NCBI GenBank assembly: GCA_964035545.1
Contig: OZ037765.1
Coordinates: forward strand, 12,658,698-12,722,697
Reading direction: 5' to 3'
From: Bugula neritina
Taxonomy: Eukaryota > Animalia > Bryozoa
Length of the DNA stretch: 64,000 nucleotides
Position 1 is the stretch's first letter; each line of letters starts with the position of its first letter. This document shows, in pieces, positions 1 through 64,000 of the stretch. Under the pieces are notes generated by a model. It was given only the letters and a program-made list of their open reading frames with translations, made no database searches and was not told where the DNA came from. The position numbers and the translations under genes were made by a program.

Positions 1-3000
1 GCCAGCTCTTTTTCTTGCAATACAACTTTCATCTTCTTTCGGCTAAAAAATATTTATAAAAAGTAAGTGACATGTAGTGAGTTATGTGATAAGCCTATTG
101 AGTTATTCTTTAACAAGTAAATGCTGCTATAAATGCAATCATAAGGTTTGTGATACATCCTCAATAAGTTTGTGTGACTGTTATGTGAGATTAGGAGAAA
201 TGATCAGATTTTACTACAGAGCAGCAGTGGTTCAAAGGTTAAAGTGAAGGTTAAGCATGACAAATTTGTTCTAGGTCATGGGTTTAAATCTCAGCGGAGT
301 CATTGATGGATAATGGCAAGAAGAGCATCTGATCATAACTACTCCTGTACCACAACAAAGTTCCCAAAACTGCATTACCAATGTAGTGAAAGGCGTGGCC
401 CTTAACCCACACTATAAACTTGTGCTATAAGAATTGTGGCTATATCAAATAAGATATGAAAATCTAGTATTGTTTACCTATATGACGTGCTCAGAGCAAT
501 AACTATTAGACCAATTATTATGAGTACCCCAACTCCAATGGCAAACAAAATATACCAGTTCTGTTCATACCATGAAGGCTCCTGCAATGCAAAAGCATAG
601 GTTGCAAATTTTAAGTTGTTATAGCAATGCAAAAAAGGGAATTAAAATCTGCTTGGTTAATTTAAATACTTAAGCATGCTTGACTTAAAAAATAGATGAA
701 AATACATACAGTAGAAGTTATAAGTAACCCAAATAATGCACAAAAATAAAAAGAAGCATATGCATATCTAAACTGGGTGCAGTGTGAGAAAACAGGCGAA
801 AATACAAGCAATATAGGCTACTTGCATCAACCTACCTGGTCTTGTTTATAGGCAGAGTTTTGTGGGCTAGACTGAACCATCTCACCAATAAATAGCTCAT
901 TCTTTTCGTTAATAAATTTTCCTATTTCGTTTTTATCATCAGCCTCATTCATTTTCTTAACAAGTTCCTCTCTTTCTTCAGGTGATGTATTCTCAGTTAC
1001 AGCTTGCAATCTTAGCACAGTGACGTGTTTATCACTGCAAAAATATATGCATGTAAGTATTAATCCAACTTAGCTGCCTACTCACTGTAAATCTGTTTGA
1101 TGAAAAGTGTAATTTAAAATAAGGAAAACAACATTTGGTAAAACAATGAAGACATAACTTGTAATGACTTTTTAATACTTTTTAGTGAGATAGTATTTTA
1201 CCAAATGCTCGATTACATAATGAGACTGCCTGCTAACTGACAGGGGAGTTGATGTTGAGTTGAAAAATACAACATGCTCAGACACATGTAAGTTATGTTA
1301 TGCAAGCAAGAAAGAGCTAGCAAACATGGAGTATGCCAGAGAAAATGGGCTAGAGAAGGAAAGCTTTGACGAAGAGAAAGACGCTTTTGATATGCAGCAT
1401 CATCATAGGTGCATACAAAACATAATGGAATCTTCAGGAGGAATAAAACACATAACTAAGGATTATAGCCAGACCCAAACCTATGCATTGATGAAATAAG
1501 CTTAATGTTGTTACAGCTAGGAATTAATTCATCATCAATACCTGTTCTTATCTTTCATGTCTTCAATATCCATGATTTTCAGCCCCGTGACTTGTGGGTA
1601 CATTGCTTTTAAGAAGCCAGCTAACTTTAACTTTACCTTTTCTAATTCACTTTCTTTTACAAAGCCCATGAAAGCCACTTTCATGTTGATGTTAGCTTCA
1701 CCATCTTTAGTCAGCTCAATTTGTACTGCAAAAAGATCACTTGAGTTACTTTAAAAATTCACCACATAATCAATATTGGCCTATTTTTTGGGTTAGTAAG
1801 CTTATTGAAATAAATAATTCCTCTTACTGGCTGATTTCCAGTTATCTGTTGGCGTGGTTCTAGTTGGTTTAGCTGTAGTTGGCAAAGCTGTAGTTGGCGC
1901 AGCTGTAGTTGGTGCAGCTGTAGTTTTCGCAGCTGTAGTTGGTGTAGTTGTAGTTGACGCAGCTGTAGTTGGTGCAGCTGTGGTTGGTTTAGGTGTGGTA
2001 GGCTTAGCTGTACTTGGTTTGACTGTACTTGGTTTAGCTGTACTTGGTTCAGCTGTACTTGGTGCAGCTGTAGTTGGTGCAGCTGTAGTTGGCTCAGCTG
2101 TAGTTAAGTTAGCTGTAGCTGAATCATTTGTGGTCAGTTCAACCGTGGTTGATGCAACTGTAGTTGGTTCAACTGTAGTAGGTTTTGCTGTAGTTAGGTT
2201 AGCTGTAGTTAGGTTAGCTGTAGTTAGGTTAGCTGTAGTTGGCTCAGCTGTAGTTAAGTTAGCTGTAGCTGAATCATTTGTGGTCAGTTCAACCGTGGTT
2301 GATGCAACTGTAGTTGGTTCAACTGTAGTAGGTTTTGCTGTAGTTGGTTCGGTACAAAGACCACAAGATTTTTTACACTCCTTCTGAACATCAACGTTAC
2401 TTACACACTCATTTTTCCTGAATAGACATAACGAAGAATCATCAACGCACTTTTCCACAGTAACAGCAGTTGTGAGTCTGGGTGACGTTACTGTTTCTGA
2501 GCACAGGCCACAATATCTTTGACAGTATGGTAATCTTTCCGGTTTTGAACAAGAGAGTGGGTCCATATTGCAGTTAGCTGAATCGGGGATTTTTGGGTTG
2601 CAAGGTTTCAAAGTAGTTGGTGCTTGACCATGTGCCTGCATAATGAAACATACATGTTATGTTGGTTACTTTAGTGTTCAGGATACACAGGCTAGTAAGT
2701 TTGCTTTAGAATCAAGTGAACATAGCATCAATTTACTACATGCTTATTTTCCTGTCATAAGTTTATTATTACTCCCAAATTACACAGCCCCAATAAACAA
2801 AGCTAGTAATAAATTTCTTTATAATGAACATTGGCCATGGTCTGAACAAGAAGATTTTATCTATTATGAGTAAAACAATATATTATTTCAACTGCATAAT
2901 TTGATATTTTTTGCCTGCAAATTTAACCATAACATTTTGAATTATACCACATAAAATGTTTGCTAGCCATCAATGAAGCTGTATGGAGACTATAATAGTT

Positions 3001-3305
3001 GTGATAAATTTTAGTGTATCAGCAAAAAACCTTAGATTCATGCAAAAACTGTCTAATAAAGTATGCCTTAATTAGGTTTTATAAGTTATAAGACCCAATA
3101 AGAAATTTTAGTACCTGATTACTTTTAAAAAAGAAAAGTTAGAAGTATGTTTATGGGTATAGCTGTGCAAGCATCAGAAAATTCATTTTCAAATGCATCT
3201 ATTTTCTCAGATTATTCATGATCACCTATACTAGTAGAACACTTAATTAATACTCACCACTACAAAACAGATAATTAGTAGAATGTAGCATGTCAGCTGT
3301 TCCAT
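1..3305 (-). CDS. Type I membrane protein: signal peptide, 2x ShKT-like, Thr-rich mucin stalk, SEA-like region, TM helix, cytoplasmic tail (3' end outside window)
   Basis: Phase-consistent GT-AG exons: 3305-3258 (MEQLTCYILLIICFVV), 2635-1828 (two 6-Cys modules ending CQRYCGLC and CKKSCGLC, then PTTA repeats), 1725-1542 (IQIELTKDGEANINMKVAF...), 1034-836, 581-478 (EPSWYEQNWYILFAIGVGVLIIIGLIVIALSTSY, TM), 42-1 (SRKKMKVVLQEKEL, positive-inside). SEA-like is inferred from position and size only. Confidence 0.85.
220..360 (+). mobile_element. Degenerate tRNA-derived SINE copy
   Basis: gagcagcagtgg..., catgggtttaaatc (B-box-like) and aagagcatctgatcataactactcctgt match the other SINE copies. Confidence 0.6.
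1860..2350 (-). repeat. Coding 15-bp tandem repeat (PTTAA/LTTAN/PSTAK mucin units) with a higher-order duplication of 150-bp period
   Basis: gctgtagttggtgca-type units; the block at 2091-2195 is repeated at 2241-2345. Confidence 0.9.
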
Positions 3306-4225
3306 TTTTTCTTGTTATACAAATGACAGGTAAGCTATTGAAAACTACAACCACACCCAAGTGAATGGTTAGCCATGCTATAACACTGTTCATATATACC
3401 TAACCGTTCAGATGGAAGCAAACAAAGATAAGGTGTCTTATAATTACCATAGTGATACATATAACTTCGCTAATCACTACCTTGCTGATAGTTCAACTTT
3501 TAATACTGTTATGGTTATAACAAAGTCCAATAGTGTAATAATAAAATAATATGATTTTTTCTTGAATAAATTCCACCATTACCAATATTAATAAATAAAA
3601 ATGTTGCAGTTGATGCGAATGACAACTGTTGTAGCTGTTACAACTATTGAAACTATAACAGAAGGAAAATATCATCTATACTGGTATTTTAGGACTAAAA
3701 CATAATTAAGCAAAATGCATAGCTTATGGCGTTGGACACAAAAATTCATTCACTGAATTGCATCAGACTGCAAAAATACTTATAAAATTGTCTCAATTTT
3801 AAAGCTAAAATTTTTTAATTGACATAAAATTTTGTAGATGGCCAAATTTTAAACTGCACAATGATGTCTTGAAGAGTAGCACTGAGGAGTTGAAACATTA
3901 CATAATATAATTTTATTTTAAAGTAATTTTCATAATAATAAAAAGAGTTTAGTAAGAAAAATAGTCAATCTACAAAGGGCATAAAAATAGCTGAAAAATT
4001 ATGGCGATATTCAAATATGAACGCCAATAGGAAATATGAGTGTGAATCATGTTCAAGTACTCCCTGACTATATCCATTTGATGTGTGGGTGTGAAATTGA
4101 ACCACCATACTGTTAGCTTATAACTTAATGTATACATAGATAAGATACTCTGTGTATGCTGATGGTGAATAATAATGATACATTATGATTAATACAAGTC
4201 AGTCAGTATTCTACAGTTACCATCA

Positions 4226-7200
4226 TTATTCTATGCAGTCTAATATACCACGCTGAGTTATGTACATATCTGGAGCAATGTGACTGTTCTTCAGTATGGA
4301 TGAAACTCTAACATGAAAGTGAACTTTAACCTGTATAATAGAGAAATGTATATGCATCATTTTGTATTACTATTGCTGCATTGCACATCACAAGTAAAAA
4401 AAGAAACACTATAGAGTTTATATTAGTTGCATTATGTTAATGATGGCACAAATCAGCTTAAACACTCTCTATACCTATATGGACAGTTTGAAAACGCAAG
4501 AAATGTAGATAAAGGCTACATTAAATTAGTAAAATTTCATAAACCTGACTTGCCTTAAATGTTTGGCGAATAGAAATCAGGCCATCTTTTGAAAAGATTT
4601 CTCTTGCTAAAGAGACTTGGGGTGTGTTGTAGAGGTCATGCAACTCCATCCTCTCATGCACACCTTGTTTTACTGCTACAACTAAATTTAGAATAACACT
4701 GAAACAGATGTGGACTATTAGGTTATAGAACATTTCCTGTCTATCACACTAAAACAAAATACATCAATTTTTTATGTGACTTCTTGAGCAACAGTAATAA
4801 TCGACCATTAAATTTCCAAATGAGTCCCACCACATTAAACTAAGTCTAGTTTTGGATATCTTAAATGAGCTTGAGACTGATAAAATATGGCTGTAATGGA
4901 CTTTAGTCATGGCCGGTGATTTAATAAGTTTATAAACATATCACATTATATTATTAGGATTAAGATATCAGTGTGTGGATAATGAAGTCAATGGTATTTC
5001 TGGAGCAGCTGTATTCAGATACCAAACTAACGTTGACATACTACAAGTGATACTACAAGTGATTTTACTTGTTGAAGTGACACATATATAAAATAAACTA
5101 ATCCAGAGACTTTATCAAGAAAATAACACCAAAGAGAGGGGAATATGTTTTTACCATTGATATTAGAAAGAAACAATGGAAACTATAAAATTTTTAATTC
5201 GATTTCTTTAAGTAGTCATTAAACTGGGAACAGGGAGCAGCCGTGATCTAGGGGGTTGAGCCTTTGCCTATTAAGCGTGAAGTCATGGGTTCGAACCCCA
5301 ACAAAGGCCATTGGTGATGTTAGAAAGAGCATCCAGTCATAATTGCTCCTGTTCCCCATCTGAATAAGTCATTAGCCCAATTTAACAAAAAAAACTTTTG
5401 TCAGGGTTTTTCACAGATATAGTGACTATAAGCTTGCGGGTTTTTAAACTGAGAACAATTTCATGCAGAATCCAGCATTATTCCACATAAGCTAAATTCA
5501 AGCAGACTAAAAGTTAAGTATCATAAATCTACACATGATAGTAAACTAGCAGGATTTCATACCTTCTACATCTGGTACAGATAGCATTCCCTCATATTCA
5601 CACACTACATCATTTGCATCCGGATCTTTAATTCCACCTGTTAACATTTCAGAAGCCCTCCGTTGACATTCCTTTAACTTCTTCAGATAAACATAACGCT
5701 TCACAGCTAAAAACAAATAGCTAAGTTTATTGGTAACTTCACTAAAAGAATGAAGATTTGTCCAAAAGTTATTGAGTTAATTTATGAGTCTTAAAAAACA
5801 TGACATTTAAAACAATGTAAATTTTTGCATTTATCGGCAGCTAAATAACAACTCATTCTTAAAACCGGGTACTCTAATAGATTGAAAGAGTTCAATATTC
5901 AAAGCACATGAAGTTTACATAGAGTCTTGTAAATAGAAATTAGCAAATGCTGCTCTTATTAAATATGCAAACTTTTGCCAGCAAGAAAATATCCACGCAA
6001 TCATACCTTATGCAGGTGACTTTTTATATCATTATTGAGTGATTCAAACCAACCTCTAGTTATGATTCTAGACGCCCAGTCTTGTAACTTATGCAACCTC
6101 AGCAATTTGTATTTTCTCCAGGCACATTGAATAGAAAAAGCATAAATATTCAACTTCTTTCTTTTAGCCTTTTCCAAAGCATTCAACTAAAATTTCGGTA
6201 AGAAAAAACTGATGTTGGACAAATAAATTCCGAAAATTCAAAACTGGCACAACACAGTAGTAGATTGTTGTAGCAGCCAATTGAAGTACTGATATCTAAT
6301 TGCTAGTTAACTAAAAACAAATACAAGCACCATCTTGAGACTTTTCTAATATTTCAGGTAGGTTGAAGCTAGGAAATGGCAATAGAACAAAGATATTATC
6401 AACATCGTACATGGCTGTAAAAACCTGGGCAGTATATTTAGAGTGACTAGTTGAGTAAAATAGTATCATTAAGTTGCTTACAATGCTACTATTCTTGATA
6501 AAGATTTTGGTTAATCCATAGGAGACCAGTCTGTGCATATCCAAGCTAACCACTGACTCTATGATAGACCGGCACCCCACCTCATCATCCTTCTTCACTG
6601 AAAAAAATTGTTGAAAATTATATAACAGATACAATAAAAAACTATTTATACCATAAAAATGCAATTCGAAATCCAGTTATTGTTAACAAAAGTAAAATAA
6701 TAGATTTTACACTCTATTCCATTTCTCACCACATTTGCACAGGTATACAAGTTTAGTATGCAGGGCTCACTGTTCACTTGCAATTTTCACAACTAATAAA
6801 TGAAATAAAGCTTTCAGTACTAAAATCAGCAATATTTTACTATTAAAATAGGTTTATAAAATACTATTTTAAACGATTTCTCAGTCTTAAAAAACGTCCA
6901 AATTTGGAGCACACTCACTAGAATAAAGAGTGACATGCCATAAATTAACTTAAATGTAGGAAAATATTTTTTGAAAAATGAAGCAATTATAAACTCTTGT
7001 TAGTTTTTCATTAAAGAATATGGCTTAAAAATTGATCACAACATTCTATTATTTTGTACTGAGTGACATACTATATATTTTATCAACAAGTGTGATACCA
7101 TTATTACATTATTGTTGCTTTTGAAATAAGTCGACTTGAAAAGTGTAAGTGATTATTTAAAATACATTCAAAAGAGCCAGAACAAATATGTGGCTAGCTA

Positions 7201-10200
7201 AACTATTTTGTGATAACAAAGCTTGCATAATGATAACTTTCACTGCTGTTAAATACTAATCATAGAGCAGCGGTTCCCAACCTTTTTGATACAACTCCCT
7301 CCTTTCATAAATGTTGACTATTAATTTCTCCCTTTCGAAAAGTGAATAAAATTTATGACTGACATAATGATAATATATGATACCATGCAATGTATTTTGT
7401 TCTATTATGTTTGCATATAATATAATATAATTATCATATTAATATACTATAATTATCATATTATTTTTATTCGCTGCAGTTGATGGCTTTTGTGCCAGCT
7501 TGCTTGAGCCTGGTGCTGTTTTTGACCAGGCCCATCTTAAGTCACTCTGCAGGTTAAGGCAGTTTCTCTTTGAATTGATGAAAATCCTACCTCACACTGA
7601 TAAGTGGTGTTGAATGGCACCAAAACTCTGCTTTGCCAGCTATGTGTGAGTTACTTGTTGAAACCCAGAATGATTTTAGGTAAAAAAGGTATATGTAAAA
7701 ATGGGACAGGTAATAATGGCACAAATGGAAAAGTAGGTGCCATTTTTACCTAATTTTCTATTTATGCCATTATTACCTGTGCCATTCCTACTGGACACCA
7801 CCTACAATACATCAATTGGAGAAGATTTCAAATTATCCTTTATTGCTGAATTGTGAACCAACTCAATGAAATCCTCCTGTAATTTCTCTGAAATCTTTTC
7901 AACAAAGCGTTGCAATGGGTCACATGTCAAGTTAAAAATCTAGTTGTTCCTACTTGGGAGGTAGCTCAGAGAAATAGCATTAAAACTCCATTAAAATTTC
8001 AGAGAGATGCCTACAAGTTTTTCAAAAAATGATCTGAAACAGGTGGTGTCCTGTAAAAACGGCACAGGTGAGAATGGCACGGGTGAAAATGGCACAAATG
8101 GAAAATTAGGTAAAACTGGCACATTTTCAATTTTGGGATTGAAGATGTGGTTGGGGGTTAGGGGCTAAGGATAGGGGGTTTGGAAGTTTGGGTTTTGGGA
8201 AAATTTTAACACCGGTGTGCAATTTTTACCTGTGCCATTTTTACCTAAAATTGAAACAGGTTCTTCTCCTATAAAAGTTAGAGTGTGGGGAAAAAAGCCA
8301 TGTTTTTAACAGAGACGCCACCACTTTAGTGCTCCTATTTAAAACAATAATATGATGATTGTACTCCTGCATTTTTAGGTTTTTATTATTTAGTGTTGCA
8401 AATATCTTCACTAGGTATGTAGTATACAGTGCATAGAGATTGACTTGCATGGCTGCTAAAAGTTGGCCTGTTGGTTTTTGCAAATTTTTTGACCTATATT
8501 CGAAGTAGCACAGAAAGCAGTTAGGGTAGAGTAATTAATAAACACGTTCATGTAGAAGTAAACTGAGATTGCAGAATATAGTTTGGTTAAATAGATGAAC
8601 CAAGATGAAGGTTTACAGATATACATGTAACTTGCAAGAGCTCAAAAAGCCTTCAACAAACTTCGTGAATTTTTCAAATTCCAAATACTCCCCCTAAAAT
8701 GTCAAAATTCCTCCCTAGGAGGAAATTCCACCCATGTTGGGACCACTGTTATAGAGGCAGCAGCTATAAAAAAATGTTATTTTACTACCAGTTAGCTAGC
8801 TAAGTAATTCTACAAGAGATAGCATTTTTTAATTTTCCACTCACAGCAAGTAACAGCAAACAATGATCACACTCATTATTATGACAGTCTACTGAATAGT
8901 AAATACTCAAAGCTGAAATTAAATGAAATCACATATATATTGCACAATAATGCATGTAAAGACCAAATACAGAGGCATGCTGTGTTACAATTTCATCTTC
9001 TACTTCATGAGTAACCAACCAATAATTGATAGAGAATAAATTTCAATTTAAAAAATGGGTGAAACTTGGTTTTCAAAACAGCTTTGGTGTTTTACGAAAT
9101 TACTGTACAATATATACATTTTTCTACACTAAATGTCTGCACCTACCATGTTTCATTGCAACGTCAGGAGAACTTGATAGACTTTGAGGGCCTTTATTGA
9201 GTTGGATAGAAGGTCCAAGAGTTCGCCTATTAAACTTGTTTTTGCAATGTGTGGTTTTAGGTAAACCCTCATTCTCTTTACCAGCTGACTTTGCATCTAC
9301 TGGTGGACTCAGTATTTTGTATGCTGACATAAAGGTGACATAGCTTATCCTGAAAATGCACATATGACACACATATGGCATACTGTACATTCACTATAAT
9401 ATTGATGTTGTAAACACACACCACCTTAATTTATAAAAAAAAAAACAATTAATTTCATGATATTTAGTATCTTGACATTTATAACACCAAATTTAATATT
9501 AAACAAGTTATCAAGCATTCTATTTTACATATTGACAAAGTGATAGCATGCTTAATTAATGTTTGTAGAGCATGTTTCATTCAGGGCAAGCTAATCTGCA
9601 CACGTAACAACATACCAGGAGTAATATGACACGAAGTAAAACTTCACCCACCTAGTAGAATAGGCTTGTGACCTTATCTTGACTGTTTCTAATATACCAC
9701 ATGCTGCCAACTGCCGGCTAACAAACTTATCATCAAATATAGCAGATTTACCAACATTGTTTGGTTTGATACATCTTACATACATGCACTCCGTATTGTG
9801 AAGTTTGCTTAATAAATCGTCCAAACTATGCTGCAAAGCAAGAAAAATAACAGTGCAAGTGGGATCAATTCATGAGAAATACATTTTGCTAAAGTTTCTA
9901 AAACTCATTACAACGTGCTAGAGTTTAAATAAAATTGTGAAATTTAATTACAAAATAATGAGAACAACGTTAATGTGGCCATATACTAATTCTGCAATCT
10001 CAGCTATAAATTTTAAAATTATTTCTTCAGAAAAAAATAAGAATAGCAATTGAATAATAGTACAGATAATTAACCAATCCCAGTTAACATAATAAAAACC
10101 TTTCCGTGCTACACTACTGTTCAGGATAGATTTTGAATCATGGGAAATAAAAATTAGCACTGTTGTTAGACTACCAAGTGATAATAGAAATTAGAAATTT

Positions 10201-13200
10201 AAAAGGGAGATTATGCTAACAATTAACTTATATAAAAACTCTTCTGACTAACCCAACCTTTTGAACTAAAGAAATTTCGAGCTTACAGCAAATATTCTAC
10301 TAGCTTCATCATTGTTTAACCCAAGCATCTGCCTAATTAGTTTACGGGTTTCAAAGTTTGATTGATTTTTGTTTTCAGCCTGAAATTGAGTGCTGAGTTA
10401 GTCATGGGCATGAGGCTATCTATGCACATATAAATAGTAGCCAGCTACTCTCCAAGTTCAAGTATTTTATTTATAATTGAAAGTTTGAAATCCAAATTGT
10501 TCAAATCTAACAAAACCGTGAATAATTTGAGATAAGAAACCACAATAATCTTGGCCGGTTGCTAGATTTCTAAGTGGTCAGCAAATAAATGCTTGGTTTT
10601 AATTTCTACACCCCTCCCCCTTCTTGTTTTTAATACCGCCCTTCAACTTAACTGATGGTCACTTGAAAAATACTTTCCTAGATAATCAAATGATGGGGGG
10701 GGGGGGGGGAGAGGAGGAGAACTCAACAAAGTCAAGTCCTGCCCTATCAAGCTACCTGAATACCAAGTGTAACATTATAAGCCATCCTCTCTTATTACAT
10801 TTGCAAAGTTAAAGCTAAACTGTGAGTTAAACCTATTGTATAAGACAAACTTGAAAAAATATAGCAGTGAGCTGTGCATTTGAAGCAAAAAAGATAAGTT
10901 ATCTCCATAAACTTCAAAGAGAAAGTTAATACGTGGGTAGAGATAGTAGTGCATACTGTAGATACACACACCCTTTTCTTAAGTTTTACTAGCCGTGATA
11001 AACCGGTTTGCTTTGTAAGAACCTTACAGTGGTAGCTGATATCTCTGTTAACTACATCATAGGCGTAGCAGATATCAGCATGAAGACTAGTTTGAGGCCC
11101 CTTGAAATCAACAACATTTAAATGAGTCAAATCCCCTGCCTACTTCCTTGGCAGATGGTTATATTAGTTTTTTCCCCACAAACTGGTTTACTAAAAACTA
11201 ATGCAAGTTTATAGTCACCATCCCTGTGAGAAACCCCTGATGGAAAAGGGTTTTTGTTAAATCCCGCTAAGGACTTATTCAGATGAGGCACAGGAGCAAT
11301 TATGACTGAATGCTCTTCCTAACATCACCAATGGCCTTTGTCAGAGCTTGAACCCATAACTTCGTGCTCACTAGGCAAACACTCCAACCCCTTAGACCAC
11401 AGCTGCTCCCAAAACTGGTTTACTAAAAACATTTCTCTTAAATCAAATTTAACCTTAAATCTTGAGAGCACAGTTTTCTTCTTAGGCACTCCTTTGGCAG
11501 CTGGTGGGTTGCTAGCTATAAGACAGGTGACGAAGGATGACTGACTTTCAACTAGTGCTGTCTCTATATCAGCTGGTATTAAATCCTGTCAGAAAATAAC
11601 ACAAAGTCAAGGATGAACGTGAAATACTTACTAGAATAACTAACTTACTGAATTCATTCAATATGTTTTAAGAAGATTGAAATCTTGGCTGGTTGAATTG
11701 TAAATGAATTATGAATGACTAAAGGGCAACTTTCACTTGAAAAACTAGATTGACTTTATGAAATTCTAAAATCTAAATCATAATTAGGCTTTTATTTCTA
11801 ATGATTAGTTTTAACTCGAGAAGGTTTAAAAGAAAGCAGTAACTCCTAAAATAGTTATATTAGTATAGTATAAGAGCTAATTAGTCAACCAAATTGCAGT
11901 CAGTCAAGAAACTGGACTTTTAAATAACCCAACAACACCACATCAACTAGTCAACTAATCCAGAAACTTATTTCTAATACTTAACTTCAGTATTTAGGAA
12001 GATGTTACACCCAGAACAGCTCAAACATTTATAAAAAAAAACAAGAAAGTTGAAAAACTACCATGTTTTTCTCTACAAGACCTGTAGAGGAGTAAGTGAC
12101 ACAGCCTGCATAGTGCTGAATGGTAAACTGTTTATTCAGTACATCCTTATGGCGGCAAGTGAGATTAGGGTGGCCCTTCAAGGGTGCCAGTTGTTCAGAC
12201 ACCTCTTGGGCTTTGATTCTGTTCAATTGGCACTCCTTCAACAGTTATTACAGGTAATCATGACAACTGCTTGGTAGTAAAAGTAGAAGATCTGGGAAGT
12301 CATAGGAAATCAGGTGATATTGGTTGCGTTTTCATAGACGCAGTTGGTGATTGCAAAGCTGAGATAAAAATATAATTAGAACTAGGATTCAATCAATAGA
12401 ATGCCAGTGAAGGGTGATAAGATAATTGCATCACCTAATACTCTCAAGTAGCAGTAGGAGAGCTGCTTTACTGTTTACTACTTGTCCTATGCACTCAAGT
12501 GGCTTGGTAAATTAAATCCATTTAGAGTAAAACAAGTACAACTTTACCCAACTGAAGCTTAAACACCGTAAAACTATAATGTAGAACAACTCTTTGTGGT
12601 TAGATAATTTCCTGGAGTCCAACAGCAAGTTTTACCAATGCAATTACAAAAGTTTCATTTGACTAGAACTTCTATGCGTTGGTAAAATGCTTTCAGCTGT
12701 AGGTTGGCAAATTAAAATTGATTTATATTAAATTAATTTGAAGTGTATTTATGCCTTTACTGAAAAAGTTTCAGCTGCCTGGCACTTTCTTATAGCTGCA
12801 CTAAAACTCATTAAAATTGACTAATGACTCACCTATCCCTTTGAAAAAAAAAACATAACCACAAAGTCAATTGCATAATGAGAGCTATAATTAAAAGCTT
12901 TCATTTGGATTAAGACGATTTATTCAACACCCTTAAAGCAAATCATCTAAATTCTAATAAAAAGTCAAATATGGGCAGCTAAAGGATTAATCACTCTAAG
13001 AATTTGATAGGGAAAGCCATTATTCCTGAGTGTTAATATAATGCAACCACCATGGAATAGATTACGTATTCCATGAATAAGTTAGCAGTTATAAGCAGGT
13101 TCAAACCAAACTATAGGAAGCTCTGCAGTTGAAGATCAAACACCTTGAAGGAATTTGCTAGATGACAACAAGCAAACTCCAATTGTGTTTCTTTATTAGA

Positions 13201-16200
13201 AAAACTAGCATTACATTACGCAAGATATTTCTAGCAAAACAGCAATATTATTGGGTTACATACAAACAGAATTTGGTAACTATTGCAGTAATTGAACATC
13301 AGATACCTAGAAAGATTTAATAAAAAGAAAGAAAGAATTTGTAGTACTCGATTGAATTTTCTGAAAATCTAATTTAATTATGAGTACCAAACAACTCGAG
13401 TCCCTTAGTTGGGGTGTCCTATGCTTCAACTTTTGGTGAATAAAATAATTATCTTATTCTGAAAGTAAAGGCCAGCAGCATAAGCAGCAACTGTCATATA
13501 GCACCTAAATAACTGTAAGATGTAATTTTACAACAAACAGTAGGAAGTATGATTTGGAGTTATTACCTCATCAAGTAGTGAGAATATACTGGGAGAGCCG
13601 GACATCAGCTGCACACAGCTCTCGTTATCTGAACAGAGAAAGATTTCCTCCCAGACAACTCCTTCCTCTAAATACTCAGCCTGTATGTCTTTCAGATAAT
13701 GTTGCACAAAGTAGAGCTGCAGCCTCTCATTTGCGTAGTTTATACACAACTGCTCTAAGCTGTTCACTTGGAAGGACTCAAACCCATATATATCCAGAAG
13801 TCCTGTAATGTTATATTTACATAAATTGAGTTGCGTTTTAATATAAGATATAGTAACCAACATGCAAATCAGGGGGGTTGAACCCCTGAGGCACCTACTA
13901 TATGTCGTAATTTGTTATAGCAAAAGCATCGAGAATGCATTCCAAGTCTTTTAAATCTGTAGAAACATTACTTGTATTATAAAGAATACATTAGTGAATT
14001 TTTAACTTCTAAAGATATTATAATTGACAAGTAAATACTAAAAAATTTTTAGGCTTAGAGTAGAGAACATATTGAAATATTTAGAAAAGAAAATTATATT
14101 ATCTCATAATCAATCCAGTATTATATCCCCATAAAAACAATAAGATGCTAGCAGAAAATGACTAATAATATGTTAAACTGGTATCAGAATTAAAAGGAAC
14201 AAGCATTTGATAGTAATCTAGTTGATTTGAAACAATTTCTATTCCAACATGATTAACATCAGCACAAAAATTAACTACTCTGAAAGTTGGCTGCCATAGT
14301 GTGGATGTATAATACTTCTCTGTATAACTGATAATCACAATGAGTCATTATTAGAAAAAGAGATTTCATTAATGATTTGCTTAAATACATGCACTTGTAG
14401 GTTATGAATAACACTTTAAATCAACTGTGAGGGTAGACTATGAGGACAGTGTAATGTTAGAAGAGCAAATAGAGAAGAGGATGTTGGTATTTCAAGACTT
14501 TAGATGGAATCCCATAAACACATCCAACAATGGTCTGTTTGTTTTCAAAATGTAATCTCATAAGGTTGGTGCAACAAGCACTTTGCATTGGAATAAGCCG
14601 TGGGAGTTACTGCCCATGCAGCAAGATAAAATTTTAAAGCTCCACAGTTTGAAAAGTAAACAATATCTGACTCACCAATAAAAGAGGTGTGGGTCTCACT
14701 TTTTATCTTGCAGTTGACGTGATTGACCAGAAACTTGAAGAGACTGTAAAACATATTCAAGTCAATTATCAGATAGTGTCTGATTGAAGATGTGATCACA
14801 ACTTTGATGAACAGCAGTTGAAAAAGAAATAATTTCCAACTCTTACTACAACTAATAATACTAGATCAAAGAAATTTCCTAAAAATAAAACTCTTTTCCA
14901 GTAGCAGACTTTTTAAGCTACTAGACTCTAGAAAATAAGAATTCTTACTTGTCATAAAGCAGCTTGGCTATACAATCTCTTCTACTTTCAGCTTCTACCA
15001 TGGTGCAGGGTTTATAGAATACACTCTTCCTCCTGGCATGTGATGCGGATATACATCTGTATAGCAACAGTTGGGACAGCCTCTCTTTACTCATACCCAG
15101 TAACTCACTTGACTTCAGCAAGAAAGCTTCAGATGAATCTAAAAACATACAAGTATTACAAATGTCCTACAAAGTCACTAAGTTAAATCACAACCTTCGC
15201 CACAAATGAATTGTATTTGTCTCCACATGCCTTTTACCAACATATTGGAATAAAAACTCAAAATGTTGAAAAAATTACATAATATTATTTTTCAAATTAT
15301 ATAAAAATCGCCAAAAGATGTATGCAGTTTTCAGGCAAACCATGCTAAACCAAAGTGAAATTAGAAATGGGGGCAGCTACAGTTTCAGGTGGATGCTAGT
15401 GATCTTATTACTTAGTAAAAATGCATCAACCTACATACATTCAGACTGTCTACATTGAAAAAAACATCAGCATTATTCCTCTTAAATGTAAATTTTGTGA
15501 CTGCTTTGTCAGTCTTGTTGTCCTAGCCAAATACTGTGTAACGTTTTTGTATAATAAACTGGTGTAGCACTGGATGGTTTCTCTTTCCAGTTTTATTGAA
15601 TAGAAATTGGCAAATGAAATGCACAATATTATTTATTTTAATTTGGTAAATGATCAATTCAGATATTGATAGTAGAAAAAGTGGTATAGTCATAAATTTT
15701 GTGACAAAACTTAAAATAAATTTTAAGAAATATTGAAGCAAATAATTTACAAACTTCCATAAATGTATTGTAAACTAGAACAAATTAGTAGTAGACAATA
15801 GCGTGGAGTAACCATCACAGAGTGATAAAGGAGTCTGTAGCAAACTATGTCCAAGAAAAGATAACTACTACAAAAGCAAAAGTTTGCACATATGTTCTTA
15901 TGGACTGCTAATTGAAACAATGGTCTATGAAATAAAGGGCTAGAATGCAGTTTTGTTTCAAATGTCACTATTAAAACAATTGTACTAGTGGGAGTCTAGC
16001 ATAAAACCTTCTGGCATACGAAACTTCAAAAACTCAACATAAACATAAGTAGTATAACAAAAGAGCAGTTTAACACACCTGAAATCCGTATATCATCATT
16101 GTGCGGAACAAACTGTATGTTTCCTAAACACAGGATTCCTCCTAGAACCTATGTGATAGTAAATCAACAAGCTTGACCAAACACATTTGCATCATAAAAA

Positions 16201-19200
16201 CCATAATCACAATATAAACTCACTCTAGAAGACAAGTTGTAGAGGCAGAAGTGAAATAATAGAAATCACGTACTACACAGAGTAAATATTTCAAGACATT
16301 ATAGACAAGTCTCACAAAAGTTGAGAAATAAAATGTTCAATTGCAGAAGTAAAGTAAACATTATGTAATAAACAAAACATGAGTATAAGCTAAAAACATA
16401 AGTTTTATTAAGCAGCTTTCTAACAAAGAGTTAAAAAGAAGCATATTATTGAATATACATGAAACTGTATTTATTCTGTGGGTGACATAAATCATTGCTG
16501 AAATGTTAGCAAAACAAATTAATATGTTCCTAGTATAGGTAGTGCAGCTACCCATCTTAAAATAAGCCAAAGTGATTAGAAACTTACTTGAGACACAAGA
16601 GATATGACTCGTGGTTCTCATGGAAATGTTACTGGAAAAAAACTCGCGCAGGTTTGAAGTCACCATCCCTGTGAGAACCTCTGATGAAAGGGGTTTTAGT
16701 TAAATCAGGCTACGGACTTATTTAAATGTGATACAAGATCAATTATAACTGGATGCTCTTCCTAACATCGCCAATGACCGTTGTCAGGGTTCGAACCCGT
16801 GATTTCATGTTTACTAAGCCGATGCTCTAACCTCTAGACCACGACTGCTCCCTGCAACTATTACTTAAAGCCACCCATTGAATGCTCACCTCGAAGATCT
16901 GGTGCTGATGTGTTCCTGTAAAACCAGCATCCCGCCACATCTGTAAGAACCTTGACCAGCTGTCATATTCATATCCTGAAAGAAAATACTCAAATTATGC
17001 AATATTATATACAATTATACAATCTCATATACAATCATACAGTATTATATACAATAATAGATACAATATATACAATTATAAAATACAATGTTACCACAAA
17101 AAGTCAAAAATCAAATACACCTTAAAATGTAAATTAGCTTTTCATATGCACTTGATCAATATCTTGTAAAACTTTGGAATTTTAAAACTGTTGTTTTAAT
17201 GTTATAAAGCCAGCAAAAACACAGCTACTATAATGAATAGTTATAATTTATATACAATAGGCAACCATAGGACAAATAAACACTTACACGTAAACCTAAA
17301 CATACATATAGCCTTATTTCTTACCATTATTTGGAGTAGATTTGGCATATTGATAAACTTTTGCATCCCCTACCAAATATCGCTCCCTATCCTCAGCAGA
17401 TAAGCCTTCTAAAAACTTTTGAGAAAACAGAACACATACAGATAAATATTAGCAACAAAATACAGGAACTTTCTATCCAAATTCTTTTGAAAGAACAAAG
17501 TTTGAATATAATTTAAATTGCAACTAATAATCACTACTTAAATATTCAATATTGTATGCTATATAATAGTGCTAATACCTGATAAAATATATGAAAGTTG
17601 AAGTTGTCTACTCCCTGATGCACAACTCTAGTTTTCTCGAGCAAGTAGGTTTGAATATAAGCCCCAACAATTGAAGTGTTATCATCAAACTGCAGCACTA
17701 TATATTTGCCAAATCTCGACGAGTTATCATTGCATTTTGTGCAAGCATTACCTGCCAAAATAAAAAAAAGTTAAAATAAGAAAATTGCAAAAAAGCTGGA
17801 GTTACAAGGTCAAATACTCATATAATAAAAAATTATTTAAAATTTATATCATCTCTAATTATTATCATTCAGCTTCACCACAAGTTCATTTACATTTCAA
17901 CTTTTAACAGCAGTAATCTTAGACTTATAACACTTTATCATCTACTCACTTTCATATGTCAGGTGGACACACTTACCAAATGCCTCCAGAACCGGGCTGA
18001 AAGATAACACTTGCTGCTCCAAATGTTGTGCGTGTCTTTTAGTTGGGGTTTGTGTATTGTATGTTGTGATCCAATTCAATAGATACTTTGTGCTTTCAGT
18101 CTGCAACACTCTCGAGATAAAACTACTGCCATATTAAACATGTGCTTCTCAAGCAGTCTTGAGACCCTTGTTGCATTCTAGGCAATCGAAACATTTTTAC
18201 ATAAAAAAAGCAGTGAAATAATTGACTGGGCAAACATAATTGAAAAAGTGTTAAGTTAACATAATGAGCATGTTGAATATTATACTATAAGCAAAGTCTC
18301 CCATTTGTGACAAGAAACTTACCTTGCCTGATCCACTCTCTCCACTGACTACAACACTTGTGTTAGATTTCTCACCAGCCACTTTTCTGATTGAGTTAAC
18401 AGCATTCTCGGCAATTTTGTAAATATGAGGCTGAAAAAACACTTACAAAATTATACTTGTGTCGATTAGTGACTACCAATAGACTGCAACAAGTACAAAC
18501 CTCAACTTTCTATACCTATTTCCGAAAATCTATGGGCTTAACATTCGTCTAGGATCACAAATACTTTAGCTTAAAATTATATTTCTGGTGACAACATATT
18601 TTATTACCTCATCACACTTCAATGGAGTATTAGGTTGATTCAAGCGAAAAGGTGAATTTATAAAACGGTATGGATTAACGGCCACTAGAGTTGTTCCAGC
18701 CCATGTGTAGATCTTATCTTGAAAAAACCGCTGTTTCAACAACTCTAAAACTGGCAACAGACAACAATCATTACTGCCTTTAAACCAAGACATAAGTGTC
18801 AGAATATTGCAGGTCAAACACAGGACATGAATGCAAATTAGTTAGTCCATTTTAGGTTAACACACCACCCTGGCTAGCACAAGCAGAATGTAAACGAATA
18901 TACAAAATTAGAGAGACTCCTTGGTCTTAAAAATAAATATGTACAAATTTGGCAGTTTTGGAATGCTTTATTCTCCATGTTAGACTATTTGCCTGTACAG
19001 GGGTTGGGTTGGTTCTAAAACTCTCAAAATGATATAAGAATAAAAAACAGTAAGTTTAAGAAAACTGCATAAGAAAGGAGCCTAATTCTATCAAAATTTA
19101 GTTTAAAAAAGAAAAGTGAGTTTAACGTTTTGAAAGTTAAATCTTCATAAAAAAACGTTTTAGATATTGTCTTCAGTATCTCAAAACGATGTAATGATTT

Positions 19201-20119
19201 TGTATAAGAGTATACGTAGTTCAATACATTTAGGAGCTACAGTTTAAATGCAGGGAAAATTTAGTCTAGAATAAATATATGCTTGTAGCTTGCAGGCAAA
19301 GAGCAGACAGTACTCAGTACACAAACTAACCAATACTATTTTCTTCAGTGATTGAGAACAGATATAATACTCATTTAGGATAAACATTGGTTACATTTGA
19401 ATAGTCATTACTAAAATATCCATTGCAAAGTTTTATTTTTCAGCCTACAAAAAATAGTTCCGCTTATGTAGTTCTTGGTTCAGTGTCTAGAAAATTATTG
19501 CTTAATTTCAACCAAACAACTTCTCATGCTATAAAGTTCTGCTACAACTACCAGCTATTCAAACTGCAATGATGCATCCCAAACTAGGCCATTTATATGT
19601 CTAAAAGTAATTCTGGAATATAAAATGGGATAATTTTTATACAAAAGCAATAAAATATCAATTAGAGCCAGTCTAATAAATTATTATAGTTCTAAGACAC
19701 AATAATGTTTTGTAGGCACAAAATACAGTCAAAAAACTTAATAACGGATGAGATAAGAAGTTTCTGCAATGTAAATGGAGAGAAATAATAGCATAAAAGG
19801 TCAAGCCAACTATCACATTGAACAACAAGCTCTCATTGCAACTATTAATCAGTTTCATGATTGATTTGTTGTTACCTAGTAATCAAATGTATTCATAATG
19901 TATAGCTATTGCATAAGTTGCAGAGGCAATAAAAAGGCAATACATTTTGGTTCTCAGCTCACAGCATTATATATAATATTAAAATAGTCATCACTGCAAT
20001 GATAAACACTTATGGTAGTAAAAAATTGTTTTAATTGATGAGTAGACTTAGGCCTACTTACTTGTGCTATTAGTGAGAATGCTCAACTGATCAGCATCAG
20101 ATAGCAGTGGCGACTCCAT
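4226..20119 (-). CDS. MYO19: Unconventional myosin XIX, about 20 coding exons
   Basis: Exons (approx.): 20119-20062, 18750-18608 ([14 protein letters not shown]), 18430-18323 (GESGSGK), 18100-17977, 17751-17579 ([16 protein letters not shown]), 17415-17325, 16975-16890, 16148-16079, 15138-14949, 14743-14676, 13802-13568 ([35 protein letters not shown]), 12235-12062 (ECQLNR...HYAG), 11585-11454, 9830-9652 (YVRCIKPN), 9349-9146, 6598-6482, 6186-6053 (IQ), 5706-5563, 4681-4554, 4330-4226 ([13 protein letters not shown]...*). GNACT, ECxLNR, FVxHYL and the short tail ending in KxxFH match class XIX as I recall it. Confidence 0.88.
5233..5444 (+). mobile_element. tRNA-derived SINE with target-site duplication
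   Basis: A-box-like gagcagccgtgatctag, B box gggttcgaaccc, central agaaagagcatccagtcataattgctcctgt; flanked by taaactgggaaca (5220-5232) and taaactgagaaca (5445-5457). Confidence 0.85.
7678..7799. mobile_element. MITE fragment nested in the hAT element (aaaatggcac repeats, ggacacc end)
   Basis: Internally palindromic: aatggcac repeats face gtgccatt repeats; same family as 8045-8246. Confidence 0.65.
8045..8246. mobile_element. MITE nested in the hAT element with subterminal ggcac repeats and a G-rich ggttaggg core
   Basis: Starts ggtgtcctgtaaaaacggcac, has repeated aaatggcac and ends with inverted gtgccatttttacct. Confidence 0.65.
11199..11411 (-). mobile_element. tRNA-derived SINE with perfect 19-bp TSD
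   Basis: Reverse complement of the 5233 family; aaactggtttactaaaaac occurs at both 11180-11198 and 11412-11430. Confidence 0.9.
16645..16852 (-). mobile_element. tRNA-derived SINE copy
   Basis: gggttcgaaccc B box, ggatgctcttcctaacatcgcc core and gaccacgactgctccc 5' end; same family. Confidence 0.85.
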
Positions 20120-20689
20120 AACCAACAACAAATTCTACAGAGAAAATGAAAACAAGCATACTGTACTGTTATATTATTATCTATTTTAAATATGCAAAAG
20201 AAAACAGGTAAAAATTAGGAGCCACTAAACCAAATTAAAAATATTGAAACTTATAGTTGTACTTAATCTTATGGTTATTTGCTAATTCAATAAAAGCACA
20301 GACTTTGTGCAACTATTCTCTGCTCAGCCTGCCTTAAATTAAAATTCAGACCAGGCATTGATGAGTTGTGAACAAATCAGCTTGCATAACCTACAGTCTC
20401 AAAAAGTTTGCAACAATTACCATAATGATATTGATAATCATAATGCGCTAAATTATTCATGTGACTATTTTTATAAAATTACAACTTACACCGTACACGT
20501 AGAGTTAGTTTTAGACATACTGATACCTAAAAATACTTATATATATACTTATAGTTATAGTGGTAGAAACAATATGGATATACAATTAATACTCATATTA
20601 TATTATATTTATTATTATAAATGGTAACTTAAACTGTAAGTACTAGTCAACTAGTAGTTAGTAAGTTACACTTACAGTCAGTGTTACTG

Positions 20690-20706
20690 ACTAGTAGTAG
20701 TAGTAC

Positions 20707-20798
<92 letters not shown>

Positions 20799-20816
20799 AT
20801 ACTAATAGTAGTAGTA
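20690..20816. repeat. (AGT)n microsatellite
   Basis: Seen directly. Confidence 0.95.
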
Positions 20817-20899
20817 ACAAATTGCCATCAACTTCAGGCTAAATCTACAACATTACAAATTGAAATACATGATATTTGATGATATAAGTTGAAAAGTTC

Positions 20900-21650
20900 A
20901 AATCATAACGTTATAATAATGAAACGGTTAATGGGGAGATGCACTTTTTAGAAATGAACCATAATCAAAACGAAAATGATAACGGTAATTATGTTCTGAT
21001 AAAAGAAGTAATAGTCATAGTGATAGCTGCAAGAATCGGGATGCGAGTTTATATCAGAGTGGTATATATACCACACTGGTTTAAATTTTCCCCCGATGGC
21101 CAATAGTTTATTCAATCTGTAGCATGCACGCACCAACTACAAACAAATGCATTTGCCTGCTACAAAACATCTGTTCAAAGGTGTATACGTATAGGGAAAG
21201 TAACTCTATAACAACAACAACCGAGTTGCATGGTAAACAAATGGCTTTATAAGCAGCTCCAAGTTAGGGGTGATTGAGTGCAATAGTTTGCAATTCTCAA
21301 GTTTAGAGTTGGGTGTTCAAAGTTCCAATCATCGAACTCAATAATATCTATTCCAGCTCAGTGGTTTCAATCTAAACCTCCAACTCCAAACTTGAGAGCC
21401 GCAAACTACTACACTTAGTCACTCCCGATTTAAAGCTGCTTATAGAACTATTTGTAATAAACTCTATTATAAATAACAACATAATTCTTACACACACAAA
21501 AGTTCGAAGTTGAAAAAGGAGTTACGGTGCCTCCGAAAATGTAGTCTAGAATACATGTAGATTTAGGTGTAAGGTCAAGGTTACATCTATCGAAACTTCC
21601 CAAGTTGTCCAGTGTGAGTATTAGATTAAGATTTAGTACGAGTATCAGTA
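20900..21650. promoter_or_regulatory. Probable bidirectional promoter region between MYO19 and Rab24
   Basis: The genes are divergent. Both first coding exons are preceded by splice acceptors (ctgtag near 20136 on minus; ttgcag at 24342 on plus), so 5'UTR exons lie between them. CpG is locally more frequent here. TSS positions are inferred. Confidence 0.45.
21247..21445. mobile_element. MITE with long imperfect terminal inverted repeats (tataagcagc...gctgcttatag)
   Basis: About 70 bp of each end is inverted-complementary; second copy at 25667-25821. Confidence 0.8.
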
Positions 21651-24363
21651 TGAGTGAATCATTATCATAATCATACACTACAGTTATTGTTTTATTTTTG
21701 TTATTGTCACGATCACTGTACCTAAAGCTCTGTTAGTGACCTACACTTAGTATGACTTAATTGTATTTACAGTACTAACTAAAAGTTAAACTTGAAGTTA
21801 ATGTTAGGCTATTTTATTTACTTTTACTTTTAGTTTTAGTTTTACAATTAGTATTACTATTAGTATTACTTTTAGTTCAAGTGCTCAGCCCTATAGTTAT
21901 ATTTATGAATAGAATTATATGATTCAGACTTATAGTTGTTATAATATATCACAGGTAAATTTGAACTAATGAATAACTATAAGTAGATTATAAAATTAAA
22001 TGTTAATTCTAAAACTGACACGTAAAAGTTTGAAATTGGTGAATTTCAATTTTATTACATTTACTGTTAGTGTTACTGTATCAGTGTAAGACTAAGAGTA
22101 AGTGTGCGTGTATTGGTTTTAGACTAGTCTAGCATTCGTATTAGTATTACTGCATTACTATTACTTATACTTATACTGCTATTACTATTAGCTTAAGCTT
22201 CTGCTTGTATTTATTATAATTGTATTTATTATCATTATAATTATTATGATTTATTAATTATTTTTATGCTTATACCTATAGTTGTACTTATATAGTTATA
22301 TGTTTCTGAGCTGGGTCTCAGACAATTAATCATTTAAATTCGGTTGGTGACATGTCAGTTGTCAACTTTGACAAAATGAGAATCAATTTTATTTTTAGTT
22401 ATGACTTTTGTAGTTTCTGAATAAACTTCAAAATGGGGACAATTAATTTGTAAGGCTCACTTTATTTTAACTGTAAGAGTCAGCTCTGTGCATGAAAGAC
22501 AGACATCTATGAGTTCTTGCTGCTTGTTCTTATGTAATCATTTTAAGGGCTTAAATAATTTAACTCTTTATAATTATCTGCGTTATTATGTAACAGTTCA
22601 TTATACAATTGTAAACTTTACCATTAACACATAGTTGTTTTTAGTACTATTCTTAAGTTGTTTAACCATTTATACTGGCACACCATAAAGTTTCACATCT
22701 GTCGCCTCTCCTCTACCTCTATAAACAAATGATTTCTAGCTATAAATTGGCTGTAGCTTTTGTAGTTGCTAGCATTCTACTGGTGTATTTTGTGCTGTGA
22801 ACATATTCTACACTTTCAATAAAACATATATTCTTGTTGAAGCAGTCTATACAGATTATTGGAGTTTTGTATCTAACTAGTGGGTTAAGCTAGCAGTAGC
22901 AAGAAGTAAACCAATAGTAAGTGTACTTTAGTCTACAGAGCTGTAGTGAGAGAGATAATCACCATGATCGGTCCTTTTGACTTTCAGTTTTATTGCTGCT
23001 GTATATAAAAATGTGGTTGTACTTGTAATAATAATTAGTAATTGTAATATAAATAATTAAATTTCATATTGACAAACTACTAGGAGTATTAGTATTTCTT
23101 TTAGCTGAAAACCTAAACCACTAACTGACAACTGTACAGGGACAAGTGGCTCTCTTGTGTTTTTTTCTTAATTTTCTTCTTCAAGTTGTATTAAAGTTTT
23201 ATTATAATATTTTGTTCTATTTATTTTTTATGAAGCTATCTCTCTAAACTGGGGCTCTATTTGGGTCAAGGCACACATCTTTGTTGTATTCAAATGCCTT
23301 TATTTTCATTTATTGGCTTTTCTAACAAGTAATGCCCACTGAAACCACTCAAACCTGTTTAGTTGCAGTAACATGCAGTTTGATTTTGAATACATAGCCT
23401 GGAGTCAGTGTTAGCAAACAACTGGTTGCTAAATAAAACTTGTTTGTAACTTATGAACTGGTAATTTAAAAATTATGACAAATAAGGTTACTGCTGTTAA
23501 GATCTATTGCTTCCGTATTAATTTATAATGAAACTGACATTCTAGAATCTATATGCTTTAGTATATTAATATTGGAGAGAGAATTTTTTTCACTCCATTA
23601 TCTTTAAAGCTTACGTATCTAAAATAGGCAGTTTCATTGTATATTTAACAGGATTTAGCTAATCTAGTTTAAATGAAAAGTTGATTGTTCATTGAAGTTG
23701 TATGTAATGTCACTATAGCATCATTCTATCTGGCATAATATTACTTTCTCTGTGCTAGCCTGGTTGTCATTTTGAATAATTTGAGAAAGCATATACCAAT
23801 CTATATACCAAATGGCAACCATACAGTGAAAACATGCAATTTCAAAAAGATGGGAATGTGCTTTGTTGATAGCAAAGATTGTTACACCAACTTTTCACTT
23901 CACATGTGACTGCTGTATTTACTCAATACCCTTTACAACGGCTAGTTTCTTTAACATGAGTGATTAGTGTTCTATGTTAATAGAACACTTCAAAATATTT
24001 ATAAACACTTCAAAATAATATCTACATACAAATAAGCTTTAATGTATAGTCGTATTTTGATTTCAGTGAAGACTTTTAGAGGCAGGTTAATATCATGTTT
24101 CCAATTTTTCAGCCGTCAGTTTATATACATATATATGATTATTATACATCACTGGTACACAACTTTCATATTTAGTATAAACAACTAAAATTATTAATAT
24201 TATAATTATAGTAGATATTTTATCAAATTTATCCCATAATTGTCACATTTGCATTTTGTATTCACTTAGAATTGAGTATTCACAAAAACCTGTCACTCAG
24301 TTCAACAATAAAATCTGACAATACATGTTATTTTGGTTGCAGTTTTCTAGTGCATGTGCAAAC

Positions 24364-27300
24364 ATGGCTGCCTCAAAAATTGATATGAAAGTTGTCCTCC
24401 TTGGTCAAGAATACGTTGGTAAAACATGCCTGGCACATAGATGTATTCACAATAGATTTGGCTCCGTGGCAAGTTATCAAGCTGTAAGTATCATTAACAT
24501 GTATTGAATATGATTTACCAGGAAGTGGGAATGTTTGTTGCGTCTAAATATCCTTCTATGCTTGATGTCAACAACTGTCAGAGTTGTTTAGGGATAATGC
24601 AGCTTTGAATCATTTAGATCTTTCTGATTGTGGCTGTAATGTTTTAGGACAAAAGATAGTATTTCAGTATACCAGTATGATACATTCTTTAGTTCAGTCA
24701 CAAGTAAATCAGTTATAACAATATCAAATCACGTGCTAGATGAACTTTTGTACTAGGAATATTTTGTAAGTTGAGTGGTGCAGCTGTTTTTGAACCAATT
24801 AGAGCATTTAGAAAGTTCCAAAAAGATGATTTCTTAAGTAATTATAATTATACTTAGTTCATACTATTATATCATTAAGGTAAGGCTTACAGAGTCACTG
24901 TTTTTCTACTCATTAAAGTCACAGTGATGCTATATGTAGCCTTTAAATCAATTGCTCTACTTTTCAATGGTAGCCTATACAATATACAATATACATGATT
25001 GGTTCTGCAGCCATGGCTCTGCATTGGTCTAGGAAGCATTATACATGAAAAAGTGATTTTTGCTTAGCTGTATTTATAGATTTAGACAGTATTTATAAGG
25101 ATCTTTCTGTTTTGCATAAGAGGTCCAGTTGGGGGGAATTATTTATCTCCACCTTGGAGAAACTTGAAAGTTGTTGAAGATTTTCAATTTTGGTCCAGGG
25201 CATAGCTAAGTTCACCTAACTAAAACAAAAGTCTTTCTTATCAAATTAAATAATTAACTTTGCTCACATAACATAACACTATCTTTTCTAGAATGTCCCA
25301 AACACTCTATTTATTCTTTATACCTGCCACTCTGAGTTACTGTGTCCTTTAATAATATCATGCAGGAGTTTTTATAGAACACTTTTGCATATGAAGATAA
25401 TGATAATACAAATTACACTGTATCTACTGAGATTCCAATGTTTATGATAGAATGAATAGTGCCATGTTGTCTCTTTAGTTTTCATTGAACAAACTAAAAT
25501 GGAAGTGAAAAACATTTTAGGAATTTAAATTTTTGTTTAAATACCAATTAAGAAGTTATAATGTAAAGGTTTGCAGTATAATTGTAAGGTTAATGCTGTC
25601 TACACTTTCCTATCAGATAAATAACAAGCTGACATTAATAAACAAGAATTAGATATTGGAAATTTGCTGTAAGTAGTCCTGATTTGGGGTGGCTGAGTGC
25701 TGTAGTTTGGGGTCTCGAGTTTGGAGTTAGGGGTTCAAAGTTCCAACCTAAACTCCCAACTTTAAACTGAAGAACCTCAAACTACTGCACTCAATTACAC
25801 ACAACTTGGGGCTGCTTATAGCAATTATCTAGATAGTGCTGAGACTGGATTATGTAATAATGAACTGTGAGACCACCACCTCACCTCAACCCGTCCCACA
25901 CCACCCCTGAGAAATAAAATCTGTCTCTAGTTTAGCAATAAACACTATGCTATCTTATCGTACACACAACATGGTATGGAAGTAGTTGAGGTCATCATGA
26001 CTGCAACCAATCACTGCAGTCAGCAGCTGAAATCAGTGACTAGTAAACAGACATATTATGGAAATCCGGACTAGCGTAGAGGTTGCGGCAGCTGACTTCA
26101 TAGTTGGGATAAGTTTTAACTTAAAACGACGGTGTGAACTTGCATGTATTTTTACAATGAAGACTTTACCCACAGTCCAAAGATATTGTAATGGACATCA
26201 ACATGGAGGAATTCAGCAACATGTTGCCCTCCATTCTGATACACTGCGTCCACCACCACTGCAATTTGGTTACTTGGGATTTCAACCCATGAAGATTGTA
26301 ATGCTGGGTAAAGCTGGTACTGGGAAGACCAGTATGCTAATAAAATTTTACAATAGGAATTTTAATCTAGAATCTTCAGCTTCGTCTACAGTACGTTTCC
26401 TATACAATGTACTTTATGAAGAATTATATTATGAAAAAAGTTATTTATAGTTTTTCTAATTTAGTTACACAATTTATATATTTAATAAGATTAGTGTTAC
26501 CAAAAATAATATATTATCTGAAAATTGTAAACTACAAATATCTTACAGTGTAGCTGGCTCTTCACTTAGCCTCTAATATATCTTTCTCTCATCTAAGATT
26601 ATTTTAGTTAATAAAATTGATTCAACTTTGGAACCTTGTAGATGTCTTTTAAATTATAAGTTGTTGACTTGCGGTAGTTTGTTTATTAATAAGCTGTGAG
26701 TTAACAACTTTAGGTCTGTCTACGTTTAGAAATTTCCATGAAAAACAACATCATTTTATGTGTCCATCATTCTTTTAAAAATTTGGTAATTAGTTTTACA
26801 CATTCAGAAAATATAGATAAATTCTAGTATATTTTTAATATTCTTTTTAGACCATTGGAGCAGCTTTTGGAGGCAAAAAGGTGACAGTTGATGGCAAATC
26901 AGTACTCATGGGCGTTTGGGTATGTACTCTAGCTCTAGCATTATATTATTAGGCATTTTTATTTAGATTGTGATTATTAAAAAGAGCTAAACTATTGTTT
27001 AGTCACTTTAAAATGTGTTGGCAGTCATCTTTTATATAGGACAGACAACTCTTCATGCTACAATTTACTAATGCCTACTCTGCTTGTAAAATTGTTAGAA
27101 AGCCTAAGTACTGAGTGCAATTTAAAGTACGTTTACTACGGATAATATTCTTGATATTAAATGGTGTTATTGCATCAGCTTGAGTAATTCGAGGTAACTG
27201 GATAAATAAATTTTACTATTAAAAACTTGCTGGAACAAAGATTTATATTCTCCTCAATGCCAATGCTACCATAATAAATGTGAAACTAATAGCTATTTAA

Positions 27301-29367
27301 AGAAAGATGATTGTTTTTCAAACAGTTCTTTAGGATTTATTTGTACTTGCTTAAGTTTTTGAAAAGTTATATTACTATTTTTGAATTTTGTATTTTATTT
27401 ATTCTATTTGTTTGACTATTTTATTTTATAGCAAAGTAGAAAAGTTTGAAATGAAATTTTGTAAGTAAGATGTAATGAAAGCCACCCAAATACTAGGCTG
27501 GGTCTTCGGTTTACTCTTGCATTCTCACATGCTTGTTTCCTGCTTTTATTTTTTTATTTTAGTTCATTTAGTAAAATTTCAGTGAAAGGTATACAAGATA
27601 TTTGATTTGTCTATGGTTAAAATTCCAGTTTTTAGCTTTTCTTCTCCAAAGCATCACTGAGAACCGGAACAGTCTTGACTTGGTGCTCAGCAGTTTTAAT
27701 GTTTGATTCACATAGATGCAAATTTTATGCGAGCACCCAAAACCATGGGGCTATGACTGCTTTATCAGTTTATATTTTGTTCCCTGCTACTGGAGTATCT
27801 TAAATTCTTGCTAACTGCATAGGATTTTTGAGCTGTAATTTGAATTTGTCTCCTCATAAAGTGTATCTAGTAACTTGTTTACATTACAGGATACAGCTGG
27901 TTCAGAGAGATATGCAGCCATGTCTAGAATATATTACAGGTCTGCGAAAGCAGCCATTGTATGCTATGACAGTATGGATCCAGCTAGCTTTGATATAGCT
28001 AAAAATTGGATTAACGAGCTAAAAACAGCTGAAGAGGTACAATTGTCTTGGGGTGGTGTAGCATTATTCATTACTCAACCAAACAATAGCTTTTTTCTAG
28101 TACTAAATGCTTCCTATTTTAACATTTCAGTGCCAAATTATTGAAGGCTTCAAATTTTTAATTTTTAATTCCAGCTATGTTTTGGTTTTCGAAGAAGATT
28201 CTGCTTTCTTGAAGCAATAACTATGTTCATTATATATTACAGCATACCATATATATCATATTTTAACTCACATCATCAAAATTATACTTTTTAGTTTATT
28301 TACAACATCTGTAATATCATTAGTTATTTTTTGTCTAAAATTTAAGAAACTTTGGGATTGTTAACCAGCACCGGAGTAACACATCAATCTGCTCATAAAT
28401 GCGTAAAATCTGTTGCTGGGTTCACTAACTCTATTTTCAGTATAATGTTTGCACATTTTTTTTAGGAATGCAAATTATATTTAGTTTGTACCAAAAAGGA
28501 TTTAATAGATAAAGATCCAAAAGCTAGGAAAGTTGACTATTATGACGCCCAGGACTATGCTACTGCAGTTGATGCCTGCATGTTTGAAACTTCCAGTAAA
28601 ACTGGTGAAAATATATGTGAGTAGTTATGTGAACATATTAAACTTAGCTTTTATTACAAGTATATTGTTATAGTAGAGACAATGTACTTATATTTTATAC
28701 TAGCTTACATTGCGCTTCCATATAAAGTATAATATTATGTTTTCTCTTTTCTGAGAATTATTATTGTCATGGAGTGTTTTGGCATGTCTTTGCATGTTGT
28801 AAGTAACAACATTTTCTTAATCTAATCCAATACTGTGTGGTATTTACTGTAGCTGAGCTGTTTTACAAAATAGCTGAAGATTACTTACAGAGAAAGCATC
28901 AGCAACATTCATCAGGTTAGTTTGCTGTGCTTTGCTAACTAATATATGTTTTGTGCAATAACAGAGTATGCATTATAATATAAAATATACTTATTTATAT
29001 AAACTTAACTCAAGTTCCTTTCTAAGAAGTTTCATTTTGCAACAAGACTTTATAAATGGCCTAGACTTTTGAGTTTTTATTTTGTTTTTTATTTTGATAG
29101 ACTTGATTAGCTTGGGTGTCATTAAAAACTAGATGTTGCAATATATAGTATTGTGTAGTTACTGTATTATGTTTGCTATACTACGCATTAAACAGTCCAA
29201 AATAGGTTAGCAGCAAACTTACTAATAACCTACTGTGAGTCAAAGAACCTGCTGCAAGTGCCTGTGTAAAGTGTCCACCTATACTTTCTGTAGATGTCAT
29301 CCAGTTAACTGAGCACAGAACTCCCAGTAATAAGCCACGCTGTGCTTGCTGGCAGTCATCAAAGTGA
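24364..29367 (+). CDS. RAB24: Ras-related protein Rab-24 (isoform using exon 1A)
   Basis: Exons 24364-24483 ([13 protein letters not shown]), 26851-26919 (TIGAAF...GVW), 27890-28036 ([27 protein letters not shown]), 28466-28616 ([13 protein letters not shown]), 28853-28915 ([10 protein letters not shown]), 29294-29367. DTAGSE with Ser at the catalytic Gln position, EYVGKT and the TKxD G4 box are Rab24 hallmarks. Confidence 0.93.
25667..25821. mobile_element. Second copy of the ctataagcagc MITE
   Basis: ctgtaagtag...gctgcttatag with the same internal gagtttggagtt/gttcaaagttccaa motifs as 21247-21445. Confidence 0.8.
26058..26390 (+). CDS. RAB24: Alternative first coding exon (1B) of Rab24 with its own P-loop
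   Basis: ORF ends [34 protein letters not shown] followed by a phase-0 donor gtacgt, compatible with the exon at 26851. Confidence 0.75.
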
Positions 29368-29664
29368 TGTCCTTTTCTAGTCCACCATTCAGCCGCCTTG
29401 TGATTACTGAAGCATCGCCATTTTACTTATTGAGAAGAAACAGCCCAACAATTCCACATCCTTTGCATTAGTCAAAGTTATTTATACACTACAAGAAAAT
29501 GAATGTTGTTTTTGAAGCATTAAAGGCTATTTGGGAGTTATCATTTATTTTTTATTCATTCTAAAGCAATTATTATTTTTCTAAGCAAGTGCATCGTTGT
29601 ACAAAGTGCATAATTAATTTTCATACACATTCAAAGATGAAATAAAGTTATATTTATATTGCAA

Positions 29665-30105
29665 TTATGTTAATTTTATGAGTATATGTTATGTATGGTT
29701 CTCCAATCAAGCACCTGCTACACACAGTCACTGTCTGTTTCGTGGCAATAAAGGCAATCATACTGGCTTTTAAATATTTATTTATAATTGAAGTTATTAT
29801 GAAGTAATTATTATTGTATTCATGGTTTTTATTGTGTAACTCCATTAATAGCATCAAATAAGGTGTATAAATTTGCTTTGCCTTGTAAATATTATCAGCA
29901 CTATACATGTATATTATGTATTATAATTGGCTATGTACAATTACTATTTAGTCAAAGTTTCTGTATTATCATTTCAATTCTGGTATTTCAGTTAAATAAA
30001 TGATGTCATGTTTCAGTGTTTGCAAATATTTGGCATTAAACTGCTCATTCAAATAAATATTCTAATAACTATTAAGCTCATTAATTTGTACAAACTCTTT
30101 CACCA
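29665..30105 (+). repeat. ~430-bp direct repeat of 42172-42585
   Basis: Shared blocks: taattttatgagta.atgttatgtat, gcaataaaggcaatcatactgg, tttcagttaaataaatg, caaataaatattctaata. Confidence 0.8.
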
Positions 30106-31185
30106 TGTCCAATCGCATTCAATTGAGTCCGAAGGATCCGACAATCAAGTGCCATTGAACCCAGTCGGAGGTCCCGATACCCTCACACTTACATAATTGC
30201 ACAAAAATTACTGTATTTAAACGAAAAATCTGGGAAGATGAATCTAAAATCACTACACTATTATAGAGTCTATAGCTTAGACATGCACAGATTAATCTCC
30301 TATGAATTAACCAACATGTTATTTATTAAGAATAGTAATATTGCAAGCAACTTGATGATACTATTTTACTCAACTAGTCATTCTATATACTGCCAGCTGT
30401 TTTACAGCCATGTATGATATTATAGTTGGTGTTGATAATATCTTTGTTCTATTGCCATTTCCTAGTTTCAACCTACCTGAAATATTAAAAAAGTCTCAAG
30501 ATGGTGCCTGTATTTGTTTTTAGTTAAAAATTAGATATCAGTACTTCAATTGGCTGCTACAACAATCTACTACTGCTTTGTGCCAGTTTTGAATTTTTGG
30601 AATTTATTTGTCCAACATGTTAATCGGTCTTTGTTCTTACTGAAATTTTAGCTGAACGCTTCGGAAAAGGCCAAAACAAAAAAGTTGAATATTTATACTG
30701 TGTCTATTCAATGTGCCTGGAGAAGATACAGGTTGCTGAACTTGCATAAGTTGCAAGTCTAGAATCATAACTGAAGGTTGGTTTGCATCACTCAAGAATG
30801 AGTATTCAGGTGGTACAAAGTCACCTGCTCAACATATTTCTTGATATCGCACTGCATGATTTGTCGTAATCTTAAAGTATAGTTTCACCAGGTAAAAGTT
30901 ATATGTATCAATGATTTTAGAAGATCAAATGATTTACATTTAAAGTTGCTTCTAATATCTTACGTTCAGAATGAATAATATGAAATGCAAACTGGTTTTG
31001 GAATTTATCTCTTTAAATGTTATTGTTAATTTTAAATTTGAATTGTATAGATAGTTTTAAGAAGCTAGTCTAAAATGGTAAACATGGTTGTTTAAACCAC
31101 CTCACAAAATCAAAATTACAATGAACAGCACATTAAGATATCAATGCTAAGATGAACGGTCTCTTTCTGGCAAAAGTTTGTGTAT

Positions 31186-31547
31186 TGTAGTGGAAATATA
31201 TATATTACGTTAGAGTTGTTTTTTCATGCATCGTATTTTATTTTTACTTTTAACATTAATGTAACGCGATTATGTATTTCGATCATATCCGATTGTCGGA
31301 AGGTGCTGATTGTCGGGCTCCGACAATCGAACAGGATAAGAACAAAGACTTTTTCTTGTATAAAAGGAGGCGAGCTGGCAGTGTAGAAGGAGTCTTCTAC
31401 TGGAGCTCGCCGGATCAAGATTACGTTTACCAGCTATATATACTACAATAAAGATTCCTTTACTCAAGCTTGCTACCTCATCTTGTTCTTTCTATACTGG
31501 AGTTATGCTCCCCACTTAAACTGCATTCTACCCACAAAACTACTACA
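31186..31547 (+). mobile_element. Solo LTR, probably Ty3/Gypsy-like
   Basis: Termini TGTAGTGG...CTACTACA, near-TSD gtat/atat, TATA box tataaaagg at ~31359, aataaa at ~31447. It lies in the segment missing from the other arm of the duplication. Confidence 0.7.
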
Positions 31548-32009
31548 ATATTCAATAGGAACAGAAAAATGTTTTTTTAGCATTTGCCAAATCTTATTTA
31601 CAAAATTTTCTGTAGACTATGTGCTTGTAATGTTTAACTCTCTCAACCCATCACAGTACCTAGGTTTTAAAAAACAGAGGATTATAATCAGATGTTTTTG
31701 AATTTAAAAACATACTAGTTTAAAATGTAACAGGTTCTTTTAAACCTGTTGAATTAACAAGACAAGACTTCTGAACAAGTATTTATTCCTTTAGTGAAGT
31801 TACCATTAAACTTAGCTATTTGTTCTTAGTTGTGAAACATTATCTATATCAGAAAAAATTAAAAGAAAATCAATTGGGGGGGGGGGGGCTTCTGAAGTGC
31901 TAACTGGTGGAATTAAAGATCTGGATGCAAATGATGTAGTGTGTGAATATGAGGGAATGCTATCTAGCCCAGATGTAGAAGGTATGAAATCCTGCTAGTT
32001 TACTAGTTA

Positions 32010-32178
32010 AAGTTTTTTTTTGTTAAATTGGGCTAAGGACTTATTCAGATGGGGAACAGGAGCAATTATGACTATATGCTCTTTCTAGCATCACCAATGG
32101 CCTTTGTTGGGGTTCAAACCCATGACTTCATGCTTAATGGGCAAAGGCTCCAACTCCCCAGACCAGGGCTACTTCCTG
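32010..32178 (-). mobile_element. SINE copy duplicated along with the segment (counterpart of 5233-5444), 3' part deleted
   Basis: Same flanks as the 5233 copy in reverse complement. Confidence 0.85.
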
Positions 32179-34092
32179 TTCTCAGTTTAATAACTACTTT
32201 AAGAAATACAATTAATAATTCTTTCTAAATCAAGGGGCAGGTAAAAACATATTCCCCTCTCTTTAGTGTTATTTTCTTGATAAAGTCTCTGGAGTAGTTT
32301 ATTTTATATATGTGTCACTTCAACAAGTAAATTCACTTGCTATCACTTGTAGTATGTCAACGTTAGTTTGGTATCTGAATACAGCTGCTCCGGAAATACC
32401 ATTGACTTCATTATCCACACACTGAAATCTTAATCCTAATAATCTAATGTGATATGTTTATAAACTTATTAAATCACCGACCATGACTAAAGTCCATCAC
32501 AGCCATATTTTATCAGTCTCAAGTTCATTTAAGATATCCAAAACTAGACTTAGTTCAATGTGGTGGGACTCATTTGGAAATTTAATGGTCGTTTATTACT
32601 GTTGCTCAAGAAGTCACATAAAAAATTGATGTATTTTGTTTTAGTGTGATAGACAAGAAATGTTCTATAACCTAATAGTCCACATCTGTTTCAGTGTTAT
32701 TCTAAATTTAGTTGTAGCAGTAAAACAAGGTGTGCATGAGAGGATGGAGTTGCATGACCTCTACAACACACCCCAAGTCTCATTAGTGAGAAAAATCTTT
32801 TCAAAAGATGGCCTGGTTTCTATTCGCCAAACATTTAAGGCAAGTCAGGTTTATGAAATTTTATTAATTTAATGTAGCCATTATCTACATTTCTTGCGTT
32901 TTCAAACTGTCCATTTAGGTATAGAGAGTGTTTAAGCTGATTTGTGCCATCATTAACATAATGCAGCTAATATAAACTATATAGTGTTTTTTTTTTACTT
33001 GTGATGTCCAATGCAGCAATAGTACTCGTAATACAAAATGATGCATATACATTTCTCTATTATACAGGTTAAAGTTCACTTTCATGTTAGAGTTTCATCC
33101 ATACTGAAGAACAGTCACATTGCTCCAGATATGTACATAACTCAGCGTGGTATATTAGACTGCATAGAATAATGATGGTAACTGTAGAATACTGACTGAC
33201 TTGTATTAATCATAATGTATCATTATTATTCACCATCAGCATACACAGAGTATCTTATCTATGTATACATTAAGTTATAAGCCAACAGTATGGTGGTTCA
33301 ATTTCACACCCACACATCAAATGGGTATAGTCAGGGAGTACTTGAACATGGTTCACAGTCATATTTTCTATTTGCGGTTCATATTTGAGTATCGCTATAA
33401 TTTTTCAGCTATTTTTATGCCCTTTGTGGATTAACTATTTTTCTTACTAAACTCTTTTTATCAATATGAAACTTACTTTAAAATAAAATTATATTATGTA
33501 ATGTTTCAACCCCTCAGTGCTACTCGTCAAGACATCATTGTGCAGTTTAAAATTTGGCCATCTACAAAATTTTATGTAGATTGAAAATTTTTAGCTTTAA
33601 AATTGAAACAATTTTATAAGTATTTTTGCAGTCTGATGCAATTCAGTGAATGAATTTTTGTGTCCAATGCCATAAGCTATGCATTTTGCTTAATTATGTT
33701 TTAGTCCTAAAATACCAGTATAGACATTTTCCTTCTGTTATAGTTTCAATAGTTGTAACAGCTACAACAGTTGTCATTCGCATGAACTGCAACATTTTTA
33801 TTTGTTGATATTGGTAATGGTGGAATTTATTCAGGAATAAATCATATTATTTTATTATTACACTATTGGACTTTGTTATAACCATAACAATATTAAAAGT
33901 TGAACTATCAGCAAGGTAGTGATTAGTGAAGTTATATATATATCACTATGGTAATTATAAGACACCTTATCTTTGTTTGCTTCCATCTGAACGGTTAGGT
34001 ATATATGAACAGTGTTATAGTATGGCTAACCATTCACTTGGGTGTGGTTGCAGTTTTCAATAGCTTACCAGTAATTTGTACAACAAGAAAAA

Positions 34093-35545
34093 ATGGAACA
34101 GCTGACATGTTTCATTCTGCTAATTATCTGTTTTGTAGTGGTGAGTATTAATTAGATGTTTTACTAGTATAAGTGATCATGAATAATCTGAGAAAATGTT
34201 TCCATTTGAAAATGAATTTTCTGATGCTTGCACAGTTAAATCCATAAAAATAAGTTTAACACTCCTTTTTTTAAAAAGAAGCTAAGTGTAAATTATTATT
34301 GGGTCTTATATCATGAAATCAGACTTTATTAGCCAGCTTTTGCATGAGTCTAAAAATTTTTTGCTGATTTACTAAAATTTAGTACACCAACTATTTTAGT
34401 CTCCCGCCTCATTGGTGGCTAGCAAAAATTTTATGTGGTATAATTATAGTATAAATTAGTTTGCAATGTTATGGTCAAAATTGCAAGCGAAATAATATGA
34501 AATTGTGCAGTTAAAATAATATATTGCATAGTATTACAATTGTTTTACTGTCATAATAAATAAAATCTTCTTGTTCAGACCATGGCCAATGTTCCTAATA
34601 AAAAAATTTATTACTAGCTTTGAGGCATATGATTGTGTAACTTAGGAGTAATAATAAACTTATGACAGGAAAATAAGCATGGAGTAAATTGATGCGATGT
34701 TCACCTGATTCTACAGCAAACTTACTAGCCTGTGTATCCTGAACACCAAAGTAACCAACATAGCATGTATGTTTCATTATGCAGGCACATGGTCAAGGAT
34801 CAACTACTCTGAAACCTTGCAACCCAAAATTCTCGGATTCAGCTACCTGCAATATGGACCCACTCTCTTGTTCAAAACCGGAAAGATTACCATACTGTCA
34901 AAGGTATTGTGGCCTGTGCTCAGAAACAGTGACGTCTCCTAAACTCACAACTGTCGTTACTGTGGAAAATTGTGTTGACGTTTCTCCATTATGTCTATTC
35001 AGGAAAAATGAGTGTGTAAGTGACGTTAATGTTCAGAAGGTGTGTAAAAAATCTTGTGGTCTTTGTACCGAACCAACTACAGCAAAACCGACTACAGTTG
35101 AGCCAACTACAATAGGTAATAATCATATAAATGATATGAATCCACTCTCTTGTTCAAACCCGAAAAAAATGCAATACTGTCAAAAGTATATTGTGGCTTG
35201 TGCTCAGAAAAAGCAAAATCACCCAAACCTCAAACCCCAAATTCCAAACCTCGAACTTCACATGGTCAAGTACTAACTACTTTGAAACCTTGCAACCCGA
35301 AAATTCCCGATTCAGCTACTTGTGTTATGAACCCACCCTCTTGTTAAAAACCAGAAAAAATATCATATTGCCAAAGATATTGTGGCCTGTGCTCAGAAAC
35401 AGTGATGTCCTCTAGACTCACAACTGTCGTTAGTGTTGAAAAATGTGTTGGCATCGCTCCGTTGTGTACATTGTTGAAAAATGAGTGTGAAAGTAACTCT
35501 GTTGTTTAGAAAGAGTGTAAAAAGTTTTGCGGTCTTTGTTGCTAA
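34093..35545 (+). pseudogene. Paralogous ShKT gene: signal exon, two intact ShKT modules, then three decayed modules; either a short secreted protein or a pseudogene
   Basis: Exon 34093-34140 MEQLTCFILLIICFVV; exon from 34785; frameshift near 35188; in the downstream frame TAA (35345) and TAG (~35507) replace Ser and Gln codons; that frame ends CKKFCGLCC*. Confidence 0.75.
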
Positions 35546-36390
35546 TTGCCAGGAAATTGCAAAAGTTGGCGAGAAGGTTTTGATTTGAACAGCTGTTCCA
35601 TTACTGCCTATCATAGCATACCTTAATTCTTCTATACCTTTGAAGTTGGTTTCTGGAAAAGTCACAGAAAAAATCTACCCTGTATGAAAAATATAAACTG
35701 TCGGTCACAATAATTTTGTGAGGAATGTATCAACATGCAAACCAAATGTAGGAACAATTTTCAGTTCTTGAAACTCTGCTATTCAGTCAAAGATAACAGT
35801 TGAGTTTTAGGAGTGATGAATGTTTGAAGCATGGCAGTCTGTGGTCAATTATTGTTCAATAGCATTCACGAAAGCACAATATTAGGTTTATAAAATTCTT
35901 ATACATAATGTAAGATTAGTTTAATATTTTGAATATATATGTAGGTGTTAAGAGCCTACCACAATCAGACTTTAATAGGGTCTGAAATTACAGAGCAATT
36001 TTAATGGAATTGAAAGCAGGAAATTATGATTTTGTGAGTTATTTTTATCATAAATTGACTAGTTATAGCAATGCTTTATGCGTTTAGCAGAGAAATTTTC
36101 ATTGGAATCATGGTTCCATTGCCATATTTTTTGATGTGATAGCAAAAATGTTGCCTAAAATTAGATTGAAGATATTTTTATCACAGCAATACATGCTTAG
36201 GTAACCCTTTGCTTAAATATGTTAGGTCTGAGATAGTTAAACTGCTCAGACTTATAGGATAATATCTGGACTTGTGTTTCTGGTTCACTAAGGGCGCTTT
36301 TGGATCATCAGTTTTCGGATCGTTAGTTAGATCATCTGTAAACATATGGCTCAAACTTAGCTTTTTAATTTTTTTTAGCATTTCCTACAG

Positions 36391-37238
36391 AAAGTTGGAC
36401 TTGTTTTTCAAGTTAACTCCATATGCTTATTGTATGGAGGAAGATAAGCATAAAAATGATGGAAGCATTCTGATTGGTTCAGGCAATGGCCTTCAAACTA
36501 CAAATGGAAGTACAACAACCGACCTCGTTACATCAATTATTGTAACTGGCTTCACACAGATAAACCAGACTAGTATAGCCTTTGTGGATTACCATGAAGA
36601 CTGTATGAAACTATTAAATCGTATTGACAACAGCATTGAAACTTTTGCAGGAACATGTGGGTCTACTGGCTAGGCAGAGGGTGAAGTTGGGGTGGGGAAA
36701 ATGTATCACCAATATGGGGTTCAAGTAGATGTTAGGAACTCAAACATGTTATTAATAACAGATGTTGGAAACAAGGCATTAAGATCTGTAGATATGACAA
36801 CAGGAGAACTGAGTACAGTTATCAAGTCTTGTGGTTTTAATTATCCTCGAGGAATACGTTGGTTTAACCAAAGTTTGTTGATGGCCAATTACTCTGGTTA
36901 TATTTCTCAATTCAGCTGGTCAAATGACGGTACTGTAAGTAATACTGGTTTAGCTGGTTCCAAACAAAGTGATGCTTATGGTAAATTCAGTGAGGCCAGA
37001 TTCTATACACCTTATGGCATAGAAAAGGTGGGAGACAATCACTACCTTGTTGCTGACTCTGCTAATAGAAAATTCAAGCTAATGGATATGAAGAAACAAA
37101 TAGTTGGCCCAGTCTGCTTTAAAGGAGAAACCCCCTGTACAATCAGCAGTTTTTTTTCAGATCAACCTGTGTCTTTGCTGAATGTAGAAGGAATAGTTTA
37201 TGTTGGGCTGAAAAATGGAGCAATATATAAACTGAAAT
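36391..37238 (+). pseudogene. NHL-repeat/beta-propeller exon with a single in-frame TAG (36671-36673)
   Basis: ORFs 36272 and 36692 are in the same frame: FAGTCGSTG*AEG, LLITDVGNKALR, FNYPRGI, ARFYTPYGI...YLVADSANRK are NHL-type motifs. Acceptor at 36390, phase-1 donor after 37238. Candidate upstream exon 36148-36200 (phase 2 matches). Confidence 0.7.
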
Positions 37239-37307
37239 GTAAATAATTATGTTTGGTACTTACTTATAATGATAAAGTACCTGAAGCAATAAACCTTCAC
37301 AGTACTC

Positions 37308-37322
37308 CTACACACACACACA

Positions 37323-37382
<60 letters not shown>

Positions 37383-37448
37383 CACACACACATATATATA
37401 TATATATTCATATATTTATATATACATATATTTATATATACATATATT

Positions 37449-37529
<81 letters not shown>

Positions 37530-37580
37530 TGTATATACTGTATATACTGTATATACTGTATATACTGTATATATATACTT
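37308..37580. repeat. Compound (CA)/(CGCA)/(TA)/(TATATACTG) microsatellite
   Basis: Seen directly. Confidence 0.95.
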
Positions 37581-37793
37581 ATTATAGTGATGAGGGTTGA
37601 ACCAAATTTACTCAGCATTTTATCATAAAGATATTTTACTATACTTGCCGTGTATAAGTAATAACTTTAGTAAGTTACTCAAATGTACATGAAGAGCTCA
37701 ACTATAAGAAATCTTTGAGATAAACTTCAAGTTACATATTTATTGTAGCTAAACTCTGCACATCGTATTTAGTAAATTTTTTTCTATTTACAG

Positions 37794-37985
37794 GTAGTAA
37801 TTTACCAGCAGAGGATATACCAGCTGAAGTATGTCAATACACCAACATCACTTCTCTCTTACCCATCGGACAAACTACAGTCAGGGTTCAGCTAGCTCAT
37901 GATTCTATCACTCTACCCGAGGGAGTGTACAAAGTTACTAGTGAGAATGGCTCTAAAATCTGTGACTATTATGTTACTGTAAAAG
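37794..37985 (+). CDS. Phase 1-1 exon encoding a HYR-like module, following the NHL exon
   Basis: CSNLPAEDIPAEVCQYTNITSLLPIGQTTVRVQLAHDSITLPEGVYKVTSENGSKICDYYVTVK; the ending LPxGxxxVT...CxxxVTV resembles HYR. Confidence 0.6.
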
Positions 37986-38482
37986 GTTAGCTTTAAATTG
38001 TCATACTCTGTTGATAAAGTTGTAACATTACTAACAAATACATTTCTGTTTAGGGAAGATTTTTTATAGCAGGTTACCTGATTTAATACTATAGCTTTTG
38101 CTAGAAATTGCTAAATGAATAAAAATAATCTAGTATATTATTATGTAAAATAACTGATTGTCAGATTTAAAGCTGCAGTTTATATGACTTATAATATGAT
38201 AACTTCAATATTAATAATTGCTTTAAAAAGTGCTCATTTTTCTGCATCAAAATATTGCTTAAAACTTAACACTTCAAAGCTATTTATAATAACTATTTTA
38301 GCTACACTGAGGAATCACTATTAAGGATATTGAGCACATACATAATATGCATACAGTCCTACATCACAACACATGATGTACTCGTCCAAATTGTAGTAAT
38401 ATGTTTTGCAGGGTTTTACAAGAAGTCAGCTGCATTGTATACTGCTGTTCCTTTCCAAACATGCTCCTTTTATCTTTCACAG

Positions 38483-39989
38483 AGTCTAGCATAGTAAGGA
38501 GACTGTCTTTTAAGTCACAATACGATGTGACATGTGATAATATTAGTAATACCAACAGCAGAAAGCTTCTGAATGTAGTTCTATCTCACCGCAGAGATCA
38601 ACTTCAAAGCATCTGCTCTCAAAGTAAGTGTACAGTTTGATATCTCTAAGGTGACAAGGTACTTTGTAACATAACTTAACTCATCACGTTCTCATTACAG
38701 GCTGTACCATGTCTACTAGTATACAGCCATACCATGACTGTACCAATGATCTCCTGACCGTCTACTGGCCAACTGATAAGCTGTATCTTGCCACCATCTT
38801 AGAACCTCCGGCAGTGTTGAGTGATGAACTGAAAAAGAGGTTGAGTAACTCTGGCACTGTAGGACTCTCTGAAATATTTTTCCCATTTCACTCTCCTCCG
38901 TAAGTATGCATTAGCAATTAATAGCTAGTCTATAACTTTGTACTTGCGGCTCATATTTTTTGTCATAGCAGAAGGGAATAACTCTTTAATATATGTTTAT
39001 TATTTAAAAGTCATCTTTTCTCACTTATTTGATCACAGTAAAAGTATACTTCTAGATGGTACCAGACCACATGTTGTTGAGGTTTAGGTGGCTAAGAGGC
39101 TTTCTACAAATAGAACTATTTTAATATAGGCTGATAGCTGCTAAGAAGAACTCTAAAGGTGAAGCTGTAAGGGTTGTACTTTACTCTTCCTGTATTGATA
39201 AGAAAAAGTCCTATGATGGTGACTCCGACACCTGTTCATAATTCCTGAGATGTTATCAGTTGAGCTGATGTTTAATGGAACTTATATATGTCATTGTGAC
39301 ATAGATAATACGTAATATAATTTAATTTTCAGCTAATATTGAAAAAAATTAACATAATTGATTTTTCATTTAATTTCTACCAAATATGTTTCAAATTTTA
39401 AATTACTAACTTTAATTGTTGGATGATGCTACAACATCTTTTAATGAGTTTTTTTGGAAGAATATATTATATTTTTATATAATTGTCTATCTGCTGCAAT
39501 TTCATAAAATAATTAGCAATGTGAATTTTCAAAGAAATCAGACCAATCGTTGTTATAATACAAGCATATAACTGTATGAATGTGTGCGTGTGTAGGTGTG
39601 GTGTGTGTGTGCTGTGTGCGTGTGACTGCGTGAGTGTGAGAGTAAGTGTGTGTGTATATGTGTGTGTGCAGGTATGTGTGTGTGCAGGTATGTGTGTGTG
39701 CAGGTATGTGTGTGCGTACGTGTGTGTGTTGGGTGTGTGTGTTTGTAATTCGGTTGCATCATTGACTGGTACATGTATCATAAAGCTAGAAATTCATGTG
39801 TGTTCGTGCGTGTGTGTGTTTATGTGCATGTGTGCGTGTGTGTGTGTATGTGTTTGTGTGTGTATGTGTATGTGTGTATGTGTGTATGTGAGTGTGTGTG
39901 TATGTGTGCCTATGTGTGTAGGTGTGTATGTGTGTGTATGTGTGTATGAGTGTGTGTGTGTGTATATGTGTGTATGTGTGTATGTGGGT

Positions 39990-40041
<52 letters not shown>

Positions 40042-40115
40042 GTATGTGTGCATGTATGTGTGTATGCGTGCGTGTGCGTGCGTGTGCGTGCTGTGTGTGT
40101 GTGTGTCGGTGTGTT

Positions 40116-40203
<88 letters not shown>

Positions 40204-40952
40204 CGTGTGTGTTTGTCTGATGCTATAGATAGCTCTGATTAGCAAATTTAATCATTATCTCTATCATAGCAACAGACTATGTCAATTAATGATCAACCAA
40301 GTTTTTATTAACTTTCTTTTACAAAAAGTTCACATAATTTATAAATAATATATCAGCATCAATTTTTATTACCAATTATGTAATATCTATTATAGAATAA
40401 AACTTCAAGTAGCAATACAAAGTATAGCGAGAGAATTTACAATTTAAATAGCAGTTCTTTGAGAAAAATAATTTCGAATAATCTAAATGAGTAGTTTTCT
40501 TTGTTCCTCCTATTGTAGAAGTTTAAGCACCACAAGTATAGTCACATGTGTTGCTACAAGAGTGTACACTACAATTATATAAAAAAACAAAAAGCTATAA
40601 TTGATACGAGACCACTTGGTAACATGGTACTTATGTTTGAAAATTCTACTGCAGTTCGATGAAAGAATATTAGACAGAATAAATACTCAATAATAAATCA
40701 TAAGTAATAAATGATAAATACTCAATTATAATTAACAACTAACAACTGATAAATAATTAAAAATCAATAATGAATACTAAGTAAATAATAATTAATAATA
40801 AGTTCCAGTTGCACACAATCTATTCTATAATAATATATATATATATATACATGTGTATATATATATATATAAATGTATATATATATATATATATATATCT
40901 GTTCTGTGCTGATGAAGGGACAAACCCCGAAACAGCTGCTGTCCACAGATTG

Positions 40953-41033
<81 letters not shown>

Positions 41034-44000
41034 CACACACTGTGTAGCTACTGTAAAAATACTAAGTATATATTTCTATCCGGAATTAGCTTGTAATAGA
41101 GATAATAACAGTTTGCAAATTCTTATATACTAAATATGGTGTTAATAAATGTATTTTTAATTCCGAAATTGACATTTTTTTGTTTATATACAAATACATA
41201 GAATACAGAAAGAAGATATAAGATGAACTTAATGTGGCAACAACTTTGAACAATAATTTATAATATCTTATGTAAGTTGTAGAAGATACCATGCTATTTG
41301 CTAAGCTCTACTTGCTATAAATATCATATCATATTATATTGACTATTAAAGTGAAATGGCTTTAATAAACATGCTATATTGTATGTGCAGGAGTCTATTG
41401 GTTCTATTAATTCACTAGCCTGTCAACTAGCAGGCCTGTAATTAGTAATGTATGCATTAGTATCTTCTCATCTTTACATGTACACTAAAGTGAAGTGCTG
41501 CGCATTGGTGATTACTTAGAAAAAAATACTGCATTTTCAGTGTATAAATCACTAATTTGTAGAAAATCTATGCAAGCTATTGAAAAGATCAAAAATTATG
41601 CACTGCAAAAATTTCTCAGGATTCTGGCAGCGTTTGTTCTATTCGAATACCATGCTTTCCTGCTGAGATATTTGGCAGGGACTGAAAAATAAACTTTTCA
41701 GGTAAAATTGGCCAAAAATGAGTAGTTTTTTGTCAATAACTTGGCAAAAAATAATCAATATTGAAAGTTCCTAAATAAGTTGCTCTGGGGAACAGGAAGA
41801 TCTGCAACATAGTTTTTAAGTTTTGATTTTAGCACAATTAGGTGAGGTTTTATTGGGGGGCTGAATTCTTATATAATAATAATGCAGCCTCAGCAAGGCA
41901 GTTGCAGTTAAAAGGTTGCCCTTATCTATCCTGGGTATATTAGAGTATAATATTATGGTATGGTATGAAAATAATAGTGAAGTGCACATCTCAACACAGA
42001 TTTTTTTCAGAAAAAGTTAGAGTTTATAATGGCTTTAAATTGCATAAATTTGCATCAGAAGCGCTCTGAGGGCTTCGGCTGCCTGGGGGCCTGGGCGGCC
42101 CCCTGGAACCCCCCTTGGCCTAAGAGTATGGCCTAGAATCTTTTTGCCACTACATCCCTGTTTATGTTACATTAATGTTAATTTTATGAGTACATGTTAT
42201 GTATAGATCTCCAATCAATAGAATTTTGCAGCAATAAAGGCAATCATACTGGTTTATACTGGTTTTCAAATACTTGTAATTGTTATAATCAGCTAACATG
42301 ATTCAATGGCCTATTGTATTTATGGTTTTTCATTGTGTAACTCCATTGATAAGTGTATAAGGTGCATAAGTTTGTTTTGCTTTGTAAATATTATTATTAG
42401 TATTATATGTTATGTATTATATTTAGCTATGTACAAGTACTATTTAATTAATATTTTTGTGTTACTCTGGCATTTCAGTTAAATAAATGTCATATTTCAA
42501 AATGTTTGCGAATATTTGGCATTGCTGCTCACTCAAATAAATATTCTAATATCTATTAAGCTCATTTGTACCAACTCCTTCACCTGGCAACATAGCATAG
42601 CTTGCTGGCTGCCATGACTACTTTCAGAGATATGGCATGTGGGGTTAGCACTTACCCTCCATCTAATGCTCCACCGAAAGAACCTCAGGCACTATTGACA
42701 AATAAGTGGCCAGAGAAAATGTGCTTTCAGAGTGATTTATCTTCAAATATTGCCCTTTACACTCTGAAAGAGTTGCATGCTGCGGGCAGGCTAAAAGTAT
42801 GACATCTGATTACACATGAATATCACCTTATAGGCGTTTGACCAAAATTTCTTATGGTTATTCAAGGTCCTTTTTGAGTTGCCCTTCCAAAGCTACTCCT
42901 ATAGCTTCTTGAGATTTAGCTGTTAGTATTGTGTACAAGAATCGCCAGTATATTATTTATAACTTTGTATGTGCTTTGTATGCTGAACCAAGATTGTTGC
43001 AGATTTTATCTTTTTAGATATGTTAAAAACTACTATTTTTACATACCAGCTTCTCTACTTGTTATTTAATTAATATTTGGTTCATGACAGCTATAATTTT
43101 TTTGTGAGATGCGTAAAATGCTGATGTATAATGAAATCAAATTGTTAATAATGCTTCTATTTTGAAAAAAATGAACAAATTGAAAAAAAAAAAATTTCAA
43201 AATTTTTAGTTGTTTTATGTGAGGGTGCAGATGTAGCAAATTTTATTTTAAAGCATGGCATACAAATATTTGTGTAATTGTGCAAGTAGTTTAGAGCACT
43301 CACCAAGTTCTACTTGCCATTTATGATGTACCAAGTCAAAACAATATAACCTGTTTTGTTTGTTTTGCTTGAACTATAACTATTGTTTTCTTAAGATTCA
43401 AAGCATACAAAAATCCTGGTTGCTTGGTATGGAGGGTACTAAAGGGAAAAACTCATTTGGTAGAAGTTCCAATACAGCAGCTGCTGCATTTGCTCGCACA
43501 GCTACTCACGTATTCAGAATGGTGATGCTTGAGGCATGTGGAGTGTTACCTGAATATTGGCCTACAGGGGGTATGTAATCCTTTACAAAGGTCTATGGTT
43601 TATTGTGTTTATTATATAACTACATATCTATAAAATACATCTATAAGGTTCTTTTCAGTTATACTTGTCAGTAATCTATCAATATGTATTACCACTGTGA
43701 AAAGAGCAATAACATCTACAGCTTATTAGTATGAGTGTTGCAGTGTAATTTTAGTAGACAGTTCTGTAACTGAGTTTTTGCATGTTTAGCTAAGATCAAT
43801 AAGTTAAAGTTTTTAGCACAGCATATTTTATGGTATGTCTCAGCACGTATGTAATTTAAACTTTATTAGCAGCTATGGCAAATTATGCAAATCAAAATAC
43901 TTGCAATTAAAATTTAGACTTAATAGTATTATGTCATGACCTATAATTATAGGATTTATATCATTTCATTATCATTGCACTCCAGGAGTTTCATCATATC

Positions 44001-45747
44001 GTAATGAAGATAAAATAAATTATGAACAAGTGTTGGGTGAGAAGTTTGTGCTTGCATCCAGTTATGAAGAAGCACGGGAATATTGGAGTGAGTTTGATAA
44101 AATCTATCCACACTACTTACTCGAGAAATATCTGGAAGAAGGGCATGGAAATCTAAACAGAATGATGATTATATTTAGAAAGCATATGCAAGAGGTAATC
44201 TATATGAGCTGTCTCTTGTTAGCTGATTAAAGTTTGTTAGAACTATGGCTTGAGCTCTATTCGTGGTAACAATTTTTAAAGAAATAAATGTTTTTTGTGG
44301 CATTAAATCGCATTGCAGTAACATATTTTAATAGAATAATTAGTTAAGCAGTTAAATATACAATATGGTTTTTAAAGAATTCAAAATATATAAGATGCAG
44401 TTTGAACAGCATTTTTAACATGTATGCCATTTTTGAATATTTCTGTACTGTTGGAACTTTAATAGCAACTTTACTCTTGCACGTGTAGATTAGTATATAC
44501 CTATTGCATCAATATATTATATGTGTGTGTGCGTAGTAATAGAATCGGGAGGGTGGGTTCCCCTACCCTCCCGACCCAAACTAGCCAAAATAGAACGAGA
44601 AATGTATTTAGAAAATAATTACTGTGAATGGCAGTAGGTGTCAGGTGTCACACATAAACAACAAGCTTATTTAGTAAATTGTGCTGGTTACAAAAATTAG
44701 AAGGAAAAAAACAAAACTTTCAACCAGTATTGGTGGCATGAGAAGTTGCATCGAGAACCTAATAAGTTAATAAGTTGATAGAAAAATTATGAAATATTAC
44801 ATTTAGCTGATGTGAAGCTAGCTAATACTGTAAATAATTTTAATTTTCTATTAAGTTGGCTGTTAAAATATATAAAATAGTACCATATTGTAATAAATAA
44901 GGTGTCATACTGCTGAAGTTTTATACAATGTTACTCAACAGGTAGTTGAAATAACCATAAACGTCTGTGCTCGGCAAGATACCGGAAAGACAATCAAATG
45001 TTGTCTGAGTGCTTCAGTAGTCCATAGAACTATAGATATCAGTGGAGCAGACGGAAAGTGGCTTAAAAAGTTAGCTCTACTAACCTATGGTGCTGATTGC
45101 CCTCTGGTTAATCACTTTGATCGGGTAAACACTTTGTTAATTAATTTTGTAACGCAATGTTTTACTGCTGATCAATGTTCATTAGTTCAATTTGTTAGTT
45201 ACCTACTATAAAACAAGGTTGCTTCAAGTAATTATTGCATTTTTTCTTTTTCTACAACAGATTGTTAACAAAATAGTTTAATTTCAGTTTCAGTTTTAAA
45301 ATATACAATTATTATATAATTTACTTGTTGTAATCATGAAAAAAATTCGATCAACCTTATTTTCAAGCTACTATTTATTCAGAAATGAATTTTTTATAAC
45401 ATCAAGCTTACTTGCTGTAGATGCTTGACATGGATACAGCCAAAATGACTAGGGATGAATTGCATGATGCATTTAATAACTTATATGTATCTCTCCCTTT
45501 GACTTATGCACAAATTGATGAGTCATCAAATTGTGTTGGAGTAGAGAAAGCACCACAAGAAAAATCTAATGAGAAGCCAACATCAACACAAGCAGAGCGA
45601 CAGAATACAAGTAACCTGAAACCAGCTGATAAAAAAGGAGAAAATGTTGTTGCTGTAAGTCAGCGTATAGTTGAAAATACAAAACCTGAGTCGGTGTTAC
45701 CATTTACAACTGGATCAAAAGTTGGTGGAGAAGAGAATCATTACTGA
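38483..45747 (+). CDS. Multi-exon protein of unrecognised family (possibly a continuation of the NHL-HYR gene)
   Basis: Phase-consistent exons 38483-38623, 38701-38899, 42601-42796, 43396-43570, 43953-44194, 44942-45124, 45421-45747 give one open frame. Confidence 0.7.
39576..40212. repeat. Long imperfect (GT)n microsatellite
   Basis: Seen directly. Confidence 0.95.
40833..41030. repeat. (TA)n microsatellite interrupted by a ~57-bp insert
   Basis: Seen directly. Confidence 0.95.
40903..40949 (+). ncRNA. Type I hammerhead ribozyme (minimal, Penelope/retrozyme-like)
   Basis: Stem I UCUGUG/CACAGA; core CUGAUGA; extra A; stem II GGG-ACAAAC-CCC; GAAA; stem III ACAG-CUG-CUGU; GUC cleavage triplet ending at 40943. 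Confidence 0.85.
42172..42585 (+). repeat. Second copy of the ~430-bp direct repeat, intronic, just 5' of the exon at 42601
   Basis: Matches 29665-30105. Confidence 0.8.
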
Positions 45748-46069
45748 AGAACAGAGCAAATCGGGCGAGAAACATGCTAATATTGACCCTGACTCTGATT
45801 AAATATTTCTATACGCATAATTGAAAAATAAGCCTGCTCTAAATCATTGACATTATATATCTGCACTATCAACTATGGAAGTCAATAAAATAAATAAGTT
45901 TTCAAATAAGAACAAAGCACTTAAAATATTGCGTAGTTATGCCCAAAGACATGAAGTTGGTTGGAAAATAAAGACAAATAGAAGAGTTGATACTAAATGG
46001 AAAGGTATTAGCATTTACTAGTTTTAATGTTGATTGCATTTTATATTTGATTGATCACCCATGATTTTG

Positions 46070-46616
46070 TGTGAAATATTGTTGTAGTTGTGCGGGCTAC
46101 TATAATTGTGGGTAATGAGTGTGTGTTGCAATGCGAGAACATAACTCTTTGCACGTATGTTTGAGAGAGAACTGGGCTTGTGGTTGTAGCAGAATGAGTA
46201 TATATTTAATTAATTAACAAGTAAAGTTACATTAAGATAAAAGTAGGTAACACATAGAAATTTTACACTAGTTAGCACAGTAATAAGTCCAGGCGCTAAG
46301 CTAGTGAGGCTGGGCTCTTGTAAGGTCTTGTTTATAAAGCCAAGCTTGATGTTGATTGGTTCGTAGGTTTTGGCGGTGGGGGCCGTGAGGGGCCATTGTG
46401 GCACTCCGCACGACTGGCCGTGAAGCGTGTGGCATTTTACAGAGTGCCACGCGCGGCACGAAGAAATGCCATAATACAGTTTGGCCATAATACAGTTGCT
46501 TGATATAGGAATGCCATAATATAGTTGCATGACACTGGCGCATAGGCGTGGCTTCTGGTAAGATATAGGAAGTGATGGGGGGGGGAGGGTAGCATCCATG
46601 TCCTACGGCCATCACA
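46070..46616 (-). mobile_element. Solo-LTR-like element
   Basis: TGTGA...TCACA termini, GC-rich block with three gccataata(c/t)agtt repeats, TATA-like tttataaa at ~46332 and a downstream attaaa on minus; no clean TSD found. Confidence 0.45.
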
Positions 46617-47174
46617 CCATCACGGTTACTTTATTTTTGAGCTATAGTAACTGATATTTATAGAAAAAAAAGGTTATTGAGTTATTCCAAACCCTGATGA
46701 CTTAGTTTACTAATCTAAAATGCCCTCAATTAATAGCTGCTGACATGCAATAGTGTAATATTACTACCTTTACAGCATACAGCAGCAGGGTAAAGTTAAA
46801 CTTAAGAACAACATTAAAATAAAACTAAATTGAAATAAAATAAAAAGCTGCAAAGCAAAACTGGTTAATTACAACATTACATGCTAGTAAAAGGCAAAAT
46901 GGACAAGGAAGATATATCCAAAAATACAATAATCAATATATTATTATTTAGCTAAAATAAATCAATATTTTCCATCATAAATAAGTCATATAAATAGTAA
47001 GCATTTATTTTTTTAAAAAAGCTTGAAACATGCTTCAGATGCTTATTTGCTATATCACAAAAAATTATTTCTACAATTAATCTTTGTAGTTGACAAGTAT
47101 ATATTGAATATAAATCTGAAATTTTATTATTGTGAAAGAAGGATTTATATACAAATTTGCTTTTATGATTTAGA

Positions 47175-49194
47175 AAAGCATTCTGAGTTGTACAAAAATT
47201 CACTAGTAAGCCCTGGTTTGGCCTCGTGTACCAGTTGGTCTTGTGAGGGGAAAGGGGAGAATGACATCAACGGTTTATCAACAAATTTTATATTATGGCT
47301 GGAAAAAGAAAAGGAGAAGTATTTGCTAGATGATTTACCCAAAGGGAGTGTTGGAGACATTATTAGGCTACAACTGACCTGCAAGGTTAGCAACCGGTTC
47401 ACACTTTTGTACTGCAATATTAATTGGCTCTTAAATGTTATGTTGAAACTCAAAAATGCAAATTTTAAGCCTTTTAAATACTCTAACAAACTTTCTAGTG
47501 CACAGGTCTCATGTAGCTAGCACAGAACTCTATAAGTAAATTGATTTATTATTCTGAGGCCACTACAGTAAAAACATTAGCTTTACTGTTCGGTCCATGA
47601 CATAACTCCAACCATTTTGGGAAACTATCTAGTGATCTTGATTCTACACAAAGATTTCCATTTTCCTGTTCCATTTTTGTGCGCTCAAGATTTTTGAGGC
47701 AGCAAATTTCTCCATATACATAGATTTATGCTAGAAGTTGTCACTAGTTACATACCTATTTTATTTTTCAATTTAAAATTGCTTCATCAGTCAAGCTTTT
47801 TATTATTTTTAAAGTCACAGATATCTAAAGAAGTTGGTACAGAGTTGCAGACGTCACATGATATCACCTCTCAAGCTCTCACAGAGAAAACTGACAACAC
47901 ATTGCCTTCTATTGTTTTGGATTCCGCCTCGGAGCCTGTGAACCTTAAAAACCGCCTTACCAATGCAACTCATCTATTGCAACCAAGTTATGCAAAATCT
48001 AGTTCACCAGTACCCAAGGCTAGAAATGATGACGAAGCTAATTTAAAAAGATTTGGTAGCTATGCTGATAATGCAATAAGAGCTGGCAAGGTGAGAGATA
48101 CAACCAATAATGCCACTATAGATACGACGAATGACACATCTAACAAAAGCATAACGGGAGACAATAGTAAGCCTTATCTTTCTACTGAAAATAATGAAGA
48201 CCATTCCTTCAAACTGTCACAAGATGAGCAAGTTAATAGACAAAGCGTTCACCAAAACGATGATGAGATTAAGGAAATAAAAAGCACACCAAAGTTTAAA
48301 CTGCTGGAGCCTTTTAGTAGCTCATTGAAAGACCAAAATACAAGTATTGTTGGCAACTCAAAGATCAGAACAGCAGACGAAATTTTAAAATATATTTCTA
48401 ATATAGCAATAAATTTGAACTTGGGTAACAGCTTAGAAGCCTGTAGTGAACGGCAGGAAGATGTGCCGACATTGGAGAGTACAGCAGAGAATGCAAAGAG
48501 TGACACACTAACCACTATAGTAGCCATTTCCAGTCCTTCTGCTTCTCCAGTTACTGAAACTACTATTTCCAAAAAAAGCTCTTACGTGATGGATAGAGTA
48601 ATCAAAGAAAAAATGGATGCCGCAGAAGTGAAAGCCGTAGAGAATCAACAAGTCTCTGCAAGCCTCATAGAAGATTCCAGCTTAATAAGTACTGATGTAA
48701 CTCAAACATCAATTGAGAAGCTGTTGTTGAAAGCAACAATGCCTTACAAAACTTTATCAAAGACTGTCTCTTCCGCCCAGAGAAGTTCGACCTCTAAAGA
48801 ATTGGATCGAAACCAGTTATTTTCGTGGGAGACCAGTGATTCAATTCAAGACACAAAATCTATGTTTAAACCTACTTTACAAACATTATCAAGAGATACC
48901 ACATCATCAGAATATCAGTTTATTGACACAAAATCTTCACAAGATAGAACAGAGCTTACTAGAAGCACCAGTCATTATCCTACCGACACAGTCAAAATTA
49001 TTGACACGACATTTGAGACAAGTCAAGGGCCATACGCGGGGGACATTGATGAAAGCGTAGAAAGCAGTAGTGAAAGTTTTGAGAATGGTTGGACAGATGC
49101 CCCAACATATGATGATACTAAAGTTCCAGAATCACAGTCTTCCTTTCTAACAGACCCACAATCATCGATAATAAGCAATAGTTCATCCCAATGA
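47175..49194 (+). CDS. 3' end of a gene: exon 47175-47385 plus a large Ser/Thr-rich, probably disordered terminal exon 47821-49194
   Basis: Donor TGCAAG|gttag (phase 0) matches acceptor gtcacag|ATA; 488-aa ORF. The upstream exons could not be linked. Confidence 0.65.
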
Positions 49195-50096
49195 ATATTA
49201 TACGTATTTGACTAAGTGCCTAATTATTCATACAATTTCACGATTACCCAAATTTAGCAATATTCAAGTAGTAAATTATATAATAGCTATGAAATACTAA
49301 TAAGACCAAATAGAATATGTAATTGAATAAGATTTGTATATATTATTGTATAATGCAAAACATAATCAAAGCAGAAACTACAATTTGTATAATCTATGAA
49401 TAAAAGATATTAAAAAGGGGTAATAAGATTAAAGGGAACAGATATAGAATTAAAATAGAATGAGCTAGTATGTAAATACACATCTGAACTTAGCAGATAC
49501 TACAAAGAAATAAAATGCTAGCAATTCAGTGAACAGCTACAAACAGTAAAATATTCTCCAAATATCACATTATATATTATATAACCTTTCAGATTATTCT
49601 GTAATAAAATGAACTTAAAATATGTGACATTGGAGCTATGCAAGCATCTATATAACAATAAGTATTCTAAGAAATATAATGATTTCATCAACAATGTACC
49701 ATATTGGTGGGCAGACTGAACATCATACAGCAGTGAAAGTATGCAACTGGACAGCTGACATTTCAGGTGACTAGAACTGCAACTAACCTCCAAAGTTGAA
49801 AGCATAAAATACACGTAATTATTACTATTAAAGCAACTCGATACCATTGCACATAAACTTACCAGAAACTAAAACAAACTAAAAAGAAACAACTTCCATA
49901 TAAAATGTTTTATACACTACAAAAGCTAAGAGAGAACAAATCATACTATTCCTTTGCAAAAGGAACATGCGAGTGGCAAAGTGTATTAAGTCATAGATCA
50001 CTTGCAGCTGTGACAAAGAAACATGCGGTTTTAACCACCACCAGTTAGTCTTTTACTATGCTTCGAGTTACATATCTGCTGTATACGTTAACAAGA

Positions 50097-53000
50097 CTAG
50101 ACGGCTGTTTGCACTTTTGACTTTTTTGCATCTTTCTTTTTCCCGAAAGAGAACGATGGCATTCGTGCTTTCTTCTCCTTTTTCTCTTTTTTCTTCTTGG
50201 AATCTTTTGACGGAGAGTCAGTCTACAAATAACGAAGCTAAGTTGTACAACTCTACAGGGCACCCTTTATTCCCCACCTTTTCCTGTCCCATAACAATTC
50301 TGTATCTCAGCATAAGCTGTGTAAAAATCCAACACATTCTAAAAATATAAGAATAATGAAGCCTGATGATGATAATAATAATGTTATGTAACTAATCTGT
50401 CACACACCTGTCCATTCTCCTCACCGGCATGTTCCTCATCATTGTGATTAGGATCAGACTCAGGGGAAAGAGGTCTTTCACCTGAAATTTAGACAAGTTC
50501 AGTAGAAATTTAAATTCCAGAAAAAAAGCTAAGTTAATATTTTGCTTTGGTGTCTAAATGTGTGATTATATACAATACATTAAAAACGTTTGTAAAACAA
50601 TTCGCCAACATTACTGGGAGTTGTCTTCCCCTTCCAAAAACTACTGTATTTCTATAAATACTGTACAGCAATAAATTTCGAGATATGACTGCAAAACCAA
50701 ATATTCTACTGTATTAACTTTGCTATAAAGTACTATTATTTGTAACTGCAGAACGCCCTTAACAACACAACTCCAAATAAATATTTAAAATTTAATGAAG
50801 GCTAATTTTCAAATTTTTAATTGAGCATATTCAAAGTGTTTAAAACCAATAATAACACATTATATTGCTTAGCAGTTCTCTATTTATTTAGAACCTACTG
50901 TAAAGGTGGTAAAAAAATCTTTCCAAAAATATTAAAATTAATCCAATTTTCAAAATTAATAAATCTACATTATATCAATAAACTGGCACATTCAACTGCC
51001 ACCTATTGAATGTCATTACAAACCACCCTTCCATCATCGTTATACCTTTCTTAGGTTTGCGCTCTGATTTAGACCGCTGAAAATGACTCTTACTCTTTAT
51101 TTCATCTACAACTAGATTGAGCGAGCAAATAATGGGTAACTGAACAAGCAGGAACACAACAACTACTGCACTATCAACACATGCAATGAAAGTCAGAAGT
51201 TAGCCAGGTGGTAGCAAAATATAAAACAAACATGCAATGGCTGCAAATTGGTGATAGTTAGAATGAGCAACATTCAGGTCAAACTATGCAACAGTATAAA
51301 ACACAACACAGCATTGTTACGATACTAATACTATAGATAGGATGAGGAGTCATCTATGAGAGAGGTGTGCACGGCAGAACTTACGTTCACTAGACTTAGC
51401 AGGGCCCTTCATGGACGAGTACCCCTCAGCTCCTCTCTGAAGGGGAGCTGCTTGCGGCAGCGTTTGTGAATTCTTTTGAGTGGCCTTTTGTGGGGACAAT
51501 TGTGGAAGTTCTAAACAATGTAACACACCATTGACTACGAGCATGCAGTGCCAGCAAGCAACATGAAGGTACATACAAAACAATACTCTCAGGGTGAGAT
51601 TACAGCATGAAACTGGGTGCAACACACATGTATGCAATATAAATAATCGGTAATCATTTGTAAAAGAAGGAAAACATATAAATAGCAGCTGGAAAGAAAG
51701 AGACTAGAGAAGTGAGAAGGTGGTTTATGTAAAGGAAGAGGTGTGGGGGTTGTCTTTCACATGCACTCTACAGTGGTAGTGGCGTCTTGTATGAGCTCAC
51801 TACTACAAGCGCTCAGCTCTTATACCAACCTGTTCTACTAAGACGAGGGGCAGCAATAGGAAGGGTGGGAGAGGCCAACGCCTCGTCAACGTTAGTTTCC
51901 TTAGACTGTGCTCGTCTGATAGCTGGCAAATCACACATGTACAACAGGTACTACATGCATAGAAGACAATATATAGAATAGGAAACAGAAAAGCAGGATA
52001 AACAACATAAATGTTTCTTGACTCAGTTATATTAACCACGCAGCTTCAGAGAATCAGCATTTCTATCAACTCTATTCTACTGAGACTATTTGCTTCAGAT
52101 ATTGTTGAACACATCATTGCAATTTATTAAAAAAAAATTCCCATTTGTTATATTTGTGCAGAAAGAAGGGTGTTAATTTGCATACTACTTGTATATTACA
52201 CAGTGCAAGTGCAAAGTACACCACAAAAAGTGCAAGAACTCAACGTAAGCATCTACATGCTACAGCTACCTATCACCACCCATTATCAATTAAGCTGTGC
52301 CATTATTTATTAATGCATAAGCAAGTGACATAAGCTATATTGCCTTTATCATTTCTATTATAATCATTATCATTACAGTTTTTATTTAAATCTGTTTTTT
52401 AATTTGATAGATTTAGGAACTAGAAAAATTGTTAATTTTTTAAGGGAATCAAATGAAATTATTAAAAAAAGTCCTATTTAAATGGTTAATAAACTCTAGT
52501 TACTCTAACAAAGCATTCTTTAGTAGGCATTAAAACGAAGCATTCAAAGCAGGTGTTTGCTGCCAAGCCGGTGAGAGTAAGTTGAAAGCTGATTGGTTGG
52601 ATACCTGGTCGATAATATCTATGCTGTTTTCTGGGAGATTCAGGTGAAAGCTTTGGAGAAGCAGATGTGGTAAAAGCTACATCACTTATTGGCTGAAATT
52701 CTATATATAAATAGTAGAATCTAGTAAAAAGTAACCAACTGTAGGAGATGTAAAACTCCCACTGGTATGTTACCAACTGAACAAAGATAGCAAACTCAGG
52801 ATAGCACAGTGAAAGCTAGGAGCACCATCACCTAGTCTGGGCTACATACATATATAGCAGCATATTGGCAAGCAAATAAAATCAGTTCAAATAGAGGATA
52901 GAGAGAATATGGACAGGGATGCAGCAGGCATTCATGCCATGATCATGTGGCTTCTTCCACTGGAAACAACATTCTACCACCTCTCCAGCTCTACCACTAA

Positions 53001-56000
53001 CCTGGTTCGGATTCCAATGTGGAATTCTCCATTTCATTCACAACTTCTTCAATAGCAGGGTTAGCAGAAGGCGAGAAATCACCAGAATCCACCTCAGCTA
53101 ATTGCAACAGCATAAATAGTATACAGTACTTCTAATATTAAACGACAATAATAATAATGTGCAAACACCTACATTAATTCTAGGGTCAACAAAACTTGCT
53201 TTGACATTATTTCAATTTGAAAATTCAAAAATATTCCATTATATCATAACTGGTAGATGTGAACTCGCTGGTGTACCTTGCAGCTGCTGCTCAATGTCTG
53301 CAAGGACCTCTTCCTTCGGAGGCTTTTCTCCTCGATTCACAGCATCTTCGTAGTCCTTTAGTTCTTCATCGCTCATCTTATCAAAAGGATTAGTGGCATA
53401 GTAGGACTTGTAGACTATAGCATTGTGCTGGTGCTCCCTCTTGATGATTCCTTTACTAGCCGCCCCCACTATCTTTATGTGATCTCCAGCAGCCAGAGCT
53501 CCGTCCTACAGAGAGGAGAAAACTCTACATGGTACAACTATATTTATGAAAGTAACAGTGTGAAGAAGAGTGTCTACAGGTGGTGAACTTCAAATTATAG
53601 AGCACAAGCTTTCAACAGTCAAAACAGTAATTCTTTTTTCTTTAGATCGTGTAAGAATGAGTAAACCAAAACTAATGCTTGTTTTTACAATTGTTTTCAT
53701 TTGAAATTTACATGCTTGCAAGCCAATGTGCATCCATGTCTGAATGGTAAAACAGGGAGAAGATAACTCTTAAAATGCCTACAATAGATATTTTTGCTGA
53801 CCACAAAATTGTGTTTATGCTAAAATAGGAGTGCAAAGCAATATTTATTGATCTAGTAATATTTGAGCTAACATTTTCAACTGGCATACTATCTATACGC
53901 AAGCACAGTGACCACATGACCTTTGAACTGTGAGAAGACATGTTATAGACTCACAGTGAGCTGGCCCTCTACTACACCTCCCTCAAGTATCTTAGACTGA
54001 TATCCGGCTGTAATCTTATCAGTGTAGTAACCATCTTTTATCTACAATTTTAGTTAATGTTATCAGCATAGATTGAGTTAATATGAGTTGAAACCCTCTG
54101 GAATGCTAAGATGGAAAATACTGAAAGAGTAATGCATAAAACTAGTTTCTATAATATTTTCAGCACATCAACTGGAAAAATTGCATAAGCACTCTAAGAC
54201 CTAAGTAATTGCCTGTTATAAATACAGCTTACAAATTTTTTGCTCTTGTAAACATCAATATATGTAATTCAACTAAATAATACAAGCACAAACATTACAA
54301 GTTATGCTGATAGTAGACAACTCCAAGGTGCAGAGTAAACCAACTCTAGTCTGGAATTCTAAGAATTTGTTAAAGAATAATGTGAAAACATAATACAAAA
54401 TGAACTGTTGACACTACATAGTGAAGACAGCCGGTTATAAGCTATACACGTTCAACTGTGACAAGTGTAGAGAGAAAGGACCATGCATACAAAGAACTGT
54501 TGACAAGTGTTGAGACTTGTATACACAACAGTCAATATGTCTCCAGTAGGAAAATATGCTAGTGAATGTTGGGTTAGATTACGAAGAGCTGCACTGTCTA
54601 CCTGTCTCTGTTGCTGAATATACTCCTTGGGGTTACTGCCCTGCGGGGCAAACTGGTTACGGTTTTCAATTCTGACAGAAGCACCCTGCTTGCTGGGGGA
54701 ATCAGTTGCAGCCACCCACTAAAACACAGAATACACGGCATGCAGCGTACAAGACCACACCTCACTCACAACATGCCACAAGTCATGCAGTTGACTTCTT
54801 ACATGGCGAAACATTTTCTTCATTTCCAGCCTCTCACCACCGAGAGGGGCAAACTGGTTCTTCCCAGTCAACATAAATGCTGGGTTTGTTTGCTCACATA
54901 TAAATTCCTTTCTCCACTAAACAGACATAAAAATGTTGACTATTCATTGTCCCTACCCTGATATTTAGCAAACAAAAAAGGATTAGGTCAGAGTGATGGC
55001 ATCTACCACCATCTTATAGAAGATAGTGATTAGTGTTCATACACAGCTATAGTAGCAGTAATAAAGTGAATATTAGTAGCAGGTGCTGGTATTTCAGCAG
55101 CACACATCAGTATGGTATACATGAAGGCCTACAGTAAGAAATGACCTCAATAACTCAACTACCGACACTAGGGACACTTAATGTAATCAAGTTAATGCCA
55201 CTTGAGACTGCATCATATTTCCTAACAATAAAACAAAAATTACGTAACATAACTGAGAGTTGTCACACACTTTAAAGAAAACTAAAATAGAAATGATTAG
55301 TTAACAGGAATAATCAGGTAGGTTAGTTTTATAAAGTTGTCAACGGTTGTGTCTGCCGGCTACAAAATACTAATAGTCATATAAAATGATAAATTAACTT
55401 ACATACAAAAGTAACATATGAATCAATACATAATATATACTAAATCATTGGTCATTTTATATACTTTATATACTATATAGCCCTGTTTTATCACTACTTC
55501 AGGTTTAAGAAACACCGCTGACCTATTAAAAAGTAGTTTTCAAGTTCTAAACACTTAGTACAGCTAATCGAGCTTCAATACAAATCTAGAACTTTTTCAA
55601 ATTATTTTCAACAGATTTATTTTAATTGCAGAAAGTAGCCCATTGATTGAGTCAGACCTGAACTAATGCAACCATTGAACTTTAATTAAGAAATCATGCA
55701 GCATCTGTAAGGTGGCTTACTATCATTACAGTAATTTTATTGGCTGAGTTTAGCCAATAAGATTACCTGTAGCAGTTAGGGACCTACACAACTAGTAAAT
55801 TAGGCCCTCTGCAAGGTGACTGTCTAGCTATCTATAGTTGCCCCTAATGCCTAATTTATTCCCTTAATTAGATGTATTACTTGGTTGTTAATAGGTAATA
55901 AGTGCACACATAATTAAGATACATTGCGACTATGTTATGGACAATTACATATTATTCACACAATGCTCTAACTTGCCAGTATTGTATTGGCTTATCAGTG

Positions 56001-59000
56001 TTTACTCCATTCACTGGCAACACTTTCACAGCAAGCTAGACAAATAATCTCTCTGGTTAACCTACTTGAGAGTGTCAAACATATTCCATAGCCCTGAGTG
56101 ACTGAACTGTGTGAGCTTGTACCATGGCAACCAGAAATCAGATTAAAAGTTCAAAACTAACTACACTTTTCATTGTATCAGATCTACCATCACTCTACTT
56201 CACAAGGAGCATAAACTGAATATCCGAGGCTGTGAAGAATTAAGTTTTCCACAGACTAATAAAAATACTAATTGCCACTAGATTTAATTAGTTCAAACAT
56301 AGATTTAATTTAAATGTAAATAAGCTTGAGTTTTCAGCATAACTTCGTGAACATTTTCTTTTACAAACCAAACAAATCTGTTGTTCTGTTCAAGGCAGTG
56401 TATTGGTCTAAAAAGTAGTTCTACTCAATCATAAGGAATTGCTACTATACCAATTGGAAAGGTTAGCAACACACTACTTTCAAATATATTGAAACTGTTT
56501 TAAAATTTCTTAGCTGTGCCTAAATTAATTGCCCTTTGGTAATTGTTCCCAAACGTGAAATGCATATCTGTTGACAAAGTTAAATGTTGCTGCAACTAAA
56601 ATGTACCAAATATCTGAGTTGTGTCCCCACAATCTATTTATTGCCCTTCAGTCTCGCAACATTAGATCACAGTAGACCATGGCGACTAAACAAATAGCAA
56701 GTAGCTGTGCAGTAAAACGTACTGTTTAAATATGCGACCATTGGTAATTTTTTGGAATTTATCTAAAAGTTGAAATTGAAAACTTTTTCTTAAACACCAA
56801 TCATTACAATTTGGTGAAAAAAGAGAAAATGATTTCATACTAGCTAAAAACCACAATGCACTATGGTAAGCATACCTTTGTAATTTTTTTGGGATTATCT
56901 GTCCCGATTTCATCAATTTCCTCTCTCTTATAGGTGTTGGGTGTGTTTAGCCAATCGCTCTTCTGCAGGCGTTTGTTTCTCTCTTTGATGTCTTTAATGT
57001 GCTGTCTAAATATAGGTAGGTAATATAAAATAACGTGTACTTCAAATATGTTTAAAGCGTGAGTATCATATTATATATATTTGTCTATTTTTGTTGCCAA
57101 TGAGTTGAACAACTGCAGTGATTATAAAATTCAAAAACTTAATTTATTTCCATTCAGCTTTGCAAGTTGCAACTAAAACCACAGATACTATAAGATGGAC
57201 TAATCTGTTTAAATGGCAGTTAAACTAATATTTGTTGTAGTTTAGTTTTTTTTATAATGGCTGACTAAGAATTATGACTACTTCTAACTACTTGCACTTC
57301 CAACGTAGTTCTTATGCTATATAATTTCAACTGCCCTAATATATTTAGCCCGAGACCCTCTCAAAACTAAACCTTTCTCTTGGGGTGGGTGCAGTTGAAA
57401 TTTATTACTTAGTGCTTCATAGAACTACTACACAATACACATCCTGTATATATTATATTATACGTGTTGATGTATGCAATGAAATCAGCAATATAATGCT
57501 CTAGCTTCGTATAAACTAACAACTACGGTGCAGCTTTCACCTGCCAACATCAAATTATCGCTGCCATCATTAGAGAGTGTGGAAATGACTCAGGCAACCC
57601 ACAGACAGCTACATCATGTAATGCTAGGGTAGAGTTGCAAACATCATAAAAGTTTTTATTGCGTTCTACTCGAATTGCAAACAGGAATGACAGCAATATA
57701 AGGGCTAAACAAGTACCACTGCCCACTTGAGAGCCAACAAGCGTAGGCATACACAACAAACATTGTTGGAATAATTTATGCTGCCTATAACTTTGTTAGA
57801 TACTTGAGTACTATAATTACAATATAGTTGTTTGCCAGCCCAATAACGGTTTGCTAATGAATAAGGAATCAATATTGTAGCTATTGATAGGGATGAGATA
57901 GCCCACTCAATCTAGGTCATCCTTGCTCAGCTGATGGTACTAGCTAGTCTACTACATACAACCAGTTAGAGAGGTCCAATATATGGCTGATGTATATATA
58001 AATATATATACTATAGAAGACTAATAGCTTATACCAACACAACATGCACACATCCAGGCTAAGGAGTTCACACAAAAGCAAACTGATTTAGCACATGTGT
58101 CGTATTAATAAGAGGGGGCGATGGCCTAAGTGGTGCACTAATCTCTAGTTTAGTCACAGTATTATTACTAGTTATATAATATGTTTTATTAACACATCTC
58201 TCATAGCTCAAGGGTCATTCACATGTCAATCTCCACCTTCAACTTGAAGACGCAGAAACTTCCACACGGTGCATGTGTGCTATTCAGGGATCAAATAAAA
58301 AGGGGAGATAATTCTATAAAGTATGAAAAAATCAATGATACATACTTCAAATTGCCCATTTCATCATAGTATGTGAGAGTTGAAGTAGCAGGAGGGTATT
58401 CAACATCATGTGTTTGTTTGTCTGTCCTCTCACACTTGAGTATTGGTAGTTTATACTGATACCCTGTGCGATATCCCTGCAATACACAACTAATCTAGTA
58501 TGTGGAACAGGGGGAAAACAATTGCAAAGTTCGGGAGCAAAACTGAACACCCCCAATTCTATTAAATGAAAGTTATAAGGACTACAAGGTTACTACTGTT
58601 AACATTTTAAAGTGAACAGTGAAGTTATGGCTCATTGAACCAGAAAAACGATTGAACTAGGTGAAGATGTATATAAACTAGGAGCTCCCTACAACAAAGG
58701 AACCAGAGCCATTTGACACTGGGGAGTGACGGTCTACTCACAGCGTTGTCCAGCCTTCTCATCTCTGCCTCAAACTCCAGTTCACCTTTACGCCACTTCT
58801 TTGGACTATCTTGAGAAACACCATCATTGAAATTAGCTGCAAGCTGAGCCGCTTCGTCTGATACCATGACCAGCTCTTCTTGTGGTATGCCCATCATTTT
58901 AACCTGAGTTAATCACATAATACAAACTCTAACAACACTCAAAGAGTTGGTTTCTGTATTTTATTTTGTAACCCAGATGGAGGAACCCAACATGTCTATA

Positions 59001-61813
59001 TGAAGAAGAGTTTTGTATTCTCTACAGACACATTTATATAATTCTAGTTCAAAATTATAAACTTTCCAAATGACATATAAACAGCAATAATGCACATGCA
59101 TATACATGTATAACTTCACCCGGATATCACAAAATACTAATAAGAACAATTGAGTGGTGATCTAAGAGGCCAAAGAGGTCAACCATACAATTCTTTCACT
59201 AGAAATCTGATTTAATCAGTTGCAATATTCGGAGCAGAGAGAAAAAGATAATTTTATGACACTAACTATTTATGACACATTTATTTACTCAATGCCAGAA
59301 ACTTATCTTTTTGGTACTCAACATAACAAAACAGTTTCTAAATTCTATGATTCCTAGGCATGCACTTTAGGCAGAGAATTGTTTGCATATACCAACGGTA
59401 AGACATGTCAACATGTGATGGTCACCAAGTTTAAGAGCAATAGACAACATGTTACAAGGAAGCTCATCTGTTGAGTTAGTTCATGAGGTTACGTGTGCAT
59501 TAATAGTACAATGAGTGAATCCACTGCACTGTGGGCTGTGTAGATTACCTGGAACTCACAAGCTGTTATAACAGCTTTAAGTTGATGGTAGACTTCCTCC
59601 ACAGTTTCTCCACAGACAACCACACCATGATTTCTTAGAAACATGACTTTATTATTGGGCCCGAGATCTCTGGCTATACTTTCTTTCTCCTCGTCGTTCA
59701 CAAGAACACCGCAGTAACTGTGGTAACTCACTTTACCCAGCGAGACAGCTTCTGGAGTGAGTGGTAAGAGACCATGCTTCACTGTGGCTACCTAAACACA
59801 CGACCTTGGATATAACATTCAGCACAAACAACCAGCTCTTTCCTAGTGAGACTTACCTTTTCTTTAAACTATGTATTTATAAAAACACTACAATCTATGA
59901 AATAAAATACAGTGAACAAATGCGTGCAAGTATTGGGTAAGCTGAACACCAAATAACTTAACACCAGTCACCAAAACAACATTTTCCTAATGTATAAAAA
60001 ATTGCAGGTATGTGACACATTCTTAGATCTGCAGGGTTGGAAAACATAACAAGATTTTATGATTTAATAAAGAACATCATTGAATAATTATATTGAATCA
60101 TGTGAGGCTTGCACATGTATTAGCATTACAAGTGCTGCAAACAGTTTCTTCATTTACATAAGATAAAAAGATTTACTTGAAAATTTAGAAAAAGTCAAAA
60201 ATAAAAATAAAGAAATATCACTATATCTAAGGATGGAGTGACATTGTGCAATATTAAGGTATATATATAACTTATGTATAACATTTATATACTGTATTTA
60301 TATACTGTATTTATATACTGTATTTATATACTGTATTTATGCACTGTATGTATATACTGTGTGTATGTAATGTATGTACATTTAACTTACAGCAACTGTG
60401 GAGGAGATGTGAGTGTGTACAATACATTTAACATCTGGCCTGGCCGCGTGTATTGCAGAGTGTAACATAAACCCTGCCTTGTTGACGCCGAGCATTGTGT
60501 TTCCTCTGTCAATAACATTGCCTTGCATATCAATTTTAGCCAAACTACCAGCAGTAATCTCTCCGTACAGCAAACCAAAAGGATTTATCAGGAAATGCTC
60601 TTGGTCTTGAGAAACCCTGGCCTGTAATGAGCCCTGATATGCATAACTGAGGACACATGAGTAGACTATGTAGTAGAAATATGTGATGCCAGCATAAAAC
60701 ATATCAAAGGACGCCCCCAGGTTGTCTAGCATAGAATCACCATTCATAGTTGACATATTTGCCAGGACAGCCCACCAGTTGCACTACACAAACATAACAT
60801 ATTATGTTTAATGACTGAGTAGTAGATTTAGCCTCTTTAACATAGCCCTGGGTTCACTAAACTACCCATACTGTAAACAAAATAGACTTAGATCTGAGCT
60901 AACACATGGCAATGAACTGCATAATAAAAGGACTTTAGTAGAATAGTTTCAATGAACGCTCATTATTATTAGATTTCTTGACTTTGATTTCAAGAAATAA
61001 TAAAATCAATAACCTAGCTTCTAAATTGGTCTACTACCACACAGCATAGCCATACACAACTGGCAGCCCAAACTTACGGTGATGTGGTTGTATATACCCT
61101 GTGTATAGCCATTTATATCCATTAATCTAAAGCAGGAGGCAAGTTTGCATCTCAACTGTCTTTCTCCTTTAGAATAGACTGAGGAGTTAACTCCCCTTAT
61201 GTCAGCTATAGGTATGATAGGGCCCGGAACTAAAAAGCAAAGTACATTTATACATCTTACTATGGTGTCATCAATATTAGTAAATTCTTGGCTGTATACA
61301 GCAAGCAGATGTAGGCACAGTAATGGAGACATTGAGAAAAGCCTGTGTTTTAGATTTTATAATTTCAACCCGAGCCAATCAAATCAAAATTTAATGATAA
61401 AATTAAAGAACTTGGGCTACCTCCATTTCTCCACTACTGTTCCTAAGTGAGCAAGCAGTGGGCAAACATCCCAATGATGAAAGGCATATTTAGTTTAAGT
61501 TACTCTCCTGGCTACACGGCATACTTGGTTATTTTATCACTTTGCAGTTATTATATAGCAGTTTTATGAGCAATACAGATGTTATCTCAAGCCTATGTAA
61601 GTGTATAATTATTCCTTTGATTCAATAGTAAGAGCAATTACAAACAAGTGACCTAGAAACTGGTGAGCAAGATGCAGGCTGATTGAGAGCAAGCTGTAGG
61701 GGCCTACCTGAGGCACTGGCAAGTTTAGAGGAAGTCGAACTGGATCCTGGCAGTATAAGTTGTGATATCTGTTGCAGGGCTATGAGACTGGCCGGGTGTG
61801 GCCCTGATTTTAG
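50097..61813 (-). CDS. ADD1: Adducin / hu-li tai shao homologue (5' exons outside window)
   Basis: Exons (approx.) 61813-61708, 61228-61077 (RCKLASCFRL...YNHIT), 60621-60390 (HFLINPFGLLYGEITA), 59791-59549 (FLRNHGVVVCGET), 58903-58743, 58476-58345 (GYRTGY), 57005-56876 (WLNTPN), 54916-54803 or 54718-54602, 54042-53955, 53505-53277, several phase-1 tail exons, and 50222-50097 (MARCKS-like KKKKEKKEKKARMPSFSFGKKK). The symbol indicates family only. Confidence 0.92.
60286..60362. repeat. (TATACTGTATTTA)n minisatellite
   Basis: Seen directly. Confidence 0.85.
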
Positions 61814-63844
61814 CTGTTAACAAATAGAATAGGCTAGACTCCAGAGCACCAATGAATTATAAGGTAATGACAGGCATAGATAAAGCACAATCAGTTTAGC
61901 ATATTTCAGTTGTACTATAATGTACAACCTCTTCATTTACTCTTCCAGTAATTAAAATAATTGAACATGCATTACTCAAAATAATGAGTGAACATTTTAA
62001 AACCTAAAAAGCTTTCAGGCACTTGCCTCCCTGCGACAGCTTTTGCCTGCTGCCTGCTTCTGCAGGTGAGTCAGCTCAGCAATGAGAGCTGACAGCAGCG
62101 TATGACTTGAAGACTTGCAACACAAACTAGCAGCTTCCATGTTCTACAGGCACTGACTATCTCGCCTATGCCCACCCAAATGGCTGGCTCTAACATTCCA
62201 TACCGCAAGCAGCACACATCTGATAGAAAGAGTAGGTAGGTAGACACATAAGACTGAGCTTAACGAGATATCATAAAGAGATAAGACTCCATGAGAAATT
62301 GGAACGTGAAATATTTTGGCAAAGTAATAAAAGGTCTAGAGGTGAAATGCTAAAGGCTGACACGAGGGGAAGGAAGGTATTCCGTTATGATTTATGGTGC
62401 TGCCTACAAACAAGCTTCTGATAATGTGCCCAGCCTTATGTACAGCTGACCTACTAAACCCATTCTATCACATTTCACTCTGGAGTTTCCACTCTACAAT
62501 TCAGTGACTGACTAACTGATAAGATATTTGGTGGGACTCTGAAACTCTGACAGATGAATGATTGAGTTTTAAATAAGATTAAAACTTGACGCATAGGCTG
62601 TTGGCCAGTAAGGATCATGAAGCAATACAGCAGCTAGGACTAGATGCAAGTACAAGTAATATCGAAGGTATACAACCGTCTACTATAAACTGTTTAGTTT
62701 ACAGTATAAACAGTTTTCCCTCACTGGGATGCCTTTACTGTTATGATAAATGTGTTAGGTTGCTGTTATGACTGTGAGTGTAAGTCAGCACACTAACTGA
62801 ACATCATATTCCTAGAAGACATGGGAGAGATACTGTGAATGTGAAATATGTGGAGGGCCATTTTAGATGTTAAGTACAAGGTGCCATGAAGGGTATATAT
62901 CCATGTGTATCCACAGGTTTTCAGCATCGTATAGGTTAGCAGGGCTTCTAGAAGCGATGATATAAATCACCAGGCCAGGAGACATTATGTCTACATCTCA
63001 AGTATCACTTCTCTCAATTGAATGATGAAATGGGCTGAAACGCAGGGCAAGGAAAAGTAATAAAAAGTTATATTTTTAATCTATTCCTAGATTAGAGTTA
63101 GTAGTATTAGGGTATGCTAGGAAAACTGGAGCCAAATATATAATTATGTATTTCCTAGAACAAGCAGGTGTAAGTTGAGGCCAATAGTAGTGTACAACAT
63201 GCAATGTGCTTCAGGAGTATGGAAAGACAGGCAGTGAGGAGAGGGTGGGTGAGGGCAGCATTTAACATACAAGGCAGCAAATACCCCTATCAGTGACTGA
63301 CTGGTGACAGAGGATGACATAACACAGACTCTGTGCAGAAAGCTGCTTGTAGACACTCACACAAAGAGCAACTAAGACAGCATGCCAACTTAATACTCTT
63401 TGGCTATCATCAGCTACATGCTCATGCTGCCATAGAACTATCAGGGGAAGCTGAGGAACTAGCCATCACAATCCACGCAGTAATAACTATAGGACCGACA
63501 GACATACAGACAGCAAATAAACTAACAAACACAAGAGCGATGCATCAACTTTACCAACACTCACTTGAGCACCTGGCGTTGGAACTGTTTCCTACATGGA
63601 GATAATCCAGTGGTGTATATTTTACAAACAATGTTTTATCAAATAGTGTTGGAATATTTTCATATAAATATTACAAATGTGAGTGGACACCAGATGCAGC
63701 ATGGTGATAGAAAATTTGTAGCTATTGCTCCAGGACAACATTTAGACACAAAAAGTCTCGATCCCTACAAGAATACTTTGTGGTACGGGCTTTTCTAAGT
63801 GGGCTAAGGACTCTGTATTCAAGTTTCTGACATGCCCAGTGGCC

Positions 63845-63895
63845 CTGCTGAGGTTCGAACCCATGACCTAGTACCTACATAGTCAGTGCTTTCTA
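63845..63895 (-). mobile_element. tRNA-like SINE head fragment
   Basis: ggttcgaacccatgacc B-box segment similar to the other SINE copies. Confidence 0.4.
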
Positions 63896-64000
63896 TGTAG
63901 CGAATACATAGCCTAAGGCCTAAGCTAAATAAGTTTCTCTTAAGTCTCTTGCACTACTCAAACCCTGAACTGTCAACAGCGCAGGTTATCTATGCACAAC

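Follow-up and report, generated by a model that had tools for sequence, protein, structure and literature searches.

The Rab24 gene of the bryozoan Bugula neritina very probably has a real and ancient alternative first coding exon, here called 1B, through which it would yield two proteins that have exons 2-6 in common. Rab24 is an odd member of the Rab family, with poor GTP hydrolysis, a serine at the catalytic glutamine site and a phosphorylatable tyrosine in the P-loop, and the purpose of these oddities is unclear. In mammalian Rab24 this tyrosine (Tyr17) is phosphorylated, which has been linked to low GTPase activity (review PMC7756361). The same review, which cites Erdman 2000 and Ding 2003 on canonical Rab24, gives a low intrinsic GTPase activity and a mostly GTP-bound form, known for the mammalian protein only.

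Results

Two P-loop exons in one Rab24 gene

The window (the whole 64,000-nucleotide stretch of DNA that was analysed) contains a Rab24 gene of six exons on the + strand, all borders of which are canonical AG/GT:

24364-24483, + strand: coding part of exon 1A, with the start, β1, P-loop GQEYVGKT, α1 and the first half of switch I
24484, + strand: exon 1A donor GTAAGT, phase 0
25681-25860, no strand assigned: dispersed hairpin-shaped repeat in intron 1, MITE- or SINE-like by its sequence
26058-26156, + strand: upstream part of the open frame, unconserved, probably 5′ untranslated leader
26157-26288, + strand: exon 1B leader, ATG and 44 residues ending GFQP, ahead of the GTPase fold
26289-26390, + strand: exon 1B core, with β1, P-loop GKAGTGKT, α1 and the first half of switch I
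26391, + strand: exon 1B donor GTACGT, phase 0
26391-26850, + strand: intron between exon 1B and exon 2, 460 nt, retained in some contigs
26851-26919, + strand: exon 2, common, with TIGAAF (second half of switch I) and β2-β3; acceptor tttttag, ends GVW and then gtatgt
27890-28036, + strand: exon 3, common, with DTAGSERY (G3/switch II, Ser at the Gln site); Pfam Ras E=3.9e-13
28466-28616, + strand: exon 4, common, with G4 CTKKD and G5 ETSSK
28853-28915, + strand: exon 5, common; RNA junction 28616>28853, with the end at 28915 matching 29294
29294-29367, + strand: exon 6, common, with the C-terminal tail ...RCACWQSSK and the stop codon

The initial annotation had named this gene Rab24, a GTPase it described as atypical for its EYVGKT P-loop and the serine at the catalytic Gln site, and this identity stands. 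Subfamily features are found along the gene (GQEYVGKT in 1A, TIGAAF, DTAGSERY, CTKKD, ETSSK and the Cys tail), including the hallmark two-cysteine tail with extra residues beyond it. Identity to Rab24-like loci of other eukaryotes is 52-74% in exons 2-4, and exon 1A is 53-65% identical to Rab24 first exons from other animals. The 216-Mb genome has a single copy of the gene, with one close match each for exon 1A, exon 1B and the body of exon 3. At the repeat in intron 1, many partial DNA contigs of run X3 stack (25684-25821).

The + strand of the 64 kb window has only two real P-loop frames, each of them within the Rab24 gene. The 34-residue core of exon 1B matches Pfam Ras at E=2.6e-5, above the curated cut-off and from profile position 1, and exons 1A and 1B both match positions 1-29 of that profile. 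Compared directly, they are 36% identical over 25 residues (pairwise E=9e-6), and the GKAGTGKT of 1B departs from the Rab24 signature G-x-E-Y-x-G-K-T, in which Ras positions 12-13 are Glu-Tyr/Phe. Both exons have lengths that are multiples of three and phase-0 ends, and they show the properties of tandem-duplicated exons: mutual homology, the same flanking exon and the same phase. The common flanking exon is only the downstream one, the pair being first in the coding sequence. The sequence thus bears out the coordinates originally proposed for both exons and the placing of their phase-0 GT donors at the homologous position before TIGAAF. They had been described as interchangeable P-loop exons; more exactly, they are alternative first coding exons with their own ATGs and not internal cassettes.

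Exon 1B in other lineages

Using exon 3 as the query, we retrieved Rab24 loci from public metagenome contigs and examined each exon in turn; one locus (L048), the first exon of which reads like human or mammalian Rab24, was excluded after the first scan. In L020, L077, L024/L025 and L083, exon 1A is followed by a 1B exon (own ATG, P-loop, a final Thr directly before a phase-0 GT) and then by exon 2. Six contigs hold 1A, 1B and exon 2 together, and three more loci (L082, L084 and L085) hold 1B with exons 2-4.

When the 1B of the window was itself the query, a word-based protein search and an exhaustive representative search with 78 residues returned only the close relative and three weak, presumably chance matches. 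These single-sequence searches missed the 1B family because the 1B of the window is too divergent. Word searches from L020, followed by a profile of 1B exons, gave L077 and seven further open reading frames, the latter at E 1e-12 to 1e-22 in the profile search, where other GTPases appear only from 2.5e-4. In total, 11 distinct 1B-type sequences lie just upstream of a Rab24 exon 2 in the public contigs, and the 1B core of the window has positional counterparts in 9 further lineages.

Each of the 11 sequences starts at its own ATG with a leader of 19-44 residues (19-34 in lineages other than that of the window) and has a donor directly past the last Thr, and both the ATG and its Kozak-like context are kept in all lineages. 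Across lineages the 1B P-loop reads G-K/R-A/S-N-I-G-K-T, the exon ends in ..ST directly before GT, and the core consensus is near [DE]VETMK[IV]I[VL]LG[KR][AS]NIGKT[SA]LTRRFVHNEF..[ST]EST. Between lineages silent sites have reached saturation (pS 0.7-1.0), introns are unalignable, and pN is lower than pS in every 1B comparison. The 1B exons of L020 and L024 are 68% identical (E=2e-12). Exon 1B changes more quickly than 1A: when L020 is compared with L077, 31/52 residues are identical in 1B and 38/40 in 1A.

The initial annotation had made the case for 1B depend on its conservation in relatives, and the exon is kept both in the close relative considered below and in these more distant lineages. 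Four further animal Rab24 loci, all with a short first intron (L014, L015, L017 and L022), lack it, and the pair appears restricted to this animal group.

Probable origin by exon duplication

Among the 1B exons, the less derived ones share 50-59% identity with canonical Rab24 first exons and are less similar to other Rabs, and their V-E-T-M-K start mirrors the K-V-D-M-K of exon 1A. Because of this identity and the shared start pattern, we infer that 1B arose when the first coding exon was tandemly duplicated in a common ancestor. In a tree of first exons, which has only 33 columns and long branches, five 1B rows fall on one side of a branch (94/93), and the 1A exons of 1B-bearing lineages group together (89/86), sharing G-K-T-C. 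A tree of exon 3 (48 columns) does not resolve the 1B-bearing lineages as one clade. Between the two origins originally considered, exon duplication and capture from another Rab, duplication fits the 50-59% identity and the V-E-T-M-K start. Recent capture from a paralogue was considered and rejected, the best other match in the genome being 40-48% identical at E of at least 0.026.

The 1B of the window could instead have been gained independently in its own lineage, through a second duplication event or the capture of an exon from another Rab, and not be the GKANIGKT exon at all. Consistent with this, it scores 20.5 bits against the profile of 1B exons from other lineages and 27.4 bits against the 1A profile, its best matches among solved structures are Rab11 and Rab7 (E about 1e-3), and its branch is very long, which means that its grouping with other 1B exons may be long-branch attraction. 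Because the 1B-profile score lies below the 1A-profile score, orthology of the window's exon rests on position and exon structure. Both nevertheless argue against a separate gain: the exon likewise lies between 1A and exon 2, brings its own ATG and leader, starts its P-loop with the same G-K-A and ends in S-T before a phase-0 GTA donor. Moreover, the genome holds no donor paralogue, the remaining Rab24 of this species is also fast-evolving (it lies on a long branch in the exon 3 tree), and a single origin takes fewer events. We regard an independent gain as unlikely and, on the strength of position, own ATG and leader, G-K-A and the S-T end before GTA, take the 1B of the window to be the same exon as the GKANIGKT type.

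Splicing of exons 1A and 1B to exon 2

RNA evidence came from two RNA-Seq runs of one sample (X1 and X2) from a close relative or sister strain, which diverges from the window by ~4% in exons and 8-10% in introns. The runs that hold the sequence are 'symbiont metagenome' runs, and they were used as assembled contigs rather than raw reads. We treat X1 and X2 as RNA because every other intron of the gene is spliced in their contigs.

Both junctions predicted by the initial annotation, 24483-26851 and 26390-26851, are present in these contigs with GT..AG borders. The junction 24483>26851 (1A to exon 2) is found in X1 and X2, and 26390>26851 (1B to exon 2) in one contig of one run, X2. This contig spans 25736-26390 and then continues for 30 nt into exon 2; an overhang of 30 nt also occurs at the 1A junction and is expected of a k=31 assembly where two paths merge. 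In X2 the depth of the 1B contig is 21.6, against 2.6-8 for the intron behind 1B, although these depths are contig means on which X1 and X2 disagree and give no usable isoform ratio. In X1, 26391-26850 was assembled only as an unspliced path (record 3 of X1 reads through, whereas record 10 of X2 is spliced). The 26390>26851 junction is real, as seen in this one contig.

Upstream of 1B, the RNA contigs break in the repeat at 25681-25860, starting at 25705 or 25736. The 1B contig reaches at least 420 nt upstream of the ATG and crosses several upstream ATGs, which would hamper translation if the contig represents the real leader. A junction from 24483 into 1B was not reported in the X1 and X2 contigs, which contain intron-retaining RNA and cannot show its absence.

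Purifying selection on the 1B frame

Contigs of the relative (L007-L011) were aligned over window positions 20665-27489. Identity to the window is 95.8% in exon 1A, 98.6% in exon 2 and 96.1% without a gap in the 1B core, while introns are 88-92% identical with many indels (92% for 26391-26850). Within the 1B frame (26157-26390) we counted 9 silent and 5 replacement changes, with zero changes at second codon positions. The resulting pN/pS of 0.16 (binomial P=0.001) compares with 0.19 for exon 1A, and the bias between silent and replacement changes is absent from the other two reading frames of the same stretch. Divided by region, the leader (26157-26288) has 6 silent vs 4 replacement changes and a 12-nt in-frame insertion, and the core (26289-26390) has 3 silent changes and 1 replacement. 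In the relative, 1B is intact in its ATG, frame and donor. Purifying selection acts on the 1B frame.

The same alignment shortens the exon. Up to 77 extra N-terminal residues had been attributed to 1B, and the frame is indeed open from 26058 in the window; in the relative, however, an 11-nt deletion at 26074 breaks this longer frame and removes the 26058 start. Because of this deletion we set the leader at 44 residues, from 26157, and only these are conserved. Substitutions in 26058-26156 have no codon pattern, and the start called by gene finders on the relative's contigs is the equivalent of 26157.

Exon 1B might also be spliced but untranslated: transcripts from the 1A promoter would use the 26390 donor, the 1A frame would stop in the intron, and the product would regulate or waste Rab24 output. 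A separate 5′ end for 1B is not seen in the RNA, the 1B contig reaches far upstream, and these libraries contain much unspliced RNA, which in X1 is the only path across the 1B intron; each of these agrees with such a role. Codon-level purifying selection would be left unexplained, as would an ATG with Kozak-like context kept in all lineages, an indel that is in frame inside the exon and out of frame just outside it, and a P-loop, α1 and end residue maintained across saturated divergence. We therefore consider an untranslated 1B very unlikely. That 1B is a chance or decayed pseudo-exon and its junction contig an assembly artefact is extremely improbable: although the only junction contig enters exon 2 by 30 nt, and by our estimate 64 kb should contain about two chance occurrences of a bare GxxxxGK[ST], this overhang is normal for a k=31 graph and alike at the 1A junction, the borders are exactly GT..AG, the Pfam Ras match is above the cut-off, and selection and wide conservation contradict chance.

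Predicted isoforms and control of exon 1B

With 1B as a translated alternative first exon, the gene is predicted to encode an isoform A of about 207 residues, starting at 24364 and bearing the Rab24-typical P-loop G-Q-E-Y-V-G-K-T, and an isoform B of about 245 residues, starting at 26157 with a 44-residue leader and bearing the conventional P-loop G-K-A-G-T-G-K-T. Isoform A shares every hallmark of canonical mammalian Rab24, including the E-Y P-loop, ETSSK and the Cys pair with extra residues. Both isoforms would have the second half of switch I, switch II with its Ser, G4, G5 and the Cys tail in common, and would differ in everything before TIGAAF, namely β1, the P-loop, α1, the first half of switch I and, in B, the poorly conserved leader.

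At Ras positions 12-13 the exchange would replace Glu-Tyr with Ala-Gly in the 1B of the window, and with Ala/Ser-Asn in other lineages, giving a conventional Rab-type loop. It would also remove the P-loop tyrosine equivalent to mammalian Y17. The swapped stretch also contains the Rab subfamily regions SF1 and SF2, to which Rabs owe part of their partner specificity. Because the tyrosine, the Glu-Tyr pair and SF1/SF2 are all replaced, nucleotide handling and partner choice should differ between A and B, as judged from the residues exchanged.

The 5′ end of the 1B transcript could come from an intron 1 promoter or from spliced-leader trans-splicing, in which an acceptor inside intron 1 could yield a 1B mRNA from the same primary transcript. 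The motif CTGATAA (an extended GATA site) lies up to 350 nt upstream of the 1B ATG in 6/7 lineages, as assessed in a post hoc test. Eight sites lie upstream of 1B compared with 6 in the other 34 kb, and 0/20000 shuffles reach this count. The motif is absent upstream of the 1B of the window, where only GATAAG is present, at -49. The enrichment of CTGATAA suggests that 1B has its own regulatory region.

Discussion

Isoforms that arise by exon choice from tandem duplicated exons are a known class (PMC9741552), and within the Rab family RAB6A and RAB6A′ are produced by substitution-type alternative splicing (PMC1950890). Rab24 as described here resembles RAB6A in that two homologous tandem exons can each be joined to common exons, so that the resulting GTPases are distinct in a single stretch of the G domain. 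In RAB6A the exons are internal ones near switch II and are almost identical, with three residues that differ. By contrast, the Rab24 pair consists of first coding exons that are about 36% identical and have their own ATGs, and the exchanged part is the P-loop, α1 and half of switch I together with a leader. Human RAB37 also has isoforms with alternative N-terminal segments (PMC9714508), but these represent N-terminal variation and not a conserved pair of complete P-loop exons; for RAB24, that study mentions only intron retention. Our full-text literature searches for a second P-loop exon or an alternative first exon of Rab24 did not find one. What is new here is the gene (Rab24), the part that is swapped, the use of first exons with a second start codon, and how deeply the arrangement is conserved; the class itself is known.

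Small GTPases in which exon choice changes the catalytic core instead of a tail or surface loop are few, and Rab24 adds a case. Automated gene models that give only isoform A will miss the second protein. The arrangement amounts to a natural experiment in which one set of switch II, G4, G5 and tail is paired with either the odd or a conventional P-loop, both kept by selection in deeply diverged lineages, and comparing the natural isoforms would reveal what the Rab24-type P-loop contributes.

We tentatively propose, as a scenario that we hold somewhat more apt to fail than to stand, that one group of moss animals has long kept a second Rab24 with a conventional P-loop and a leader under its own GATA-type control, for example in the gut, providing a tissue-specific change of GTPase cycle and partners. 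If this is true, a natural P-loop swap would alter both the GTPase cycle and the partners of an autophagy-linked Rab, and would do so tissue-specifically.

Sequence features around Rab24 in the window

The window gene ends in a tail (exon 6, 29294-29367) in which two cysteines, with an alanine between them, are followed by five residues. Mammalian Rab24 ends in CCHH, and by its predicted sequence the Bugula neritina tail would depart further than this from a standard prenylation end. The repeats and open frames in the window are as follows.

Repeats, microsatellites and neighbouring open frames in the window
25681-25860, dispersed, hairpin-shaped (MITE/SINE-like) repeat in Rab24 intron 1
37250-37620 and 39460-40250; 20650-20840, long microsatellites, (CA/TG)n and (TA)n, plus a (CTG/AGC)n tract
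34779-35350, + strand, Cys-rich repeat-unit open frames (units …CQRYCGLCSE… and …VCKKSCGLCTE…) with Thr/Pro-rich linkers between them
36272-37246, + strand, two long open frames of 133 and 184 residues, downstream of Rab24

Numerous DNA contigs from the source run match part of the intron 1 repeat, and RNA contigs are interrupted at it. The Cys-rich frames resemble ShK-type domains, as in a secreted protein, and the second of the two downstream frames looks like it encodes repeats of the beta-propeller (NHL-like) kind.

Transcript and contig variants

In X2, one of two RNA-Seq runs from a close relative, the RNA contig carrying the junction of exon 1A to exon 2 is 2282 letters long and reaches ~2 kb upstream of 24300; this stretch is either a very long 5′ leader or upstream RNA joined unspliced. 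Among the metagenome contigs, one from the L085 lineage (L088:841-929) reads ...GIWAVS after exon 2, compared to ...GIWVSS in the others, and may represent an allele or an alternative donor. The Rab24 first exon of metagenome contig L048 resembles the human or mammalian protein and is probably host or contaminant DNA within the metagenome; this contig was included only in the first exon-by-exon scan of Rab24 loci and was excluded from later comparisons.

A GATA-type motif upstream of exon 1B

The extended GATA motif CTGATAA/TTATCAG, frequently in the form TTATCAGTGT or ACTGATAAGT, was found within 350 nt 5′ of the exon 1B start in six of seven lineages.

350-nt stretches upstream of exon 1B that contain the motif (metagenome contigs)
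L020:2245-2595
L077:660-1010
L024:1994-2344
L082:405-755
L083:5193-5543
L085:110-460

Upstream of 1B in the window, only GGGATAAGT (26105-26113) was observed and the extended motif was not found. The 350-nt stretches hold 8 sites vs. 6 in the other 34 kb, and none of 20000 shuffles attained 8 in a post hoc test. One possible role for CTGATAA/TTATCAG is as a conserved element controlling the second Rab24 isoform.
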